This document shows, in pieces, positions 1-64,000 of a stretch of 64,000 nucleotides of DNA. How positions within the stretch are numbered: the stretch's first letter is position 1; each line of letters begins with the position of its first letter. Both the position numbers and the translations under genes were made by a program. Under the pieces are notes generated by a model. That model searched no databases and was not told the DNA's origin. It worked only from the letters and a program-made list of their open reading frames with translations. The DNA comes from an uncultured Phycisphaerales bacterium (GTDB lineage: Bacteria; Planctomycetota; Phycisphaerae; SM23-33; FEN-1343): NCBI GenBank assembly GCA_963785635.1, contig CAWAWB010000021.1, positions 41,002 through 105,001 on the forward strand. Reading direction: 5' to 3'.

Positions 1-269
1 GCCGCACGCTGAGCGACGAGCTGTTTGCAACCACGCTCATTCCGCAATCGATCTCGCAGATGATCGCCTGCGGCGACAAGAGCGGACGGCTGTCCGACGT
101 GATGAATCGCATCTGCGATTTCTGCGAATCGGACCTGAGAATCGGCGTAAAAACCCTCACCGCCATGATGGAGCCGGCCATGATCATCATCATGGGCGTG
201 CTGGTCGGCGGCATCGCCATGGCCTTGCTGCTGCCCATTTTCAGCATCTCCAGCGTCATCGCAAAATAA
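1..269 (+). CDS. Type II secretion/type IV pilus F-family protein (PilC/GspF), C-terminal part, 5'-truncated by window
   Basis: C-terminus GDKSGRL...TLTAMMEPAMIIIMGVLVGGIAMALLLPIF is the typical GspF/PilC ending. Confidence 0.85.
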   Translation, partial: RTLSDELFATTLIPQSISQMIACGDKSGRLSDVMNRICDFCESDLRIGVKTLTAMMEPAMIIIMGVLVGGIAMALLLPIFSISSVIAK

Positions 270-398
270 GCTTTGGCCGCCCTGATTTTTCGCATTTTCA
301 GGTACGGCCGCACTTTGCGCGATTTTTTCCACACCTGCGCAAGCCTGTTTGATTGTCCTCCATCAGGTTATAATTCGCAATTCTGACGGAGTGGCCCT

Positions 399-1355
399 AT
401 GGCCAAAAGGGATTATTACGAAATTCTGGGAGTGGTGCGCTCGGCCAGCACCGAGGACATCAAGAAGGCTTACCGTCGGTTGGCACGCAAGTACCATCCC
501 GACGTGAACAAGGCCGCCGATGCCGCCGAGCGTTTCGCCGAGGTACACGAGGCGTACGAGGTGCTGTCCGACAAGGACAAGCGTTCCAAGTACGATTACC
601 TCGGCCATGAAGGCCTGCGATCGGGCCCCTCGCCCGGGGCCGTGCGCCCGGCGGCGGTCAGCGTGTGCGCTGGTCGACGGGCGGGCCAGGCGCGGAAGGT
701 TTTGAGGAGTTCTTCGGCGGTGGCGGCGGCGGGGCTTCGACCATCGACCTTGAAGAACTGCTGGGTTCGATGGGCATGGGCGGGGGGCGAAGGGGAGTCA
801 GACAGCCGCGCAGGGGCCAGGATGTCGAATACGAGATGACATTGGATTTTCTCCAGGCCGTCAACGGCGTCACCACGACCATCGAGCTCGCCTAAGCCGA
901 ATGGCCGCGGCACGGAACGCATCGAGGTAAAAATCCCTGCGGGCGTGGAGGATGGCTCCCGCATCCGCCTGCGCGGCAAAGGGCAACCGGGTGTAAACAA
1001 CGGGCCTCCTGGCGACTTATATATAGTGGCTCGTGTGCGGGAACATCCCTACTACCGCCGCGAGGGCGCCGATATTTACGTGGACCTGCCTGTCACCGTC
1101 ACCGAGGCGGCGCTGGGGGCCAAGGTGGAAGTTCCCACGCTGGATGGGCCGACGATTTTAACCGTGCCGGCAGGCGCCAGTTGCGGCGTCAAGCTGCGCT
1201 TAAAAGGCAAAGGCGTGCGCACCAGCTCGGGGCGCGGCGATGAATATGCGGTCGTGAAGATCATCGTGCCCAAACCGGTCAGCGAAAAGGGCAAGGACCT
1301 GCTCAAGGAGTTGGCACAGAGCGACCCCTATAACCCACGCAAGGGCATCTGGTGA
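399..1355 (+). CDS. Class B DnaJ/CbpA-like co-chaperone (J-domain, G/F region, C-terminal domain; no zinc finger), split by apparent frameshifts
   Basis: RDYYEILGV...KYHPD J-domain in 399..839; G-rich linker and GQDVEY in 665..895; [18 protein letters not shown] in 945..1355. Confidence 0.85.
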
Positions 1356-1750
1356 ACAAAAACCAGGCCAACGAGTTCTGGCGGGCCACCACTTTCGCGC
1401 TGCTGGCAGTGGCGCTGATGGGACTGGTGTCGACTATGGGCTTCCTGCTGATCACAATTCGGACGCTGCAAACCAGTTCCCGCCACTTCCACCAGGGATT
1501 GTTCCTGACGGACCCGTTTCGCAAGTTCCTGGTGACCATGGCGGTGATCGTGGGGTTGCTGCTGGTCTTCTCCGTCTTCTGCACGGCGGTGCTGGTCATC
1601 CGGTACTTCACGCACCGCATGCGCTCGCTCCAGCTTAAGCACCCGCCCACGCCGTACGTGGACGCCTGGAAGATCGCCGGGGAGCGGCTGGAAGTTCCAG
1701 CGGATGATCCGCCGGGCGATACGGCCACGGAGGGAGAGACGGAGAGCTAG
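1352..1750 (+). CDS. Hypothetical two-TM membrane protein
   Basis: GTGA overlap with upstream stop; two hydrophobic segments; C-terminal YVDAWKIAGERL. Confidence 0.65.
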   Translation: MNKNQANEFWRATTFALLAVALMGLVSTMGFLLITIRTLQTSSRHFHQGLFLTDPFRKFLVTMAVIVGLLLVFSVFCTAVLVIRYFTHRMRSLQLKHPPTPYVDAWKIAGERLEVPADDPPGDTATEGETES

Positions 1751-1778
1751 GCCGGAGACTGGAGACTGAAGAAACGGC

Positions 1779-1915
1779 GAATATCGAATATCGAACAAGG
1801 AATATCGAAGTCAGAAGTCAGAACTGCGCGGCGGTTTGATCGCAATATTGCGACCGCTTCGCCAGCGGGTCTTCACTTCGCTATTCGATATTCGGTGTTC
1901 GATATTCGATATTCT
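1779..1915. repeat. Inverted pair of heptamer arrays (AATATCG)n ... (CGATATT)n
   Basis: gaatatcgaatatcgaacaaggaatatcgaag near 1779-1810; ttcgatattcggtgttcgatattcgatattc near 1885-1915. Confidence 0.8.
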
Positions 1916-2044
1916 TTTCGGGCCGTGAGGGCGTTCCATTTGCAGTTCGCACCTTTCCAGCCCAGGTCGCTATTCACTTGTCAAGAATCGTTTCTGGCCG
2001 CACACAGTTGCGGCCAGGCTCGCGCGGCCGCGAGCGACGACTGT

Positions 2045-2175
2045 GGAATTGCGGATTTCGAATTGCGGATTGCGGATTGGGGGAAACAGCCGGAACAAAC
2101 GGAGGTTTTATGAAGCATTCCTCCTGGAGTTCCGGCCGTTCAATTCACAATCCGAAATCTGCAATCCGCAATTCC
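2045..2175. repeat. Inverted pair of heptamer arrays (ATTGCGG)n ... (AATCCGC)n; same family at 39809-39841
   Basis: ggaattgcggatttcgaattgcggattgcggatt / caatccgaaatctgcaatccgcaattcc. Confidence 0.8.
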
Positions 2176-2426
2176 TCCGTAAGGACGCATGGGGTTTAGG
2201 GGTTATAGCGGCGGTTCTGCACAGCCGCGCTCTAGTCAAACGCCGGCCGGAGTTCTTCAGGCCGTGTACTGGCGGGCTGGCCTGGCTTTTTGGGCTGCCA
2301 GTCGTTCCGGCCAGAATGGTGAAGCGCTCACGGTTTTTCTCAATCCCGGCTTGGGGCCGGCGCACGAGGGAATTTTCGATTTTTGATTTGCGATTAAAGA
2401 GCCAAATTGGCCTATGGCACGGGAAT

Positions 2427-2527
2427 CACCAAGAGCACCAAGTGCACCAAGAACACCAAGAAGAAATTAAAAGCTTTTCTTCTCTTTTTTTACTTGGCGC
2501 TCTTTGTGGCCTTGGTGAGCTTGGTGT
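2427..2527. repeat. Inverted pair of nonamer arrays (CACCAAGAG-like); family also at 19263-19400, 31700-31795, 43340-43440, 58835-58928
   Basis: caccaagagcaccaagtgcaccaagaacaccaag ... cttggcgctctttgtggccttggtgagcttggtg. Confidence 0.8.
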
Positions 2528-2954
2528 TAAGACGTTTTCACGAACAGGATCACCGACTTTCAAATGAGTCTCCTTCTTCACTGCTAAACCCCATGCTTAT
2601 GATGCGTACTGGTTGGGAGTCAGGTTGTGGTTCTTTCGTTCGCAGGGCGAACGAGAATTTCTCCCACACGATGTATTAAACCCCTCGCGGGATTTGAGCA
2701 CACCCGAGGGCCTTCCAGCGCTGGTCGCGTGATGACGGCCGGATCGCTGACGCCTGTTCGAGTGCGGTTGTTGTTGATGAGTTTCGGGGACGGAGCACTT
2801 AATTCACGGCAGTGTCACGGGCTTGTCCTTCGCGGCATAATTTGGAATAGTGCTCCGTCCCCCAACTCTCCCTCTATTAGTACAGTTCCAAAAAACGGGA
2901 CTTTACTATCATCAAAAAAGCTGTTTTTTAAAGATTTTTTTGGGCCTCTATTAG

Positions 2955-4495
2955 CACTACAACGCCACCTGATCCATTATGCAGCAACGTATTGACGATA
3001 TTCGAATGCCAAGGCTACGCAACCGTCGCTTGCGTGTTTTCACGTGGCAGCGTCGCGCTTTCTCGTTTCGTGCCTGCGTTTGAGTAATAATCTCCGCCTC
3101 CCTGGCCAGGAAGCTTTGACGAACCTGTCCCGTCAGCCACAGGGAACGCACCAGCGCCGCGGCCGCCTGGCGAATCTGGCATACGGTCAGCTGCGGATTT
3201 TTCCCCCCGCCACTGTTCCTGAACCGTGGCCAGGAACAGGTGGCTGACGGCCGTCAGCAGCAGATGACGCTTCAAGGAGCGATACCGGCGAACCTCAAAA
3301 TGGTCCAGCCCCAACTCGGACTTTTCCACCTCGAAGCATTGCTCGACCCTGTACCGCGTGAAGGCCACGTGCAACATCACCTCCAGCGGCGTGCCACCCG
3401 GCGCGTTGGAGACGAAGTATTTCACCTCCTGCGGCGCCAAAATGTTGCGGGCCACAATCAACCAATGCGCCCGCGTCGGCAGACCATCCCGTTTCAAATA
3501 CAGCCGCGCCGCCTTGACCTGCCAAACCTCCGGTCCCACCGTGCTGTCCTTGACATGGAACTTCCGCCACGCTTGTTTGCGAAAAGCTGCCCCGTAGCGC
3601 AGCATGTGGCGAACCTGGATGCAGGGCAGGGTCTTGACCTTCAGACGGGGATAATGCCTCGGCCGGCCGCGCCGCGTGGCCGCACGATGCTGTTTTTGAA
3701 GAACCTCCGGTTCGCGCAGCCAGCCGTAGAAAATCGACGGCACTTCCAGGACGTAGCGCTGGCCGCACTCGTCCAGGGCGCGATGAAAGTCCGGCACTTC
3801 GCCATAACCTTCATCCCCCGTCATCCATTCAAACCGAATCCCGTTGGCCACGGCGGCGGCACGCAGTTCCAGGGCGATCTGCCACTTGGGGCGATGCTGC
3901 ATTGTGTCCGGGATGCCCGCCCCCCGGCACCGAGCACGATCATCGGACCATTCCTGCGGCAAGAACATCTCCCCCGGAAGCAGGGTGTGAAAGGCGCCCG
4001 CCACATAGCTGATATGCACCGTAACCACGCAGTTATCCACCTTGCCCGTGGCGCCGCAATATTGACGCTGCACGCCGGCGGTCTTGTCGCCCTTCTTGGG
4101 ATGGGCCGTCTCATCCAACACGCCAATCGACAGGGGGTGGCTGTGTTGATCGCCCACGATCTGCATCAACCGTGGGCCATGCGCGCATCATCCCAGTCTG
4201 CCAGCGACAGGAACTGCTGAAGCGTCCGCGGCGGAACGTCGGCCCGGTCCGCCATCGGCTCGATGCTCTTGCGCGGCAGATCCGACAATTGACCGTTGAC
4301 GTAAACCCGCAGGTTGCCACAGGGCTCGCTGCGGCTGAAACAGTCGTCAAATTGTCCCAGGTACTGTTCCAACATCGGCTTGAGCTCTCGCAATTGCTTG
4401 GCATCCATGCCGTATCTCCTTTCGGGAAAAGCGCTCCCGAAAGGAACTATCGTCTGGCCGCCTGAGCTTTCTTGAGCCCAGATGGCGTTGTAGTG
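2955..4495 (-). mobile_element. IS701-family insertion sequence
   Basis: 17-bp terminal inverted repeats cactacaacgccacctg (2955-2971) / cagatggcgttgtagtg (4479-4495), 1 mismatch; 4-bp TTAG duplication at 2951-2954 and 4496-4499. Confidence 0.92.
3015..4408 (-). CDS. IS701-family DDE transposase, split near 4170 by a frameshift
   Basis: RKSIEPMA, LQQFLS, DETAHPKKGDKTAGVQRQYCGATGKVDNC, DEGYG, RYRVEQCFE...ELGLDHFEVR motifs. Confidence 0.9.
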
Positions 4496-4699
4496 TTAGT
4501 ACAGTCCCTCGCGGCGGTTTGGGCAAGCTAGGCAATCTGGGTAAGAACGAATCAGGCAAAGAATCTCCCCCCATTAAGTACGTACGCGGCGGAGGGGGTC
4601 CGCAAAACCGGTTTTAAAGATTTTTTGAAAATGACAGCCGCGCAAATTCGCAATTGCGAATGTTTTGCCCGCCGCGCGGCGGTTTTCCCCAGGGCCAAA

Positions 4700-4880
4700 G
4701 GCCCTTCGGGGCGATTGACTGCACTCGTTTCAGTCGCCCCGCCGGGGCTCTTCATCCGGCGCGACAAACCACCACGGGCGCGCGCCCGTGGCTATTTTCA
4801 AGGAAATCTATGCACCTGACCCCTGCTGGGGCTCCAACGCTAACTGCTTTCTTTCCACGGGCTTGCGCCCGTGGCTATTT
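4700..4880. repeat. Cluster of REP-like GC-rich palindromes
   Basis: gcccttcggggc; gccccgccggggct; ccacgggcgcgcgcccgtggctattttcaagg, with a near-copy ccacgggcttgcgcccgtggctattttcaagg. Confidence 0.65.
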
Positions 4881-4999
4881 TCAAGGAAGAGGCGGGAATT
4901 ATCGGACACCCTCGGAAAAGAATCCAGCCACGGCACCCGGCAGGCGGGCAATATTTATAGTGCCGTAGGCACGACAGAATGCAGCCCCGCCTTTCAAGG

Positions 5000-6477
5000 C
5001 TTGTCCTTACCCACATTTTTCTTTGTTGGCCATGTCATAACCATGGGCGGTCCAGATCAGTTTGCGTAAACCACGCCAGATGGTCTGCCAGCCCGGATTG
5101 CCATCGCCTTTGCGGCCCGGGAATCCGCCAAAGCGGGCCACGGCGATCAGCGCCGTAGCGTTCGTCCAGCCCCCGGCGGGCCGGCCGTACTCGGCCTCCA
5201 GGATCGCCAACGCCTCTGGGCCGATCGCCTCTGCGCTCACCGGCTCAGCCGCGCAGGTCCCGGCCAGCAGTTTCATATTCAGCAGCCGCACCGCCACCAC
5301 CGCCAGAATGCCCAGCAGGGAGGTGATCCGCTGCGCCGTGGTCAGTTGACTGTGTTCAATACCCGTGCCGGTCTTGAGCGCCTTGTGATACTCTTCGATC
5401 AGCCAGCGCCGCGTGTACGCCTTGATCACGCGCATGGCCTGCTCGAAAGTCTCGACCGGCCAATCCGTCAGCAGCACCCAGTGAATCGGCTGCAGTCCCT
5501 CCGGCGGGTTTATTTCGCACGCCTCCACCACGTTGACAGTGCGCGGCGGCCGCCAGCCGCCGGGGCGATACGGGCCACGCAAGCTGATCGCGCAGGCGCG
5601 CACGGACAGCTGCGCCCGCCGCGCCGCCTGCCCTGGCCGGGCGCGTAAATCTATGAAAAACCTGCCCAATTCCGCACTTTCGGCCACGGCCGTGAATACC
5701 GAGCCGGCCTCATCGGCCAGGGCCCGCGCCTGGTTCGCGCGCAGGATAAAGTGCCAGTGATTATCCTGGCAGCGCTCGAATGTCTCATAAATGTCGGATT
5801 CGCGGTCGGCCACAAAGGTCCAGCGCACCTCCGGCGGCGGAGCGTCCACTTGTTCCACCACCGCCGCCCAGCGCTGCGACTCCCGCGGCCGATTCCAGCG
5901 GCCGCGTTTTTTATTTTTGACGCCAAGGGCGGGCTTGGTCCGGGCCCACCAGCGCTGATCGAACAGCCCCTCGACAATCACCTGCGGCTCGTGTTCCTCG
6001 TTCCAACGCTCGATGACCAAGGCCAAAGTGGAGTGCACAAATAAGCCGCGGCCGCCATCATCGCCGATGCGCCCCAGATCCTGCGCGGCCACGTGCGCAG
6101 TGAAATCCAGAGTCGTGGTGTCCTCGACCAGCAGATACTCGCCCGCCTGACGGCAACTGGCGCGCACACGCTCCAAATGCGGGGCGATGACGCCGTCATA
6201 GGTGACGTCCGGCTGCTCCAGCAACCGGTACGCGGCCTTGGCCTGCGCCCAGCGCGTGAAGGATTCTGGCAAGGTGCCGTGAGGATCTGAGGCCATGCTG
6301 GCTGCCGTACGAATCAATCGAGACTGGCGTCTGCGATCGCCCAACTGGGCGCCATCAAACTCCACCGCCGCCCACTCCGAGACGGACATAAGTGTGGTTG
6401 CCATCAGCGATTCTCCTTAATCGCGCCTGACATTGCCATCGGCAAAACCACACTGGGAAAATGTGGGTAAGGACAAG
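5000..6477 (-). mobile_element. IS4-family (IS50/Tn5-like) insertion sequence
   Basis: Perfect 20-bp TIRs cttgtccttacccacatttt (5000-5019) / aaaatgtgggtaaggacaag (6458-6477); 10-bp duplication cctttcaagg at 4990-4999 and 6478-6487. Confidence 0.95.
5007..6404 (-). CDS. IS4-family Tn5-like transposase, intact (465 aa)
   Basis: LGDRRR, EDTTTLDF, VADRESDIYE, YTRRWLIEEYHKALKTG (YREK), GGFPGRKGDGNPGWQTIWRG. Confidence 0.95.
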   Translation of the reverse strand: MATTLMSVSEWAAVEFDGAQLGDRRRQSRLIRTAASMASDPHGTLPESFTRWAQAKAAYRLLEQPDVTYDGVIAPHLERVRASCRQAGEYLLVEDTTTLDFTAHVAAQDLGRIGDDGGRGLFVHSTLALVIERWNEEHEPQVIVEGLFDQRWWARTKPALGVKNKKRGRWNRPRESQRWAAVVEQVDAPPPEVRWTFVADRESDIYETFERCQDNHWHFILRANQARALADEAGSVFTAVAESAELGRFFIDLRARPGQAARRAQLSVRACAISLRGPYRPGGWRPPRTVNVVEACEINPPEGLQPIHWVLLTDWPVETFEQAMRVIKAYTRRWLIEEYHKALKTGTGIEHSQLTTAQRITSLLGILAVVAVRLLNMKLLAGTCAAEPVSAEAIGPEALAILEAEYGRPAGGWTNATALIAVARFGGFPGRKGDGNPGWQTIWRGLRKLIWTAHGYDMANKEKCG

Positions 6478-6620
6478 CCTTTCAAGGCGGGGTCCGCCGC
6501 GGGATGAATGGGGAGTGCCGTAGGCACGGCACATAATTCGATAGGCAGCCTGCCTCCCGAGGGTTTTGTGCCGTGCCTACGGCACTCCATGGGAGCGGGG
6601 TCGCCTTACCCAGCACTGAA

Positions 6621-7575
6621 AAAGGTTATTGCATCTAGGCTATAAGTGTTTGTCTTTCGCTGCGGACATAATGAAAGATCAGTTTTGCCTGCACCCAAAG
6701 ACGAACACGAAAGTGTGTCCGTACCCAGGGCGGCAGATGCTTAATCCCGCAACCGCTGCTATTCCAGGCGCCAAAGAATCGGTCAATGCTGGCGCACTGT
6801 TTAAGTAAGCCGTATCCAAAAGGCCGGCTGCACAGGTCAATCGACCGCAGACGATACGGGCTTTGTCGGCGATGTCCCAAACGAGCGCCTTTCCTTTTGG
6901 GAACCACCAGCTGAATTCCTTTGGCCCCAGCATGGTCAAAGAGTTTGTTGTTGTCATACTCCCCATCGCCGAGCAAATAACCCTCTCCGTTAACGTCGCG
7001 GAGCAGCCGCTGCGCCATGCGTTGTTCGTTGCAGTGCATGGGCCCCACGCGCCAGGCGACAGCGACGCCGCCGGGAGTGCAAATGGCATAAAACTTATAG
7101 CCTTTGGCCTTCCCTGTGGCCGCGCGGCCGAAGCCGGCCTGGCGGTCATGCGAGGCACTGCCGATCACCAAGGGCATGGCGTCGATGCAGCGCCAAAGGC
7201 TCTGACCGAAGTGCTGACGATAGTGTTCTTCCAGGTCCACGAGCAACGCTTGCACCGGTGCCGTTCGCAAGCGCCGCGACATGCACGAAGGACTGGGCAG
7301 ATCGCCCAGGCTCGGCTCAGGCCAATTGCGTTCATCACACGCCCAGCAGGTCGGCCGATCATGCAGCACGGCCCAGAGATAAACCGCCACAATGCGCCGT
7401 GTTGAATACTGCACCTTCGCTTGGGAATACTTCTTGCCCGAAATCACAAGCAGTTCGTACACTCGCTTCCAGAGTTCGCCTTCCATGGCCAGTCTCCTTC
7501 TGTAATGAGTGGGAGACATTGTGGAGGCGAACTTCTTATTGCGCAATAGGTTACATCAATTTTGCAAAATCCTCT
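6621..7575 (-). mobile_element. Short IS (~955 bp) with DDE transposase (IS982/IS5-like; family uncertain)
   Basis: Imperfect ends aaaggttattgca / tgcaaaatcctct (10/13 match); flanks rejoin into the palindrome cccagcactgaaagtgctggg with a 3-6 bp duplication. Confidence 0.75.
6635..7486 (-). CDS. DDE transposase (DDE_Tnp_1-like)
   Basis: IDAMPL, GYKFYAI, LLGDGEYD motifs; AGGAG RBS before MEGELW start at 7486. Confidence 0.8.
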   Translation of the reverse strand: MEGELWKRVYELLVISGKKYSQAKVQYSTRRIVAVYLWAVLHDRPTCWACDERNWPEPSLGDLPSPSCMSRRLRTAPVQALLVDLEEHYRQHFGQSLWRCIDAMPLVIGSASHDRQAGFGRAATGKAKGYKFYAICTPGGVAVAWRVGPMHCNEQRMAQRLLRDVNGEGYLLGDGEYDNNKLFDHAGAKGIQLVVPKRKGARLGHRRQSPYRLRSIDLCSRPFGYGLLKQCASIDRFFGAWNSSGCGIKHLPPWVRTHFRVRLWVQAKLIFHYVRSERQTLIA

Positions 7576-7779
7576 GAAAGTGCTGGGCTGCGCACTAACG
7601 GTCCCTAGGGGACCTCAAGAAAAGGGCTACGGATCGAGATGTGGCATAGCCAGCTTGTCACGGCGAAGCGGAGCGAAGAAGGGCCCTCGGCTGTGCATTT
7701 TCAGAATGATGGGGCTGCAAACGCCGCAGCCAGGGCCTGGGTTTCCTTATTGCGCCTCTGCGAGTTGAAGAGGTGGCTG

Positions 7780-8430
7780 CACCCTCACCCGGCCTTCGGC
7801 CACCCTCTCCCTTCAAGGGAGAGGGGTTGCAGCCACGGCACCCAGCTCTTGGTCGGCTCCACAAGATGCCCGCAAATTGATAGCCGAGAATTGCTGTAAG
7901 TGGTTCCGCGAAAAAAAGTGTCTCTCCCTTATATACGGACGCGAAAGTGGGGGTCGGTATTCATAAAAATAAAAAAATCTGCTTAAGTGTTACACTGCCC
8001 CCTTACAGACGTCACAGTTTACCCAGCTTAACAGGTTTTTGGGGCCTCCAGAGCGATTTTCGAGAGGGCACTGAGCGCTGCAAAAATGGCACTTAGGACA
8101 AAAGCAGGGCACAGGTTACAGGGCACAGGTTACAGGGTGCGGGGTGCGGGAGCGTCTCAGATAGGCGAGAGTCTTTCCCGCCTCGTACTCCACGGCAAGA
8201 AGAAACGTGGCTGCACACCCTCACCCTGCTTCGCCGAAGGCTACGCAGGGCAGGCCCTGCTTCGCTAAAGCTTCCGGCTTCGCTACCGCTACGCCGTGAC
8301 AAGTCGCAGGGCAAGCCCGCCCCTTCGGGGCATCCCGCTCCGCTGAAGCTTCGCAGGACAAGCCCTCTCCCAGGGGAGAGTGGTTCACCCTCACCCCGCT
8401 TCGCTAAAGCTTCGCAGGGCAAGCCCGGCA
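7780..8430. repeat. REP-like CCCTCACCC...CCCTCTCCC...GGGAGAG palindromes plus CTTCGCTAAAGCTTCG units; family also at 58020-58068
   Basis: ccctcacccggccttcggccaccctctcccttcaagggagagggg and further copies at 8217-8430. Confidence 0.7.
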
Positions 8431-8594
8431 CCTCTGGTAGATGCCCTTTTAATAAAGCTCAGAAGTTTCCTGCGCCTTGGCTGGGAGTCCTTTTCGAGCC
8501 CGAACCAAGTTCTGCCGACGGCAGTAAATGAATTGTTGAGGATGGTCGAACAGATATAATCCCTTAACTGTCTTGAATTGGAGAAACTGCGCTG

Positions 8595-9869
8595 ATGAGC
8601 AAAAAAGTCCGCAAGGGCCTCATAATCTCGGTCAAAATTGCCATCAGCATCGCCTTGCTGTACTGGGTGCTCCAGCGCGTCAGTTGGAATGATTTTGTCC
8701 AGAGCGCGGATGGCCGCGCGAATGTCCCGGTGCTGGATGTGCAGGCGGGGGGGCCGGACCAGCTCAAGCTCACGCTGAGCAATGGTTCGCAGAAGATTCA
8801 ACCGGCGGGCGAACTGAAATCCATCGATCCTAAAGCGTCCTTTTCTCCTGACAACTATCGCCGCCGCGGATTCCATTGGGCGATCAGCCACATGAATTAC
8901 TGGCTGCTGGCCGTGGCGGTAATCATCACGCCCCTGCAACTTTTTGGCATGGCGTACCGCTGGTGGCGCTTGCTGGTTGTCCAGGGGATAAAGATTTCCT
9001 ACTGGGAGACCGTTCGTCTGACGTGGCTGGGGAGCTTCTTTAATTACATCATCCTGGGCACGACCGGCGGCGACCTGGTGAAGGCGTATTACGCCTCGCG
9101 CCACACCGAGCATAAGACCGAATGCCTGGTGACGGTATTTATCGACCGCGTAGTCGGCTTTTTCGGCCTGACGCTGCTGTCGGCGGTCATGCTGCTGATC
9201 GTTTTTTCATGCAAGGCCCTCGGCGTTGGGAGATGTTTTGATGCGGTCAACCTTAAGGATCTTCATTCGACCGCATTGTGGATCGGAATCTTTCTTGGCG
9301 GCTTGCTGGTTTGCGGCGCGGTTGGCCTGAGCGGCCGGCTGCGGCGCCTGCTGCACATCAGCGCCATCTATGATCGCCTGCCGCTGCGCGGCCAGATTTC
9401 CCGAGTCGGCCAGTCGCTGCAATTATTCCGCCACCACATCGGCGCGGTGGTCAAGGCCTCGGAGCAGACCGTGATTCTCCAGCTCATGTTCATCGTGAGC
9501 ATTATCTTCATGGGCGCCAGCCTGCACATGGGCATTCCTTTTTATCAGTACCTGATCTACATCCCGCTGATCTACATCATCGCCGCCATACCTATCGTTC
9601 CGGGCGGCGTAGGTTTGGCGGAGACGGTTTACATCACTTCGTTCGTCGCCTTCGCCGGCCAGAGCGAGATTCTGGCCCTGGCGCTCTTAGCCAGGCTGAT
9701 CCCCATGTTCTCGGCGCTGCCTGGGGTGCTGGTGGCCATTACGGGACCGAAGATTCCACCCGCCGAGCAGATCCAGGCGGAAATGGCCGCCGCGCAGGCC
9801 CGGGAGATGGCGGCAACCACAGGTTCGCCCGAGCCGACCGCCGCGGAAAATTGCAAAACCGCCCTCTGA
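8595..9869 (+). CDS. Lysylphosphatidylglycerol synthase TM-domain / flippase-like membrane protein (UPF0104)
   Basis: RWWRLL, GSFFN...GGDLVKAYY, IDRVVG, PIVPGGVGLAE motifs; multiple TM segments. Confidence 0.85.
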   Translation: MSKKVRKGLIISVKIAISIALLYWVLQRVSWNDFVQSADGRANVPVLDVQAGGPDQLKLTLSNGSQKIQPAGELKSIDPKASFSPDNYRRRGFHWAISHMNYWLLAVAVIITPLQLFGMAYRWWRLLVVQGIKISYWETVRLTWLGSFFNYIILGTTGGDLVKAYYASRHTEHKTECLVTVFIDRVVGFFGLTLLSAVMLLIVFSCKALGVGRCFDAVNLKDLHSTALWIGIFLGGLLVCGAVGLSGRLRRLLHISAIYDRLPLRGQISRVGQSLQLFRHHIGAVVKASEQTVILQLMFIVSIIFMGASLHMGIPFYQYLIYIPLIYIIAAIPIVPGGVGLAETVYITSFVAFAGQSEILALALLARLIPMFSALPGVLVAITGPKIPPAEQIQAEMAAAQAREMAATTGSPEPTAAENCKTAL

Positions 9870-10022
9870 AGCTGGACTGATAAATGGCGCATTTTTGAGA
9901 TTTTCTGCTCGCCCTGGCCCGCATAAGCGGCACAGTCCGCACAAACGCTAAACCCGCACGTTCCAGTTTTCCAGTTTCGGGGACGGAGCACTCAATTCCT
10001 ATCAAAAGGCCAGGAAAGAATA

Positions 10023-10105
10023 GCAGGGATGCAGGGGATGCAAGGGATAAGACTAAGAGCCAACGACTTTTGTGTTTATTACCTGTATCCTTTGCATCAC
10101 TGCTA
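10023..10105. repeat. Inverted GCAGGGAT(G/A)CAGGGGAT array family; also 29249-29413, 30722-30810, 50430-50550
   Basis: gcagggatgcaggggatgcaagggataa ... tatcccctgtatcccctgcatccctgct-type pairs. Confidence 0.8.
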
Positions 10106-10231
10106 AGTTTTTCTTTTCGCCAGCGGCCGGACGTAAAACTGCCCATGTCCCCGTAGGTGCTTAAGTGACCTTTGCTCCCTGCCGATGAGCATGAGGCAGG
10201 GCGTTCATGTCCTGCGCAGGAGCGGTCTGTC

Positions 10232-10951
10232 ATGCAAAACTTCATGCCAGGGTCGTTCAGTAAGCTGGTGGAGGCGGCGTTTCGCAACCTTCACATGGAT
10301 TGCTATTGCGCCGCCCCCGATGGCCGCGAGTTTTCCTCGCGCATGCTCACCTGGCACGATGGCCAGTTGCTGGCGGGCCTGCCCAGGGTGGCGGGAAAGC
10401 CGATTTCGCTGGCCAAGGGGCAGGAAATCATCTGCTCGTGCAAGCTGGGTCAGGAGGTATTGAGGTTCTCCGCCACGGTGGACGCGCAGAAGGAGGGCGA
10501 TCAGGCCCGGGGCGATAAGGAGAATTACCTGCTGCTGTCCGTGAAAACGGAGCCGCAGGTGGTTCAGCGCAGGCGCTATTATCGCGTGTCCATTTCCTCC
10601 AAGCAGCCCTCGCAGGTGACCTGCTGGGTCGTCAACGAGGACGGCCGCGACGGACAGGCCCAGTGCGAGGCCCTTCAAGGGGAAGTGATTGATTTGTCTT
10701 CGGGTGGCATCGGCATTCTGCTGAACGCGCCGGGACTGCTGGAGCAGACCGAGTCGAGCCAGCTTTGGGTTCGTTTCACGGTGCCGGGGGAGAATGAAAG
10801 CCTTATCTTCCGCGCCGCCATTCGTCATGCAAGTCCGACCGGGCCGGATCAGTGGAGGCTGGGCCTGGAGTTTCTGGAGTACGTGGAGCCCGGCCAGCAC
10901 CGCGAAGTGGTCGATCGGCTGGCGCGATTTGCCGCCAAGGAAATGGGTTGA
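10232..10951 (+). CDS. YcgR-like PilZ-domain c-di-GMP receptor
   Basis: QRRRYYRV (RxxxR) and DLSSGG (DxSxxG) motifs. Confidence 0.85.
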   Translation: MQNFMPGSFSKLVEAAFRNLHMDCYCAAPDGREFSSRMLTWHDGQLLAGLPRVAGKPISLAKGQEIICSCKLGQEVLRFSATVDAQKEGDQARGDKENYLLLSVKTEPQVVQRRRYYRVSISSKQPSQVTCWVVNEDGRDGQAQCEALQGEVIDLSSGGIGILLNAPGLLEQTESSQLWVRFTVPGENESLIFRAAIRHASPTGPDQWRLGLEFLEYVEPGQHREVVDRLARFAAKEMG

Positions 10952-10991
10952 TTATTGCGGTTATTCGGGGCCGTTTTTAGGAATTGTCATT

Positions 10992-11778
10992 ATGCCTATG
11001 CAGGAACCGGTCACTCCCCAGCAGGCCAAAGAGATCATTAAGCCGGCGGCATTGCGCCTTACGCCGGCCGCGCTCACATGCCGTCTTGATGAAACGTGGC
11101 AGGCGTATCGCAGCCGTTTCCTGGGCCTGCAACAGGAACAGCTCCTGCTGGAGTATGGGCAGGCGCAGGCGGGCCAGCCCAAGCCGCAGTTCGCCACGGC
11201 GCAGAAGCTAGGCGTGGCCTTCAAGTGGCATAATCGCAAGTACATCTTCTCCGCGACCATCTCGGACATTCGAGGCCTGGAACTGGCCAATGAGGGACGT
11301 GTCAAGGCGATGTTTGTTCAGTGGCCCCAGGAAGTTTTCCGCCTCCAGCGCAGGGCCTTTATACGCGTGAAGGTGCCTGCCAGCCAGTTCGTGCGCGCCC
11401 GGATGTGGGATGGCGGCCTTGTGGCCATGGAAAGAGGCCTGGATGACCATGAAGAGATTTATCTGGCCCACGTGCTGGATCTTTCCGCGGGCGGGTTCAG
11501 CGCGCATAATTTCACCCGAGCGCGTGCAATTTCGGACGGGCGCCGTAATGGGGGTAAACCTTCAATTGGAAGGCTCCAGCGAGGTGCTGGCGATGGACTG
11601 CCAGTTCCGGCATTGTGAGGAAGATAAACAGGGTGTTGTCATCGGCATGCAGATGATGGGCTTGACCGAGACGCCCGGCGGCCTGCGCCACACTGGAGCG
11701 CATCGCGGAGATTATGAAGAGTTTTGCCCGTGCGCCGCGGGAGCGCGTGGCCAGCTAGGCGGGCTGGTAGTCGTTTAG
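10992..11778 (+). CDS. Second YcgR-like PilZ-domain protein, frameshifted near the C-terminus (end approximate)
   Basis: QRRAFIRV and DLSAGG motifs; continuation CQFRH...GMQM in ORF 11410..11778. Confidence 0.75.
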
Positions 11779-11893
11779 CGATTTAGTCTGTTAGGCGCTG
11801 GCGCGCACGCACGTTCATCTCGCCTCTTCTCCGGCCGTTCCTAAATGACTAAAAAGCTAAAAGGCTAAATGCCTGTTCGGCTATCATGAGGAG

Positions 11894-12517
11894 ATGAATA
11901 CTCAAAAGAACAAAATCTCAGAGGCCACCGGCGTCGCCGGCGATCTGATCTTCGGCGCCTGGCCTACGGCCTGGGGCCCGATGGGCGGGGTCCGCGGCGC
12001 GGCGGGTCTGGTGCGAATCGAACTGCCGCATTACTCCAGCGATGACCTGAAGGCCCTGCTCCAGTGGGAGACGCCCGGCGCCCGGCTGGATAATTCCGCC
12101 TTCGCCGATGTGGCCCAGTTGTGCCAGGACTATTTCAACGGCAAGAACATCGACTTCTCGACGGTCAATTGCGACCTGTCATCCATTGGGCCCTTCGGCC
12201 GCAAAATCCTGGGCGCCTGCCGCCAGATCGCCTACGGGCAGACCCGCTCCTATACGCAACTGGCCATGATGAGCGGCGAAGGTGAAAACAAGGCCCGCGC
12301 GGCGGCTCAGGCGCTGGCGAAAAACCCCATCCCGCTGATCGTTCCCTGCCACCGCGTGCTGGCGGCGGGCGGGGGACTGGGCGGCTTCAGCGCGCCCGGC
12401 GGCGTGGATACTAAGAAGCGCACATGCTGGACCTGGAAAAGCGTACGGCATCCCAGTAGACGAATTCGAATCGGCCCTGCGGCGAGGCAAACGGGATACG
12501 AGCGCGCGTTGGACTAA
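11894..12517 (+). CDS. ogt: Methylated-DNA--protein-cysteine methyltransferase (C-terminus probably frameshifted)
   Basis: IAYGQTRSY, ARAAAQA, NPIPLIVPCHRV active-site motif. Confidence 0.9.
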   Translation: MNTQKNKISEATGVAGDLIFGAWPTAWGPMGGVRGAAGLVRIELPHYSSDDLKALLQWETPGARLDNSAFADVAQLCQDYFNGKNIDFSTVNCDLSSIGPFGRKILGACRQIAYGQTRSYTQLAMMSGEGENKARAAAQALAKNPIPLIVPCHRVLAAGGGLGGFSAPGGVDTKKRTCWTWKSVRHPSRRIRIGPAARQTGYERALD

Positions 12518-13083
12518 AAAACAGCCCGCAGGTTTCCCTTTGCCTGTATCGCCTGGAGCAGATGGGGCGAGGGATTCACCAGATATGCTCCGTGTGCCGC
12601 CAGCAATATGGGCAGATCGCTTGAGCTATCTCCCATGTACTCAAAGGGCGCATCATTCAGCAATCGCCGGATGGCGGTGAGCTTATTCGACCCTTTGAGA
12701 TTAGTTACCCCGTTGCAGGCAAGCACTGCATCAAAAATTCCCAGGTGCGCGGCCACAGCGTGTGCGATGCGCTGCTCCGCCGCCGTCGCCAGTATGAGCC
12801 GCCGGCCGGCAGTTTTCAGACTGGTAAGGTAGTCCAGCACCGCCGCGCGGTAGGGCAGGGTTTGTGGCTGGGGTACGAGGCAATCGGCCACGCGCTTCTT
12901 GAAATAGGCCCGCCCTCTCAGCGCCGCCGCGGCCAGGAGAGGCAAATGCCAGGGCTTGCGACGCAGGATCTGCCGCAACGAGATCACCAGCGAGTCCTCG
13001 GCGATGATCGTGCCATCCAGATCGACGCAGAGCGGCATCGATGAGGCCAATCCTTCCAGGGCGGTCTGGGTTTTCATCTGCAT
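12514..13083 (-). CDS. HAD-superfamily hydrolase (like the N-terminal domain of UbiA-HAD fusions)
   Basis: PLCVDLDGT, LATAA, NLKG, YMGDSSSD motifs. Confidence 0.85.
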   Translation of the reverse strand: MQMKTQTALEGLASSMPLCVDLDGTIIAEDSLVISLRQILRRKPWHLPLLAAAALRGRAYFKKRVADCLVPQPQTLPYRAAVLDYLTSLKTAGRRLILATAAEQRIAHAVAAHLGIFDAVLACNGVTNLKGSNKLTAIRRLLNDAPFEYMGDSSSDLPILLAAHGAYLVNPSPHLLQAIQAKGNLRAVF

Positions 13084-13194
13084 AATGGGAGGAGATTATA
13101 GGGGTCTCATCCGAAAAAGTTGGTTGAAATGTGAGTTACACCATCGTGAGCCCTATTACCACGAGAACCCAGAATTCTCTGGCAACTTCTCTAT

Positions 13195-13380
13195 ATTGCC
13201 TATCTTTACCAAATTAAGGCATTTTGGGCGATTTTGGATCCGAGTTAGCGGTCTAAGAACTCTTCGCACTAGACTGTAACATGCGAATAGAGAAGGCATT
13301 ACGTCGTGCAATTCTAGACCGCCAAGACCGCCAACTGGACATGCTTGAGGTCTTAAAGAGGCTTTGGCGGTCTTAAAACG
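13195..13380. repeat. Dispersed ~190-bp palindromic repeat, copy 1 (copy 2 at ~46378-46550)
   Basis: attaaggcattttg...gatttt, gcggtctaagaac, tagaccgccaa(g/c)accgccaactgga(c/g)atgcttg and ttggcggtctt occur in the same order in both copies. Confidence 0.8.
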
Positions 13381-13460
13381 CATGGTTTAGGTAAGCTCGC
13401 TCGTCAGATTTTTGTGATGAGAGTTATCGAGGATGGGGTGGGGTAGAATTCACAAGCACG

Positions 13461-13652
13461 AAAAACCGACGCCCCCGGCGCTGCCGCGAGGGCGGCACCG
13501 GGGGTCGTCAAGTGGGCCCTCCATCGCCGTCTTATTCAGGCCAGGTGCACACTGGCCGTTGTTTGCTCCTCGGTTAAGTTCGGTCCCATGCAGACAACTG
13601 GCTTGGTTCGATCCGCCGCGCCGGATAGGTTATGGGTTGCCGACGCGGCTAT
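13461..13652 (-). ncRNA. Candidate ~190-nt small RNA, 6S RNA-like
   Basis: Promoter upstream, 5' hairpin, internal GAACC...GGGACC...GUGUGCAC...UGAA...GGGCCCAC elements reminiscent of 6S RNA, terminal GC hairpin plus U-run; no credible ORF. Confidence 0.55.
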
Positions 13653-13658
13653 AGCTAG

Positions 13659-13687
13659 ATTGTGCTAGGAATAATTCCGAATGTCAA
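13659..13687 (-). promoter_or_regulatory. Sigma70-type promoter for the candidate sRNA
   Basis: TTGACA-17 bp-CACAAT on the minus strand. Confidence 0.6.
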
Positions 13688-13984
13688 TAGGCTGCTTCCG
13701 GTTCTTGCCTCCATATGTCTATTCAAGCAATTACACCGACAGGGGCTTAAGACAAGTGGTGCGCTGCCGCACACACACAACAGAGCTCAAAGCGGCGGCG
13801 CAAGTCCATACACAGACGAATACAAGCGAAAGTGCACCTTCTCTTGTTCACCCGTCGCCAAAGCTGCCGGGGCAGAGACTGATCTAAAAACTTTGGGCTG
13901 GACCGCAATCCGCCGCGTGCGCAGAAAACCAGTTTCACCTGCGCGGCGGGGAAGGTTAAATTGAGGGATTATGCGGAGCGTCGC

Positions 13985-14536
13985 GTGAGCTGGATTACGA
14001 TAATCGGTATTGCCGCGGGTTTGGCGATGGATGCCCTGGCGGTGTCGATTGCGGCGGGGCTTAAGGTCGGCTACGTAACCCGACGCCATATCTTCCGCGC
14101 GGGCTTCCACTTCGGGCTCTTCCAGTTCCTCATGCCCGTGATCGCGTACTGGATCGGCCGGCCCATTTCGGCCCATTTCTCTAGGTGGGATCGCTGGGTG
14201 GGTTTTATCCTGCTCACGGCGGTGGCGGCCAAGATGATCATCGAATCCCGCAAGGGCGAACCGGGGATCCGCGGGGCCGACCCGACGCGGGGCTGGTCGC
14301 TGGTTATCCTGTCCATCGCCACCAGCGTGGATGCGTTTGTCGTGGGCCTCACGCTGGCCGTGCAGCATATTTCGATCTGGCTGCCGGCGGTGGCCATCGG
14401 CATCATCACGGGCTGCCTGTCCGGCCTGGGCATTCATTTTGCCGGCAGACTGGGCGCCCGCTGGGAACACCGCGCCGAGTGGATCGGGGCAATCGTGCTC
14501 TTCCTGGTGGGGCTGAAGATCCTGATTATGGGGTAG
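13985..14536 (+). CDS. mntP: Manganese efflux pump MntP family
   Basis: GLAMDALAVS, FGLFQFLMP, ATSVDAFVVG duplicated motifs. Confidence 0.9.
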   Translation: MSWITIIGIAAGLAMDALAVSIAAGLKVGYVTRRHIFRAGFHFGLFQFLMPVIAYWIGRPISAHFSRWDRWVGFILLTAVAAKMIIESRKGEPGIRGADPTRGWSLVILSIATSVDAFVVGLTLAVQHISIWLPAVAIGIITGCLSGLGIHFAGRLGARWEHRAEWIGAIVLFLVGLKILIMG

Positions 14537-14593
14537 GAAAGCTTACCTAATACGATTTCGCAGTACGTTGTTTGGCGAAAAAATCTTTTTTTT

Positions 14594-14836
14594 CTATTTG
14601 CTGCCTGTGTTCCTAGAGGTCTTTATGTCTAAGTTACGCGCATTTGTTATATGGACATTGGAAGGGGCCTCGGGTGCCAAACCGTGACTCAAGGTCAAGG
14701 CTTTGTTCTGTGGAACCGGTGGAGGAGATGTTTGCATACTCAGGGGTGGAGGTGATGCAGGGGCCTTAACGGTAGTCTCCACTTTAGCCTGATTCGGCTG
14801 AGCTATTCTATTGTTGGATTGATTCTGGTTTGTCAT
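14594..14836 (-). CDS. Small Pro-rich peptide C (80 aa, MTNQNQS...TSPPPVPQN...APEAPSN...GSK)
   Basis: AGGAG RBS 7 nt upstream of the ATG; shares motif with neighbouring peptides. Confidence 0.65.
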   Translation of the reverse strand: MTNQNQSNNRIAQPNQAKVETTVKAPASPPPLSMQTSPPPVPQNKALTLSHGLAPEAPSNVHITNARNLDIKTSRNTGSK

Positions 14837-14849
14837 GTGTTTTCTCCTA

Positions 14850-14975
14850 TCACTTCTTGACGGTTCCTCCTCCGCCACCCCTGGTAGTCGTAGTATTTGG
14901 CGGTGCTGGCGGCGGGGCCGTCGGTTGTCCACTTGATGTGCCTCTTCCGGTTTGGTTGTTTGTTGAGCTAGCCAT
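14850..14975 (-). CDS. Small Pro-rich peptide B (41 aa, MASSTNNQTG...TAPPPAPPN...KK)
   Basis: ATG overlaps the 3' end of peptide A (ATGGCTAG); shared motif. Confidence 0.6.
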   Translation of the reverse strand: MASSTNNQTGRGTSSGQPTAPPPAPPNTTTTRGGGGGTVKK

Positions 14976-15111
14976 TCTTTTTTGCCTTCTTTGAGTCGTC
15001 CGCGCTGAAGGTTTTTGATGTATTCTTTGGAGCTGGCGGAGGCGCGGTCGTCTTGCCACCCGACTCTTTATTGCCGCCTTGTTGAGAAGATCCTGTCTGA
15101 TTTGTAGACAT
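14968..15111 (-). CDS. Small Pro-rich peptide A (47 aa, MSTNQTG...TAPPPAPKN...KKAKKNG), below the ORF-track cutoff
   Basis: Translated by hand; with IS630 removed its ATG lies 2 nt after the upstream gene's stop; shared motif. Confidence 0.6.
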   Translation of the reverse strand: MSTNQTGSSQQGGNKESGGKTTAPPPAPKNTSKTFSADDSKKAKKNG

Positions 15112-15116
15112 TCCTA

Positions 15117-16336
15117 GTACTCTGTAACAGCTAAATCACCGGGTATAGTTTCTTCAGTTTGATCCGGGCGTCGGCGGTGGTGAATCGCCAGTCGATGCCC
15201 TTCTTCTTTTCATTTCGTGAACGTTCCCACGGCGCGATGCTCGCCGCCAGTTGTTCGCGGCTTTCAAAGTAGTCATCCATGCACTGGCGGCTCAACACGC
15301 TCAACTCGATCTCGGCCATATTCAGCCAACTGCCATGCTTGGGCGTGTGGTGAATCTCCAGCTTCTCCGCCAAACGCCGAGCCTCAGCCGGTTCAAATGC
15401 CTCGTACAGGCTGGCGATGTTGTGCGTGTTGAGTTGGTCCATCACCAGCACGATCTTCTCGGCCTGGGCGTACAGCACATCGCACAGTTCCCGTATCACG
15501 TGGGCGAAGTCGATTCGCGTTCGCTGCTGACGCACACGCACGTGCCGCTTGCCCTTCAGCGGTTCGGACACCAGGAACACGCTGGCCGTGCCGCAACGGC
15601 GGTATTCCGGATCAACCCGCTTGATTCGGCCGGATCGACCGGGAATCGAGGGGCGCGTCTGGGCCACCAACTGCTTGCTGGCTTCATCCAAGCATACCAG
15701 GGGTCGCAACGAGTCGAACGGCCGGTGGTATACCTCCAGCACGTCTTCCATCGCCGCGACAAATTCGCCGTTTTGCTTGGGCGGAATACACCAGTACTTG
15801 CTCAGGTGAGGCTTAAGCTCATTTTTTTAAGCGTCCGCTGCACCGCCATGTGACTGCAAGACTCGACGTATCCTTGCGCCACCATCTGGTCAGCCAGCAG
15901 ACGCACGCCCCAGCGGCTGCGCCCCTCCGGCGGCTCCATGCGAGTCAGGGCAATCAAGTGCGCTTCGGCCTTGCCGTCGAGCTTGCGTACCCGATAGCTG
16001 CCACGGTTGCCGTGCTCCAAGGCCGCCTCCAGCCCTTGCTCCACCAGACGACGACGCAAGTTCTCAACCGTCGTGGGATGACAGTCAAAAGCCTCGGCAA
16101 TGTGAGCGTCTTTCCACCCCGGACCTTCGGGGCCTTGGTCAGCCTTGAGCAACATCTGAGCATGCCTGCGTTGATGCGGCTTGCCTTTATCCAGCAGTGT
16201 CTGGAGTTGGGAACGCTCTTCGGTTGTCAATTCGACGATGTACTTTTTCATGACGGCCTCCTTGCCGATCAAAAGGGTTCTATCAACCCATCGGCAAAAA
16301 GAACCGCTACCCAGAAGTCTCTCCGTTACGGAGTAC
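15117..16336 (-). mobile_element. IS630-family insertion sequence
   Basis: Ends (ta)gtactctgtaac / gttacggagtac(ta), 1 mismatch; TA duplication (15115-15116, 16337-16338) within a CTAG site. Confidence 0.92.
15131..16251 (-). CDS. IS630 transposase as orfA (HTH) + orfB (DDE), joined by a probable programmed frameshift at an A7 run (15822-15828)
   Basis: MKKYIVELT...PPEGRSRW; CLDEASKQL, MDQLNTH, TPKHGSWLNMAEIE. Confidence 0.9.
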
Positions 16337-16886
16337 TAGATTCCTTGCAACCTCAAGATAAGGTAAAACAATGCTTGCGAGGCGACAGCCAAAAGCGCAA
16401 CTGCAGCAGATTTTACAGACATCGAAAAATGTTGCCTTCGGGCCTCATTAATTCCCGCATTATTTTCTTGAGCTTCTGCTAGTAGAGGACAAATCTTTTC
16501 AATCATTCCATCATCGATGGTCTTTTCTGCTTCATGCGGCGGCATGCCGGCATTCAAACTAAGGCGCTGCTTGTACTCGTTTCTCCACTCGTGCCAGGTT
16601 TTCATGCCAGCGATCGTCGAATATTTTCGGCAAAAAATGCAAAGGATCAATCGATAGGCGCTCAGCGCAAAAAAGCAAATGTCGCGCCTGCTGCAATGTA
16701 GTAAATAAACAAGTCGACCCGCGTGAACAGCCTTGGGAGCAAATCTATTCTGGAAACGCTTATGGCAGCGCCGCAAAGAACCGGAAGGACAATCAATAAC
16801 ACCCCGGCCCGCTGGTAAATCTGGTCTGCGTGGTCAATTTCCAGTTTGTATTGGTCATAGCATAGATCGTAGAAATCCCGACTCAT
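16336..16886 (-). CDS. Hypothetical ~183-aa, ~3-TM membrane protein (single frameshift at the homopolymer near 16670)
   Basis: ORFs 16662..16886 and 16336..16776 join into N-helix, 2 TM, soluble loop with NNAGINEARR, then final TM; AT-richer than the flanks. Confidence 0.65.
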
Positions 16887-17341
16887 GCCATCCTCTTAGC
16901 TATTCTTTTACCCCAAGTCAATGCCTACGAATGAATTCTGCTACTATTTTTTTGGCTACTTCCCGACCTACCAAACTGAGGGTTGGCATCTTCAATATCT
17001 CTCGGCTCAACCTGGCAAACTTGGTAATTGGGCAATCTGGATAAGATAGCCACTGTTCGAAAAATCGCCAATCAGCAACGTTGGCGGTCTTTGGGCTGAT
17101 TTTTCTCTAAGTCCTTTATTTTCAAGGACTCCTTCAAAGGCCGCCGACATCGCCCCATTGGCGGCCTTTGTGACAGCCGTCTGGAAACATGGGCAAGATG
17201 GGTAATCTAGGTAAGATGCCATGCGGGTGCGGTCACATGTTGGCAATCTGGGCATTCTTGAGGAGCGGCGATAAAAAAAGCACGGGCCAGCGGCCCGTGC
17301 TTGGAATCGCAAATCGCAAATCAAAAAAATCGCAAATCCGG

Positions 17342-18271
17342 TCAGTGCATTTCCACCTCGACCGTGCCCACGGCCGGCCTGTAGAAGTTGAACTGCACGT
17401 TGGGGTGCAGGGCCAGCAGCGACATGGGGCAGGAGCTGTCGGGAAGCTTCTTGCCGATCATCATCGTGGTCAGCCGCATGCCGAAGGGGTTGTCGTGCGT
17501 GCCGGCCTGCCAGATGGACACCTTCTCGGCCTTCCAGGTTTGTAGCGGCCCGACGGAAATCGCCTGCGTGGGCACGAGATCCAATTGGCCGCCGCCGGAG
17601 GTGCGGGCGTTCTGCATCACGGTTACGGGGTGGAGATCCACGACGCGGGTTGAGAGTGCCAAGAATTCCTGCGGCGTGGGCGGGTTATCCTTGTACTTGC
17701 CTTGGCGCTTGGCAGGATCGTTGAAGGCCCAGTGCTTGATGTCACCTTGTCCGCCCTGCATGCAGGCGCAGCGCACGCCTTCCCAGCTTTTCACATACTG
17801 GGTGGCATCGGCCTTGGGGAAGTGCAGGTTCTTATCGGGCATGACCAGCTCTTTGCGGATGCGATTGAAGCACATCTCGCGATCCGCGCGGGCAAAAGAG
17901 AGCGGGTGCGATTCGGGCATCTCCTTGCCGTCGATATACCACTCATCCATGCCCCAGAAGTGGGCGGTCTGGAGCTTGAGGTCGAGGGCATTGACCAGCC
18001 GCGCGACGAGGGGGAGCTGCTCGGTGGGGCCGATGGGGCCGCAGATGCCCACGGGGTTATCCGCGGTGGATTGCCGCCAGGCCTCGATGTATTCCAGCGC
18101 CTCGGCCAGGTAGAAATCCTCCAGCGTGTCGTACATGACGACCTTAAAGCCCGCGCGGCTGAGCTGTTCCATATCCTTCACGGTCAGCTTGGCTGCATCG
18201 TGGAGAATGTCTTTGTCCAGCGTCGTGTAGTCCCACCAGTCCGGCGCGATCTTGCTTAAGGGGCGTGCCAT
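17342..18271 (-). CDS. Glucosamine-6-phosphate isomerase/deaminase-like protein (NagB-like)
   Basis: [37 protein letters not shown]. Confidence 0.75.
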
Positions 18272-18319
18272 CTATTCGGTCTCCTGTTCTGTTTATGAAG
18301 CGTCTTTCAGCTTTAAAAC

Positions 18320-18440
18320 CCTAAATCCTAAGCACGAAATCCTAAACAAATCCAAAATCCGAAGCACGAAACGAAGATCTACGTGTTTTTTGTTCCCATT
18401 CGAATTTCTGTCTGATTGTTTAGGATTTCGGATTTAGTGC
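18320..18440. repeat. Inverted AAATCC(T/G)AAGCACG-type array
   Basis: aaatcctaagcacgaaatcctaaacaaatcc ... gtttaggatttcggatttagtgcttagg. Confidence 0.7.
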
Positions 18441-19227
18441 TTAGGTTTTCTTAGCAGCGCGAGCTTCGACAACGAAGGGTCTTAACGCTTGGCACAAAGG
18501 ATCAAAATCTTCCGGTCCGAAGCCCAGGTGCGAGTGGTGCTGCCAGCCCTCGGCGTACTTGAACTTGCCGGACTTTTTGCCGATGTAGGCGGCCATGTCC
18601 ACCATGGCCGTCAGATAGCTGTCGAAACCCTGGCTGTCATCCAGCCACTGCTTCTGGCTCTTGTGGCAGGCCAGCGACTGGCGTTTCGTCTCGATGACCG
18701 ACTCGATGTTCACGTAAAAGTGCGCGTGCGACTTCCTGCCGCAGCGGATCCTTCAGCCCCCAGGGCAGCGCGTGGTATACAGCCACGTCGTTGGTCACGA
18801 TAGCTGTTGGCGGATCGGTCGGGAAGTTGGGCATGCCGCGGGCGAAGGCGCCGGTCACCCCCAGGCGCATGCTGTTGGTGTGATCTTCCATGTAGTCAAA
18901 GGGCGACTGAACCAGGACGATCTCTGGGGCGGCCTGGCGAATCACGGCCGCCATACGCGCCACCAGCTCGCGCGTGTAATACACATCCATGTCGTCGGCG
19001 ATGGGCTCGTGGAACATGGCGCCCAGCGTGGCCGCAGCCGCGCGGGCCTCGCCGTCGCGCACGCGCTTAGTGGTTTCCCGGTCCATGGTCATGGAGCCGC
19101 AGCAACCGTTGCAGACATCCATGTAATGGGTTTCGTAGCCCGCCTGCTTCAAGAGAAGCAGCGTTCCTGCCATCATCAAATCGATGTCGTCGGGATGCGC
19201 GACGATGGCGATTGCGGATTTGGCCAT
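18441..19227 (-). CDS. PIG-L/LmbE-family deacetylase, frameshifted near 18730
   Basis: AHPDD, DYMEDH, K...LACHKSQ, YAEG motifs across two frames. Confidence 0.85.
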
Positions 19228-19417
19228 TTCTGAATTACTCCGTTTAAAAAAAACAAAACCAACCACAAAGAATCACAAAGAAGCACAAAGGGCACAAAGG
19301 AAGAAGAGGCCAAAGCTCTTATTCAAGGCATCCAAGGTCTTTTCTTTTCAATCTTTTTTGTTCTCTTTGTGTCCTTCGTGATCTTCGTGGTCTTTGTGGT
19401 TGCCTTTTCTTATCCGC

Positions 19418-20458
19418 CTACAAAACGTCCACAATGCGGCCGCTCTTCGCCGATTCATAGCAGGCCGTCAATATCTTCTGGCTGCGCAGGCCGATGACCG
19501 CGTCGATGGGACTCGGCTTGCCGTCCAGGATAGCCTGGCTGAAGGCCTCGATCTCCGCGCGGTACATGTTGACCGGCTTGGGCTTGATGGCCATCCCCGC
19601 CGCGGCGGCGCGTGCCTGCTGGGCATCATAGATGGCGTTCGGATCGGAGAGGTAGGCCGTCATCTTGCCCGCCTTGCCCTGGCCGATCGTGCCGGTGGCC
19701 AGGATGCTGCCGCCGGAGCCGTACAGCTCCAGCGAATTCTTGCTGGCCACATCGGGGATGCAGAAGAAGGTATCGACCGTGGCCATAGCGCCATTGCCGA
19801 AAAACAGCGTGGCCGTCGCGGCGTCTTCCGTCTGGTAGTTGTGTACCGCGTGATTGATGAAACAGGAGACCTTGACCACATCGCCGAAGAACATTTCCAG
19901 CAGGTCGATGCAGTGGCCGCCCATATCCATCAGGCTGCCGCCGCCGCCCTGGGACTGGATCTGCCGCCAGCTTCCCGCAATGGGCGGGTACCAGCACGAC
20001 AACTGTGCGCGGCCGTACACGGGCTTGCCCAGCTTGCCCTGGCGGATGATTTCCAATGCCGCCTGATGTTGCGACTGGAAGCGCATCATAAAGGCGCATC
20101 CCAGTTGCACGCCCTGCTTGGCCGCCGCGGCGACCATTTCTTCGGCCTGGCGATTATCCATGCCCAGCGGCTTTTCGCACAGAACGTGCTTGCCGGCTTT
20201 AATGGCGGCCATCACCTGCTCATAGTGCAGGAAGGCGGGCGTGGCGATGTAAACCGCCTGCACATCCTTGGTGAGCAGTTCCTCGGGGCTCGCCGCCGCG
20301 CGGACTTTAAATTCCTCGGCCAGCGCGCGGTTGGCATCGGCGGCCACGTCAAAAATGACTTTGAGCTTGGCATTGGAGGCCTTTTTAAGGCCCTCAGGAA
20401 TGGTTCTTCTCTTGGCGATGCCGCACGAACCCCAGACGCCCCATTTAACTTTAGCCAT
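19418..20458 (-). CDS. Gfo/Idh/MocA-family oxidoreductase
   Basis: GVWGSCGIA, AVYIATP, GKHVLCEKP, GGGSLMDMGGHCID. Confidence 0.92.
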   Translation of the reverse strand: MAKVKWGVWGSCGIAKRRTIPEGLKKASNAKLKVIFDVAADANRALAEEFKVRAAASPEELLTKDVQAVYIATPAFLHYEQVMAAIKAGKHVLCEKPLGMDNRQAEEMVAAAAKQGVQLGCAFMMRFQSQHQAALEIIRQGKLGKPVYGRAQLSCWYPPIAGSWRQIQSQGGGGSLMDMGGHCIDLLEMFFGDVVKVSCFINHAVHNYQTEDAATATLFFGNGAMATVDTFFCIPDVASKNSLELYGSGGSILATGTIGQGKAGKMTAYLSDPNAIYDAQQARAAAAGMAIKPKPVNMYRAEIEAFSQAILDGKPSPIDAVIGLRSQKILTACYESAKSGRIVDVL

Positions 20459-20737
20459 GTCTTTCTCCAGTCTTGGCAGTTTTAAATTGCAAATTGATCG
20501 AACGAACAAATTCACGCCAACCACAATCTGCCGGCTTCTTCAATTGGCAATTTGCAATGATCTCACATGGTCCGCCAAGGGCCTTGGGTTGTCAAGTCCG
20601 CGCGGCGCGGCTGTAGCCAAAACAAGCGGCTGTCGGCGAGGAGGTTTCCAAGGGCGCTATCATTTCTTGACGAGCGTGAGTGCGGCGCCCGCAGGCGCCG
20701 CGACAGAGGGTCAGGGGAAAAAGGGGGATCACGCGCC

Positions 20738-22176
20738 ATGGAAACCACAAGAAATGGCAAACAAGCCATTTCGAACTTGCACCGTAAGGGAAGGATAAGC
20801 AACTTTGCTACAAGCACGGCGGGGGGACTGGCTATCGTGCTGGTCTGCGCGGCAGCGATTCGCATGCCATGCTATTGTATTTCTTCCGCTGAGCCATCGC
20901 GGCATATTGTGGATGACTCCAAATCCTATCTCGCTTTAAGCAGCGAGTTGCTTGCCGGCCATAGCTTTGGCAGGCCTTTGGTCGTCTACGACGATCAACC
21001 GCCGGTGTGGCGATACGAGCTCCTGCGCACGCCGGTGTACCCCCTGATGCTCGCCGGGGTGCAGTTGCTGACGGGGAATGCGCTCTGGCCCGTGCTCGCA
21101 ATACAGAACCTGCTTGGCGTAGCGCTGTGCGCCGCGCTGTACCTTGCCGGCAGGCGCGATCGCAGGTCCGCGCGGCGGTCTTTTTCTGGGCCTGTTTGCC
21201 GCTATCGACCCGCAGGCGGTAGGGCTGGCCAACAAGATATTGACCGATTTTCCGTTTTCCGTAATGGTCTTTGCCGGGTTGATCATGGCCGCGCGGCTGG
21301 TGGATCGCCCCTCGCTGTCGCTGGCGGTGCTGCTGGGAGCGCTGCTGGGGCTGGCCGCGTGGCTACGGCCGCAGGGAATTGCCCTGCCCTTGGCGCTGGG
21401 GGTTGGGCTGCTGGCGGCGGGCTTGAAGCGGCACAGCCGTTCACTGGCCCTGGCGGGGGCCACAGTGGCCTTCGTGGGCATGGCCGTAACGGGAATGTGG
21501 GCCGTGCGCAATGGGGTCGTCGGCGGCAACTACATCCTTTCCTCCGTGACTCGCTACAACTATGTCCGCAATTTCGGCAGCCACACGCTGGAAAACGCCG
21601 AGGGCCTTCAGGACGAAGTTGCCTGCGACCGGCTGTGCGCAAATGGGCCTTAGCCTGCACGAGATCTTGTATCGACGGCTCAGTTCGGAGGAAAATGCGC
21701 GCCTGCATGCCACCGTGAATAAGACTATCGCCGAACATTTCGGGGCCTTCCTGCGGATCTCGGCGAAGGACATGCTCAACGTGTGGGCGGGCCCGGATAA
21801 GGAGATTCTGGGCGCACTGGGGCTGCCGCACATCAGTTTTGGAATACTGCGGGAGGTGCGCCAGGATCGGCCGGGAATGATCGCGTCATGGCTCGTGATC
21901 GCCACTTCGATGATCTGGCTACTGGTCATTTATGCCACAATGGCCCGCACGCTATACCAGCGCCTGCGGGGCAGGCCTTTGCCGGCAATCGCCTACCTGG
22001 GGCTTTTGGCGGGTCTGTACATCCTGGCCACGGCCTCTGGGCCCATGGGCGATCCGCGGCTGAGAGCGCCGGCCATGGCGCCGTTGATGCTCTTTGGCGC
22101 CGCTTGTCTGGACAGGCGCCAAGCGGCGCAGAAAGTTGTGGAGCTTCATCCTGCGAGCGCCGTCGTCGCGGCCTGA
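20738..22176 (+). CDS. Multi-TM GT-C/ArnT-like membrane protein, split by two frameshifts
   Basis: DSKSY, RTPVYP, ILTD, LRP, W.VRN, PRLR motifs over three frames. Confidence 0.6.
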
Positions 22177-22186
22177 CTGCGATTCA

Positions 22187-22885
22187 TCAGGGAGCGAAGC
22201 GAAGCAGGCAAAAGCGGGCAAGATCATCATACACCGCCACGGTGGGCGCTACGCAGGAAAGCTCCGGCTGGGGGAGCTGGCGCGAATAATCGTAGCGGCA
22301 GAAATTGGCCCGCCAGGCGGCGCCCGCCCGTGGCCAGACTTTCACCTCTGCGGCCAGCGCATCGAAGGGAATGGCAAATTGAGCGGTCCAGCCGGTGTCG
22401 CGATGTTCTCGGTCGTTAAGCCTCCCATCCACATGGACGGAGGTAAAAAGTCCGCGGCAGTTCCACTTTGACCAGCGCTGCCAATCGCCGCTTTGGGCGC
22501 TGTCGGCGACGAAGGAATCGTAGATCGTGCCCAACGGGTTCAGTTGAAACTCAAAAAAGCTCCTGCCCGCCCCCTCAGGGTCCAGAAAGACCTCGCATAC
22601 CGGCTCTTCCCACAGATCCTCATCCCGCCGTGTTTTGCTCGCCCAGACATCGGGGCAGGTGCACTGGAAGCGGACATATAAGAACTGATCATCCCACAGG
22701 CACCTCAACTCCGTGGGAAACTGCGGGTCCATCAGGGGCTCAAGTTCAGTCTTTCTGAGCTTGTGAAATGCGGTAGTGCTTTTGGCCTTCTGCCAGGCGG
22801 GGTCCAAAACGGCCCCATCCATTGCCGGCTTTGTGTGGGTTTTCAAACACACAATTTCCAGCAATGGATGGATCCTATTGTCCAT
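22187..22885 (-). CDS. Carbohydrate-binding family 9-like (DOMON) protein
   Basis: WDDQFLYV, EVFLDP, EFQLNPLG, GWTAQFAIPF, WRANFCR. Confidence 0.8.
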   Translation of the reverse strand: MDNRIHPLLEIVCLKTHTKPAMDGAVLDPAWQKAKSTTAFHKLRKTELEPLMDPQFPTELRCLWDDQFLYVRFQCTCPDVWASKTRRDEDLWEEPVCEVFLDPEGAGRSFFEFQLNPLGTIYDSFVADSAQSGDWQRWSKWNCRGLFTSVHVDGRLNDREHRDTGWTAQFAIPFDALAAEVKVWPRAGAAWRANFCRYDYSRQLPQPELSCVAPTVAVYDDLARFCLLRFAP

Positions 22886-23521
22886 GATAGCGCACTGTGA
22901 CGAGTGCGCCTGATTTTTTCAATTTTTTTCAGTTCTTTTCCGGTTATTCCTCCAAACTGGTAGCCACAAAAATGACCTGTCCACTACCGGCACATCACGC
23001 TCCTAAGAACGTGATCTCGGCAACAGACAGGTCAATATTCATCCTAGCGCCTATTGGGCAACCGCCCCGGTCTTTTAAAAAAACTTTCAGGCAACCGTCG
23101 CGCGTCCGAAGTCTGCCAGGAAGGATGCCAGGTCAAGAAGCGCAACAAGAAGCGCAATTGAAAGCAGTTGCGCTTCTTGTCAAGCCTTGATTTTGCAAAG
23201 AGTTAACTACAAGGAGCGCAAGAAGCGAAGGAGCGCACACATCATGTTTGCGCGGCGGCCTGGGTAAATTGGTTAAGCTGGGTAATTTCTTGCGGGCGAT
23301 CTGGAGATGCAACAATCAGCTCGTTTGAACTGGAGAAAGCCAGAGCAGTTTTTTTTGGGGGGGTGACAAAAAACTGACTCATCCATTACTGATGTCGTGC
23401 ACCTTTCGGCGCTCGCACATCTCAGTAATGGATGAGTCTGTACTTATTATAGGTGGCACAGGCATTCCTGCCTGTGTCGTTCATCTTTTTTTTCACAGGC
23501 TGAAAGCCTGTGCCGCCAAGT

Positions 23522-24886
23522 TTACCTGGAAAGTTTCCTGGCCGTGCCGATGATGCCGGCCACCGTATCCTTAAGCTGCTGCTCGGTCAGCCGCGGGTGC
23601 ATGGGCAGGTTCATTTCGCTGGCATAGAAGAACTCTTCGGCATTGGGGCAGTCGCCCGTGACGCCGAACTTCTTGAAGCCTTTGAAATGGTACGTGGGCT
23701 GATAGTGCAGGATGCCCTGTACGCCGAAGTCGCGGTACAGCGTCCGCAGGAACTCGTCGCGGTGGAAGACCTTGGGGTCCACCGTCAGCGTGTACAGATG
23801 GTACACGTGCTTGTAGCCCTGGGGCTCGTACACGCCGTGGACGCCCTTGACGCCCTTGATGCCTTCGTTGATATAGCGGCCGTTGCGCTGGCGCTTTTCC
23901 GTGAGCATGTCCAGCTTCTTGAGCTGGCTCGCGGCCGACGGCCGCCTGGATCTCGTTCATGCGGTAATTGTTGCCCCAGTGGCCGTTGACGTCCTCGACG
24001 TCGAAGTGCGAAGGAATCCAGTAATCCTGGTACTTGCCTTCGATGAGCTTCTTCAGGGTGTACTTGCCGTAGGTCCACTCGCGCTGGTCGCCTTCCCAGT
24101 GCGACAGGTTCATGCAGCGCAGCACCTCGATGGGCTTGACCCACTCTTCGTGATTGGTGGTGATCATGCCGCCTTCGCAAGGTGGTCATGTTCTTTAGAG
24201 AGTGGAAGCTGAACACGCCGACGTCGCCGATCGAGCCGGCCTTGCGACCCTTGTATTCGGCGCCGGGGGTGTGGGCGCAATCTTCTAGGACATACAGGTT
24301 GTGCTTGCGGGCGATCTCCATGATCGGGTCCATGTCGCACATGAGGCCGCCGTAGTGTACGACGTAGATGGCCTTGGTCTTGCTGGTGACCTTGCGGGCG
24401 ATGTCGGCGGGGTCGATGTTGAAGGTGCGTTTGTCGATGTCCGCGTACACCGGCATCACCTTTTCCTTCATGAGCACCAGCGAGGTGGCGACGAAGGTGT
24501 TGGGCGTGACGATCACTTCATCGCCCTGTTTGAGATTAAAAAGCTGCGTACACAGGTGCATGCCGACCGTGCAGTTGGAGACTGCAAAGGCGTGCTTGAC
24601 GCCGTGGGCCTTGGCGAACTCCTGCTGGAAGGCCGTCACCTGCGGGCCCATCGTCAGCGAGTCCTGCTTCATGGCGCGCCAGCGCCGCTTTCTGCTCGGC
24701 CTCATCGTAAATGGAGCCCATGAACGAATAGGGGACCTTCAGCACGACGCCGTCATTGGAGGCGTAACTGGAGGTGATTCCGCCCTCGCTCTCGCTGCCG
24801 GTTACGCCGGCCTGGGCCTCGCCCAAGCCACGGACCTGTGCCTTGCCCTTCGCTTTCGCTTTCGTCTTGACCGTCTGCTTTGCCAT
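23522..24886 (-). CDS. DegT/DnrJ/EryC1/StrS PLP aminotransferase, split by several frameshifts
   Basis: GDEVIVTPNTFVAT, EDCAH, FSFHSLKNMTT, NYRMNEIQAAVG, HVYHLY, LPMHP. Confidence 0.88.
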
Positions 24887-24913
24887 GTTCTTCGCTCCGT
24901 TAATTTTGTTTGG

Positions 24914-25220
24914 GTGGCACAGGCATTCTTGCCTGTGTCCCCTGATACCAGCAACCCAAACTACTTGGGTGGAACAGGCATTCTTGCCTGTGTCCCTTGC
25001 TGCACAATGTAGCGGCTATCGCTGGAAATTTCGAGTCCCTTTTGTTGGCACAGGCGTGCGGCAGGATCTTTCCAAATGCCCACAGGCTGGAAAGCCTGTG
25101 CCACCACAACCAAAGGACACAGGCTGGAAAGCCTGTGCCACCACAACCAAGGGCACAGGCTGGAAAGCCTGTGCCACCACAACCAAAGGACACAGGCTGG
25201 AAAGCCTGTGCCACCACAAC
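24914..25220. repeat. REP-like palindromes: GGCACAGGCATTCTTGCCTGTG copies and four tandem CACAGGCTGGAAAGCCTGTGCCACCACAAC units (period 36-37 bp)
   Basis: Units start at 25081, 25118, 25154, 25191; related pair at 23455-23515. Confidence 0.85.
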
Positions 25221-25306
25221 GGTAGGGGTGGGATTCGAACCCACGGAACCCTTACGGGCTCACCGGTTTTCAAGACCGGCTCCTTCGGCCGCTCGGACAC
25301 CCTACC
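25220..25306 (-). tRNA. tRNA-Ser (anticodon TGA), long variable arm, CCA not encoded
   Basis: Reverse complement GGTAGGGTGTCCGAGCGGCCGAAGGAGCCGGTCTTGAAAACCGG...GGTTCGAATCCCACCCCTACCG. Confidence 0.96.
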
Positions 25307-25678
25307 AGAGGCCGCAAGCGCAGATTCTCTAGTTTTCTTAACCCTTTTGCCAACGTTTTTCGCCGCGCGAACTTGCCGCGCGGCGGAGGCCTTCGCTCAA
25401 ACTGCCACGCGTGCAGACCCATCTATCACCCGGATGATGAAAACAAAATCCCCGCTGACCTTGCAGCAGCCGGCATTACCGATTGGTCAGGCAGGCACAT
25501 TATTCAAGAAGGATGAGGATTCTGGAGGTTGAACCGTTCATCCCGCCACATTTTTCAGTGCCACCAGCAGATTCTTGCCCCCAATGCATCTATAAGAGCA
25601 TTTATGTCAATATGTTATGTTCACAAACCTATCGAGCTCTTGTTTTGCAAAAAACAGAGGCGCAGGCAAAAAAGTAGA

Positions 25679-25707
25679 TTGACAAGATTTCGAGGCTGGC
25701 TTAGAAT
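25679..25707 (+). promoter_or_regulatory. Sigma70 promoter of PEP-CTERM gene 1
   Basis: TTGACA-17-TAGAAT. Confidence 0.7.
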
Positions 25708-25744
25708 CTGTTTTGTTAAACCTGAGTTGAATTTGGGTTTAGCT

Positions 25745-26067
25745 TTGTACCGGCCCCATTTGTTTGGGCCAGGCCTTGTCGTGCTAGGCCAAGCCTCTGC
25801 GATTGTGCGTTTGGTTTGAGCCCCAAATGCACTTTTTGAGTTCGCGGTGTTCCGCTAAACACTGCGAAGATTGGCGGTGCTCCGCTAAGCATCGTCGCCG
25901 TAAATGGAGGGCCTTCCTTATTTCGCCCTTCATATCTGTGCAGTTTCTGTTTCAGGTCTTTGTGTCTCAGTCATTTAAGCAGTTCCGAACGTAGGCTTGA
26001 GGAATGAGCGTTCCCATGGTCCTACGTGAGGCGTAGCCTAGACACCTTTATCGAAAAGGAGAGGGTA
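25745..26067 (+). ncRNA. Structured 5' leader, copy 1 (candidate cis-regulatory RNA)
   Basis: Chain of hairpins, closely duplicated at 27011-27323. Confidence 0.55.
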
Positions 26068-26784
26068 ATGAAGAAGATTGCAGTAATTCTCATGGTTTGC
26101 CTGGCGCTTGTTGGCGTCGCGCAGGCTCAGCGTATTCTTATCGATGTCGGCCTGACCCCCAGCGCCGGCAACTGGAACAATTTCTCCTCAGCGCCCAGTT
26201 GGGGCATCAACGGCGGTGACGTATATCAGTCAGAAGCGACCTCCGTGATCAGTTCTACCGGCGCCGTGGTTCCCGGCGCGGCCATTGGCGTGATGAACAT
26301 GGACGATTGCCGCGCCGATTCGGGCACGACCGGCCTGGGCATCACCTACAACGGGATCACCTATCCTGATACCGCCACCGGCGATATCGCCCAGAACGTG
26401 GACTCGGTGAGCGGCACCGGCGCCGGCCCGGCTGGCTATGCGACCAAGGTCATCATTTCTGGCCTTTCCGCTGGCAACTACAATGTCACCCTGTACTGCG
26501 GCCGCACCAGCGGCACCCGCACGGGCTGGTTCGCCATCAATGGCGGCGCCGCGCAGTTGATTGATGCCGTGGCGCAGAACAACACCACAGAGACATTCGC
26601 CAATTGTGCCACTGCCAACCTGGATGGCCTGTCCAATGCGATCGAAGTGCAGTTCTGGGGCGACAGCGCTTCGGGCGGCTATGCCGACCTGAACGTTGTG
26701 GACCTGGCCCCGGCTCCCGAGCCGGCCACGATGGGCCTGCTGGCCATCGGCGCCCTGATGGCGCTGAAGCGTCGCCGTGCGTAA
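26068..26784 (+). CDS. PEP-CTERM surface protein, paralog 1
   Basis: AAGGAG RBS, signal peptide MKKIAVIL...AQA, C-terminal APEPATMGLLAIGALMALKRRRA. Confidence 0.9.
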   Translation: MKKIAVILMVCLALVGVAQAQRILIDVGLTPSAGNWNNFSSAPSWGINGGDVYQSEATSVISSTGAVVPGAAIGVMNMDDCRADSGTTGLGITYNGITYPDTATGDIAQNVDSVSGTGAGPAGYATKVIISGLSAGNYNVTLYCGRTSGTRTGWFAINGGAAQLIDAVAQNNTTETFANCATANLDGLSNAIEVQFWGDSASGGYADLNVVDLAPAPEPATMGLLAIGALMALKRRRA

Positions 26785-26812
26785 TTTCCGTTAGTTGATT
26801 TGATTTGTAACT

Positions 26813-26856
26813 AAAGCGGCACCTGTGACTTAGGTCATGGGTGCCGCTTTGTTTTC
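26813..26856 (+). terminator. Rho-independent terminator (near-identical copy at 28139-28180)
   Basis: aaagcggcacctgtgacttaggtcatgggtgccgctttgtttt. Confidence 0.8.
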
Positions 26857-26948
26857 TTAGTAGTTTGGCCCTGAAATGCCCCTCAGATCTGTCGACTGAT
26901 TTACCGAATAATCTAAAGAGATATGCCGTGCAATTACAGTTTTTTGCA

Positions 26949-26977
26949 TTGACAGAATTTTGATGTTGGCATATGCT
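26949..26977 (+). promoter_or_regulatory. Sigma70 promoter of PEP-CTERM gene 2
   Basis: TTGACA-17-TATGCT. Confidence 0.65.
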
Positions 26978-27010
26978 GACATCTCAGGTGATCGAATCTG
27001 GATCACTTGA

Positions 27011-27323
27011 TTGTACCGGCCCTATTTGTTTGGGCCAAGGCCTTGTCGTGCTAGGCCAAGCCTCTGCGGTTGTGCGTTTGGTTGAGCCCCAGATGCACTT
27101 TTTGAGTTCGCGGTGTTCCGCTAAATACTGCGAAAAATGGCGGTGCCCGCTAAGCGCCGTCGCCGTAAATGGAGGGCCTTCCTTATTCCGCCCTTCATGT
27201 TCCGTGGTTTTGTTCCAGGTCCTTGTGTCCCAGTAGTTGGAGCAGTTCCGAACGTAGGCTTTGAGCATTTCCATGGCCTCACATGAGGCGAGCCTAGACA
27301 CCTTTATGGAAAAGGAGAGGGTA
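27011..27323 (+). ncRNA. Structured 5' leader, copy 2
   Basis: Duplicate of 25745-26067 with stem-compatible changes. Confidence 0.55.
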
Positions 27324-28100
27324 ATGAAGAAGATCGCAGTAATTCTCATGGCTTGCTTGGCGCTGGTTGCGACCGCCCAGGCAGAGCGTTATCTGATTGA
27401 TGTGGGCGATTCCACGACCCCCACCGCCGGCAATTGGAACAATTTCACCGTTGCAACCGGGAGTTCCGGCTGGGGCGCGACTGGCGACAACAAGTTCGTC
27501 CAGGAAGCCGCCAACATGGTGGACAGCACCGGCGTGGTTCACAATGGCGTGAGCTTCGGTATTTCCAATATCGATGACATTCGCGCCAGCGGCGGCTCGG
27601 CCGCCACCTGGACGGTCGCCGGGATTACCTATCCCGCCACGGCCGCGAGCGATTTCGTGCAGACGACTCAGATCGGCGATGCCACCGGTCCGTTCGTCAA
27701 TGGCGGCGAAAATGGCACGTACAACGAGCACATCATCATCTCCGGCCTGACCAGCGCGGCTTACAATGTCACGCTCTTGGGCGGCCGCGACGGGCAGACC
27801 CCCGGCTCACGTCTGGGTTATTTCCGCATCATCGGCGCTGGCACCAGCGCCATTGTTGCCAACGACGCAGCCGTCCCCGGTCTGGTGAACTTTGCTGCCC
27901 AGGTTCCGGGCACCGTTTCGATCACCGGCCCCGGTGGCACGCTGACCTTCAACAACGCCCTGATGGTTGACTTCTGGGGCGACAGCGTTGCCGGCACCAC
28001 CGACCTGAACGTGGTGGACCTGAACGCCACTCCCGAGCCGGCCACGATGGGCCTGCTGGCGATCGGCGCTCTGATGGCGCTGAAGCGTCGTCGTGCGTAA
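27324..28100 (+). CDS. PEP-CTERM surface protein, paralog 2
   Basis: Signal peptide and TPEPATMGLLAIGALMALKRRRA. Confidence 0.9.
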   Translation: MKKIAVILMACLALVATAQAERYLIDVGDSTTPTAGNWNNFTVATGSSGWGATGDNKFVQEAANMVDSTGVVHNGVSFGISNIDDIRASGGSAATWTVAGITYPATAASDFVQTTQIGDATGPFVNGGENGTYNEHIIISGLTSAAYNVTLLGGRDGQTPGSRLGYFRIIGAGTSAIVANDAAVPGLVNFAAQVPGTVSITGPGGTLTFNNALMVDFWGDSVAGTTDLNVVDLNATPEPATMGLLAIGALMALKRRRA

Positions 28101-28138
28101 TTTCCGGTCTTTCGTTCCGTAGCACTTGATTGGTAACT

Positions 28139-28180
28139 AAAGCGGCACCTGTGACTTAGGTCATGGGTGCCGCTTTGTTT
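28139..28180 (+). terminator. Rho-independent terminator
   Basis: Same hairpin as after paralog 1. Confidence 0.8.
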
Positions 28181-28282
28181 GAATCTGGACTTACCCCGCC
28201 GGCGCTCCTGCCAGAGCTGCCCCCAAGATTTCCAGACCACAACCAAAGTCCTCAATTTTATTCTGCTCCTCCAGAACCCGCA

Positions 28283-28311
28283 TTGACAGATTCTCAAATC
28301 TGAATTAATAT
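28283..28311 (+). promoter_or_regulatory. Sigma70 promoter of PEP-CTERM gene 3
   Basis: TTGACA-17-TAATAT. Confidence 0.6.
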
Positions 28312-28464
28312 GCAGGCGCTCGCGGTAATCTATTTGCTCAGTAAACGGAGGTCTTTCCAGGGCCCTTGAAGCAGGGGCCGACTCTGGCAACCGTACGCGC
28401 GGCTCATTTACCATTTGTCGCATCGGCTGCGCGCTGCTTTGCAGGCTCGTCAAAGGAGGTAGGT

Positions 28465-29241
28465 ATGAAAACGCTCGCGGCCATCCTCGTGCTATGCTTG
28501 GCGATAAGCGCTGCCGCGCAGGCGGATCGCATTCTTATTGATGTAGGCAGCCCGCTCAGCGGCACAATAGGCAACTGGAACAATTTCGCGATTAAGCCTG
28601 TGTACGGCGGTGGCGGGCCGGCGGATGATGGCGGCGACAAGTATCTTGCGGAAAAGATCGCCGGCGCCATGATCGACGGTGTCACGGGAGCAATTCTGCC
28701 CGGCGTTTCATTTGGCGTCTCCAATCTGGATGATGTGCGGCCAGATGGGGGCGTGGACCTTCCCATCAGCAATGCCGGCCTCACCTATCCTGACTCCGCC
28801 ACCAACGACATCGCCCAGTGCATGGACAACGACCCCTTCTTTGGCGATTCCGGCGGCGCGGCCGTCGAGAGCAAGGTTATTATCTCGGGGCTTTCCAGCG
28901 ACAGCTACGACGTCAGTCTGCTGTGTGCCCGCTACAACGGCAGCCGCGCGGGCTGGTTTTCCATCAATGGAAGCCCTGCCCAGCTCATCGATGCCGTCGC
29001 ACACAATTCCAGCGTCGTGACCTTCACCGACATCGTGCCCCAGGACACGACCATCGGCGGCGTGAGCCTGCCCAGGTCTATCGTGGTGGCTTTCTGGGGT
29101 AACCTCGCTCAAGGCGGCGACACGTGCGGCTATGCGGATTTGAACGTGGTCGACCTTATTGGCAATTCGCACGCCCCCGAGCCGATGACCGCCGGCCTGC
29201 TCGTTGCCGGGGCTCTCATGGTTCTCAAACGCCGCCGCTAA
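28465..29241 (+). CDS. PEP-CTERM surface protein, paralog 3
   Basis: AAGGAGGT RBS, signal peptide, APEPMTAGLLVAGALMVLKRRR. Confidence 0.9.
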   Translation: MKTLAAILVLCLAISAAAQADRILIDVGSPLSGTIGNWNNFAIKPVYGGGGPADDGGDKYLAEKIAGAMIDGVTGAILPGVSFGVSNLDDVRPDGGVDLPISNAGLTYPDSATNDIAQCMDNDPFFGDSGGAAVESKVIISGLSSDSYDVSLLCARYNGSRAGWFSINGSPAQLIDAVAHNSSVVTFTDIVPQDTTIGGVSLPRSIVVAFWGNLAQGGDTCGYADLNVVDLIGNSHAPEPMTAGLLVAGALMVLKRRR

Positions 29242-29435
29242 GAAAAATAGCAGGCATGCAGGGGATGCAGGGGATGGGAAAGAATTTTAGCTCTCTAGCT
29301 GTTTAGTCTTTTGGGAACAGCCCCGAAGACGGTGCAGGTCGCAGAGCCCAAAATAGTCAGTTCTTTTTGCTTTGCTTTTTTTCTTTATCCCCTGTATCCC
29401 CTGCATCCCTGCTGACTTCTTTTGTTAGTAAAAAT

Positions 29436-30773
29436 ATGACTCATGCTCCAGAACAAATCAGCCCTCCCCTGACTCACGAAGCGCTCATCCGTCGCCACCT
29501 GCCCTGGAACTACTTCATGCACGTTCTGGATGGCGGGCTGATTGGCGTGGGCCTGCTATTCGTCTCGGTTGAGATGGTCATGCCCGTGGTGATCAAATCG
29601 CTTTCGGGCTCGCCCTATATCATCTCGCTGATGCCCGTGGTGTCCGTTCTGGGCGTGTCGCTGCCGGCGCTGCTGTTCGCGCATCACTGGCAGCGGCTGC
29701 CGCGGCTGCTGCCTATTTCCGTAACGATGGGCTTCATCCAGCGCCTGATGTACCTGGTCGGCGCGGCGGTGCTTTTCCTCTTCGGCAAAAACCCCGCCGT
29801 GGCCGTGGCCGTGGTGGCCTTGTGCCCGCTCATCAGCAACCTGGCCAGCGGCGTCAGCATAAATGCCTGGCAGGAAGTGGTGGCCAAGACCATCCCTCCG
29901 GAACGTCGAAGCTCCCTGTGGGCCGCCCGAGCGGTGATTGCCTCGGTCGGCGGCATCGCCGTCGGCCTGGCGGTGGAGCGGATTCTAAAATGGCAGCCCA
30001 ACTCCAACGGTTACGCGCTGCTGCACCTGATCATGTTCGTCTTTTCCACCGCTTCAGTGATTTGCCTCTCGCGCATGCGCGAGCTGCCCAGCGAGCCGCA
30101 CCATCTGGTGGAACTGACTTTGGCGCAGAACCTGCGCCGCGTGCCGGACCTGATCCTGCGTCAAAAGCGCGTGCTGTATTACGTCCTGGCCGGCGCCGGT
30201 GTGGCGGGCCTGTATATCGCCCTGCCCTGGCTGGGAATCCATGCGCTAAAGGTCCTGGGCAAGAGTGAATCCTTCATGGGCTACCTGCTGACCGCCTTCA
30301 ATCTTGGGGCCATCGTAGGTAATTTGGCCGCGGGGTACGCGGGCGACCGGCTGGGGGGCAAGATTGTCTGCCTGGTCAGCCGCGTGGGCTATCTGGTCGT
30401 GTGCCTCTGGGCGATGTCAGCCATGACACAGACGGAGTTTTACATCATCTACACCATCCTGGGGGCCTGCTGGTACGCCAATGGCGTGGGGGCCCAGACG
30501 CTGGAACTGGAGATCTGCCCCTACGCGGATCGGCCCAGCTACCTGGCGATAATTGCCGCGGTGCGCGTGCCCTCGGTGCTGCTGGCGGCCTTATCCAGCG
30601 TGTGGCTGTGGCAGGCCGGCGGGCGCGGCTTCACCGTGCCTGCCCTGGCCGCCGCGGCGGCCATGGCCGTGGCCATCGTTTTTACGACTTTGATTCGGGA
30701 GCCGCGGGAGAGAAAAGAAATTAGCAGGGATACAGGGGATGCAAGGGATAAAGAAAAGAAAAGTTCTCTTTGA
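29436..30773 (+). CDS. MFS transporter
   Basis: About 12 TM segments; GYAGDRLGGK motif. Confidence 0.85.
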   Translation: MTHAPEQISPPLTHEALIRRHLPWNYFMHVLDGGLIGVGLLFVSVEMVMPVVIKSLSGSPYIISLMPVVSVLGVSLPALLFAHHWQRLPRLLPISVTMGFIQRLMYLVGAAVLFLFGKNPAVAVAVVALCPLISNLASGVSINAWQEVVAKTIPPERRSSLWAARAVIASVGGIAVGLAVERILKWQPNSNGYALLHLIMFVFSTASVICLSRMRELPSEPHHLVELTLAQNLRRVPDLILRQKRVLYYVLAGAGVAGLYIALPWLGIHALKVLGKSESFMGYLLTAFNLGAIVGNLAAGYAGDRLGGKIVCLVSRVGYLVVCLWAMSAMTQTEFYIIYTILGACWYANGVGAQTLELEICPYADRPSYLAIIAAVRVPSVLLAALSSVWLWQAGGRGFTVPALAAAAAMAVAIVFTTLIREPRERKEISRDTGDARDKEKKSSL

Positions 30774-30852
30774 TTCTTTTTCATCCCCTGTATCCCCTGC
30801 ATCCCTGCTATCGTTTCTTTGACTTTTCCAGGTGACATTGTTTAATTCAGGC

Positions 30853-31665
30853 ATGGCGCAAATCATCCTGGACAACGTGACCAAGCTCTTTGAAGGCGGC
30901 GTGGCCGCCGTTGCGCAGGCGCAGTTCGCTCACCAAAGCCGCATTCTGATTGATGTGGGGTCTCCCGGTGCTACCGCGACCCCCGGAAACTGGAACAACT
31001 TTACCGTGCAGCCAAGCTGGTCCAACAGCGGCATGGACCAGTACCTGGTGGAAAACGCGGCCGGGACTGTGGTAAACGATTGTGGCTCGGCGGAGCCCGG
31101 CATGGCCATTGGCGTGGCCAACATGGATGATGTCCGCAGTGATTCAGGGACTTCCAGCACCTGGAACTGCGATGGCATCACCTATCCTTATAACGCCACC
31201 CGCGACATCGTTCAGACCACGGAGGTAGGCGATGCTGCGGGACCCTTTGTCAACGATACACTGACCCCGCCCGGGGCATATCCCTGTAGGGTCATTATCT
31301 CCGGCGTGCTCAGCGCCAATGTGACATTGCTTTGTTCACGCGACAACGCCGGCTCACGCTTAGGTTACTTTCGCGTGAACGGCGGGGCGATTCAGGCCAT
31401 AGATGCGGGGCACGATAATGGCAATGGCACGTTCGGCGGGATGCTGACCTTCTATTCTGTTGGTACCACAATCACGCTTCATCCCGGCGGCACGGGCTCT
31501 CAGACCTTTAACGACGCCATTATGATCGAATTCTGGGGCGACAGCGCTTCCAACAACACGGATTTGAACACAATAGATCTGATGGGAGACGTGCTGGTCC
31601 CCGAGCCGGCCACGCTGGGCCTGCTGGCCCTGGGCGCCTTGGCTGCGCTGAAACGCCGCTGCTGA
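30853..31665 (+). CDS. PEP-CTERM paralog 4, chimeric: signal peptide replaced by a copy of the first 20 codons of the downstream ABC ATPase
   Basis: MAQIILDNVTKLFEGGVAAV then AQAQ...RILIDVG...VPEPATLGLLALGALAALKRRC. Confidence 0.8.
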   Translation: MAQIILDNVTKLFEGGVAAVAQAQFAHQSRILIDVGSPGATATPGNWNNFTVQPSWSNSGMDQYLVENAAGTVVNDCGSAEPGMAIGVANMDDVRSDSGTSSTWNCDGITYPYNATRDIVQTTEVGDAAGPFVNDTLTPPGAYPCRVIISGVLSANVTLLCSRDNAGSRLGYFRVNGGAIQAIDAGHDNGNGTFGGMLTFYSVGTTITLHPGGTGSQTFNDAIMIEFWGDSASNNTDLNTIDLMGDVLVPEPATLGLLALGALAALKRRC

Positions 31666-31824
31666 ATCATCAGCACATAAGCAAGAAAAACCCGCAACAA
31701 AAGAGCATCAAGAGCACAGAGAGCACAAGTAATAAAGGCTTTTGTCCTTTCTTCTTTGTGTCCTTCGTGTCCCCCCTTTGTGTTCTTTGTGGTAAATCTT
31801 TTTCTTTCTCTGTATGTTTTCGTA

Positions 31825-32937
31825 ATGGCGCAGATCGTCCTGGACAACGTGACCAAGCTCTTCGAAGGCGGCGTGACCGCCGTCAGGGACTTCAGCCTGT
31901 CTGTGGCGGATGAGGAATTCGTCGTCCTGGTGGGGCCATCCGGCTGCGGCAAGTCCACCACGCTGCGGCTGATCTCCGGCCTGGAAGAGTTGAACGCCGG
32001 CACGATTCATATCGGCGGCCGCATCGTCAACGACGTCAGCCCGCGCGACCACGACATCGCCATGGTCTTCCAGAACTACGCCCTGTACCCGCACATGACG
32101 GTGTACAAGAACATGGCCTTCGCGCTGAAGCTCCGTAAAGTGCCGCGCAAGGAAATCGATGAGCGCGTCCGCCAGACGGCCCGCATCCTGGGCATTGAAG
32201 AACTGTTGGGGCGGCTGCCCAAGGCCCTCTCCGGCGGCCAGCGCCAACGCGTGGCGGTGGGGCGCGCCATCGTCCGCCAGCCGGCGGCGTTCCTGTTTGA
32301 TGAACCCCTCTCCAATCTCGATGCGCGGCTGCGCCTGGAAATGCGCGCCGAACTGAAACGTTTGCACCAGCGCCTGCGCCGCACGGTCATCTATGTGACC
32401 CACGACCAGGAAGAGGCCATGACGCTGGGGGACCGCATCGTGGTGATGGATAAGGGGATGATCCAGCAGGTGGGCAGGCCGCTGGAGGTTTATGGCCATC
32501 CCGCCAATCGCTTCGTGGCCGGCTTTGTGGGCACGCCGCCCATGAACTTTTTGAGCGGTAAGCTCGTGCAGAATAACGGACTTCATTTCGATGGCGGCTC
32601 GTTCCGCCTTCGCATCACCGACAATCGCGCGGCTACCTTATCACAATGGCTGGATAAGCCGGCGGTCCTGGGCCTCCGGCCCGAGGCGATGGCTCTAGAG
32701 CCGGTGGGACGCTTTGCCGGCCAGTCCAACGTCATCGCCGGCCAGCTACAAGTCGTGGAGCCTTTGGGGGAGAAGATGGACGTTGTTACTTCCATCGGCC
32801 CCGAAGCGCGGCTGGTCGCCCGCGTCGATGCCCGCGACGGCCTTGCCTTGGGCTCTTCCGTGAAGCTCTATGTGGACCTCAGCCGCGCACACTTGTTCGA
32901 CAGCTCCGCCGGAGGCCGCAGTCTCTTAGCCAAATGA
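31825..32937 (+). CDS. Sugar ABC transporter ATP-binding protein (MalK/UgpC family)
   Basis: GPSGCGKST, VFQNYALYPHM, LSGGQRQR, FDEPLSNLDA. Confidence 0.95.
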   Translation: MAQIVLDNVTKLFEGGVTAVRDFSLSVADEEFVVLVGPSGCGKSTTLRLISGLEELNAGTIHIGGRIVNDVSPRDHDIAMVFQNYALYPHMTVYKNMAFALKLRKVPRKEIDERVRQTARILGIEELLGRLPKALSGGQRQRVAVGRAIVRQPAAFLFDEPLSNLDARLRLEMRAELKRLHQRLRRTVIYVTHDQEEAMTLGDRIVVMDKGMIQQVGRPLEVYGHPANRFVAGFVGTPPMNFLSGKLVQNNGLHFDGGSFRLRITDNRAATLSQWLDKPAVLGLRPEAMALEPVGRFAGQSNVIAGQLQVVEPLGEKMDVVTSIGPEARLVARVDARDGLALGSSVKLYVDLSRAHLFDSSAGGRSLLAK

Positions 32938-33074
32938 TCTTCGCCTCGTTGGCAGCCAAAAGAGCCGCATTATTTCACTTCTTACCTGATCTCACGAAAC
33001 AGCTTCACTTGCAATCGCTTATTTCGTAGGATGTTAAATGATTGTTATAAATTCTTTTCCAGGATTTCATACTT

Positions 33075-33090
33075 TGGCATGTCAATTGCA
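33075..33090 (+). promoter_or_regulatory. Candidate sigma54 (-24/-12) promoter upstream of clpB
   Basis: TGGCATG-TCAA-TTGCA fits TGGCAC(G)-N4-TTGCW. Confidence 0.5.
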
Positions 33091-33420
33091 CTCATCCATG
33101 ATGAACCTATTAGGTGAACTGGTCGGATATTTAAGATACATCAGATACCACTGAATTGAGTAACGTAACTCCTTGTTAATAAAAGATTACGCAAAATACG
33201 CGGTAACCGGTGGACGGTTGCTAAGATTTGAGAATAGATGCTGGGAAGCAAATGGAACTGGAATTCCTGAGTGTTGCGTATTGCACAGATTGATCCGATC
33301 TATGCACGATTATGCAGTTCTATGCAGGCTTTTATGCAACGTAAGCTCTTGCAAATAAAGGAATAGTCAAAATTATGCAAAAATGAATTGCATAAAGCCA
33401 AACGTGGATGAGGCCCCATA

Positions 33421-36029
<2,609 letters not shown>

Positions 36030-36038
36030 AACGCCGGT

Positions 36039-36725
36039 TTACCCGGCACGATTTCTGCGTCGGCGCAAAACTGCGGCCGCGCCGACAAACAGCAGCGCGG
36101 CCGTAGCGGGCTCGGGTGTGGTGTTGTAAGTATCCACCACCAGTTCATCGACGAAGATGTTGCCGCTTAATGTGACAATCTCGCTCGAGGGGCACGGCGT
36201 GATGTTCAACTCGTAAACAGAGTAATTCCAGCCGTTAGTCGTCTGCGGGCTCAGTGCGAGCTGGACAGTCGGAGAAACATTGTAGCCGGGCCCGGCCGAG
36301 GCAGTCATGATCGGCTGAGCGTTTGAATTTCCAGGTGTCGGCAGCCAGGTGACCTGGACATATATAGTTTTTTCCAGCTTGACGTTAGTCGTATCCTGAG
36401 CGGGCACATCAATCTTGCCGCCGGAAGAAAGATTCCAAAAGCCATCGCCGCCTGGGTAATTGGTGTCCTGGTATTCCCAGGCAGTGGCAAGCGAGGAACT
36501 GGGGGTGATTGTGCAGTCCTGGAATATATCGCCTGTAAACAGATTCCTGCCGTGGTCGGGATACGGGGTCGTACTGGAATCGTAAAACTCCCATTGCTGA
36601 TAAGCGTTGTTGGCGTCGGAGAAGTTCCACCACGCCGGACGATTCAGGTCGTCCGCGCGGCAGATCGAGCCGCCCGCGGCCAGGAAAATCGCTGCCATCC
36701 CCACGACAAACAATGAACGCGACAT
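36039..36725 (-). CDS. PEP-CTERM protein of a different family
   Basis: GAGG RBS, signal peptide, TPEPATAALLFVGAAAVLRRRR. Confidence 0.85.
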   Translation of the reverse strand: MSRSLFVVGMAAIFLAAGGSICRADDLNRPAWWNFSDANNAYQQWEFYDSSTTPYPDHGRNLFTGDIFQDCTITPSSSLATAWEYQDTNYPGGDGFWNLSSGGKIDVPAQDTTNVKLEKTIYVQVTWLPTPGNSNAQPIMTASAGPGYNVSPTVQLALSPQTTNGWNYSVYELNITPCPSSEIVTLSGNIFVDELVVDTYNTTPEPATAALLFVGAAAVLRRRRNRAG

Positions 36726-37213
36726 CACAACTACCTCCTCTGGACCCTGGCAGCCTTCAACAAGGCCGCTTGCGATCGAAGCTTTTATGAGCCATATAAG
36801 GAGAGAATTCACCTGGGAAAAGACTTCTACCAAGCGGGAAAACCTCCATCGTACGGTTGACTCGGCCAAAACAGCCTCTTCCTCCAGCTTGGCTGAAAAA
36901 CGAGCAACAGACTCTTTCTAAGCTTCTTCCAGTATAACCGTAAGTCTCCAGGTGTCAAGGACATATTTCTGGACATAACTACCTGTTTTTTCAATGGTTG
37001 CAATCTGTCGCAAATGCGCTTCTGGACGTGTTCAGTTAAACCAGGACCGCTTGAGCCGCCCAGTGCAATTTTAAAACGATTCGTTGTTGCCAGCGGCGGT
37101 TATATGCAGGACAATCAGTCTTGAAAGGCAGAAAGTCGAAAGCTCGCCATCCGCGGCTTTCCCCACAGTTTCAAAAGCAGTAGCCGGCCTTGCGCCGGTG
37201 CCTGGGAGTTCAG

Positions 37214-37990
37214 ATGAAAACCCTGCCACTTAGCCTCATGCTGCTCCTGGTCATGGTGTTCCTGGCCGGTTGTGGACGCGCCAAGTTTCAGCCGCGCACT
37301 GGCGCCGATGAAGTCGTCCTGGAAGGTTTGCGGGCCGGCGGCGGTTTGGATAGATTCCAGTCCATTTCAAGAATTTCCGGCACGGCCCTGGTGAAATTGT
37401 ACGACAAAGATGGTGTGGCCGTGGTTCGCGGTCAGGAATTCACCGCCTATCCTCGCTGGGGAATGATCACGGCCCGCGGCCAGTTGCCTGGCGGCTCCTG
37501 GCATGGGTACGTCTGGATGAAGGACAAAGGCGTGGTTCTGGCCGGCGGCGATGCGCGGCTGTCCAGCGACGACAAACGGCAGATCGAAGATTACCTCCGG
37601 CTCATGCTGCACGGTCTGCGCGGGGCTATGAACCTGGTGGATGGAGGCGAACAGGCCGCGGATGTCTCCTCCATCTTCGCCGACAGCCGTCCCATGTATC
37701 GGGTTGAGGCCGTGGGCAGGCCGCAGCTCGCGCAGGCATATTATTTCGACCAGCGCTATCACGACCTGCGGCTGATCACCACAGGCAAAGACACGCCTCC
37801 CGGCAGCGGCACCGTCACTGTTCTTAAGAATGAAACGATCAATGGCGTGCTTCTGCCGACGGGCATGGAGGTTATGGAAATCGGCGCCAACAGCCTCATT
37901 GGCAGCCGCACCAGGCTGTCTATTGAGCTTCAGGATGTGCGCGTGCGCGTAAGGGGTGGATTTGCCCCGGTGGCGGGCGCGAGGATATAG
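37214..37990 (+). CDS. Hypothetical lipoprotein
   Basis: Lipobox LAGC after a hydrophobic leader. Confidence 0.7.
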   Translation: MKTLPLSLMLLLVMVFLAGCGRAKFQPRTGADEVVLEGLRAGGGLDRFQSISRISGTALVKLYDKDGVAVVRGQEFTAYPRWGMITARGQLPGGSWHGYVWMKDKGVVLAGGDARLSSDDKRQIEDYLRLMLHGLRGAMNLVDGGEQAADVSSIFADSRPMYRVEAVGRPQLAQAYYFDQRYHDLRLITTGKDTPPGSGTVTVLKNETINGVLLPTGMEVMEIGANSLIGSRTRLSIELQDVRVRVRGGFAPVAGARI

Positions 37991-38076
37991 TAGATGCGTG
38001 AAACATTTCCCGGCCTGGGGAAAGGCCGCCAGCCAGCGCAGCGGCGGCACTTGAAGGCCGGGAGGAGTGACGGGCC

Positions 38077-38849
38077 ATGAGTAAGGACATCACATCTATT
38101 CTGGAAAACTGGGATTTCGAGCCCGGCAAGATCAGCGTGCGCAAGATCATCGGCCAGGACAAGCGGCCCAAGATCCAGCTCCGGCTGGACCTGGGGCTCC
38201 TGCAAATGGAAACCACAGGCCGGCCCGACGGCCATCGGCCGCACGGTTTTGAGAGTCTGCTGAACTTCCATCGCCAGCGGTTGGAGCATCAGGGCGCTTC
38301 CAGCGGCAAGGGCAGGCCGATGCAATTGTCGCCGCGCGAGTGCGAGGCCCTGCGCCGAGGCCACCATGTACTATCACCGCTATCTCAGCGAGTTCGCCCT
38401 GGAAGATTACGATGCCGTCATCCGCGACACCCAGCGCAACCTGGACGTGCTCGATCTGTGCCACCAGTATGGCCGCACCGAGATGGACCGCCTGGCCATG
38501 GAGCAGTACCGCCCGTACATCCTGATGATGAACACGCGGGCCAGGGCCATGGCGGCGCTGAATAAGGAAGACTTCACCGGCGCGGCAGGCCGTGGAGCAG
38601 GGCCTTTCCGGCATGCGCAAGTTCGCCGAGGAAGTCGAACAAATCGAGGCCATAGAAGGCTCCCCCGAGATGGCCGTGCTGCGCTCGCTCCTGGAGGAGA
38701 TCGAGCAGCGCGAGCCTGTCGATCCGATCCAGGCGATCGAGGCGTCGCTGGAAAAAGCGGTCGCCGACGAGCGATATGAGGATGCCGCCCGCATCCGCGA
38801 CCGGCTGCGCATGCTCAAGAGCCAGCGTGCCTCCGGCCCCGCTGATTAA
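38077..38849 (+). CDS. UvrB/UvrC-motif protein, frameshifted
   Basis: QLRLDLGLLQME.TGRPDG, YYHRY, EQYRPY, C-terminal AVADERYEDAARIRD over three frames. Confidence 0.8.
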
Positions 38850-39017
38850 GGTGGCGGCGCAGCGGGCTGCCTGCTATCATGCCCGGCTGGTGCGCGAGGG
38901 GCGCCGGAAGGGCTGAGACGGCCGGCGGCCGGTACCCTTGGAACCTGATCAGCAGCCTGCAGGGCTCTGCGTAGGGAAGCACACTGAAGATAAGACACAT
39001 CCGCCGGCCCGGGCCGG

Positions 39018-39719
39018 TTGTTCAGCAAGGCCATCCAATCTCGCGGCGATTGCCGCGGAAACAGCCCTTTTTCAAGACTGGGATTTCTAAGGCGTGGCAT
39101 GGGCCTCTTGTTGCCCGTGCTCGTTCGTGAGATTAAGAGCGAAGTGGAAAAGCCCCTGCGAATTCAGATTGCCAACGAGCCGGATATCGAGCCGGCGCTC
39201 GATGCGGCCATTGTGCGCCTTCAGCAGCGGGCCTTCCCGCAGAGCGAGCACTTCAAGATATCGCGGCACTATAAGCACGTCGCGCAAAAAGGCGACTTTC
39301 GCGTCCTGGCCTGGCTGGACAATCAACTGGTGGGCCAGGTTCTGCTGGTCTGGGGCAACACCCGTTTTAAAACTGAGCCGCGGCCGAGGGCGGAAGTGGC
39401 ACAGTTGCATCTGGCCGGCATCGGCAACGTCTGCTCCGATCCGGATTTTCGCGGCGTGCACGCCGCTTCCGTGTGTATGGAGCGTGCACTGGAGCTGGCG
39501 CGCAAGCAAGGGGGAGAGGGTTCGCTCCTCTTCTGCGGATCGAAGCTGGAACAGTTTTACGCCCGCTTCGGCTATGCGATTATCCGCAACGAGGTGTTCT
39601 TCATGCATCCCGATGGCACGGTTTTTAAGCGGGACTATCACGACGTCCGAATGGGAATGATGTTCGGCAATAGTCCTTGGCCTTCAGGGGATATCTATTT
39701 CGATATCGACGACTTTTGA
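39018..39719 (+). CDS. GNAT-family N-acetyltransferase (true start probably downstream)
   Basis: GIGNVCSDPDFRGVHAA and FYARFGY motifs. Confidence 0.8.
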   Translation: MFSKAIQSRGDCRGNSPFSRLGFLRRGMGLLLPVLVREIKSEVEKPLRIQIANEPDIEPALDAAIVRLQQRAFPQSEHFKISRHYKHVAQKGDFRVLAWLDNQLVGQVLLVWGNTRFKTEPRPRAEVAQLHLAGIGNVCSDPDFRGVHAASVCMERALELARKQGGEGSLLFCGSKLEQFYARFGYAIIRNEVFFMHPDGTVFKRDYHDVRMGMMFGNSPWPSGDIYFDIDDF

Positions 39720-39880
39720 AGGAGCTGCGTATTGAACTGCAAGAAGAGGAATCTCCAGCAGCCGAGTCTGCTCACAATGTGGCAGCAACGGTCTTCCGGC
39801 TGTTTCCCCAATCCGCAATCCGCAATCCGCAATCCGCAATCTTTGTGGCGCATCGCTCAACACGAAGAAAGAACGCACAT

Positions 39881-40594
39881 TTGAAATTATCCCACCCCAT
39901 CGCGATCAAATCCATCAGCCTTCTGGCTGCATGGTTTTTGCGCGCCTGGCTGAGCACTTTGGATTTCCGCTTTGCCGTGGATGATATGAACTTAAACCCT
40001 AACCTCCTGCGCCGCCGGGCGTGATACATGTTCTGGCACGAGACGTTGCTGCTGCCGGCCTATACACACGCGCGCCAGGGATTTACTATTCTGGTAAGCA
40101 CACATCGCGACGGCGAGCTGATAACGCAGATTGTGCGCATGCTGCGCGGCCGCGCCGTGCGCGGCTCCACCACGCGCGGCGGTACGGCGGCGCTTCTGGG
40201 GATGATGCGTCACAAGCTGGGCCGCCACCTGGCCATAACGCCGGATGGCCCGCGCGGACCGCGCCGCCAGTTGCAGATGGGCGCGATTTACCTGGCCAGC
40301 CGGGGCCGCATGCCGCTGATTCCGTTTGGCCTGGCCGCGGCCGACGCCTGGAGAGCCCCAAGCTGGGACCGCACCATTTTGCCGCGGCCGTGGCGGGCGT
40401 GCCGGGGAGTGCTGGGACGGGCCATCGAAATTCCGCACGATGCCGGCCGCGAGGAACTGGAGCGATATCGTCGGCTCGCCCAGCAGGCGATGGATGATGT
40501 GCAGGACCGTGCGGAAAGAATCGCCGCCGGCACGCGCACGGAGAAGCTGTGGACGCTGGCTCAGACCAATGCGATGACGGGAGATTTGTTATGA
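39881..40594 (+). CDS. DUF374 / lysophospholipid acyltransferase-family protein, frameshift near 40020
   Basis: FWH, STHRDGE, VRGSTTRGG, TPDGPRGP, SWDR. Confidence 0.8.
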
Positions 40595-41925
40595 CCACTC
40601 AATATCAGGCCGCCGTAGCCGGCACGATCACTCCGGAGATGGAGCGCGTCGCCGAGCGCGAGGGTTTAACCGGCCGGCACGTGCGCCAGGAGATTGCCGC
40701 GGGCCGCCTGGTGATTCCCGCCAACATGGTGCACCTGGCTGGGGCGGGCGGTTCAAAAACGCGACTTGACCCGGCAGGCGTCGGCCGCTGCCTCTCCACA
40801 AAGATCAACGCCAATATTGGCGCATCGCCCCTGGCCTCGGACACGGGTGAGGAACTTTGCAAGCTCGCTTGCGCACGCCGCTGGGGCGCCGATGCCGTGA
40901 TGGATCTTTCCACCGGCGGCGATGTCACCACGACGCGGCAGGCCATCCTGGCCGCCAGCGATATTCCGGTGGGCACGGTGCCTATGTACAGCATGATTAT
41001 CGGCCAGGGCGGCAAACTGCGGCCCGTGGAAGAACTGACCTGTGACGATATGCTCGCCGAGATCGAGCGCCAGGCGCGGCAAGGGGTGGATTTCTTCACC
41101 ATTCACGCGGGTATTCTGCGCCGCCATCTCCCCGCCGCCACAAAGCGGCTCATGGGCATCGTTTCGCGCGGCGGGAGCCTGTTAGCCAAGTGGATGGTTC
41201 ACCACAATCGGGAAAACCCCCTGTACGAGATGTTCGAGGAAATCTCCGCTATCATGCGGCAGTACGATGTCTGCTACTCTTTGGGCGACGGCCTGCGCCC
41301 CGGCTGCCTGGCCGATGCCTCCGATGCGGCCCAGTTCGCCGAGTTGGATGTGCTGGGAGAGCTTGTTCAGCGCGCCTGCGCGGCCGGTGTTCAGGCGATG
41401 GTGGAAGGGCCCGGCCATGTGCCCTTTAACCAGATTGAAGAAAACATGAAGCGACAGGAGCGCATCTGCGACGGCGCGCCGTTTTATGTGCTTGGACCGC
41501 TCATCACCGATGCCTTCCCCGGCTACGATCATATCACCTCGGCCATCGGCGCCACCGCCGCGGCGGTGCACGGCGCGTCCTTCCTGTGCTACGTAACGCC
41601 CAAGGAACACCTGGGCTTGCCCACGGTAGAGGATGTGAAGGCCGGTTGCATCGCCTACAAGATCGCCGCGCACGGCGCAGATGTTGCCCGCGGCTTACCG
41701 GGCGCTCGCGACTGGGATGACCGCATCTCGGCGGCGCGGGCGAAATTCGACTGGCCGACGGTTTTTGCGGAGGCCTTTGATGGCCCTACCGTGCGCCAGA
41801 TGAAGCAGGCGACCACCGCCGGCTCGGATGATTATTGCGGCATGTGCGGCCGCGAATGGTGCGCCCTGCGCATCAGCAAACAGGTCAAAGAGCAATTGCA
41901 GACGGCGCAAGTAAGCAAAACCTGA
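40591..41925 (+). CDS. thiC: Phosphomethylpyrimidine synthase
   Basis: KINANIG, MDLSTGG, SLGDGLRPG, EGPGHVP, CYVTPKEH, CGMCG..WC. Confidence 0.95.
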   Translation: MTTQYQAAVAGTITPEMERVAEREGLTGRHVRQEIAAGRLVIPANMVHLAGAGGSKTRLDPAGVGRCLSTKINANIGASPLASDTGEELCKLACARRWGADAVMDLSTGGDVTTTRQAILAASDIPVGTVPMYSMIIGQGGKLRPVEELTCDDMLAEIERQARQGVDFFTIHAGILRRHLPAATKRLMGIVSRGGSLLAKWMVHHNRENPLYEMFEEISAIMRQYDVCYSLGDGLRPGCLADASDAAQFAELDVLGELVQRACAAGVQAMVEGPGHVPFNQIEENMKRQERICDGAPFYVLGPLITDAFPGYDHITSAIGATAAAVHGASFLCYVTPKEHLGLPTVEDVKAGCIAYKIAAHGADVARGLPGARDWDDRISAARAKFDWPTVFAEAFDGPTVRQMKQATTAGSDDYCGMCGREWCALRISKQVKEQLQTAQVSKT

Positions 41926-42220
41926 TTCTGCCGTCCAAATGTAAAGTTTTGTGCGGGTTTAGACAATCGTCGGTTTTATCCGTTAGCTAAAGGAGGGCCT
42001 TGGTTTTCGCACTCTTTCTGCCTTTCGCAGTTCCTTTGGGATTTGGTGCTTGGGATTTGGGATTTGTCTTTGGCGACGGGCTTGCAAGCTGTTCACAAGT
42101 GGGGTAATAAGAAAATCAGGCATCCCTGCGCCAGCCACGATGCCGGCGTTTTCGTTCGGGCTGCTTCGGGATCTTCATCGGCCTTCTCGACGTTTTTGCA
42201 GTCGCAGAAAGGATTGGAAG

Positions 42221-43303
42221 ATGTTGCGTTCTTGCCGTTATCTGACATGCCTGGTGATCATGTTGGCCGCATCCACCAGCCTGGCCTATGATCGGTCCCT
42301 GCTCAACGAGCAGGACTGGAACATCAGCACAAATCTTGAGCCGGCTCTGGCTGCCGAAGCCATATCTGAGAAGGACGTCGCAGCCAACAACCAAACCGTT
42401 TGCGACTGGTCTTTCGCCGCTGCCGATCCAACGTCGCCATCCGCGCCGGATAACATGATCGTCCTGGCATCCACGGCGCAAACGGATGATCTGGCCGTGC
42501 TGGCTTTAGCCGGCCAGACTCAGGATCCTTGGGGAGTGGATCCGGCGGCCTCGCAGCCGGCCGAGTATGTGCCGTGGAAAGAGCGCATCGGGCCCGCCTA
42601 TCCCTGTGATAAGTGGCGCAGCATCGGACGCGACCTACAGGAACTTCCGCTGACATTGTGGGACGACACCAAGCACACCTTCACCGATCCCATCGTGCTG
42701 GGCGGGTTAGGGGTGGCTTCCGTCGCCGGCGTGGTGCTGAACCTGCACGTCGATAACACGGTAAACGAACGCACCGCGCACGGCAAACCTCACCTCAGGA
42801 ACTTTGAGGACTATATTGGTAACAACCTGGGCAACCCCATCACGCATTTCGTGGTTGCCGCCGGTTTGTATACGATTGGCCTGGAGTGCGAGGACACCAA
42901 GCTGTACGAGACATCCAAGGCCCTGTTCAACGCCCTGGTCATAACCGGCGTGACGACCGAGGTTGGCAAGGTCATCGTCAACGATCACAGCCCCGACCGT
43001 CATGACTACGCCTGGCCCAGCGGACACTCCTCCTCAAGCTTCGCTACGGCCACGGTGCTGGCCGAGGCCTATGGCCCCTGCGTGGGCGTGCCCTTGTATG
43101 CCTTCGCCACGTTTGTCGGCTACGAGCGCATCGATTCGAGGCGGCACAATTTCAGTGACGTCATCAGTGGCATGGTTATTGGCATCGTCATCGGCCACAG
43201 CGTCGCCCAGAATCACATGCCCAAAATCTGTGGCTGGGAAGTCCAGCCCACGCTCAATCCGGAAACGAACAGCGCGGGGGCGATGTTGAGTAAACGATGG
43301 TGA
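42221..43303 (+). CDS. Exported PAP2-family phosphatase
   Basis: Signal peptide; PSGHSS, ERI...HNFSDV motifs. Confidence 0.8.
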   Translation: MLRSCRYLTCLVIMLAASTSLAYDRSLLNEQDWNISTNLEPALAAEAISEKDVAANNQTVCDWSFAAADPTSPSAPDNMIVLASTAQTDDLAVLALAGQTQDPWGVDPAASQPAEYVPWKERIGPAYPCDKWRSIGRDLQELPLTLWDDTKHTFTDPIVLGGLGVASVAGVVLNLHVDNTVNERTAHGKPHLRNFEDYIGNNLGNPITHFVVAAGLYTIGLECEDTKLYETSKALFNALVITGVTTEVGKVIVNDHSPDRHDYAWPSGHSSSSFATATVLAEAYGPCVGVPLYAFATFVGYERIDSRRHNFSDVISGMVIGIVIGHSVAQNHMPKICGWEVQPTLNPETNSAGAMLSKRW

Positions 43304-43496
43304 TGCTTATGCGCTGGTCTTACCGAAGAAAAAAGCTAAACACCAAGCCCACCAAGACCACAAAGAGCACCAAGATTGAAAAGTAAGAAGTAAGAGATCT
43401 GTCTTTTGGTGCTCTTGGTGTGCTTGCTGCTCTTGGTGGTTTCGTGCCACAAACATGCCCTGGATTTAGGCCAATGAATTCGTCCCGAGGATTTCG

Positions 43497-44783
43497 ATGA
43501 GCAAGCCATTCCTTGCACCTACGCCCCCCCTGGGCTGGAACAGCTACGATTGCTACGGCGGCAGCGTGAATGAGCGGGAGTTTCGCGCCAACGTGGATTA
43601 CCTGGCGGAAAAACTCCTGCACCTGGGCTATCGCTACGCCTGCATCGACGGGGGATGGACGTATGAGGAAGCCCCGCAGACCGATTTTGTGACGGATCAC
43701 AGGGCCCATCCGAATATGGATGAATACGGCAGGCTGCGGCCGAATGTGAACAGATTCCCCTCGGCCGCGGATGGGTCCTTCGCAAAACTCGCCGACTATG
43801 TGCACAGCCGCGGGCTGAAGTTCGGCATTCACGTCATGCGCGGCATTCCGCGGCCGGCCGTGGATCGGGATTTGCCTGTATTCGGCACGAAACTGACCGC
43901 CGCGCAGATTGCGGATAAGCAGCATCTGTGCGAATGGTCCAACACGATGTATGGCCTTCAAAGCGGCGAGGGCGGCCGGGCCTACTACAGATCGATACTG
44001 TCCCTGTATGCGGCCTGGGGCGTGGATTTCATCAAGGTCGATGATATGGGCATTCCATATTTTCGGGATGAAATCGATGCCTTCGCCGATGCGGTGGAAA
44101 CCTGCGGCCGGCCCATCCTACTTTCGCTCTCGCCGGGCATCGTCCTGGATGAAATCCTGCGCACGCACGATCATGTCGCCAGCCGCTGCCACATGTGGCG
44201 GATCACCGTGGACATGTGGGACAATTGGCTTCAGGTGCGCCACCTGTTCCCCCTGCTGGCGGCCTGGTCGGGGGTCATCGGTCCAGATAGCTGGCCAGAT
44301 GCGGACATGCTGCCCTATGGCACGCTCTCGATCAAATCCCCCAAGAGCCGCGGCGGCCGGCCCAGCAAGCTCACTGAAGATGAGCTGCGGACGCACTTCA
44401 CGCTTTTATGCATGGCCAGAAGCCCGCTTTTAATAGGCAGCGACCTGCCGCGGATGGATAAGTTCACTTATTCCATCGTGACGAATCCCGAGGTCCTGGC
44501 GGTCAATCAATACAGCCGCGAGAATCGCTGCCCCTGGAGCAGCCTGACCGGCACCATCGGCTGGACGGCCCGCATGGCCGATGGGGATGCGATTGTGGCC
44601 ATGTTCAACATCTCCGATGAGGTCCAGGAATTCTCGCCAGAGCTGGGCTGGCTGCGCATCGCCCCGGGCCGCTACAAGGTGCGCGACCTGTGGGAACACA
44701 AAGAACTGCCGCCCATCGAGGGAGAGTTTAAAGGGTCCCTGCGGTCGCACGCGTGCCTGATGTATCGGTTGACGAAAATGTGA
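43497..44783 (+). CDS. Glycoside hydrolase family 27 (alpha-galactosidase-like)
   Basis: PPLGWNS, IDGGW, GLKFGIH, WGVDFIKVD, PDADML. Confidence 0.9.
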   Translation: MSKPFLAPTPPLGWNSYDCYGGSVNEREFRANVDYLAEKLLHLGYRYACIDGGWTYEEAPQTDFVTDHRAHPNMDEYGRLRPNVNRFPSAADGSFAKLADYVHSRGLKFGIHVMRGIPRPAVDRDLPVFGTKLTAAQIADKQHLCEWSNTMYGLQSGEGGRAYYRSILSLYAAWGVDFIKVDDMGIPYFRDEIDAFADAVETCGRPILLSLSPGIVLDEILRTHDHVASRCHMWRITVDMWDNWLQVRHLFPLLAAWSGVIGPDSWPDADMLPYGTLSIKSPKSRGGRPSKLTEDELRTHFTLLCMARSPLLIGSDLPRMDKFTYSIVTNPEVLAVNQYSRENRCPWSSLTGTIGWTARMADGDAIVAMFNISDEVQEFSPELGWLRIAPGRYKVRDLWEHKELPPIEGEFKGSLRSHACLMYRLTKM

Positions 44784-44788
44784 AAGGC

Positions 44789-45208
44789 TCAGAAAGTCTT
44801 GTTCTCTTTCAAGACTTTCTGTAGTCGGTTTCTGATTGTAGTCACATCAAGTTGGGCGTCTTCTTCCTTTCGAAAAGTCTGACTGCATAAAACCCGGAGA
44901 AGTCTTTCTGCCAACACCATGTTTTCATGCCAGAATGCTTCTGACAAAGAACTGAAGGACATTGCCAATTCACCTTCGTACATCTGTCCGGCAAAGGGAT
45001 CTTTCTCAAACGCATCAAGAGCCGCTGGAACAACATACTCAGGATAGAGTTCTTGCCGGACGCTCTTGCATAGATCTTCCACACTGAACTGTGACAAGGG
45101 AACATTCCGTATCTCGTCGTACCAGTTCGCGAGTGGAGATGACTGACTTTTCTTTGTGTAAATGATCCCTTTGGATTTCTCGACTTGGTTAAACGTTATT
45201 GAGGTCAT
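44789..45208 (-). CDS. CdiI-like polymorphic toxin immunity protein (orphan)
   Basis: PLSQFSVEDL...RQ, P.A...DPFAGQMYEGEL, FW pattern of CDI immunity proteins; low GC. Confidence 0.7.
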   Translation of the reverse strand: MTSITFNQVEKSKGIIYTKKSQSSPLANWYDEIRNVPLSQFSVEDLCKSVRQELYPEYVVPAALDAFEKDPFAGQMYEGELAMSFSSLSEAFWHENMVLAERLLRVLCSQTFRKEEDAQLDVTTIRNRLQKVLKENKTF

Positions 45209-45284
45209 GGCGTGTTCCCACTTATGGGCTAGGCTGCAGATGATGCGATGTCCCTAAATTGTCAATTGCAATTTGTAAATTCAG

Positions 45285-46280
45285 CTACTCGTGAATCTCC
45301 GCGATATCCTTATCCCGCAGAATCTCCGAGCGTGTCACCTGCTGACCGCTGTGGCGGCCATCGCCCCAGACACGGGCGAACTTCATCTTCTCCGGCAGGT
45401 CGCGGTGAATCGCCCGCGCCAAGGCCTCCACGTTTGAGCCGACGGGCAGGGAGTAAGGTAGATCATTATCTTCTTCCCGCTTGCCCGGCCGCTTGGTGTA
45501 CACGCGGATCATATGGAGGAGCCGCCAGACTTCCTTGCCCAGTTCGGCAAAGCCGCTCTTTTCGACGCAATCGACGGCGCAGACTTTCAGCGAACTGCCC
45601 AGAAGTTCGGCAAAAGTGGCTACCTCCGCCGCATCGGATGATTTGGCATGTGTCAGGATGATCAGGCCCGGCTTGCCCATTTTTCCGGCAGCGGTGATTT
45701 GTGAGGCGGTCATATCAAAAAGTTCAATTTGCTTAGCGGCCAGAATATCCAGCACCTTTTGCACTTCATCCAGGCTGTCGGGGCTGGTCTGGTCCGCCAC
45801 GATCGCCACCAGGTTCGTCAGGCGCAGCAGATTTACGAGGCCGCCGTCAATGTGCTCCGGCGTAATCGGAGGCGTATCGACCAGTTCGATCTGCGCATCC
45901 TCCCACAGCCACATGCCCGGCACCGGCGTGGCGGTCGAAAACGGGTACTCCGCCACTTTCACAGGCGCGGTCGTCATCGCGGCCACGATGGAACTCTTGC
46001 CCGTGTTGGGCAGGCCAATCAGCACCACCTGGCCCGCGCCGCTGGGAGCGATGCTATAAGGGTCGGCATGCGCGGCGCCATGCTGGTGGACGCCGGTGTT
46101 GATTTCCTTGCTTAAGTCGCTGATCTTTTTCTTGAGATCCGACTGGAGCTTTTCGGAAGCCTTGTGCTTGGGGATCAGCCGTAGCATTTCCCGGAGGGCT
46201 TCGAGTTTGTCCGTGGCCGTGACCGCCGCGCGGTAGCGGTCCTCGGCTTTTTCGTATTCCGGTGTGGCATTGACGGCCAT
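45285..46280 (-). CDS. DRG/Obg-like GTPase with C-terminal TGS domain
   Basis: PKHKASEKL, GLPNTGKSS, YPFST, DTP, IRVYTK, IHRD. Confidence 0.9.
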   Translation of the reverse strand: MAVNATPEYEKAEDRYRAAVTATDKLEALREMLRLIPKHKASEKLQSDLKKKISDLSKEINTGVHQHGAAHADPYSIAPSGAGQVVLIGLPNTGKSSIVAAMTTAPVKVAEYPFSTATPVPGMWLWEDAQIELVDTPPITPEHIDGGLVNLLRLTNLVAIVADQTSPDSLDEVQKVLDILAAKQIELFDMTASQITAAGKMGKPGLIILTHAKSSDAAEVATFAELLGSSLKVCAVDCVEKSGFAELGKEVWRLLHMIRVYTKRPGKREEDNDLPYSLPVGSNVEALARAIHRDLPEKMKFARVWGDGRHSGQQVTRSEILRDKDIAEIHE

Positions 46281-46377
46281 GGGGCCAATTATAGCTCGAG
46301 CGGCCATCGATGGGGATAAGGCATGTGCTATTCTGCCCAGATGATTAAATCTCCGAATTCTCTGCCACCTTATCCAT

Positions 46378-46550
46378 TTTGCCCATCTTCGCCACATTAA
46401 GGCATTTTGACCGATTTTGGACGGGAGTTGGCGGTCTAAGAACCTTTCGCAAGAGTCCATAACATTAGAATAATCAAATACCTGTATCACGTCATCTTAG
46501 ACCGCCAACACCGCCAACTGGAGATGCTTGGGGGTCTTGGCGGTCTTGGG
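46378..46550. repeat. Dispersed palindromic repeat, copy 2 (see 13195-13380)
   Basis: Same ordered motifs as copy 1. Confidence 0.8.
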
Positions 46551-46813
46551 GCGGAGAACTTGTTCCTGCTGCCAAGTGATTGACAACCGCCGCCGCTTAA
46601 GGTAAAAAGCTTATATGCGCTGCGGCTCTAGGTTGAGCGATGCCGCAGTGATCTATGCAAGTCGTTACTCTGTAATAACTTAAAAGAATTCGCCTGACTT
46701 GAATTAGAATCGTATGGTTAAGTCAGGAGGCATTGAAAAGCGGGCGGTGGTCTAGTTGCGGGGCTTATGAATCCCGATCTAACCTGCCCTTCAAGAGCCT
46801 TCAAAGGTGAAAT

Positions 46814-47149
46814 GTGCGGAAGCTACTGTCATTACTGATCTTGTGTCTGGTTGGCCTGGGCTGTTACCAGCTTGGCCGCCAGCCCAATAGCCCCGATGTG
46901 GTGGGGCGGATTCAGGCCGGGATCGGCCAGGTGGATTGGCAGTCCGTTTCCGCCAAGGCCCAGGGGGCATTTGCCGCCGCGCGGGAGAAGGTCTCCAGTT
47001 GGTCTGGCAAGGCCCAGGCCAGTGGCAATTCACAGGTAGATGAAAACAATTCCGCCGCAGATGTGTCGCAGGCTAATGCGTGCAATGTGGATAAGAATTG
47101 GCAGCAACATCAACAAGGCCAGCGGGAGGAGATCCCGCAATGTTGGTGA
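46814..47149 (+). CDS. Hypothetical small exported/membrane protein
   Basis: AAGGTG RBS, hydrophobic N-terminus. Confidence 0.6.
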   Translation: MRKLLSLLILCLVGLGCYQLGRQPNSPDVVGRIQAGIGQVDWQSVSAKAQGAFAAAREKVSSWSGKAQASGNSQVDENNSAADVSQANACNVDKNWQQHQQGQREEIPQCW

Positions 47150-47169
47150 AGAAAGCGCCTTAGATAGGC

Positions 47170-47198
47170 TTGACCTCAAAGCAAAAGGGTACGATACT
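47170..47198 (+). promoter_or_regulatory. Sigma70-like promoter of the convergent small RNA
   Basis: TTGACC-17-GATACT. Confidence 0.55.
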
Positions 47199-47205
47199 GT
47201 TAAAT

Positions 47206-47266
47206 AGCGACCAGAAGGCCGGCGACAGCCGACCGCGGGCTTAGGCCTCTGGCCGCTCCTTTTTTT
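47206..47266 (+). ncRNA. Candidate ~60-nt DUF3800-associated small RNA
   Basis: agcgaccagaaggcc...ggcctctggccgct closing stem followed by T7, starting 7 nt after a -10 box. Confidence 0.55.
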
Positions 47267-48023
47267 GCTGCTCGGTAATCCAGGCCAGCACATCGTTAAA
47301 GGCTTCGTTGCCCTTGTGAATAAGAGGTTCTATTCCTGCAATTCCACCTCTATCAATTTCCCTGGTGGAGAGACCTAAAGCTTCTTCTTCCTTCTTGCGA
47401 GCGTAGTATAAGCAGACATCGCAAAGCTGGAGGACTAGGCTCTTTTCTGAGTCAATGAAAAACCCCTTTTCAACAACCCGGCCTAGACGAAGAGAATTAC
47501 CGATTCCCCGCAACGTGATTAACGATTTCTCGACGTCATGCACGACTTCCTTATTCTCATCGAATACGAATATTCCCAGAGGGTTTCCGGGGCAGGCTGC
47601 CAAGAACTCGTTTACAACTTGAGCCACAAGGGGGAATGCCACAATGTACGGGTTTATCTTCACCCCCGAGCCGAGCTTTTGGTGAACCCATGACCGAAAG
47701 CGTGATTTTTCGATAGCCCGGTAGATGAATCTGACACCATGGTGATGGGCCAAAGACAGCCACCTGTCCCGAAACGCCAGTCGATCCGATATTGAAAAGC
47801 CTCTAAAATACCCTTCGCCATTGCGAAGCGCGCCGCCATGAATCTCAAAGCCATCTGGTCGCGGCCGAGGGAAGGAGGCATCTACCGCCTTTTGAAGATC
47901 CCTCTCCAGGTTTTGCCAGACTGTCTCAGATACGACGAGCGTGCCGAGCACGAATACCCGCTGCTGCGTATCATCAAAATTTGTTCCGGTGTTTCCAGTC
48001 TCGTCAAAATAAACGATATACAT
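47241..48023 (-). CDS. DUF3800-domain protein
   Basis: YFDETG, EIHG, IFVFDE, FIDS...LQLCD pattern. Confidence 0.85.
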   Translation of the reverse strand: MYIVYFDETGNTGTNFDDTQQRVFVLGTLVVSETVWQNLERDLQKAVDASFPRPRPDGFEIHGGALRNGEGYFRGFSISDRLAFRDRWLSLAHHHGVRFIYRAIEKSRFRSWVHQKLGSGVKINPYIVAFPLVAQVVNEFLAACPGNPLGIFVFDENKEVVHDVEKSLITLRGIGNSLRLGRVVEKGFFIDSEKSLVLQLCDVCLYYARKKEEEALGLSTREIDRGGIAGIEPLIHKGNEAFNDVLAWITEQQKKERPEA

Positions 48024-48062
48024 GCTATGGGTTCTTCCCCTAGTTCCAAAGCCCGCTGATCA

Positions 48063-49256
48063 TCAACCTTCCTTCGTTGGTTTAGTCAGAATAATCGGCA
48101 GGCTCGCCGTTTTGACCTTGTTGGCCGCGGGGTCTTCTACCGTCACCTTTAATGTGTAGGCGCCTGCCGGCAGCGAGGGCGGCAGGACCAGGAGGCGCGT
48201 GAGATAGAAATCGGTGCGGCGGTTGGCGGAGATATCGCTGACATCCTTGTCCACCTGGCTCAGCACGACCTTGCCGTCTTCATCGTACAGTACGTGCTGC
48301 ACGTTGAGGTACGTACGATACGTGCCGCCTTCATTCTTCACCGTGAAATTCCGCAGCTCGCAATACACGTACATGTAATGCGATTGGCCGGCGACGAAGT
48401 TCGTATCGGGGAAGGCCTGGAAGACGCCGAAACTGTCGATCCGTGTACACAGCTTGATGACCGGGATCTCCAGGTCCGCCATCTGCATCAGTTCCTGGCG
48501 CAGCATGTCCACGGCCATCAGCCGCTTGGCCGCCTCTTCGGGGTTGGGCGGGCCGGACTTGTGGTCGCGGATGGCGATCATCATTCTCAGCAGCGCCTCG
48601 ACCGTCTGGTTTTCCTTGTCAGACAGGCCCGGCACGGGTTTTAAAGCCTGCTCATCGTGATGCCCGGCCAGAAGGAGCAGCCGCGCTTTTAGCTGGAGGT
48701 CCAGGTCATCCGGGGTTTTCGCGGCCATGGCCTCGACGTAATCCACATCGAGATAATTCGCCATCGCCTGCTTGGCCGCCGCGTTGGCATCCGCTTGGGC
48801 GGGGCGCGTGGCGGCCAGCAGCGGGGGCACTTTGCCCGCCTGCTCCGTTTCATCAGTCCCCTGGGGCGAATCCGAGGCAATCACGCCCGGCGCCGCGAGT
48901 ATCGGCGGCACAATGCGGATAGGCGCTCGCAGCGGATTTCTTGGCCCTGCCGCCGCAACGTCCTCCGGCCCAAAGGGCAGCAGTTCCACATTTCGCGGCT
49001 GCATAGAGACCGCCTGCACCTGCGCGGCCGTCTGCTCATCGACGGGCGGAGCGGGGCGATTGGTCAGGAACCGCTCCAAGTCGCGGGTGTACTGGCGGAG
49101 CTTTTCATCGGCGTAATCGCCTTCGATCAGCGGGTGAGGATAGGCGTCGGCAGTTCTGTCGCTGTGGGCGGTGGGGCCGGAAGAAAATATACCACAGCCA
49201 GTCAGGCATCCCAGTACGCACGCACACAGCAGCGTCGCTAGGTGGCAGCGGTGCAT
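48063..49256 (-). CDS. Hypothetical lipoprotein
   Basis: Lipobox LTGC; C-terminal beta-sandwich-like domain (LPAGAYTLKVTVED). Confidence 0.7.
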   Translation of the reverse strand: MHRCHLATLLCACVLGCLTGCGIFSSGPTAHSDRTADAYPHPLIEGDYADEKLRQYTRDLERFLTNRPAPPVDEQTAAQVQAVSMQPRNVELLPFGPEDVAAAGPRNPLRAPIRIVPPILAAPGVIASDSPQGTDETEQAGKVPPLLAATRPAQADANAAAKQAMANYLDVDYVEAMAAKTPDDLDLQLKARLLLLAGHHDEQALKPVPGLSDKENQTVEALLRMMIAIRDHKSGPPNPEEAAKRLMAVDMLRQELMQMADLEIPVIKLCTRIDSFGVFQAFPDTNFVAGQSHYMYVYCELRNFTVKNEGGTYRTYLNVQHVLYDEDGKVVLSQVDKDVSDISANRRTDFYLTRLLVLPPSLPAGAYTLKVTVEDPAANKVKTASLPIILTKPTKEG

Positions 49257-49411
49257 ATTCACCATCCATGGCGTTTTGTCTGGCGGCTCCACCGCCAAAT
49301 GAGTCCGATCAACCGGCACGGCCGGCCGCACAGCTAGAGAATCTGCCCGCTCTCGGGGCGAATGTCAAGGAATTTGCCCTGTGCCGGCAATTGGGATCAG
49401 GTGAGGTGTTC

Positions 49412-50368
49412 CTAACACAACGAGACTACCAGGTCCTGCAAAACGGACTTGCCCTCGCGGCCGGTCTTCATGGCCAGGTCGGCGCGGATGAGCAGGCGAA
49501 AATCCTGGGCGATCCGAGACAAACTTCTTTGCGCCAAAACGCGGCGGAAAAGCTGCTCGTTTCGTCCCCATAGCTTCAGGCTTTCAAACGCCTGCCGCTC
49601 GCTCTTGCCGGCAGCGGTGAGACTCTTGACCTTCAGCACGCGGCGGAAGTGCCAGCCTAAAAGCCCGAGCATCTTGTACTCTTCGCCGCTTTGGGTGAGC
49701 GATTTTTCCAGGAGCTCCAGAGCCGTCTTGGCATCGCCGGCCATAATCGCATCGATAATGGCGAAGGGATTCACGCCCGCTGTGGCGACGACGACCGCAC
49801 TGACATCCTCCGCGGTGATCTTGTCGCGCCCTTCTGTGTACAGGGCGAGCTTGTCCAGCTCCGCCGCGATGCGGGCCAGGTCAGGCCCCAGCCACTGCAC
49901 CATCAACTGCGCGGCGGCGGGCTCGACCTGCCGGCCCCGCTTTGTCGCCTGCTCGCGAATGAATCTCGCCGCGGTTGAACCATCCGGCGCGGCACATTCC
50001 ATGGCCACGCCGATCTTCGCCACAAGCTTGGCCAGGCGCGTGCTCGCGGGGAAACTTTTCACCATCAAAATGAGCGTGCCCGTGGCTGAAGGAGCAGCGA
50101 GATATTTCTCCAGGGCCTCGCGATGTTTTGAGACAAAACCATCGGCGGGATCGACCAGCACGACGCGGCGCTTGCCCAGAAAGGGCAGCGTCCTCAAATC
50201 ATCCAGCACCTCGGCCAGTTCAGCGAAGTCATCGTAGCGGCTGATGGAAAGCTGGGCATCGCCATCCTCGCCTTCCAGGCCCGCGGCAATGGCCTCCGCG
50301 CGGGCCTGATCGCGCAGGAATTCATCCGTGCCGAAGACGACGTAGATTGGTTTGGGCTGGGCGCTCAT
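49412..50368 (-). CDS. holA: DNA polymerase III delta subunit
   Basis: PIYVVFGTDEF, TLPFLG.RRVV, ELDKLALY, ADLAMKTG. Confidence 0.9.
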   Translation of the reverse strand: MSAQPKPIYVVFGTDEFLRDQARAEAIAAGLEGEDGDAQLSISRYDDFAELAEVLDDLRTLPFLGKRRVVLVDPADGFVSKHREALEKYLAAPSATGTLILMVKSFPASTRLAKLVAKIGVAMECAAPDGSTAARFIREQATKRGRQVEPAAAQLMVQWLGPDLARIAAELDKLALYTEGRDKITAEDVSAVVVATAGVNPFAIIDAIMAGDAKTALELLEKSLTQSGEEYKMLGLLGWHFRRVLKVKSLTAAGKSERQAFESLKLWGRNEQLFRRVLAQRSLSRIAQDFRLLIRADLAMKTGREGKSVLQDLVVSLC

Positions 50369-50547
50369 CGTTGAATATTCTGACAATGCCCAAGCCACGT
50401 GTAAAGCTTCCGGAATGAAGAAGAGAATTAGCACGGATACAAGGGATGCAAGGGATAAGACTTTGAATAAAAAAGAAGCGAGGGTATTAGCCGCATTGCT
50501 TCTCTTGCTTTAGATTGTTTTTATCCCCTGTATCCCCTGCATCCCTG

Positions 50548-51105
50548 CTACTTTTGTTTTGCCCGCAATGCCGCCGTCGCCATCGCGATCTTCAAACACT
50601 CACCGGGGACGAAGACTGCCAGGCCGCTGACCAAAGCCTGCTGCGGCGGCAAGTACTTCAAGAGCCAAGCCATGCCGCAGGCAAAGATGGCCGCATCGGC
50701 CAGGGCCATCGCCGCGGCGGCGGAGACGGTGCGAGATCCCCAGCCGCGCTGGGTTAGGAGGCCCGCGATATACGCGGCGGGAATGAAGCCGACCATATAG
50801 CCGCCGGTGGGGCCAAGGAAGTACAGCGGCCCGGAGCCGCCGGTGAAAACGGGCAGGCCGCACAGGCCGGCGGCGAGAAAGCCAACAACGCTCATCACTG
50901 CTTCACGCGGGCCAAAGAGCACCCCTAAAAGCAGCACGGCCAGCGTCTGCGCCGTTACGGGCACGGGCCAGAAAGGCACGGACAGCCGCGAGGCAAGCCC
51001 CAGCGCCAATATGCCGCACGCCACTCGCGCGGCGGCGGAATTGCGTAGCATCGACCGTGTCTGCGAAATAACGCCTATGCGCGGTGAAGCCATGTGAACT
51101 CCCAA
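50548..51105 (-). CDS. bioY: Biotin transporter BioY
   Basis: PVPVTAQT, GLPVF, GPTGGY, PGE..K motifs. Confidence 0.9.
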   Translation of the reverse strand: MGVHMASPRIGVISQTRSMLRNSAAARVACGILALGLASRLSVPFWPVPVTAQTLAVLLLGVLFGPREAVMSVVGFLAAGLCGLPVFTGGSGPLYFLGPTGGYMVGFIPAAYIAGLLTQRGWGSRTVSAAAAMALADAAIFACGMAWLLKYLPPQQALVSGLAVFVPGECLKIAMATAALRAKQK

Positions 51106-51253
51106 TTTCTGCCTGATAACCCGATAATCTCTCCGGTACGTGATGTCCCGGACGCGACCATATTAAGTCTTGCGGCCTGATCATCAAGTCTCAAGCCGCC
51201 CTGAATTTACTTTCTCGTCCTGCCCATGCCGGCTTTGACGAGATAATCGGCGC

Positions 51254-51991
51254 TCAGCGCACGGCCTGCATGATGTCCGTAGCGCACTCGTCGAATTCGA
51301 CGACCAGCCACTCCAGCACGTTGGGATCGGCCGCCGCAACGGCCGGGGCGATCTCCATGCGGCCCGTGCCCAGGGCCACGTTATTTGGCTCGCCCCGCAC
51401 CAGAGCACCATCCTTCACGTGCATCATTTTCATTCGATTGGCATAGCGGCGGGCGAAGGCAGGCACATCCACTTGCATGAAATTGCTGGCCCAGTAAATG
51501 TCCAGCTCGAGGAATGAATGCGGCAACTCCTCCAGCAAAATGTCCATGGGCAGGCGGCCTTCGACCGCATCGAACTCCCAACTGTGATTGTGATAGCCGA
51601 AATTCAGCCCGCGTTGGCGCACCATGTCCTGGGCCATCTGAAAGTCTTTTACCACGGCCCTGGTGGAGTCCATGGTTTTGAACTGCTCCGGCCCAGCCAT
51701 GGAGATGATGTTCTTATTGCCCAGCGCGGCGGCCGTCTCAATCACCTCATTGATCGTTTCGCGAGTCGGCACAGGCACGTGCGCGGCGCACACCACCAGG
51801 CCGACATCATCCAGAATCCGCCGGAATTCAGCAGGTTTGTAGCCGTACAGGCCCGCCGTTTCCACGCCCGCATAGCCGGCCTCGCTGACCTGCCGAAACG
51901 TCGAGGCCAGGTCCTTCTCGGCCTCCCGGCGGATGCTCCAGAGCTGGAGTGCCAGCGGTTTCTTCAATTCTTGCTGCTTCGTCTTTCCCAA
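51254..51991 (-). CDS. Sugar-phosphate isomerase/epimerase (AP endonuclease 2 TIM barrel)
   Basis: LQLWSIR, GYHNH, ELDIYW, HVKD, VEFD. Confidence 0.88.
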   Translation of the reverse strand: MGKTKQQELKKPLALQLWSIRREAEKDLASTFRQVSEAGYAGVETAGLYGYKPAEFRRILDDVGLVVCAAHVPVPTRETINEVIETAAALGNKNIISMAGPEQFKTMDSTRAVVKDFQMAQDMVRQRGLNFGYHNHSWEFDAVEGRLPMDILLEELPHSFLELDIYWASNFMQVDVPAFARRYANRMKMMHVKDGALVRGEPNNVALGTGRMEIAPAVAAADPNVLEWLVVEFDECATDIMQAVR

Positions 51992-52101
51992 GCACTATCT
52001 CCCGAAAGCAGGATTTTCGGCCGCCGCGCGGCGGTTGTCAACTCGCCCTCGGTTTGGCCCGTTTTGTTGACTTGTCCGCGGCGGCGGCTGATACTGGTCG
52101 A

Positions 52102-53453
52102 ATGCTTTCACTGGCCATAGATCTTCTTTACCTGCTGGCGATTGTGTTGACCAGTCCCATCTGGCTGTACCGCATGATCCGCCACGGCCGCTACCGCGAG
52201 GACATTGCCGAGCAGTTCGGCAAGGTCCCGCTGCGGCACGGCCTCCAGCCGGTGATCTGGATTCACGCGGTCAGCCTGGGCGAAGTGAACGGCATCCGCA
52301 CGCTGGTGGAAGAACTGGCCTCGCAATTGCCCGACTATGAGATCGTCATCTCCTCCACCACGGCCACCGGAATGGCCCAGGCGGGGCAGCTTTTTGCCTC
52401 GGCGCGGCGGGTGTTTCGCTTCCCGCTGGATTTTTCCTTCGCCGTGCGGCGGGCCTTTGCCCGCTTAAAGCCCGACCTGGTCGTGCTGATGGAAGGCGAG
52501 CTGTGGCCCAATTTCCTCGCCCGCGCAAAAAGCAGCACGTGCCGGTCGTCCTGGTCAACGGCCGCATGAGCGAAAACAAGGGCTATCGCGGCTACAAGCG
52601 GATCGGCCGCCTGTCGGGCAAGCTGCTCTTCAACAAGGTGACCGTGCTGGCCGTGCAGGATGAATCCTACGCCTGCCGCTTTATCGAGCTAGGCACCGAC
52701 CCCGAGAAAATTCGCGTCACGGGCATGATGAAGTACGACACGGCCGCCATCAGCCCCAACGTCGAAGGCACGGACAAGCTGGCCGCGGCGCTGGGAATCG
52801 GCGAGCAGGACAAACTCATCGTCGCCGGCGGCACGGGGCCGCGCGAAGAAGAGATGCTCTTGAACATGTTCGTGCTCGCTAAATCGCAGGTGACTTTCAG
52901 CCCCTGCGTGCGCCTGGCCATAGTTCCGCGCAAACCCGAGCGGTTCGATGAGGTGGCTACGATTATTCGCAATTACGGCTTCACCTGCATTCGCCGCAGC
53001 CAGTACGGCGACGATGGGCCGGCCGCGACGGATTCTTCCGCCATCATCCTGGGCGACACGATGGGCGAGCTGCGCAAGTTTTACAAGCTGGCCGCGGCGG
53101 TTTTTGTCGGCCGTTCGCTGGTGAAAATGGGCGGCAGCGATATGATCGAGGCCGCCGCGCTGGGACTACCCGTGTCCTTCGGGCCGCACGTGTTCAATTT
53201 CCCGCAGGCCCGTCAGCTTGTCCAGGCCAAGGTGGCCCGCCAGGTCGAGGACATCAAGGAGCTCGGCCAGGTGCTGGCCTATTGGCTGGCCAACCCGGCC
53301 GTGGCGCAGGAGCTTGGCAAACGCGCCCGGGAGTTTATCCTGGCCCAGCAGGGCGCCACGCGGCGAAACGTGGAAGTGATTTGCGATGTGCTGGGGCGCA
53401 CGGCGGCCCAAAGGCCGGGCGATATCGCCATGCAAAAGACCGCCCGGCAATAG
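52102..53453 (+). CDS. waaA: Kdo transferase, frameshift near 52530
   Basis: IWIHAVSLGE, E.ELWPN, NGRMS, PRKPERF, DTMGEL, FVGRSL. Confidence 0.9.
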
Positions 53454-53490
53454 AACATTCACGCGGCAACGATAGAGACCAGAGGCAAAA

Positions 53491-54606
53491 ATGCCCAGCA
53501 GGCGTTGGAGACAGGAAGTAGTTCGCAAGGCGCGGTCGATCGTCGTCAAGATCGGCACCAGCGCCCTGACGGATTCCGCCGGAAGGCTGGATGTGCCCTT
53601 CCTCTCTGATCTGGCCGGCCAGGTCGCCAAGGTTGTTGCCGGTGGCGTGGCGGTGACGGTCGTGGCCTCGGGCGCGGTCGGCGCCGGTATGTCCGAACTC
53701 GACTTGCCCAAACGGCCGGCCACGTTGCCCCTCTTGCAGGCCACCGCGGCGGTGGGGCAGGGCCAGCTCATGCGGCATTTTGCGGATGCCTTCGCCAAAC
53801 ACGGCATGAAGGTGGCGCAGATTCTGGTCACGCGCGGCGACTTTGAAAATCGCACTCGCTACCTCAACATCCGCAACACGGTGGGGGCCCTTCAGGAATA
53901 TAAAGTTGTCCCCATTTTGAACGAAAACGACACGGTGGCCGTTGATGAGCTGCGGTTCGGGGATAATGATATCATCGCCGCGCACATGACCAATCTGCTG
54001 CGGGCGCAGGTGCTGGTGCTGCTGACAAGCGTGGATGGCGTGTACCGCGGCAAGGAGTTGCTGGATATCGTCGAGGATGCCGGCCGGGGCGCTGAAAGAG
54101 TTGCCCACCGGCCAGCGCAGCGCCCTGGGCTCCGGCGGCATGGGCACCAAGCTCACCGCGGCCGACATGGTCGCGACGGCGGGTGAAGTGACCATCGTGG
54201 CCAACGCGCGGGCCAAGGACATACTGCCGCGCGTGCTGGCGGGCGAACAGATCGGCACGCTGGTCGTGCCTACGCCCAAACGCATGAGTGCGCGGCGGCG
54301 CTGGATCGGCCAGGCCTCCCGCGCGGCCGGCCGCGTGGTCGTGGATGACGGCGCGGCGGCGGCCCTGCGCAGCGCGGCAAGAGTCTCCTGCCCAGCGGCG
54401 TCACGGGCGTGATCGGCAGTTTTAATAAGGGCGATACCATCTCCATCTGCGATCGGCTGGGCAACATCATCGCTCGCGGCCTGGCCAACTATTCTGCCAA
54501 GCAAGCGGATGCGATCAAGGGCCTCAAGACCAGCCAGATCGCCAAGGCCCTGGGCGAAAAGCCCTACGATGAGCTGGTGCACCGGAATAACATGACGTTG
54601 ATGTGA
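53491..54606 (+). CDS. proB: Glutamate 5-kinase with PUA domain, frameshifted
   Basis: VVKIGTS, SGAVGAG, NENDTV, FGDND, GSGGMGTK, ARGLANY, VHRNN. Confidence 0.92.
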
Positions 54607-54896
54607 GAAGCACTGTGACTTGGGCTGCGACACCTGGACACTATGGCAATTCAGAACTACTTGATGCTGATTTCCTTGAGGATGTGGGGATGCTAGTCCG
54701 TCCCTTTCAAACAACAATTTGCATCGCCGGCGGAATGAATCTGACCGCTTTTAGGTAATGCCCCCAATTATTTGATCCCCAAAAACCTGCGCAAAACTGC
54801 AATCCGCCAAAGCTGCACAAGTTACACTGACTGACCAGTCTGACCAATCCTAGAATTACCCAGTTATAACGGGAAATCCACCCAGGGAGTTCTGAG

Positions 54897-55379
54897 ATGT
54901 ATAAGCGTATGTTATTTGGAGCTTTTGTGACGGCATTTGCTGTTATGGCTCTCGCGGCCATACCCCAAAAGGCGCTAGCGGCCCAGCCGATCAATGCCCC
55001 CGTGGCGTTGGCAAGCCATGGTGGTGGCGGCGGAGGTGGCGGTAGCGGCGGCCATGGGGGCGGAGGTGGCGGCGGGCACTGGGGTGGCGGTGGCGGCCAT
55101 TGGGGCGGCCATCATGACGGGTTTGCCCATCACGGCCACGACTTTGACCATCATCATGGGCATGAGTTCGACCATCATCATCATGATCATGATGATTTCT
55201 TCTTCGCGCCGGGTTTCGGCTTTGGGTTTGGCGGGTGGGGCAACGATGGTTGGGCCTACGGTTATCCCTACTCTTACCCGGCATACCCGTCTTGCCAGTA
55301 TTACAACGGCTACTACTACTGCTACGGGGACCCGTACGGGTACGGCTACAACTACTACTATGCGCCCGGGCCTTATTGA
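54897..55379 (+). CDS. Secreted Gly/His/Tyr-rich low-complexity protein
   Basis: Signal peptide, GGGGH repeats, HHHGHEFDHHHH block, YGYP/YYY tail. Confidence 0.7.
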   Translation: MYKRMLFGAFVTAFAVMALAAIPQKALAAQPINAPVALASHGGGGGGGGSGGHGGGGGGGHWGGGGGHWGGHHDGFAHHGHDFDHHHGHEFDHHHHDHDDFFFAPGFGFGFGGWGNDGWAYGYPYSYPAYPSCQYYNGYYYCYGDPYGYGYNYYYAPGPY

Positions 55380-55523
55380 TGAGTCACATCGTCTTAGCCC
55401 CCTTGGGGGAAAGGGGTCAAGGAATCCCCGGAGCCAAGCGCTCCAGAGACCGCAGTTTCTTCCGTGCCAACTCTCCAAGCAGCGTGTGGCAGCCATCGCC
55501 CCGAAGCGGGTAAGATATGGACC

Positions 55524-55769
55524 ATGATTGAAGTGCATTGCCAAAGCTGCGGTTACCGCTTCGGCGTCCAGGACACCGTCGAGGGCCTGACCACCGAGTG
55601 TCCGCATTGCGGCGCGGAGGTGGCGGTGCCGTCCATGCGCGACGTCGAACTGCCGCTGGACAACAGCGTGCCCCCGCCTGTGCGCTATCACACTGTGGCA
55701 CGTGAGGAGGAGAAACCCGCCTCGCCATCGCAAGGGAAGGCGCAAAAGAAGCCACCGCCTAAGAAGTGA
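55524..55769 (+). CDS. Small zinc-ribbon protein
   Basis: CQSC...CPHC. Confidence 0.7.
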   Translation: MIEVHCQSCGYRFGVQDTVEGLTTECPHCGAEVAVPSMRDVELPLDNSVPPPVRYHTVAREEEKPASPSQGKAQKKPPPKK

Positions 55770-55770
55770 A

Positions 55771-55927
55771 GTACAAATTACAAGTTATTACAAGTTACAA
55801 ATTACAAATTGAGAACGCGTAGTTCTTGCCTTAATTTGTACTTTGTAACTTGTAACTCCTTTTACACATAAGGGACATCACAGTCTCTTGCTTTAATTTG
55901 TCACTTGTACTTTGTAATTTGTAATTT
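55771..55927. repeat. Inverted heptamer arrays (TACAAAT/TACAAGT)n ... (TTTGTAA)n
   Basis: tacaaattacaagttattacaagttacaaattacaaatt; aatttgtactttgtaacttgtaac. Confidence 0.8.
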
Positions 55928-55928
55928 C

Positions 55929-57587
55929 ATGAAGATTGCATTGGCCCAATTCGACCCTGTAGTCGGCGATATCTCCGGCAACGCCCGGCGGATTGCCGAC
56001 TACATCGACCGCGCGGCGGAGGCGGGCGCCGACCTGGCCGTCTTCAGCGAGCTTTCCCTGTGCGGCTACCCACCGCGCGACCTGCTTTTGAAAGAGGCCT
56101 TCATCGCCCAGAACCTGCGGGCGGTGGAAGAACTGGCCAAACACTGCACAAGAACGGCCGCGCTGGTGGGTTTTGCTCGGCCCAGCGATAAGTCGGCGGG
56201 CCGGCGGCTCTACAACGCGGCGGCGCTGCTGGCCCAAGGCCGCAAGATCGGCGAGCACGTCAAAAGCCTGCTGCCCACCTACGACGTTTTCGATGAGACC
56301 CGCTACTTCGAGCCGGGCGGGCCGCCTCAAGTGCTGGTGCTGCCCTCGGGCGGGCGCATCGGCGTGACCATCTGCGAGGACCTGTGGGATCCGATGGCGC
56401 TGGGCCGCCGGCTTTATAGCGAGGACCCCGCCGCGGCCCTGGCCGGCTTGAATGTGGATGTAATCATCAACATGTCCGCCAGTCCCTACCAGCACGACAA
56501 GCTGGCGGTGAAGCGGTCGCTCCTGGGTCGCCAGGCCCGCCGGGTCGGCAAACCCATCGTGTACGTCAACCAGGTCGGGGGCAATGATGAGCTGATCTTT
56601 GACGGCGCCAGTTGGGCGGTCGATTCTGCCGGCACGCGCATCGCCCAGTGCAAGCGCTTTGGCGAGGACCTGGTGGTGGTAGATCTGGAGGCTAAGGCCG
56701 AGGCCAAACCCGCCGCGCCGCCGCCGGAGGTGGAGGATGGCATCGCCGGTTTAAAGGGCGCGCTGGAGCTGGGCCTGCGGGACTACGTACACAAGTGTAC
56801 GTTTACGCGTGTGGTGCTGGGGCTGTCGGGCGGGATCGATTCGGCCCTGGTGGCCGTGCTGGCGGCCGATGCGCTGGGGCCGCAAAACGTGCTGGGCGTC
56901 TCCATGCCCAGCCGCTATTCCAGCGAGCACAGTAAGACCGATGCGGCCAAACTGGCCGAGAATCTGGGCATCAAGTACGAGGTCGTGCCGATCGAGCGGA
57001 TGCACGGCGCGGCGGAGGTGGGATTATCCAAGGTCTTCGCCAACGTGCCGCCAGACTTGACCGAAGAAAATCTTCAGGCCCGCATGCGCGGGGCCATCAT
57101 CATGGCCATCAGCAATAAGTTCGGCCATCTTGCGCTGACCACCGGCAACAAGAGCGAGCTTTCCACGGGCTACTGCACGCTCTATGGCGATATGTGCGGC
57201 GGCCTGGCGCCCATCGGCGATGTGCCCAAGACCATGGTGTATTCGCTGTGCAAGCACATCAACGAGCGGGCGGGTTATGACCGCGTTCCCGCCAACACGC
57301 TGGTCAAGCCGCCCTCGGCCGAGCTTCGTCCCAACCAGACCGACCAGGACACGCTGCCGCCGTACGAGGTGCTGGATGAAGTCCTGGCCAAGTACGTGGA
57401 GCAGGAGAAGGATGCCCAGCAGATCATCGCCGAGGGATTCGATGCGGCCATGGTGCGCAAGGTCATCCGCATGGTCGACAGCAGCGAGTACAAGCGCCGC
57501 CAGGCGGCCCCGGCTCTAAAAGTGACCGGCCGCGCGTTCGGCGCCGGCCGACGCATGCCCATCGCCCAACGATTCAAGTACGAGTAG
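55929..57587 (+). CDS. nadE: Glutamine-dependent NAD+ synthetase
   Basis: Nitrilase domain (ICEDLW) plus LSGGIDS, ENLQAR, GNKSE, PPSAEL, EYKRRQ. Confidence 0.95.
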   Translation: MKIALAQFDPVVGDISGNARRIADYIDRAAEAGADLAVFSELSLCGYPPRDLLLKEAFIAQNLRAVEELAKHCTRTAALVGFARPSDKSAGRRLYNAAALLAQGRKIGEHVKSLLPTYDVFDETRYFEPGGPPQVLVLPSGGRIGVTICEDLWDPMALGRRLYSEDPAAALAGLNVDVIINMSASPYQHDKLAVKRSLLGRQARRVGKPIVYVNQVGGNDELIFDGASWAVDSAGTRIAQCKRFGEDLVVVDLEAKAEAKPAAPPPEVEDGIAGLKGALELGLRDYVHKCTFTRVVLGLSGGIDSALVAVLAADALGPQNVLGVSMPSRYSSEHSKTDAAKLAENLGIKYEVVPIERMHGAAEVGLSKVFANVPPDLTEENLQARMRGAIIMAISNKFGHLALTTGNKSELSTGYCTLYGDMCGGLAPIGDVPKTMVYSLCKHINERAGYDRVPANTLVKPPSAELRPNQTDQDTLPPYEVLDEVLAKYVEQEKDAQQIIAEGFDAAMVRKVIRMVDSSEYKRRQAAPALKVTGRAFGAGRRMPIAQRFKYE

Positions 57588-57675
57588 GGCTCTCCTCCCA
57601 AAGGGTTGGTGCGGGATGTCGACCTCACCTAGACGAGCGCAAGCGTACCGACCTTCGAATGAGTGGAATCTTCTT

Positions 57676-58068
57676 CAGGCCCGTTCACGGGCCTTTGCCG
57701 CCGAAGGCGGTGTAGGCCAGGGCTTTTAGCCCTGGTAAAGGAGCTCTCCCTAGCACGCTTCAGCGCGCTTTTCCGGGGCTTCAGCCTTCTGGGAAACCCG
57801 GGCCAAGGCCCGCGGCATGAGCAGGCAAGCGCGCTAAATCGTGCTGAGGAAATAAGGGGTTAATTCACTGGGTTATCCAGGCATAAAAGGCCTGGCCTAC
57901 ACCCCGCTCCACCTGCCTGTCTCCGCCTTCGGCTTCGCCGTGGCAAGCGGCTGCGCAGGGGAAAAGGCCGGTAAACGGGTCTGAAGAGGCAATCATTGCT
58001 AACCTGGCGCTGCATTGCACCCTCACCCGGCCCTGCGGGCCACCCTCTCCCCTCAAGGGAGAGGGGTC
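57676..58068. repeat. Cluster of REP-like palindromes
   Basis: aggcccgttcacgggcct (also near 60906), ccagggcttttagccctgg, ccctctcccctcaagggagaggg. Confidence 0.65.
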
Positions 58069-58185
58069 GCGCATGCTGTTTGGCGCGACCTTCCGGCATG
58101 GCCGCCGAAATTAAGCGCTGGGACTGGAAGAATATAATGGCACGAACCTCTGTCTCCTGAACTTTTCATGTTGGGGGAGCGGGGA

Positions 58186-58815
58186 ATGGAAGAGCTAATC
58201 CTGGTCCGGCACGGCCATTCGCAGCACATGGTCCTGCACATGGCGGGCGGCTGGGTGCAAACACCGCTGACGCAGCTCGGGGCGGCGCAGGCCCAGGCTG
58301 CCGCCGCTCGGCTGCGCGAGGAACTGGCCGGAAAAACCGTCCGGCTCTTCACCAGCGACCTGGAGCGCACGCTCCAGACGGCGCGGGCGATAGCGGAGCA
58401 TATCGGCGTCGAACCCCAGCTCGCCCCCGGCCTGCGCGAGCAGAATCTCGGCGTGGCCAACACAATGACCGACGAGCAGGCCCAGCAGCTGGGTCTCAAC
58501 CCCGTCGGGCCGCCCGTGGACCGACGCTGGTTCCCCCTCTCAGAAACCTGGCGGGAAATGATGACGCGAGTCTTTGCCTGCATGGATGATCTGGACCGGC
58601 GCGTCGAAGGAACAGTGGTGGCAGTTTCACATGCGGGCTGTGGAACGTGCGTGCTTTTCTGGTGGCTGGGGCTGGCGCCGGACCTATGGCCGCAGATTCA
58701 GTTCGAACTGGATCTGTGCAGCATATCGGTAATGCGGATTGGGGAATACGGAGGACGGAGGGTTATGCGGCTAAACGACATATCTCATCTTGCTGAGTTG
58801 GCAAAGCCGGCGTAG
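58186..58815 (+). CDS. Histidine phosphatase (phosphoglycerate mutase family)
   Basis: LVRHG, SDLERT, LRE, VSHAG. Confidence 0.9.
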   Translation: MEELILVRHGHSQHMVLHMAGGWVQTPLTQLGAAQAQAAAARLREELAGKTVRLFTSDLERTLQTARAIAEHIGVEPQLAPGLREQNLGVANTMTDEQAQQLGLNPVGPPVDRRWFPLSETWREMMTRVFACMDDLDRRVEGTVVAVSHAGCGTCVLFWWLGLAPDLWPQIQFELDLCSISVMRIGEYGGRRVMRLNDISHLAELAKPA

Positions 58816-58986
58816 TCTGCAAAAGAGCTAAATCACCAAGCACACAAAGAGCACCAAGAGCACCAAAAAACACAAGAAAAACTGATCCCATTCTTGGTGC
58901 TCTTGGTGTCCTTGGTGCTCTTGGTGTTCAGTTTGAATATGTGCTTACGTTCCGAGAATCGGCAAAGCGCTTGCTCTTGCGCAACC

Positions 58987-59664
58987 TTACGGTTGCGCGG
59001 TCACCGGGTGGAGATACTTACTGAACCATTCCACCGTGTGCAGCGCGGCCTGTTCCAGCGTGCCGGGTTCTTCAAAAAGATGGCTGGCGCCGCGAATGAT
59101 GACCAGCTCACTGTGGCCGTGCAGCATGGACTGCACCTGCTGATTGAGCCGCAGCACATCCGGATCGTTGCCGCCCACGATGAGCAGAACCGGCGCCCGC
59201 ACATTGGGCAGGTCTTTGGCGGCCATATCGCCGCGCCCGCCGCGCGAAACCACCGCCTGCACGAAGTCGGTTCTCTTGGCCGCCGCCACCAGCGCGGCCG
59301 CGGCTCCCGTCGAGGCCCCAAAAATGCCGATCGGCAGCTTTTCCGTCTGCTCCATCTGACTTATCCAATCCACCGCGGCGATCACCCGCTGGGAGAGCAG
59401 ATCGATGTTAAAACGCAATTCGCGCGTAATTTCATCCGTCCGCTGCTCCTGCGGCGTCAGTAAGTCCAGCAGCAATGTGCCAATAGAGGCATTGTGCAAC
59501 ATTTCCGCTACGGCCCGGTTGCGCGGGCTGAACCTGCCCGATCCTGAGCCGTGGGCGAATATGACGATTCCCTGACTGGAAGGCTCGACGGTGAGCGTGG
59601 CGTCCATTTCCGCCGCGGGCGTTTCCAACGTAATTTCGCGGCCGCTCTTAACCACTTTAACCAC
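58987..59664 (-). CDS. Dienelactone-hydrolase-like alpha/beta hydrolase
   Basis: FAHGSGSGRFSPRN, GASTG, VSRGGR, HLFEE. Confidence 0.88.
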   Translation of the reverse strand: MVKVVKSGREITLETPAAEMDATLTVEPSSQGIVIFAHGSGSGRFSPRNRAVAEMLHNASIGTLLLDLLTPQEQRTDEITRELRFNIDLLSQRVIAAVDWISQMEQTEKLPIGIFGASTGAAAALVAAAKRTDFVQAVVSRGGRGDMAAKDLPNVRAPVLLIVGGNDPDVLRLNQQVQSMLHGHSELVIIRGASHLFEEPGTLEQAALHTVEWFSKYLHPVTAQP

Positions 59665-59712
59665 CTCAATTCCCGAATCGAAACGTATGAAATTTACTCA
59701 AAAAATACAAAG

Positions 59713-60368
59713 TCACCTGCCCGCGTGCTCCCAGGCCCGCGACAAAAGATCGCGCACCTCCTCATCGCTGGTCTGGTCGAACAGTTCATACCACTGCCCG
59801 ACCGCGCGAAAGTTCTCCGGCGTCATCAACACCATAACTTCATCGGCCTCATCCTCGAGCATGGCCGCCGTCTCCGGCGGGGCCACAGGCACGGCCACGA
59901 CGATTTTCTTGGGCGAATGCTGCCGCACGGCCGCCACGGCCACGCGCATGGTTGCGCCCGTGGCCAGGCCGTCATCAACCAGGATGATCGTTTTATCTTC
60001 CAACTCAGGCTCGCCCTTGTCGCCGCGGTAGGCCTTCTGCGCCGGAGCAGCTCCGCCCGTTCGCGCTCGCTGACGGCTTCGATTTGCTGCGGGCCGATTC
60101 TCAGCAGGCGGATAACGTCCTGGTTGAGCACGCGTGCGTTGCCCGTGGCGATCGCCCCCATGGCCAGTTCCGGCTGCTCGGGCGCCCTGAACTTGCGCAC
60201 CAGGAGCAGGTCCAGTGGAGAACCCAGGGCTTTAGCGACTTCGTAGGCTACGACAACTCCGCCGCGCGGCAGTCCCAGCACAATAACCCCCTCCTGGCCG
60301 GCATAATTGCTCAACACCCTGGCCAGTTCCCTGCCCGCCTGCACGCGGTCTTCAAATGGCGCTTGCAT
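59713..60368 (-). CDS. Phosphoribosyltransferase, frameshift near 60040
   Basis: FEDR..AG, LPRGG, VDDGLATG. Confidence 0.88.
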
Positions 60369-60471
60369 AATGTCCCCTCAAAAAATGTGCTCGCCGCTTC
60401 ATATGATTCTATGGAGTCCGATGGCACTGAGAAATCAATCCGTGGCGGACAGCCCGCCAAAAGGATTCGGA

Positions 60472-60873
60472 ATGAAAGAGACTGCTATAAGCCAGGCCGT
60501 GACCATGGCGGCCGAAGGCAAACCGGCCTTTTTGACGACAGTCAGCTCAGATGGCGTCCCCCATGTAACCACAGTGGGCGGTCTGAAGATCCTGGATCCC
60601 GACCACATCCGCTTGATGGAATGGTTCTGCCCGCGGACCGTGGAGAACACGCGCGAGAACCGACAGGTCTCGCTGGTCGTGTGGGATCAAATCGCCAACA
60701 CGGGCTGGCAACTCACGGGCAAGGTTGAGTTTATCCAGGATGCGGCCATCATGGACGGCTACAACCCCGAAAAACCCCAGGAGGATATGCCGCAAATCCT
60801 GGCCATGCTGGACCTGCACGTGGAGAAGGTGATGCGTTTTCACCACGGGCCGCACAGCGACAAGGAGGAATAG
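60472..60873 (+). CDS. Pyridoxamine 5'-phosphate oxidase-family FMN-binding protein
   Basis: TVSSDGVPH, TVEN..EN, GWQL.G. Confidence 0.8.
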   Translation: MKETAISQAVTMAAEGKPAFLTTVSSDGVPHVTTVGGLKILDPDHIRLMEWFCPRTVENTRENRQVSLVVWDQIANTGWQLTGKVEFIQDAAIMDGYNPEKPQEDMPQILAMLDLHVEKVMRFHHGPHSDKEE

Positions 60874-61057
60874 CTTCAATAGGGGGACATTCAAGTTGCC
60901 TCCTCAGGCCCTGTTCACGGGCCTTTGCGCAGCCAGCTTGCCACGGGAGGAAAAGCGCACGAAGCCAATTTGAGTGCTCAAAACTTACATCCAAATGCCA
61001 ATATTGTTCCATTTTTCGCACTAGCCGTAATGTCTGCAAAGAATGCAGGACTCTTAA

Positions 61058-61168
61058 AACCCCGGTAGGGGTTTAATAGGCGTGCCCTCACGTTGCGGCG
61101 AAATGCGAAGCATGAGCCGCTACCCGGGGTAAGGTTCCCCCAAATCAAGAACCCCGGTAGGGGTTCAA
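61058..61168. repeat. REP-like palindromes AACCCCGGTAGGGGTT (x2)
   Basis: Copies at ~61059 and ~61150. Confidence 0.7.
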
Positions 61169-61398
61169 TAATCGCTGCATCACAAACCGCCGCCGCCGCA
61201 ATATATTAATATTATTGAATACAGCTTTTATTTAATTTAAAAACAACCACTTATGATAAGTCGCTTGGCCTCCTTGGCCTTCTTCAGTTAAGTGGTTATT
61301 GTTCAATCATTTACCTTGACAAAACAAGGTGGCCACCTTGGCCACCTTGGCCTCCTTCAAATCATTCCTAATAAGCCAATTTTGGCGCTTCGCCGGCA

Positions 61399-62079
61399 TC
61401 AACGCCCCTGCGCGGCTGGCTCTTTCCTCGTGCCAATCTTGCTTTCCGTCCCGGCCAAAAGGCGCCTGATGTTGGTGCGATGGCGGAAGATGATCAACGC
61501 CGCCATGGCCACCGCGAATACCAGCAGCGGCCACATTTGCTGCGGGCTCTGGCCCTTCAGCAGGCAATACCCCACAAAAAGCGGTGCGAACGCCGCCGCG
61601 GCGACGATTGAGCCGAGGGAAATGTATCTGGATAAAAGTGTCACCGCCGCCCACAGTGCGAAGGCCGCCAGGCCCGGCAGAGTCAAATACGGCCAGAAGC
61701 CAAGTACCACGCCCAATGAGGTGGCGACGCCCTTGCCGCCGCGGAATTTCAGGAAGGGGGTGAAAATGTGGCCCAGGATGCAGCCCAAGGCTGCGCACAT
61801 CCAGGCCGCCTGCTCCGAGGCCGTCAAACCTCCTGCGCAAAGGAACAGGCCCGCAAAGAACACGGGAAAAAATCCCTTGGCCGCATCCAGGGCGAAGCAG
61901 AAGTAGCCCCAGCCCCTGCCCAGCACGCGGGCCACGTTGGTCGCCCCGACGTTGCCGCTGCCGGTGCGGCGCAGATCCACGCCTTTGGCGCGCCCGATCA
62001 GGAACCCGAACGGGATCGAGCCCGCCAGGAATCCAGCCAGCGGAAAAACCACCCACTGCACAAACGCTTCACCGGTCAT
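61399..62079 (-). CDS. plsY: Glycerol-3-phosphate acyltransferase
   Basis: GSIPFG, GSGNVGATN, DAAKG, GGKGVAT, RHRTNI. Confidence 0.95.
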   Translation of the reverse strand: MTGEAFVQWVVFPLAGFLAGSIPFGFLIGRAKGVDLRRTGSGNVGATNVARVLGRGWGYFCFALDAAKGFFPVFFAGLFLCAGGLTASEQAAWMCAALGCILGHIFTPFLKFRGGKGVATSLGVVLGFWPYLTLPGLAAFALWAAVTLLSRYISLGSIVAAAAFAPLFVGYCLLKGQSPQQMWPLLVFAVAMAALIIFRHRTNIRRLLAGTESKIGTRKEPAAQGR

Positions 62080-63236
62080 GACTGCGCAATCTCCTGGTAC
62101 ACCGCCACCAATTCATCCACGTGCCGGCGGACATTGACGTACTCGGCCAACTGGAGGCATGCCTGCCTGTACTTTTCGCGCCGCTCCGGCTGGGCGAGTT
62201 CCTCCAGGGCCCGGTTGATCTGGGGCATGTGGCGCGGCCCATCCACGACGATGCCGGCCCCTCTTTCCAGCATTTCGCACGCGCCCGCGAAACGCGTGGT
62301 AATGCCCGGCAGGCCATAGGCCAGCCCTTCCAAAATTACGCGCCCGCACGCATCGTACCAGCTCAGCAGGATCACGACATCGCTGGCCGCATATAGCTGG
62401 TCCATGTCATTCGTCGGCTCCAGCAAAAGGACGTGGCCTTTTACGCCCAGCTCTTCAATCATGTGCTCATATTTGTTCTTGTCGGAGCTGCCTACGACCA
62501 CCAGGTATGAACTCTTGCCGCCCTCGCAGTTCCAGTAGAACGAGGAGAAGGCCTGAAGGGTTTCCCATACGCCCTTGCGCTGGTTGTCCGTCACTGGGCA
62601 CAACACCACGAAATCATCCGGCCCGGCGCCCCACTGGCTGCGCAGGGCCGCGGCGGCGCTGTTCTTAGGTTTGGCCGGCGGATTTATTCCGTTATAAACG
62701 GTGTGTACGCGCTGGGTGCGGCCGTAGAACTCTTCCAGTTCGCGGGCGACCATCTGGCTGATGGGCAGACACCAGGTGCTGAGATCCGCCATCACTTTGG
62801 CTTCCAATTTGCTCACCAGCGCCCGCTGGCGGTTTAATAGCCAGGTGCAGCGGCGCAGCGGCCGCAGGATCGGCACGAGCTTTCTGACCAGCCCCTCGCG
62901 CAGCGCCGGCATGGGGCCGGTGCGAAGCTGGTAAATATTTGCCCCCGGCAGGGGAAACATGGCGTGTGTGACGTCATAGCCGCCGCTGGACATCTCCCGC
63001 TGCGCGGCCGTCACAAACCGGCTCAGCGCCCACCTGCGAAAGCGGCTTGCGCCCCCAAGCTGCTTCACCGTGAATGCCGCGCCATCCGGCGCCCGACCGC
63101 TCATGCAGACTACCTGCACATCGTGGCCGCGCCGCGCAGCTCCGCCGCGATTTCTCCCGTGCTGCGCTCCCGTCCGCCGCGCGTGGGATTGAAGCTGCTC
63201 GATGAACAGTCCCACGCGAAACCGTCGCTCGCTCAC
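62076..63236 (-). CDS. GT4 glycosyltransferase (WaaG-like); N-terminus locally frameshifted
   Basis: VYNGI, RKG, YDACGRVILEGLAYGLP. Confidence 0.85.
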   Translation of the reverse strand: MSERRFRVGLFIEQLQSHARRTGAQHGRNRGGAARRGHDVQVVCMSGRAPDGAAFTVKQLGGASRFRRWALSRFVTAAQREMSSGGYDVTHAMFPLPGANIYQLRTGPMPALREGLVRKLVPILRPLRRCTWLLNRQRALVSKLEAKVMADLSTWCLPISQMVARELEEFYGRTQRVHTVYNGINPPAKPKNSAAAALRSQWGAGPDDFVVLCPVTDNQRKGVWETLQAFSSFYWNCEGGKSSYLVVVGSSDKNKYEHMIEELGVKGHVLLLEPTNDMDQLYAASDVVILLSWYDACGRVILEGLAYGLPGITTRFAGACEMLERGAGIVVDGPRHMPQINRALEELAQPERREKYRQACLQLAEYVNVRRHVDELVAVYQEIAQS

Positions 63237-64000
63237 GGCTCGCTCCTCGCCGCGGCGGCTTTACCGCTCAGCAGTTCCTGCGCGGCCGCCAGCACCTGCT
63301 CAACCGTGATCCGCTGCATGCACTGGTGATGCTTCGCATCGCTCAGGCGGCAGATCTTTTTCTGGCAGGGGCCGCACTCCACGTCGACGCGGATCATTCG
63401 CTCGCGTGGGTAATCGATGATCGTCCATTCCGGATCGGTCGAGCCGAAGATCGTCACCATCGCCGAGCCCAGGGCCGCCGCGATGTGGCGGGGGCCGGTA
63501 TCGCCGGTGATCATCACGGCCGCGCGCGGCCAGAGCCTTCAAAATCCCCAGCGAAGGACCGATGTGCGCCATACTGATGGCGGGCTTATGCCGCATGGCC
63601 GCTTCCATGGCTCCGCTGATTTCCTGTTCGTGGGGGCCGCAGTTGACCACGATCCTGGCGCCGGACTGTTCGTACAGCCGGTCAGCCACGGCCGCGAAGC
63701 GGTCGACCGGCCAGAGTTTGCTGGAGCCGAAGGAGGCGCCGGGGTTGATAATCACCAGCGGATCATCCGCGCCGACCCCCGCCTTCTCCAGCATCTCCTG
63801 CGCGGCGGCGGCGAAAGGCTTTTCCACCGCCAGTTGCATGCCGCGATCATCCGCGGGGCAGCCGAGTTTGCCTATGAGGGACAGATAATACGAAATCGCC
63901 GGCACGGGCATCAGCCGCCCGTAGGTGTGGCGGGGGGCTTCCAGGCGGTCAGTCAGCAGGAAGCCGCGGCCATCGCGGGCGTAGCCCAGCCGCCGCTTCA
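63233..64000 (-). CDS. GT9 LPS heptosyltransferase (WaaF-like), 5'-truncated by window, frameshifted
   Basis: NPGASFGSSKLWP, DTGPRHIAAA, FGSTDP, CGPC...C. Confidence 0.88.

What the first reader, a model, noticed from the sequence alone, without database searches (positions are those of the whole stretch)
14594..15111. Three coupled short peptides sharing a T-[AS]-P-P-P-[AV]-P-x-N motif: candidate undescribed peptide system
Minus-strand ORFs: A (47 aa) MSTNQTG...KTTAPPPAPKNTSKT...KKAKKNG; B (41 aa) MASSTNNQTG...PTAPPPAPPNTTTT...VKK; C (80 aa) MTNQNQS...QTSPPPVPQNKALT...LAPEAPSNVHIT...GSK. All have a T-N-(N)-Q polar start, a polyproline-x-Asn core (twice in C, the second degenerate) and a basic end. 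A overlaps B, C has an AGGAG RBS, and A/B are in different frames, so the motif is conserved at protein level while the DNA has diverged. They follow a small membrane protein in one lower-GC operon. Inference: diversified ligands, substrates or inhibitors of that membrane protein, for example an antitoxin-like or sensing module in defence, or RiPP-like precursors. No modifying enzyme is adjacent.
Basis: partly seen in the sequence, partly recalled or inferred. Interest (0 to 1): 0.85.

Follow-up and report, generated by a model that had tools for sequence, protein, structure and literature searches.

The report
Membrane protein with proline-motif micropeptide partners
The three tiny proline-rich genes are real: they are the standard partners of an unnamed family of small membrane proteins that often sits inside restriction-modification (phage-defence) operons, although the copy in this genome looks broken.

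Summary
Their motif occurs 3 times in the whole 4.2-Mb genome, and all 3 are here.

A 1,227-bp IS630-family element (15113-16339, 25 near-identical copies in the genome) separates the peptides from the membrane gene. That gene (16886-16336) is also split by a frameshift at a T6 run.

The membrane protein belongs to an unnamed family of about 184 aa: 125 clusters at 50% identity, and a confident three-long-helix model with no solved look-alike. It is weakly related to PycTM, the membrane effector of Pycsar phage defence.

In 12 of 12 other loci with a strong family match, from Planctomycetota, Nitrospinota and one metagenome contig, 1-2 hydrophilic micro-ORFs follow the gene. The membrane proteins are only 21-68% identical. 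The window's P-x-x-P-x-N-x-x-x-T motif is in 10 of the 12 loci, against 2 of 5,089 long ORFs as background. Six of the 12 loci adjoin restriction-modification genes.

Best reading: a mobile defence- or addiction-type cassette whose micropeptides regulate a membrane effector. The function is inferred, not shown. The literature searches found no description of it.

The parts
16662..16886 (-). 5' part of the membrane-protein gene (74 codons, N-terminal helix, TM1, start of TM2), ending at a TGA created by the frameshift
   Evidence: tblastn with intact homologues P0001-P0003 aligns their residues ~4-92 to this frame (49-51% identity)
16669..16674 (-). T6 homopolymer run where the reading frame of the membrane gene changes (mutation or assembly error)
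   Evidence: 11 full-length homologues compared from other loci are single open frames. Reads could not test it
16336..16668 (-). 3' part of the membrane-protein gene (110 codons: rest of TM2, cytoplasmic helices, TM3, C-terminal LQGI)
   Evidence: 40% identity to the G015 homologue over 110 aa, E 4.7e-24; matches profile positions 71-184 of family alignment A1, E 8.3e-32
15113..16339 (-). IS630-family insertion sequence (orfA about 15802-16272, orfB 15131-15751) inserted at a TA between the stop of the membrane gene and the ATG of peptide A
   Evidence: HTH_32 E 1.6e-13; DDE_3 E 8.2e-25; 41-nt inverted ends 15114-15154 / 16299-16339; a contig of a public run covers exactly 15113-16339 and then diverges; 25 copies of at least 99.3% identity in the assembly
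14968..15111 (-). micropeptide A, 47 aa, one P-x-x-P-x-N-x-x-x-T motif
14850..14975 (-). micropeptide B, 41 aa, one motif; its start overlaps the end of A by 8 nt
14594..14836 (-). micropeptide C, 80 aa, two motifs (the second has Pro-Glu-Ala-Pro); AGGAG 8 nt before its ATG
16887..17277 (-). low-GC non-coding leader of the cassette (promoter not identified)
   Evidence: GC 0.44-0.52; no sigma-70-like site found; the terminator of the upstream gene lies at 17278-17302

Best explanation
**What it is.** The locus is a degraded copy of a conserved, horizontally mobile cassette with two kinds of part.
- Part 1 is a membrane protein of about 184 aa. It has an N-terminal cytoplasmic helix running into TM1, then TM2, a Lys/Arg-rich helical cytoplasmic region, and TM3. 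It is distantly related to PycTM, the pore-forming effector of Pycsar.
- Part 2 is one to three hydrophilic micropeptides of 34-90 aa. In 9 of 12 other loci the first one starts within 7 nt of the membrane gene's stop codon. They carry 1-3 copies of the linear motif P-x-x-P-x-N-x-x-x-T.

**Shown here.**
- The family exists.
- The pairing with peptides is constant.
- The motif is conserved while the rest of each peptide diverges.
- The cassette is frequently lodged in restriction-modification operons.
- This copy carries an IS630 insertion and a frameshift.

**Inferred.**
- The membrane protein is a membrane-damaging effector of an abortive-infection or addiction module.
- The disordered peptides dock through the proline/Asn/Thr motif on its cytoplasmic helical part and control it. 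Most likely they hold it inactive until infection or stress stops their supply. Many of them also have polyproline runs that make their synthesis depend on EF-P (recalled general knowledge).
- In this genome the cassette is probably dead.
For: **Pairing with peptides.**
- Proline-motif micro-ORFs follow the gene in 12 of 12 other loci with a strong family match.
- The membrane proteins of the 11 compared are only 21-68% identical to one another.

**Motif.**
- 18 of 19 partner ORFs, counting the window's three, hold P..P.N.
- 24 of 27 listed motif instances (my count) have Thr at N+4.
- None of the 19 has a hydrophobic stretch: the highest 19-residue hydropathy is 0.83.
- P..P.N...T, defined from the window alone, is present in 10 of 12 other loci. 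The background is 2 of 5,089 long ORFs of this genome. It is in 0 of 6 true PycTM loci of the same class.

**Translational coupling.**
- The first peptide starts within 7 nt of the membrane gene's stop codon in 9 of 12 loci; the others start 15, 39 and 82 nt after it.
- Once the IS is discounted, peptide A starts 2 nt after the stop.
- An AAGGA lies inside the conserved C-terminal Gln-Gly-Ile codons.

**Fused forms.** Natural proteins exist with the motif-bearing tail on the membrane protein, for example P0074 with two motif copies.

**The family.**
- 125 clusters at E <= 1e-3.
- AlphaFold model with pLDDT 95.9.
- 12 of 51 members give sub-threshold PycTM hits, best E 5.7e-4.
- hhalign against 6 true PycTM proteins gives probability 72.5%, E 3.3e-5 over 129 columns.

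**Context.**
- The cassette lies between hsdM and hsdS in 4 loci, alongside RhuM, TIR or Abi_2 genes in 3 of them.
- It lies next to other methylases in 2 loci.
- It lies next to an integrase and an IS3-type transposase in 1 locus.

**Distribution.** It is patchy: 2 of 41, 3 of 99, 9 of 401 and 7 of 401 genomes.
Against: - No experiment, transcript or peptide evidence exists for any member.
- Six of 12 loci have no defence gene among the neighbours scanned. One sits beside infB and the window's copy sits between mntP-like and nagB-like genes (named from their translations, not tested).
- PADLOC, NCBIfam and PHROGs give no usable match.
- The PycTM link is below Pfam's cut-off and only 72% by hhalign.
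- By the positive-inside rule (my reading of the sequences), TM3 should carry the C-terminus out of the cytoplasm. Fused tails would then lie on the opposite side from free cytoplasmic peptides. This fits an export or cargo role better than cytoplasmic inhibition, unless the fusions are stop-loss accidents.
- The conserved aromatic residues (Y14, Y90, W99, W102) could simply be helix packing.
- The direction of control (inhibitor or activator) is a guess.
Confidence: 0.5

Rival explanations
1. **Export or cargo model.** The membrane protein is a small holin-like exporter or anchor. The proline-motif peptides are its cargo, acting outside the cytoplasm as a surface or periplasmic ligand, a signal, or a decoy for phage.
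For: - In fused forms the motif-bearing tail follows TM3. By the positive-inside rule that end points out of the cytoplasm (sequences, model).
- The number of motifs per locus varies from 1 to 4, as for repeated ligands.
Against: - None of the 19 peptides has a signal peptide or hydrophobic segment.
- In the divergent fused proteins of G601 and G573 the stretch after TM3 is rich in Lys/Arg, which argues for a cytoplasmic tail.
- Only 1 of 51 members gives even a weak holin hit (Phage_holin_9, E 0.032).
Confidence: 0.15
2. **Translation-sensor model.** The polyproline runs matter as ribosome-stalling, EF-P-dependent sequences. The micro-ORFs would report translation capacity and so set expression or activity of the cassette, rather than acting as binding ligands.
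For: - 15 of 19 peptides contain PPP or longer runs, up to 16 prolines in the metagenome locus.
- Several have Pro-Pro-Asn, which I recall as a strong stalling context (recalled, not tested).
Against: - 4 of 19 peptides (both from G246, one from G679, and none of G659's first two motifs) have the motif without consecutive prolines: P-V-A-P-E-N, P-V-V-P-V-N.
- The invariant features are the spaced P..P, the Asn and the Thr, which a stalling signal would not need.
- The micro-ORFs lie downstream of the membrane gene, not upstream of it.
Confidence: 0.1
3. **RiPP model.** The peptides are precursors of RiPP-like natural products (one of the first reader's options).
For: - Several small diversified ORFs lie in tandem.
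- The cores are rich in Thr, Ser and Asn.
Against: - No modifying enzyme, protease or ABC exporter was seen among the neighbours scanned in the window or the 12 other loci.
- The only constant neighbour is the 184-aa helical membrane protein.
- There is no leader/core division. The conserved part is the motif itself.
Confidence: 0.03
4. **Broken-protein model.** A, B and C are pieces of one low-complexity protein broken by frameshifts in a decaying or mis-assembled locus.
For: - The neighbouring membrane gene does carry a frameshift.
- In G659 three motifs lie in a single 90-aa ORF.
Against: - Each of A, B and C has its own ATG and the N-terminus Met-(Ala/Ser/Thr)-polar seen in partner peptides of other loci. 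Their lengths (41-80 aa) fall in the range seen elsewhere (34-90 aa).
- Two separate micro-ORFs also occur in G442, G246, G548 and one Nitrospinota locus.
Confidence: 0.05

Closest known systems
PycTM, the transmembrane effector of Pycsar anti-phage systems (Pfam PF18967)
   Same: - Small all-helical membrane protein with the same order of parts: TM1, TM2, a Pro-Arg right after TM2, a helical cytoplasmic stretch, a basic patch, then TM3.
- hhalign probability 72.5% over 129 columns.
- 12 of 51 members give weak PF18967 hits.
- Found in defence neighbourhoods.
- Passages of PMC11224242 describe PycTM as disrupting membrane integrity after activation.
   Different: - No member scanned reaches Pfam's cut-off of 27.2 bits.
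- The N-terminal segment is different: F-x3-C-Y-x-Q-Y here, against Q-x-S-x2-A-D-x-K-A in the PycTM proteins aligned.
- No cyclase was seen among the neighbours scanned.
- The constant partner is a proline-motif micropeptide, which 0 of 6 true PycTM loci have.
Membrane-protein plus polyproline micro-ORF cassettes noted earlier in this scan (e1-482933, e1-1922483, e1-279303 in P2-type prophages; e1-2122007)
   Same: - Three-helix membrane protein followed by coupled proline-rich micro-ORFs in a defence hotspot.
- The nearest known family named there is also PycTM/SLATT.
- These are unchecked AI notes, used as leads only.
   Different: - Those notes give a PxxPxxPxxR motif and enterobacterial prophage hosts.
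- Here the motif is PxxPxNxxxT, and the hosts are Planctomycetota and Nitrospinota with restriction-modification operons.
- Look-ups by sequence found no shared stretch, so homology between the two sets was not shown.
Type II toxin-antitoxin and abortive-infection modules carried inside type I restriction-modification operons
   Same: - Small, coupled, mobile gene set with patchy distribution.
- It lies between hsdM and hsdS beside Abi_2, TIR and RhuM genes.
- This copy is disrupted, which would fit a costly gene, though this is inference.
   Different: - Neither toxicity nor neutralisation has been shown.
- The presumed regulator lies downstream, is a disordered peptide built from repeats of a linear motif, and comes in 1-3 genes.
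Eukaryotic proline-rich-motif recognition (SH3, WW, EVH1 and GYF domains binding PxxP-type peptides)
   Same: - The peptide side looks like a short linear proline motif in a disordered chain.
- The most conserved residues of the membrane protein include Tyr and Trp.
- This is a resemblance recalled from general knowledge, not a test.
   Different: - There is no sequence or fold relation.
- The receptor here would be a helical membrane protein.
- The Asn and Thr are part of the motif.

Membership tests
PycTM / Pycsar | Match to Pfam PF18967 above the gathering score (27.2 bits) | tested here: not met
   - The window pieces give no Pfam hit.
- The G015 homologue scores 11.9 bits, E 0.31.
- 12 of 51 family members hit at E <= 1, best 5.7e-4.
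- A search with PF18967 found no match in the window's genome.
PycTM / Pycsar | Adjacent pyrimidine cyclase (PycC) | tested here: not met
   - No cyclase domain was found among the neighbours scanned with Pfam in the window and in the scanned stretches L002, L012, L023-L025, L032-L037, L039, L041 and L042.
- Not every small ORF was scanned.
PycTM / Pycsar | Shared fold or architecture with PycTM | tested here: inconclusive
   - hhalign of A1 against 6 true PycTM proteins: probability 72.5%, E 3.3e-5, 129 columns.
- No solved structure was available to compare with.
SLATT-type 2TM effectors | Match to a Pfam SLATT model | tested here: not met
   No SLATT family is among the 25 families listed for the 51 members at E <= 1 (57 families matched in all, 32 not shown).
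RiPP biosynthetic cluster | Precursor peptide next to a modifying enzyme, protease or transporter | tested here: not met
   None was found among the scanned neighbours of the window or the 12 other loci.
Toxin-antitoxin module | Toxic product neutralised by the adjacent gene product | not testable with these tools
   Only gene order, coupling and context are available. This needs expression tests.
Phage holin | Match to a holin family and position in a lysis cassette | tested here: not met
   - 1 of 51 members hits Phage_holin_9, at E 0.032.
- PHROGs gave no usable match.
- No match in 50,697 phage records by tblastn.
- No endolysin was seen nearby.
IS630 family (the inserted element) | DDE_3 transposase with N-terminal HTH, terminal inverted repeats, TA target site | tested here: met
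   - HTH_32 E 1.6e-13 and DDE_3 E 8.2e-25.
- 41-nt inverted ends.
- TA at both junctions.
- 25 copies in the assembly.

The most novel reading that the evidence does not exclude
This would be a new class of signal-free immune or addiction module. A PycTM-like pore former would be gated not by a nucleotide messenger but by genetically encoded disordered micropeptides carrying repeats of a PxxPxNxxxT linear motif. The peptides could serve as the sensing element. For example, they could be titrated, cleaved or modified on the conserved Thr or Asn by a phage factor, or depleted when translation of polyproline fails, which would release the effector.
Probability: 0.25. Interest if true: 0.85.

Novelty: new variant of a known kind. 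Interest (0 to 1): 0.62.

Why it matters
**If the inference holds.** It adds a peptide-controlled branch to the membrane effectors of bacterial immunity. It also gives a rare bacterial example of regulation through a short linear proline motif.

**What can be done with it.**
- The motif is sharply defined and easy to mutate.
- The cassette is about 0.8 kb, with intact copies that can be cloned from several phyla.
- It shows that micro-ORFs of 34-90 codons, which standard annotation skips, can be the constant partner that defines a system.

**For this genome.** This is a decayed copy, hit by an IS630 element that has expanded to 25 copies.

Tried and rejected
**Complex prediction.** The G015 membrane protein was folded with its 58-aa peptide, each with its alignment. 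Score 0.18 against a mark of 0.32: no verdict, so not used either way.

**Public reads**.
- No RNA holder was listed.
- The four runs laid cover only the IS630 element (15113-16339) and a little beyond 17200.
- So neither the frameshift, the insertion polymorphism nor expression could be checked.

**Structure searches.**
- PDB Foldseek: best E 0.29, BAR-like helical bundles.
- BFVD viral models: best E 0.17.
- Nothing usable in either.

**Model of the natural fusion P0074**. The tail has pLDDT 50-77. No coordinates could be read, so no docking site was obtained.

**Family libraries.**
- PADLOC: only PycTM at E 0.77, plus one REase_II hit at E 0.0011 on the 74-aa fragment.
- NCBIfam and PHROGs: nothing usable.

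**Sequence searches with little or no yield.**
- tblastn against 50,697 phage records: no match.
- IMG/VR scans with A3 and P0007: none.
- Word-indexed protein search with the window's C-terminal piece: nothing.
- The same search with profile A1: only 5 proteins.
- Metagenome scan: 1 locus.

**Synteny with the same-genus and same-family genomes**. The DNA is only about 66% alike, so presence or absence of the islet could not be read.

**Literature.**
- 'PycTM' + 'proline-rich': 0 papers.
- 'SLATT' + 'micropeptide': 11 papers matched; the 10 listed were unrelated.
- 'proline-rich' + 'small protein' + 'anti-phage' + 'transmembrane': 0 papers.
- 'polyproline', 'defense system', 'phage', 'membrane effector' (at least 3 of the 4): 53 papers matched; none of the 12 listed was relevant by title or abstract.
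- 'PxxPxN': 1 unrelated paper.
- Of PMC13069673 and PMC11224242 only the passages containing 'PycTM' were read.
- Supplementary files were not opened. A candidate list in a supplement could name this family.

**Ideas dropped.**
- N-glycosylation sequon: Asn-x-Ser/Thr is present in only some motifs.
- A proline-rich antimicrobial peptide: the peptides are not Arg-rich.

Full report
**1. The observation**

On the minus strand, ORF A (15111-14968, 47 aa), B (14975-14850, 41 aa) and C (14836-14594, 80 aa) are exactly as described.
- A and B overlap by 8 nt in different frames.
- C has AGGAG 8 nt before its ATG.
All three are these ORFs. The looser PPP.P.N occurs 28 times.
- The region has GC 0.44-0.53, against about 0.60-0.65 around it.

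**2.

*An insertion sequence.* Between the membrane gene and peptide A lies a complete IS630-family element (15113-16339).
- It has HTH_32 (E 1.6e-13), DDE_3 (E 8.2e-25), 41-nt inverted ends and TA at both junctions.
- A contig from a public run covers exactly 15113-16339 and then diverges.
- The assembly holds 25 copies at 99.3% identity or more.
- With the element discounted, the stop codon of the membrane gene is 2 nt from the ATG of A. An AAGGA inside the last codons (Gln-Gly-Ile) sits 8 nt before that ATG.

*A frameshift.* The membrane gene itself is not one frame.
- Intact homologues align to one frame up to about residue 92 and to another frame from there on.
- The switch is at the T6 run 16669-16674.
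- All 11 full-length homologues compared from other loci are single open frames.
- Whether the shift is a mutation or a homopolymer error could not be tested, because no run covers that place.

**3. The membrane protein family**

*Size and fold.*
- A search of 1.84 billion cluster representatives with the intact G015 homologue found 125 clusters at E <= 1e-3, 75 at <= 1e-10 and 7 at <= 1e-30. Most are 175-200 aa.
- An alignment of 51 members (A1) gives an AlphaFold model of pLDDT 95.9 with long helices at 3-45, 58-85, 96-111 and 118-181.
- My reading of the model is: N-terminal cytoplasmic helix running into TM1, then TM2, a Lys/Arg-rich helical cytoplasmic region, then TM3.
- The most conserved positions are F6, C10, Y11, Y14, Y25, P87, R88, Y90, W99, W102, N148 and R151.

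*Nothing named or solved matches.*
- PDB: best E 0.29.
- BFVD: best E 0.17.
- NCBIfam, PHROGs and PADLOC: nothing usable.

*The one recurring weak signal is PycTM (PF18967).*
- 12 of 51 members hit it, best E 5.7e-4, all under the 27.2-bit cut-off.
- The precomputed tables list it for 2 of 5 proteins.
- It appears on 12% of members of the nearest Atlas cluster.
- A profile-profile comparison with six true PycTM proteins of the same class gives probability 72.5%, E 3.3e-5 over 129 columns from TM1 to TM3.
- I read this as a distinct sister family of PycTM, not a member.

**4. The pairing with peptides**

*How often.* I examined every other locus with a strong family match (E 1.1e-16 or better against A1 in my scripts).
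- There are nine genomes of Planctomycetota, two of Nitrospinota and one metagenome contig.
- All 12 have one or two hydrophilic micro-ORFs after the membrane gene. In 9 of the 12 the first one starts within 7 nt of the membrane gene's stop; the others start 15, 39 and 82 nt after it.
- The 11 membrane proteins compared are only 21-68% identical, so these are not copies of one recent element.

*The peptides.*
- Counting the window there are 19 micro-ORFs of 34-90 aa, and 18 contain P..P.N.
- Of the 27 motif instances listed, I count 24 with Thr four residues after the Asn.
- None has a hydrophobic segment.
- Outside the motif the peptides diverge freely, apart from a Met-(Ala/Ser/Thr)-polar start.
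- Loci carry 1-4 motif copies, spread over 1-3 ORFs. G659 has three in one 90-aa ORF, and the window has four in three ORFs.

*Against background.*
- The pattern P..P.N...T can be read from the window alone. It is present in 10 of the 12 other loci.
- A small ORF with that pattern lies within 450 nt downstream of 2 of 5,089 long ORFs of this genome.
- It lies downstream of 0 of 6 true PycTM genes.
- A looser core pattern, P[PVTK][AVGPQ]P.N, is in 15 of 18,975 small ATG-ORFs genome-wide. That looser pattern was shaped on the same peptides, so it is circular to that extent.

*Fused and divergent forms.*
- Natural proteins with a motif-bearing tail fused after TM3 exist: P0074 with two copies, P0118, P0048, and the more distant G601 and G573 proteins.
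- Weaker family hits differ. Two are followed by an FHA-domain protein, and two by a polar micro-ORF without the motif.

**5. Context and distribution**

*Neighbours.*
- Four loci have the cassette between hsdM and hsdS of type I restriction-modification operons: G778 (with RhuM), G659 (with a TIR protein), G548, and one Nitrospinota MAG (with Abi_2 and DUF1016_N).
- Two others follow an N6_N4 methylase or an Eco57I-type enzyme.
- One lies by a phage-type integrase and an IS3-type transposase.
- The remaining loci, and the window, have housekeeping or unannotated neighbours.

*How common.*
- The family was found in 2 of 41 relatives, 3 of 99 genomes of the order, 9 of 401 of the class and 7 of 401 of the phylum. 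These counts include the window's genome.
- This patchiness, the low GC and the nearby IS elements indicate horizontal mobility.

These handles are 'same class' as the window, so the window's genome is a member of Phycisphaerae (Planctomycetota).

**6. How it most likely works**

*Shown:* a conserved, mobile cassette of a PycTM-related membrane protein plus coupled micropeptides with a defined linear motif, often lodged among defence genes.

*Inferred:*
- The membrane protein is a membrane-damaging effector. This rests on analogy with PycTM, which passages of PMC11224242 describe as disrupting membrane integrity.
- The peptides control it through the motif, most simply as labile inhibitors whose loss frees the effector.
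- Polyproline runs in 15 of 19 peptides would make their supply sensitive to translation stress. However, four peptides keep the motif without consecutive prolines, so stalling cannot be the core function.

*Main difficulty:* topology. By the positive-inside rule the C-terminus should leave the cytoplasm, which would put fused tails on the other side from free peptides. So an export or cargo role stays open at about 0.15.

*Rejected or unlikely:*
- RiPP precursors are unlikely, because no enzyme partner appears in any locus.
- Chance ORFs are excluded by the synteny.
- 'One broken protein' is unlikely, because A, B and C each have the family-typical start and size.

**7. This copy**

The frameshift in the membrane gene and the IS630 element both point to an inactivated cassette. 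The element has removed the coupling and the ribosome-binding site of peptide A. Loss of a costly membrane effector would be an ordinary fate, but this is inference.

**8. Novelty**

- The literature searches found no description of a PycTM-like protein paired with proline-motif micropeptides. Supplements could not be read.
- Earlier notes of this same scan describe similar cassettes in P2-type prophages, and a 'cyclase-less PycTM-like protein with micropeptide'.
- Those are unchecked AI notes. Look-ups by sequence found no overlap with this family.
- I rate it a new variant of a known kind, namely membrane effectors of defence or addiction modules. The peptide partner is the new element.

Noticed in passing
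window 15113-16339 and 24 other places in the assembly: An IS630-family element is present in 25 copies of at least 99.3% identity in a 4.2-Mb, 26-contig assembly. This points to a recent burst of transposition. Public metagenome runs hold the element in other contexts.
   Followed up: partly
window 17278-17338: The strong terminator hairpin of the upstream nagB-like gene (17278-17302, 11 pairs) lies next to a roughly 34-nt sequence (17305-17338). That sequence recurs at 88-94% identity at 10 other places in this genome and at about nine places in the same-genus genome G001. It looks like a REP-like intergenic repeat.
   Followed up: no
window 18315-18357: A second short intergenic repeat of about 42 nt matches many places in the same-family genome G005 at 76-93% identity.
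   Followed up: no
L006 (G180) and L007 (G113): Two weak relatives of the membrane family (E about 1e-11 against A1) are followed not by micropeptides but by a protein with an FHA-like N-terminus and a long acidic low-complexity tail. The FHA call is by eye from the translation and was not tested. Given the conserved Thr in the peptide motif, a phospho-threonine link might be worth a look.
   Followed up: no
L008 (G433) and L009 (G275): Very weak family hits (E about 1e-8 to 1e-9 against A1) are followed by overlapping polar micro-ORFs that share a Glu-Lys-Pro-Ser-Gly-Glu-Asn stretch. This may be a further branch of the same theme.
   Followed up: no
L033 9898-10998 (G659); L032 7595-8752 (G778); L042 3885-4796: The type I restriction-modification operons that host the cassette also carry other passenger genes: a TIR_2-domain protein, a RhuM-family protein and an Abi_2 protein.
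   Followed up: partly
L012 2300-2506: The metagenome homologue's peptide has a run of 16 consecutive prolines, and the number of prolines in the motif differs widely between loci. Slippage in the CCN repeats may vary the run length.
   Followed up: no

Follow-up and report, generated by a model that had tools for sequence, protein, structure and literature searches.

Two tandem genes for PEP-CTERM proteins in the 64-kb window (the whole 64,000-nt stretch of DNA that was analysed) share a leader that is probably a real RNA element. We regard as evenly balanced the case for reading it as a 5' untranslated leader, ~355 nt long, cis-acting and restricted to this lineage, which is common to the two paralogs and acts as an mRNA stabiliser and probably as a docking site for an RNA-binding factor. 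Since the leader was found in one genome only, its role is one that we infer, and since that genome is a single metagenome-assembled one, the leader is a candidate for experiment rather than a new RNA family. New from this analysis are a 5'-terminal hairpin (H0) whose sequence is unlike in the two copies, a terminator-like hairpin (P3) followed by UUUUU, and the nature of the twin hairpins (P4 and P5) as an internal duplication.

All features described here lie on the + strand unless marked otherwise. Gene 1 (26068..26784) encodes a PEP-CTERM protein of 238 amino acids and gene 2 (27324..28100) one of 258, and each gene starts ~355 nt 3' of a near-consensus sigma-70 promoter. The PF07589 profile was matched with 22.1 bits by gene 1, 22.7 by gene 2 and 25.4 by gene 4 (cut-off 20.7), while gene 3 passed the curated cut-off for TIGR02595 only (16.9 vs 16). 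Exosortase (PF09721) was found at two loci of the same genome, with 206.8 and 158.5 bits. Both proteins are possibly carbohydrate-binding-like beta-sandwiches; this is a hint from modelling, in which the gene 1 model is of low confidence (pLDDT 62.6) and its matches to carbohydrate-binding modules are weak (TM 0.25-0.5). A terminator scan placed an intrinsic terminator with an 18-bp stem after gene 1 (26812..26851), within a 55-nt repeat (26800-26854) that is 98% identical to its copy after gene 2 (28126-28180). No synteny was detected between the window and two G002 loci outside the paralogs themselves. The genome, assembled from a metagenome, comprises 4.2 Mb and is 78% complete.

The sigma-70 promoter that had been proposed 5' of the leader is present in both copies, with near-consensus hexamers and a 17-nt spacer: TTGACA-17-TAGAAT in copy 1 (25679..25707, 11/12 consensus positions) and TTGACA-17-TATGCT in copy 2 (26949..26977, 10/12). 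The -35 and -10 hexamers are preserved between the copies although the spacer has diverged, and the promoter scan returned five promoter-like sites in 4.1 kb vs 1.8 expected. Transcription of copy 1 is predicted to start at ~25713-25716. In both copies H0 begins 1 to 3 nt past the predicted start, which would place at the extreme 5' end the kind of stem-loop that a stabiliser has. H0 of copy 1 (25715..25743) has 13 bp and folds at -12.1 kcal/mol (z -4.2, 0/200 shuffles as good), and that of copy 2 (26984..27010) has 10 bp and folds at -14.1 kcal/mol (z -4.4). The structure is thus found in both copies with unlike sequence, in copy 1 within sequence that is not conserved.

Searched against the 4.2-Mb genome, leader 1 (25745-26067) matched exactly two places, itself and leader copy 2 (27011..27323), confirming the duplication as an observation. 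The copies are 88% identical overall and 96% identical over the 5' 180 nt, vs 25-68%, mostly 40-55%, for the coding centres of the two genes in a 40-column profile; the earlier statement that the leader is more conserved than the central coding regions therefore stands, with the addition that constraint within the leader is uneven. In the same profile, identity was 90-97% across 25763-25920, 67-80% across 25920-26040, 95% at the ribosome-binding site and start, 85-95% at the C-terminus and 97% at the terminator. The 5' half of the leader has diverged by ~0.05 per site, vs a dS of 0.8-1.4 in the centre of the coding sequence. The variable 3' half (25934..26027 in copy 1, 67-80% identical) contains a conserved island (25975-25999), and no structure common to both copies was found across it. 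Alignment and fold define a further conserved 3' island (26028..26067) with GAGGC, GCCUAGACAC and a small CCUUU/AAAGG hairpin, and the Shine-Dalgarno sequence AAGGAGAGGGU of gene 1 lies at 26056-26066 (27312-27322 in copy 2). Three 1-nt indels separate the leader copies; two genes nearby appear to be frameshifted, so errors in the assembly may account for these indels. A coding leader peptide was considered and rejected, as the leader ORFs are unlike between copies and the three indels break any shared frame.

As RNA, the whole leader folds at -122.3 kcal/mol in copy 1 (z -3.8) and -126.3 kcal/mol in copy 2 (z -3.4), with 0/100 shuffles as good. The sense strand of leader 1 folds 16 kcal/mol better than the antisense strand (-106.6 kcal/mol) because of G-U pairs on the sense strand, in agreement with a hairpin-rich leader on the transcribed strand. 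In copy 1 the chain consists of P1 (25752..25770, GGCCC/GGGCC), P3 (25805..25837, 10 bp with five G-C, -14.4 kcal/mol, z -4.8), P4 (25841..25868, 11 bp, -15.1 kcal/mol, z -4.0), P5 (25872..25897, 10 bp, -13.3 kcal/mol, z -2.6) and P6 (25904..25933, AUGGAGGGC/GCCCUUCAU with a 12-nt loop, -11.5 kcal/mol, z -2.8). Their counterparts in copy 2 are at 27018-27036 (P1), 27072-27103 (P3), 27107-27134 (P4), 27137-27162 (P5) and 27169-27198 (P6). The 5' arm of P6 resembles a Shine-Dalgarno sequence.

Five of the seven hairpins listed in the earlier note fold as claimed, while ggcct/aggcc and taggct/agccta yield to long-range pairing: their probabilities of pairing as local hairpins are 0.06 and 0-0.03, and in silico a long-range helix between the two elements has a probability of 0.93 in both copies. 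The ggcct/aggcc element is contained in a 31-nt 5' block (25772..25802; 27039-27069 in copy 2) that differs between copies at one position. Segments of the block are complementary to the Shine-Dalgarno region and to the 3' islands, and the predicted duplex of the block with the start region reaches -32.8 kcal/mol in copy 1 (z -3.0, 5/1000 shuffles as good) and -31.0 kcal/mol in copy 2 (z -2.1, 21/1000). Unusual sequestration of the Shine-Dalgarno sequence was rejected, since its predicted accessibility is ordinary for the genome, at ranks 48 (copy 1) and 46 (copy 2) in a background of 150 genes.

The claim that differences between the copies are compatible with pairing stood only in part of the leader. 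In P3-P5 all four substitutions keep their pair via wobble, an outcome with a chance of ~0.08 given transitions; at predicted paired positions of the 3' half, with copy 1 as reference, five substitutions keep the pair, five break it and one lies opposite a gap. Counted from the alignment, the 5' half carries five substitutions in ~82 unpaired nt vs four in ~98 paired nt. Unpaired positions are thus conserved like paired ones, a pattern that a pure stabiliser would not predict.

The two adjacent hairpins with the same CCGCUA loop are present in both copies as described, P4 and P5 standing in tandem on stems of 10-11 bp with a linker of 2-3 nt. The CCGCUA sequence is invariant in all four leader hairpins and forms a hexanucleotide loop in three, the fourth loop having 7 nt after a 1-nt deletion. 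P4 and P5 are an internal duplication in which pairing is preserved through two compensatory and six one-sided (wobble) changes. Across the four instances 95.3% of cells are paired, a value reached by 10 of 500 shuffles, and slid registers gave 28-68%. The 5' arm and the loop are constant and the 3' arm need only pair, which fits a docking site. Genome-wide, CCGCTA/TAGCGG occurs 1425 times, 21 of them on a stem of at least 6 bp; the four in the leaders cap stems of 9-11 bp, and elsewhere in the genome only one stem reaches 9 bp. No CCGCUA hairpin of the leader kind recurs in the genome as a regulon signal, and we therefore propose no regulon.

Relatives of the leader were sought at several depths. 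The Rfam 15 search at gathering scores matched only a tRNA (25220-25306, - strand) in the 64-kb window, and at E up to 10 the seven weak matches across 25600-28500 all fell outside both leaders; the earlier note had not recognised a known riboswitch, and the covariance-model check agrees in that no Rfam family matches the leader. BLASTN within the family found the leader in one of seven genomes, its own, with no homologue in the six others. Covariance model R1, run on 99 genomes of the order, recovered the two own copies and no homologue in the 98 others; three weak matches (E 0.013, 0.055 and 0.355 per genome) are read as chance. Among 401 genomes of the class at E<=0.01, BLASTN matched four, namely the own genome and three with matches of 23-38 nt, none homologous. 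Metagenome scans yielded 162 pattern matches by protein alignment, none a relative, and 45 loci by a DNA pattern for the twin loops, none with twin hairpins (best BLAST overlap 24-42 nt). With no homologue elsewhere there is no independent covariation. Neither the family, order and class genomes nor the metagenome scan revealed an aptamer whose helices covary and which is conserved among species, and by these searches deep conservation of the riboswitch type is absent.

The five loci that a scan of genome contigs gave belong to a single MAG of the same genus, Phycisphaerales bacterium fen_1343. The two paralogs of the same-genus genome share another leader, unlike that of the window, and its folds are more stable than those of shuffled sequences (z -2.6 and -3.3). 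As the alignment is read, its core is far more conserved than the paralogs' synonymous sites (dS 0.33), and by that reading the shared leader would be a second, independent case. Homology among leader types A, B and C was rejected, only a 12-nt Shine-Dalgarno stretch being common to them, and types B and C are each restricted to their own genes.

Synonymous divergence between the genes, 0.8-1.4 in the centre, drops to 0.58 over the first 20 and to 0.20 over the last 25 aligned codons, and such low values at the gene ends imply that gene conversion contributes. The proviso of the earlier note that conservation might be due solely to recent gene conversion thus applies in part. Unbroken purifying selection since duplication is also unlikely to be the whole story, because the leader is unlike that of the same-genus genome despite similar dS (0.79 for gene 1 against gene 2; 0.89 for ThiC between the window genome and the same-genus genome). 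Taken to its end, this argument has conversion or a recent partial duplication homogenising the gene ends, with hairpins incidental to G+C-rich non-coding DNA and a leader that does nothing at the RNA level except carry the ribosome-binding site. The dS gradient would be accounted for, as would a 5' half in which loops and junctions are no less conserved than stems, the confinement of the leader to one genome, the other leader type in the same-genus genome, and the type B leader of gene 3, which is not structured beyond chance (z 0.29). It would, however, need at least two short tracts (~180 and ~55 nt) on either side of 115 nt that are 67-80% identical, their boundaries matching structural elements, and it leaves unexplained the two unlike strong hairpins directly past the predicted start, the compensatory and wobble pattern of P4/P5 around an invariant loop, and the z of -3.4 to -3.8 for the whole-leader fold. 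We consider concerted evolution alone unlikely, though it deserves to be taken seriously. The conservation mosaic follows the functional elements, which we count in favour of a selected leader.

P3 raises another alternative, in which P3 and its UUUUU form an intrinsic terminator ~120 nt into the leader and a protein or ligand that detects the conserved 5' block regulates read-through. P3 has the features of a terminator in both copies (a stem with G+C, then a run of U), and hairpins of at least 10 bp followed by TTTTT are rare, with 152 on both strands of the 4.2 Mb; the coding mask takes up 78% of the genome, and 116 of the 152 fall outside it. The best-conserved block lies directly upstream of P3, and the scan found no other promoter-like site from P3 to the start codon. 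Against this, the U-tract has five U only and no conserved antiterminator was found: in copy 1 the sole alternative pairing falls short of P3 by ~9 kcal/mol, and copy 2 does not preserve it. The twin hairpins lie 3' of P3 and therefore cannot compete with it. Aptamers are usually conserved across genomes, whereas this leader has neither an Rfam riboswitch match nor conservation across genomes. An attenuator is, in our estimate, rather improbable.

It is highly improbable that termination at P3 serves to release a small RNA of ~125 nt (H0, P1, the 5' block and P3) whose 5' block acts in trans by pairing with the ribosome-binding regions of the two paralog mRNAs. A promoter, a structured RNA and an end like that of a terminator do resemble a small-RNA gene, and few shuffles match the duplex energies given above, but the complementarity would serve equally in cis, the z values are modest, and the only targets would be the two host genes. 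A more elaborate two-part control, which we offer as a long shot, would join a CCGCUA twin module that is not of the ANTAR type and its putative dimeric RNA-binding protein to a terminator that frees the ~125-nt RNA, the 31-nt block pairing with both ribosome-binding regions; the resulting feedback, in cis or trans, would balance surface-protein paralogs in Phycisphaerae.

In the reading that we prefer, a stabilising leader with a docking site, the leader would set the fate of the mRNA after initiation. Every transcript would begin with H0, which together with the stable chain of P1 and P3-P6 may shield the mRNA from 5'-end-dependent decay in the manner of S-layer leaders and so give high and equal output of both paralogs. 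The two CCGCUA hairpins would be a duplicated module that docks a putative loop-specific, probably dimeric, RNA-binding factor. Such a factor could act at the terminator-like P3 by adjusting read-through or, alternatively, could adjust access to the ribosome-binding region, which is able to pair with the 31-nt 5' block. The copies would remain nearly identical through purifying selection on the elements plus gene conversion between the paralogs. The proposal in the earlier note of a cis-regulatory or mRNA-stabilising RNA, or a protein-binding platform, is thus backed by the structure and by wobble and compensatory changes, and weakened by the want of wider homologues.

To our knowledge, Planctomycetota have hardly been studied for post-transcriptional control, and at the level of result listings a literature search gave nothing that links PEP-CTERM genes to leader RNAs. 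If the proposal is true, this leader would give a first instance of the way in which expression of abundant surface proteins sorted by exosortase is set in these bacteria, and its binding factor could then be sought by way of the twin CCGCUA hairpins.

Among known systems, riboswitch and attenuator leaders in Rfam resemble this one in lying between promoter and start codon, in having several helices and in carrying a U-tract behind a hairpin; unlike them, it has no Rfam match and is conserved in one genome only, and no conserved antiterminator was found for it. Targets of the ANTAR proteins EutV, NasR and AmiR are tandem hairpins with hexanucleotide loops carrying A1 and G4 that are bound by a dimeric RNA-binding domain (PMC3369931). 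The likeness lies in two tandem hairpins with the same hexaloop, placed in a 5' leader together with a terminator, here a terminator-like hairpin. The CCGCUA loops differ from the A1/G4 pattern in having C at positions 1 and 4, and the stems of 10-11 bp differ from the mini-hairpins described there (PMC3369931); in addition, the second hairpin does not overlap a terminator, the sole terminator-like hairpin, P3, lying upstream of P4. A search with PF03861 (ANTAR) gave no match in the 78%-complete genome, and the control genomes were likewise without a match.

In E. coli ompA, a 5' stem-loop acts as an mRNA stabiliser. Long structured 5' UTRs stabilise S-layer mRNAs in the case of Lactobacillus slpA (PMC3666127, section 5). 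Measured against slpA and ompA, our leader has no sequence relation, is longer at ~355 nt, and differs in its terminator-like hairpin, its twin identical hexaloops and its being shared by two paralogs. It resembles both in being a long leader behind a strong promoter and ahead of a gene whose surface protein is secreted, with a predicted 5'-terminal stem-loop and further stable hairpins.

The genome contains exactly two copies of the leader, one at 25745-26067 and a second, 88% identical, at 27011-27323. The copies precede two PEP-CTERM paralogs, gene 1 (26068-26784) and gene 2 (27324-28100), as the earlier note had described, and the sigma-70 promoters that it placed ahead of them were recovered as near-consensus promoter-like sites at 25679-25707 and 26949-26977. 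A third such site lies at 28283-28311, before gene 3 (28465-29241). The duplicated unit is a mosaic of more and less conserved stretches: the copies are about 50-65% identical in the promoter spacer and over the initial 30 transcribed nucleotides (all leader transcription starts being predicted positions), 90-97% over 25763-25920, 67-80% over 25920-26040 and 95% where the ribosome-binding site and start lie. The coding centre is 25-68% identical, mostly 40-55%, as against 96% in the 5' 180 nt of the leader, which bears out the proposal that the leader is the more conserved. At the C-terminus identity is 85-95%, and at the terminator 97%. The 3' terminator hairpins of the two genes have 18-bp stems and lie within a shared stretch of 55 nt (26800-26854 and 28126-28180; 98% identical), and the spacer from stop codon to hairpin has diverged. 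The two leader copies have no reading frame in common.

All four paralogs end in a PEP-CTERM sorting signal, and exosortases are encoded at two loci of the source genome. Between signal peptide and PEP-CTERM sits a domain of approximately 190 residues, modelled with low confidence (pLDDT 62.6) as a beta-sandwich weakly resembling carbohydrate-binding modules. The same domain forms the C-terminal end of several large open frames (612-1313 aa) in the source genome (C18:39978-40589, C4:555749-556150, C12:142066-142488) and its same-genus relative (contigs C90, C141 and C7), where repeated Ig-like modules with a GTVSDDGLP motif precede it. Gene 4 (30853-31665) looks like a chimera or pseudogene, since it has no signal peptide and its first 59 nt (30853-30911) match the beginning of the neighbouring MalK-like ABC ATPase gene (31825-31883) at 93%.

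Several repeats lie nearby. Four tandem palindromic units of 36-37 nt (GGCACAGGCTGGAAAGCCTGTGCC plus spacer; 24904-25220) abut a tRNA gene on the reverse strand (25220-25306), with two related units in inverted orientation at 24910-24999. Inverted repeats of the ATCCCCTGTATCCCCTGCATCCCTGCT type, 27-48 nt long and 85-93% complementary, lie on both sides of an MFS transporter gene at 29367-30773 (29247-29285, 29376-29423, 30713-30760 and 30773-30811). The thiC gene (40549-41922) directly follows a DUF374 gene; despite its presence, no TPP riboswitch reached the Rfam gathering score in the window. A DegT/DnrJ-type aminotransferase gene (23522-24705) and a ClpB-like ATPase gene (33421-36029) each appear split into two ORFs, which could reflect frameshifts, pseudogenes or assembly indel errors. 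Since the assembly may therefore carry such errors, the three 1-nt indels between the leader copies should not be over-read.

As far as searched, the leader is restricted to one genome, an assembly of 4.2 Mb in 26 contigs that is 78% complete and in which the window occupies C21:41002-105001. Of seven family genomes, BLASTN matched the window's own alone; of 401 class genomes it matched that one again, with three further matches of 23-38 nt. In 99 order genomes, a covariance model built on the 5' half recovered both copies of the window and, beyond them, three weak hits (per-genome E 0.013-0.355). A metagenome scan with a protein alignment found no relative, and one with the twin-loop pattern gave 45 loci, all chance matches. 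No Rfam family matched the leader, in agreement with the initial impression that it is not a known riboswitch.

Both copies fold better than shuffles (copy 1, -122.3 kcal/mol, z -3.8; copy 2, -126.3 kcal/mol, z -3.4), these and all other leader statistics being drawn from two copies, or four hairpins, of one genome. Of the hairpin chain originally proposed, both minimum-energy folds contain the successive hairpins P1, P3, P4, P5 and P6, and P3 to P6 each beat shuffles singly. The ggcct/aggcc and taggct/agccta hairpins are possible but predicted to be improbable (partition-function probabilities of 0.06 and 0-0.03), the same elements pairing instead in a predicted long-range helix between GUGCUAGGC (25781-25789) and GCCUAGaCAC (26036-26045) with a probability of 0.93 in both copies. 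The 31-nt block around its 5' strand (25772-25802) has segments complementary to each of the two conserved 3'-half islands and to the Shine-Dalgarno sequence. Its duplex with the start region (-32.8 and -31.0 kcal/mol) was equalled by 5 and 21 of 1000 shuffles, and such pairing would account for the conserved islands in the otherwise variable 3' half. Predicted Shine-Dalgarno accessibility is ordinary for the genome (ranks 48 and 46 of 150), so unusual sequestration is not claimed.

A further strong hairpin, H0, immediately follows each predicted start (copy 1, 13 bp, -12.1 kcal/mol, z -4.2; copy 2, 10 bp, -14.1 kcal/mol, z -4.4). Its sequence is barely alignable between the copies; the structure is kept and the sequence is not.

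The adjacent CCGCUA-loop hairpins seen at first reading, P4 and P5, have stems of 9-11 bp in all four instances. CCGCUA loops on stems of at least 6 bp number 21 in the whole genome, and a single other one reaches 9 bp. P4 and P5 are an internal duplication: by manual count, their 5' arms and loops in copy 1 match at 15 of 17 positions, with 6 of 11 differing in the 3' arms. In the four-hairpin alignment 95.3% of cells are paired, a level reached by 10 of 500 shuffles and compared with 28-68% in slid registers; two pairs are fully compensatory and six show one-sided changes. The pairing-compatible stem differences noted earlier were also found, all four substitutions in P3, P4 and P5 being wobble-compatible (chance approximately 0.08 given transitions).

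The leader similarity could instead stem from concerted evolution alone. The overall dS between genes 1 and 2 is 0.79. The centre gives 0.8-1.4, the first 20 aligned codons just 0.58 and the last 25 just 0.20. Since dS between the ThiC orthologues of the source genome and of its same-genus relative is 0.89, the coding centres date from about the time the species separated and the gene ends are younger, which points to gene conversion or mosaic recombination. The relative, in the collections a single MAG (Phycisphaerales bacterium fen_1343), has two stand-alone paralogs on different contigs, not syntenic with the window locus, that share an unrelated leader of approximately 210 nt found at those two places only (locus L004, 1290-1503; locus L022, 1300-1503); a 12-nt Shine-Dalgarno stretch is all it has in common with the leader here. 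Concerted evolution thus contributes part of the conservation, which goes partway towards the refuting case named in the earlier note (conservation due solely to recent gene conversion), but conversion alone fits poorly. At least two short conversion tracts would be required, with borders that match structural elements. Nor would conversion account for H0, the P4/P5 compensation or the strand-specific G-U pairs, which occur in several stems and give the sense strand a fold 16 kcal/mol better than that of the antisense, the z-scores being alike. Moreover, the relative's leader too is more stable than its shuffles (z -2.6 and -3.3). The alignment, read by eye, shows its core to be far better conserved than the synonymous sites of its genes (dS 0.33), and it is a second, independent constrained leader in the family. 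The leader of gene 3 has no structure beyond chance (z 0.29). We consider conversion alone an unlikely explanation, if one to be taken seriously.

Regulated attenuation at P3 is more doubtful still. P3 is followed by UUUUU and was called by a terminator scan in both copies, and hairpins of at least 10 bp with TTTTT are rare and mostly non-coding (152 genome-wide, 116 of them outside a coding mask covering 78% of the genome), but no conserved antiterminator was found. That the leader yields a small RNA is highly improbable.

The leader is real, structured and lineage-specific, and a reasonable experimental candidate. Our preferred reading, to which we give about even odds, is that it acts in cis to set mRNA fate. 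H0 and the chain of hairpins would make the transcript more stable, and a loop-specific, probably dimeric, factor would dock on the duplicated CCGCUA hairpins. Transcript stabilisation by a leader is described for Lactobacillus S-layer mRNAs (PMC3666127), and this is the likeness we propose. Among known twin-hexaloop systems, the ANTAR dual hairpin (PMC3369931) is the nearest. Its defining A1/G4 loop positions and terminator overlap are absent from the leader here, and the likeness is therefore one of architecture rather than membership.
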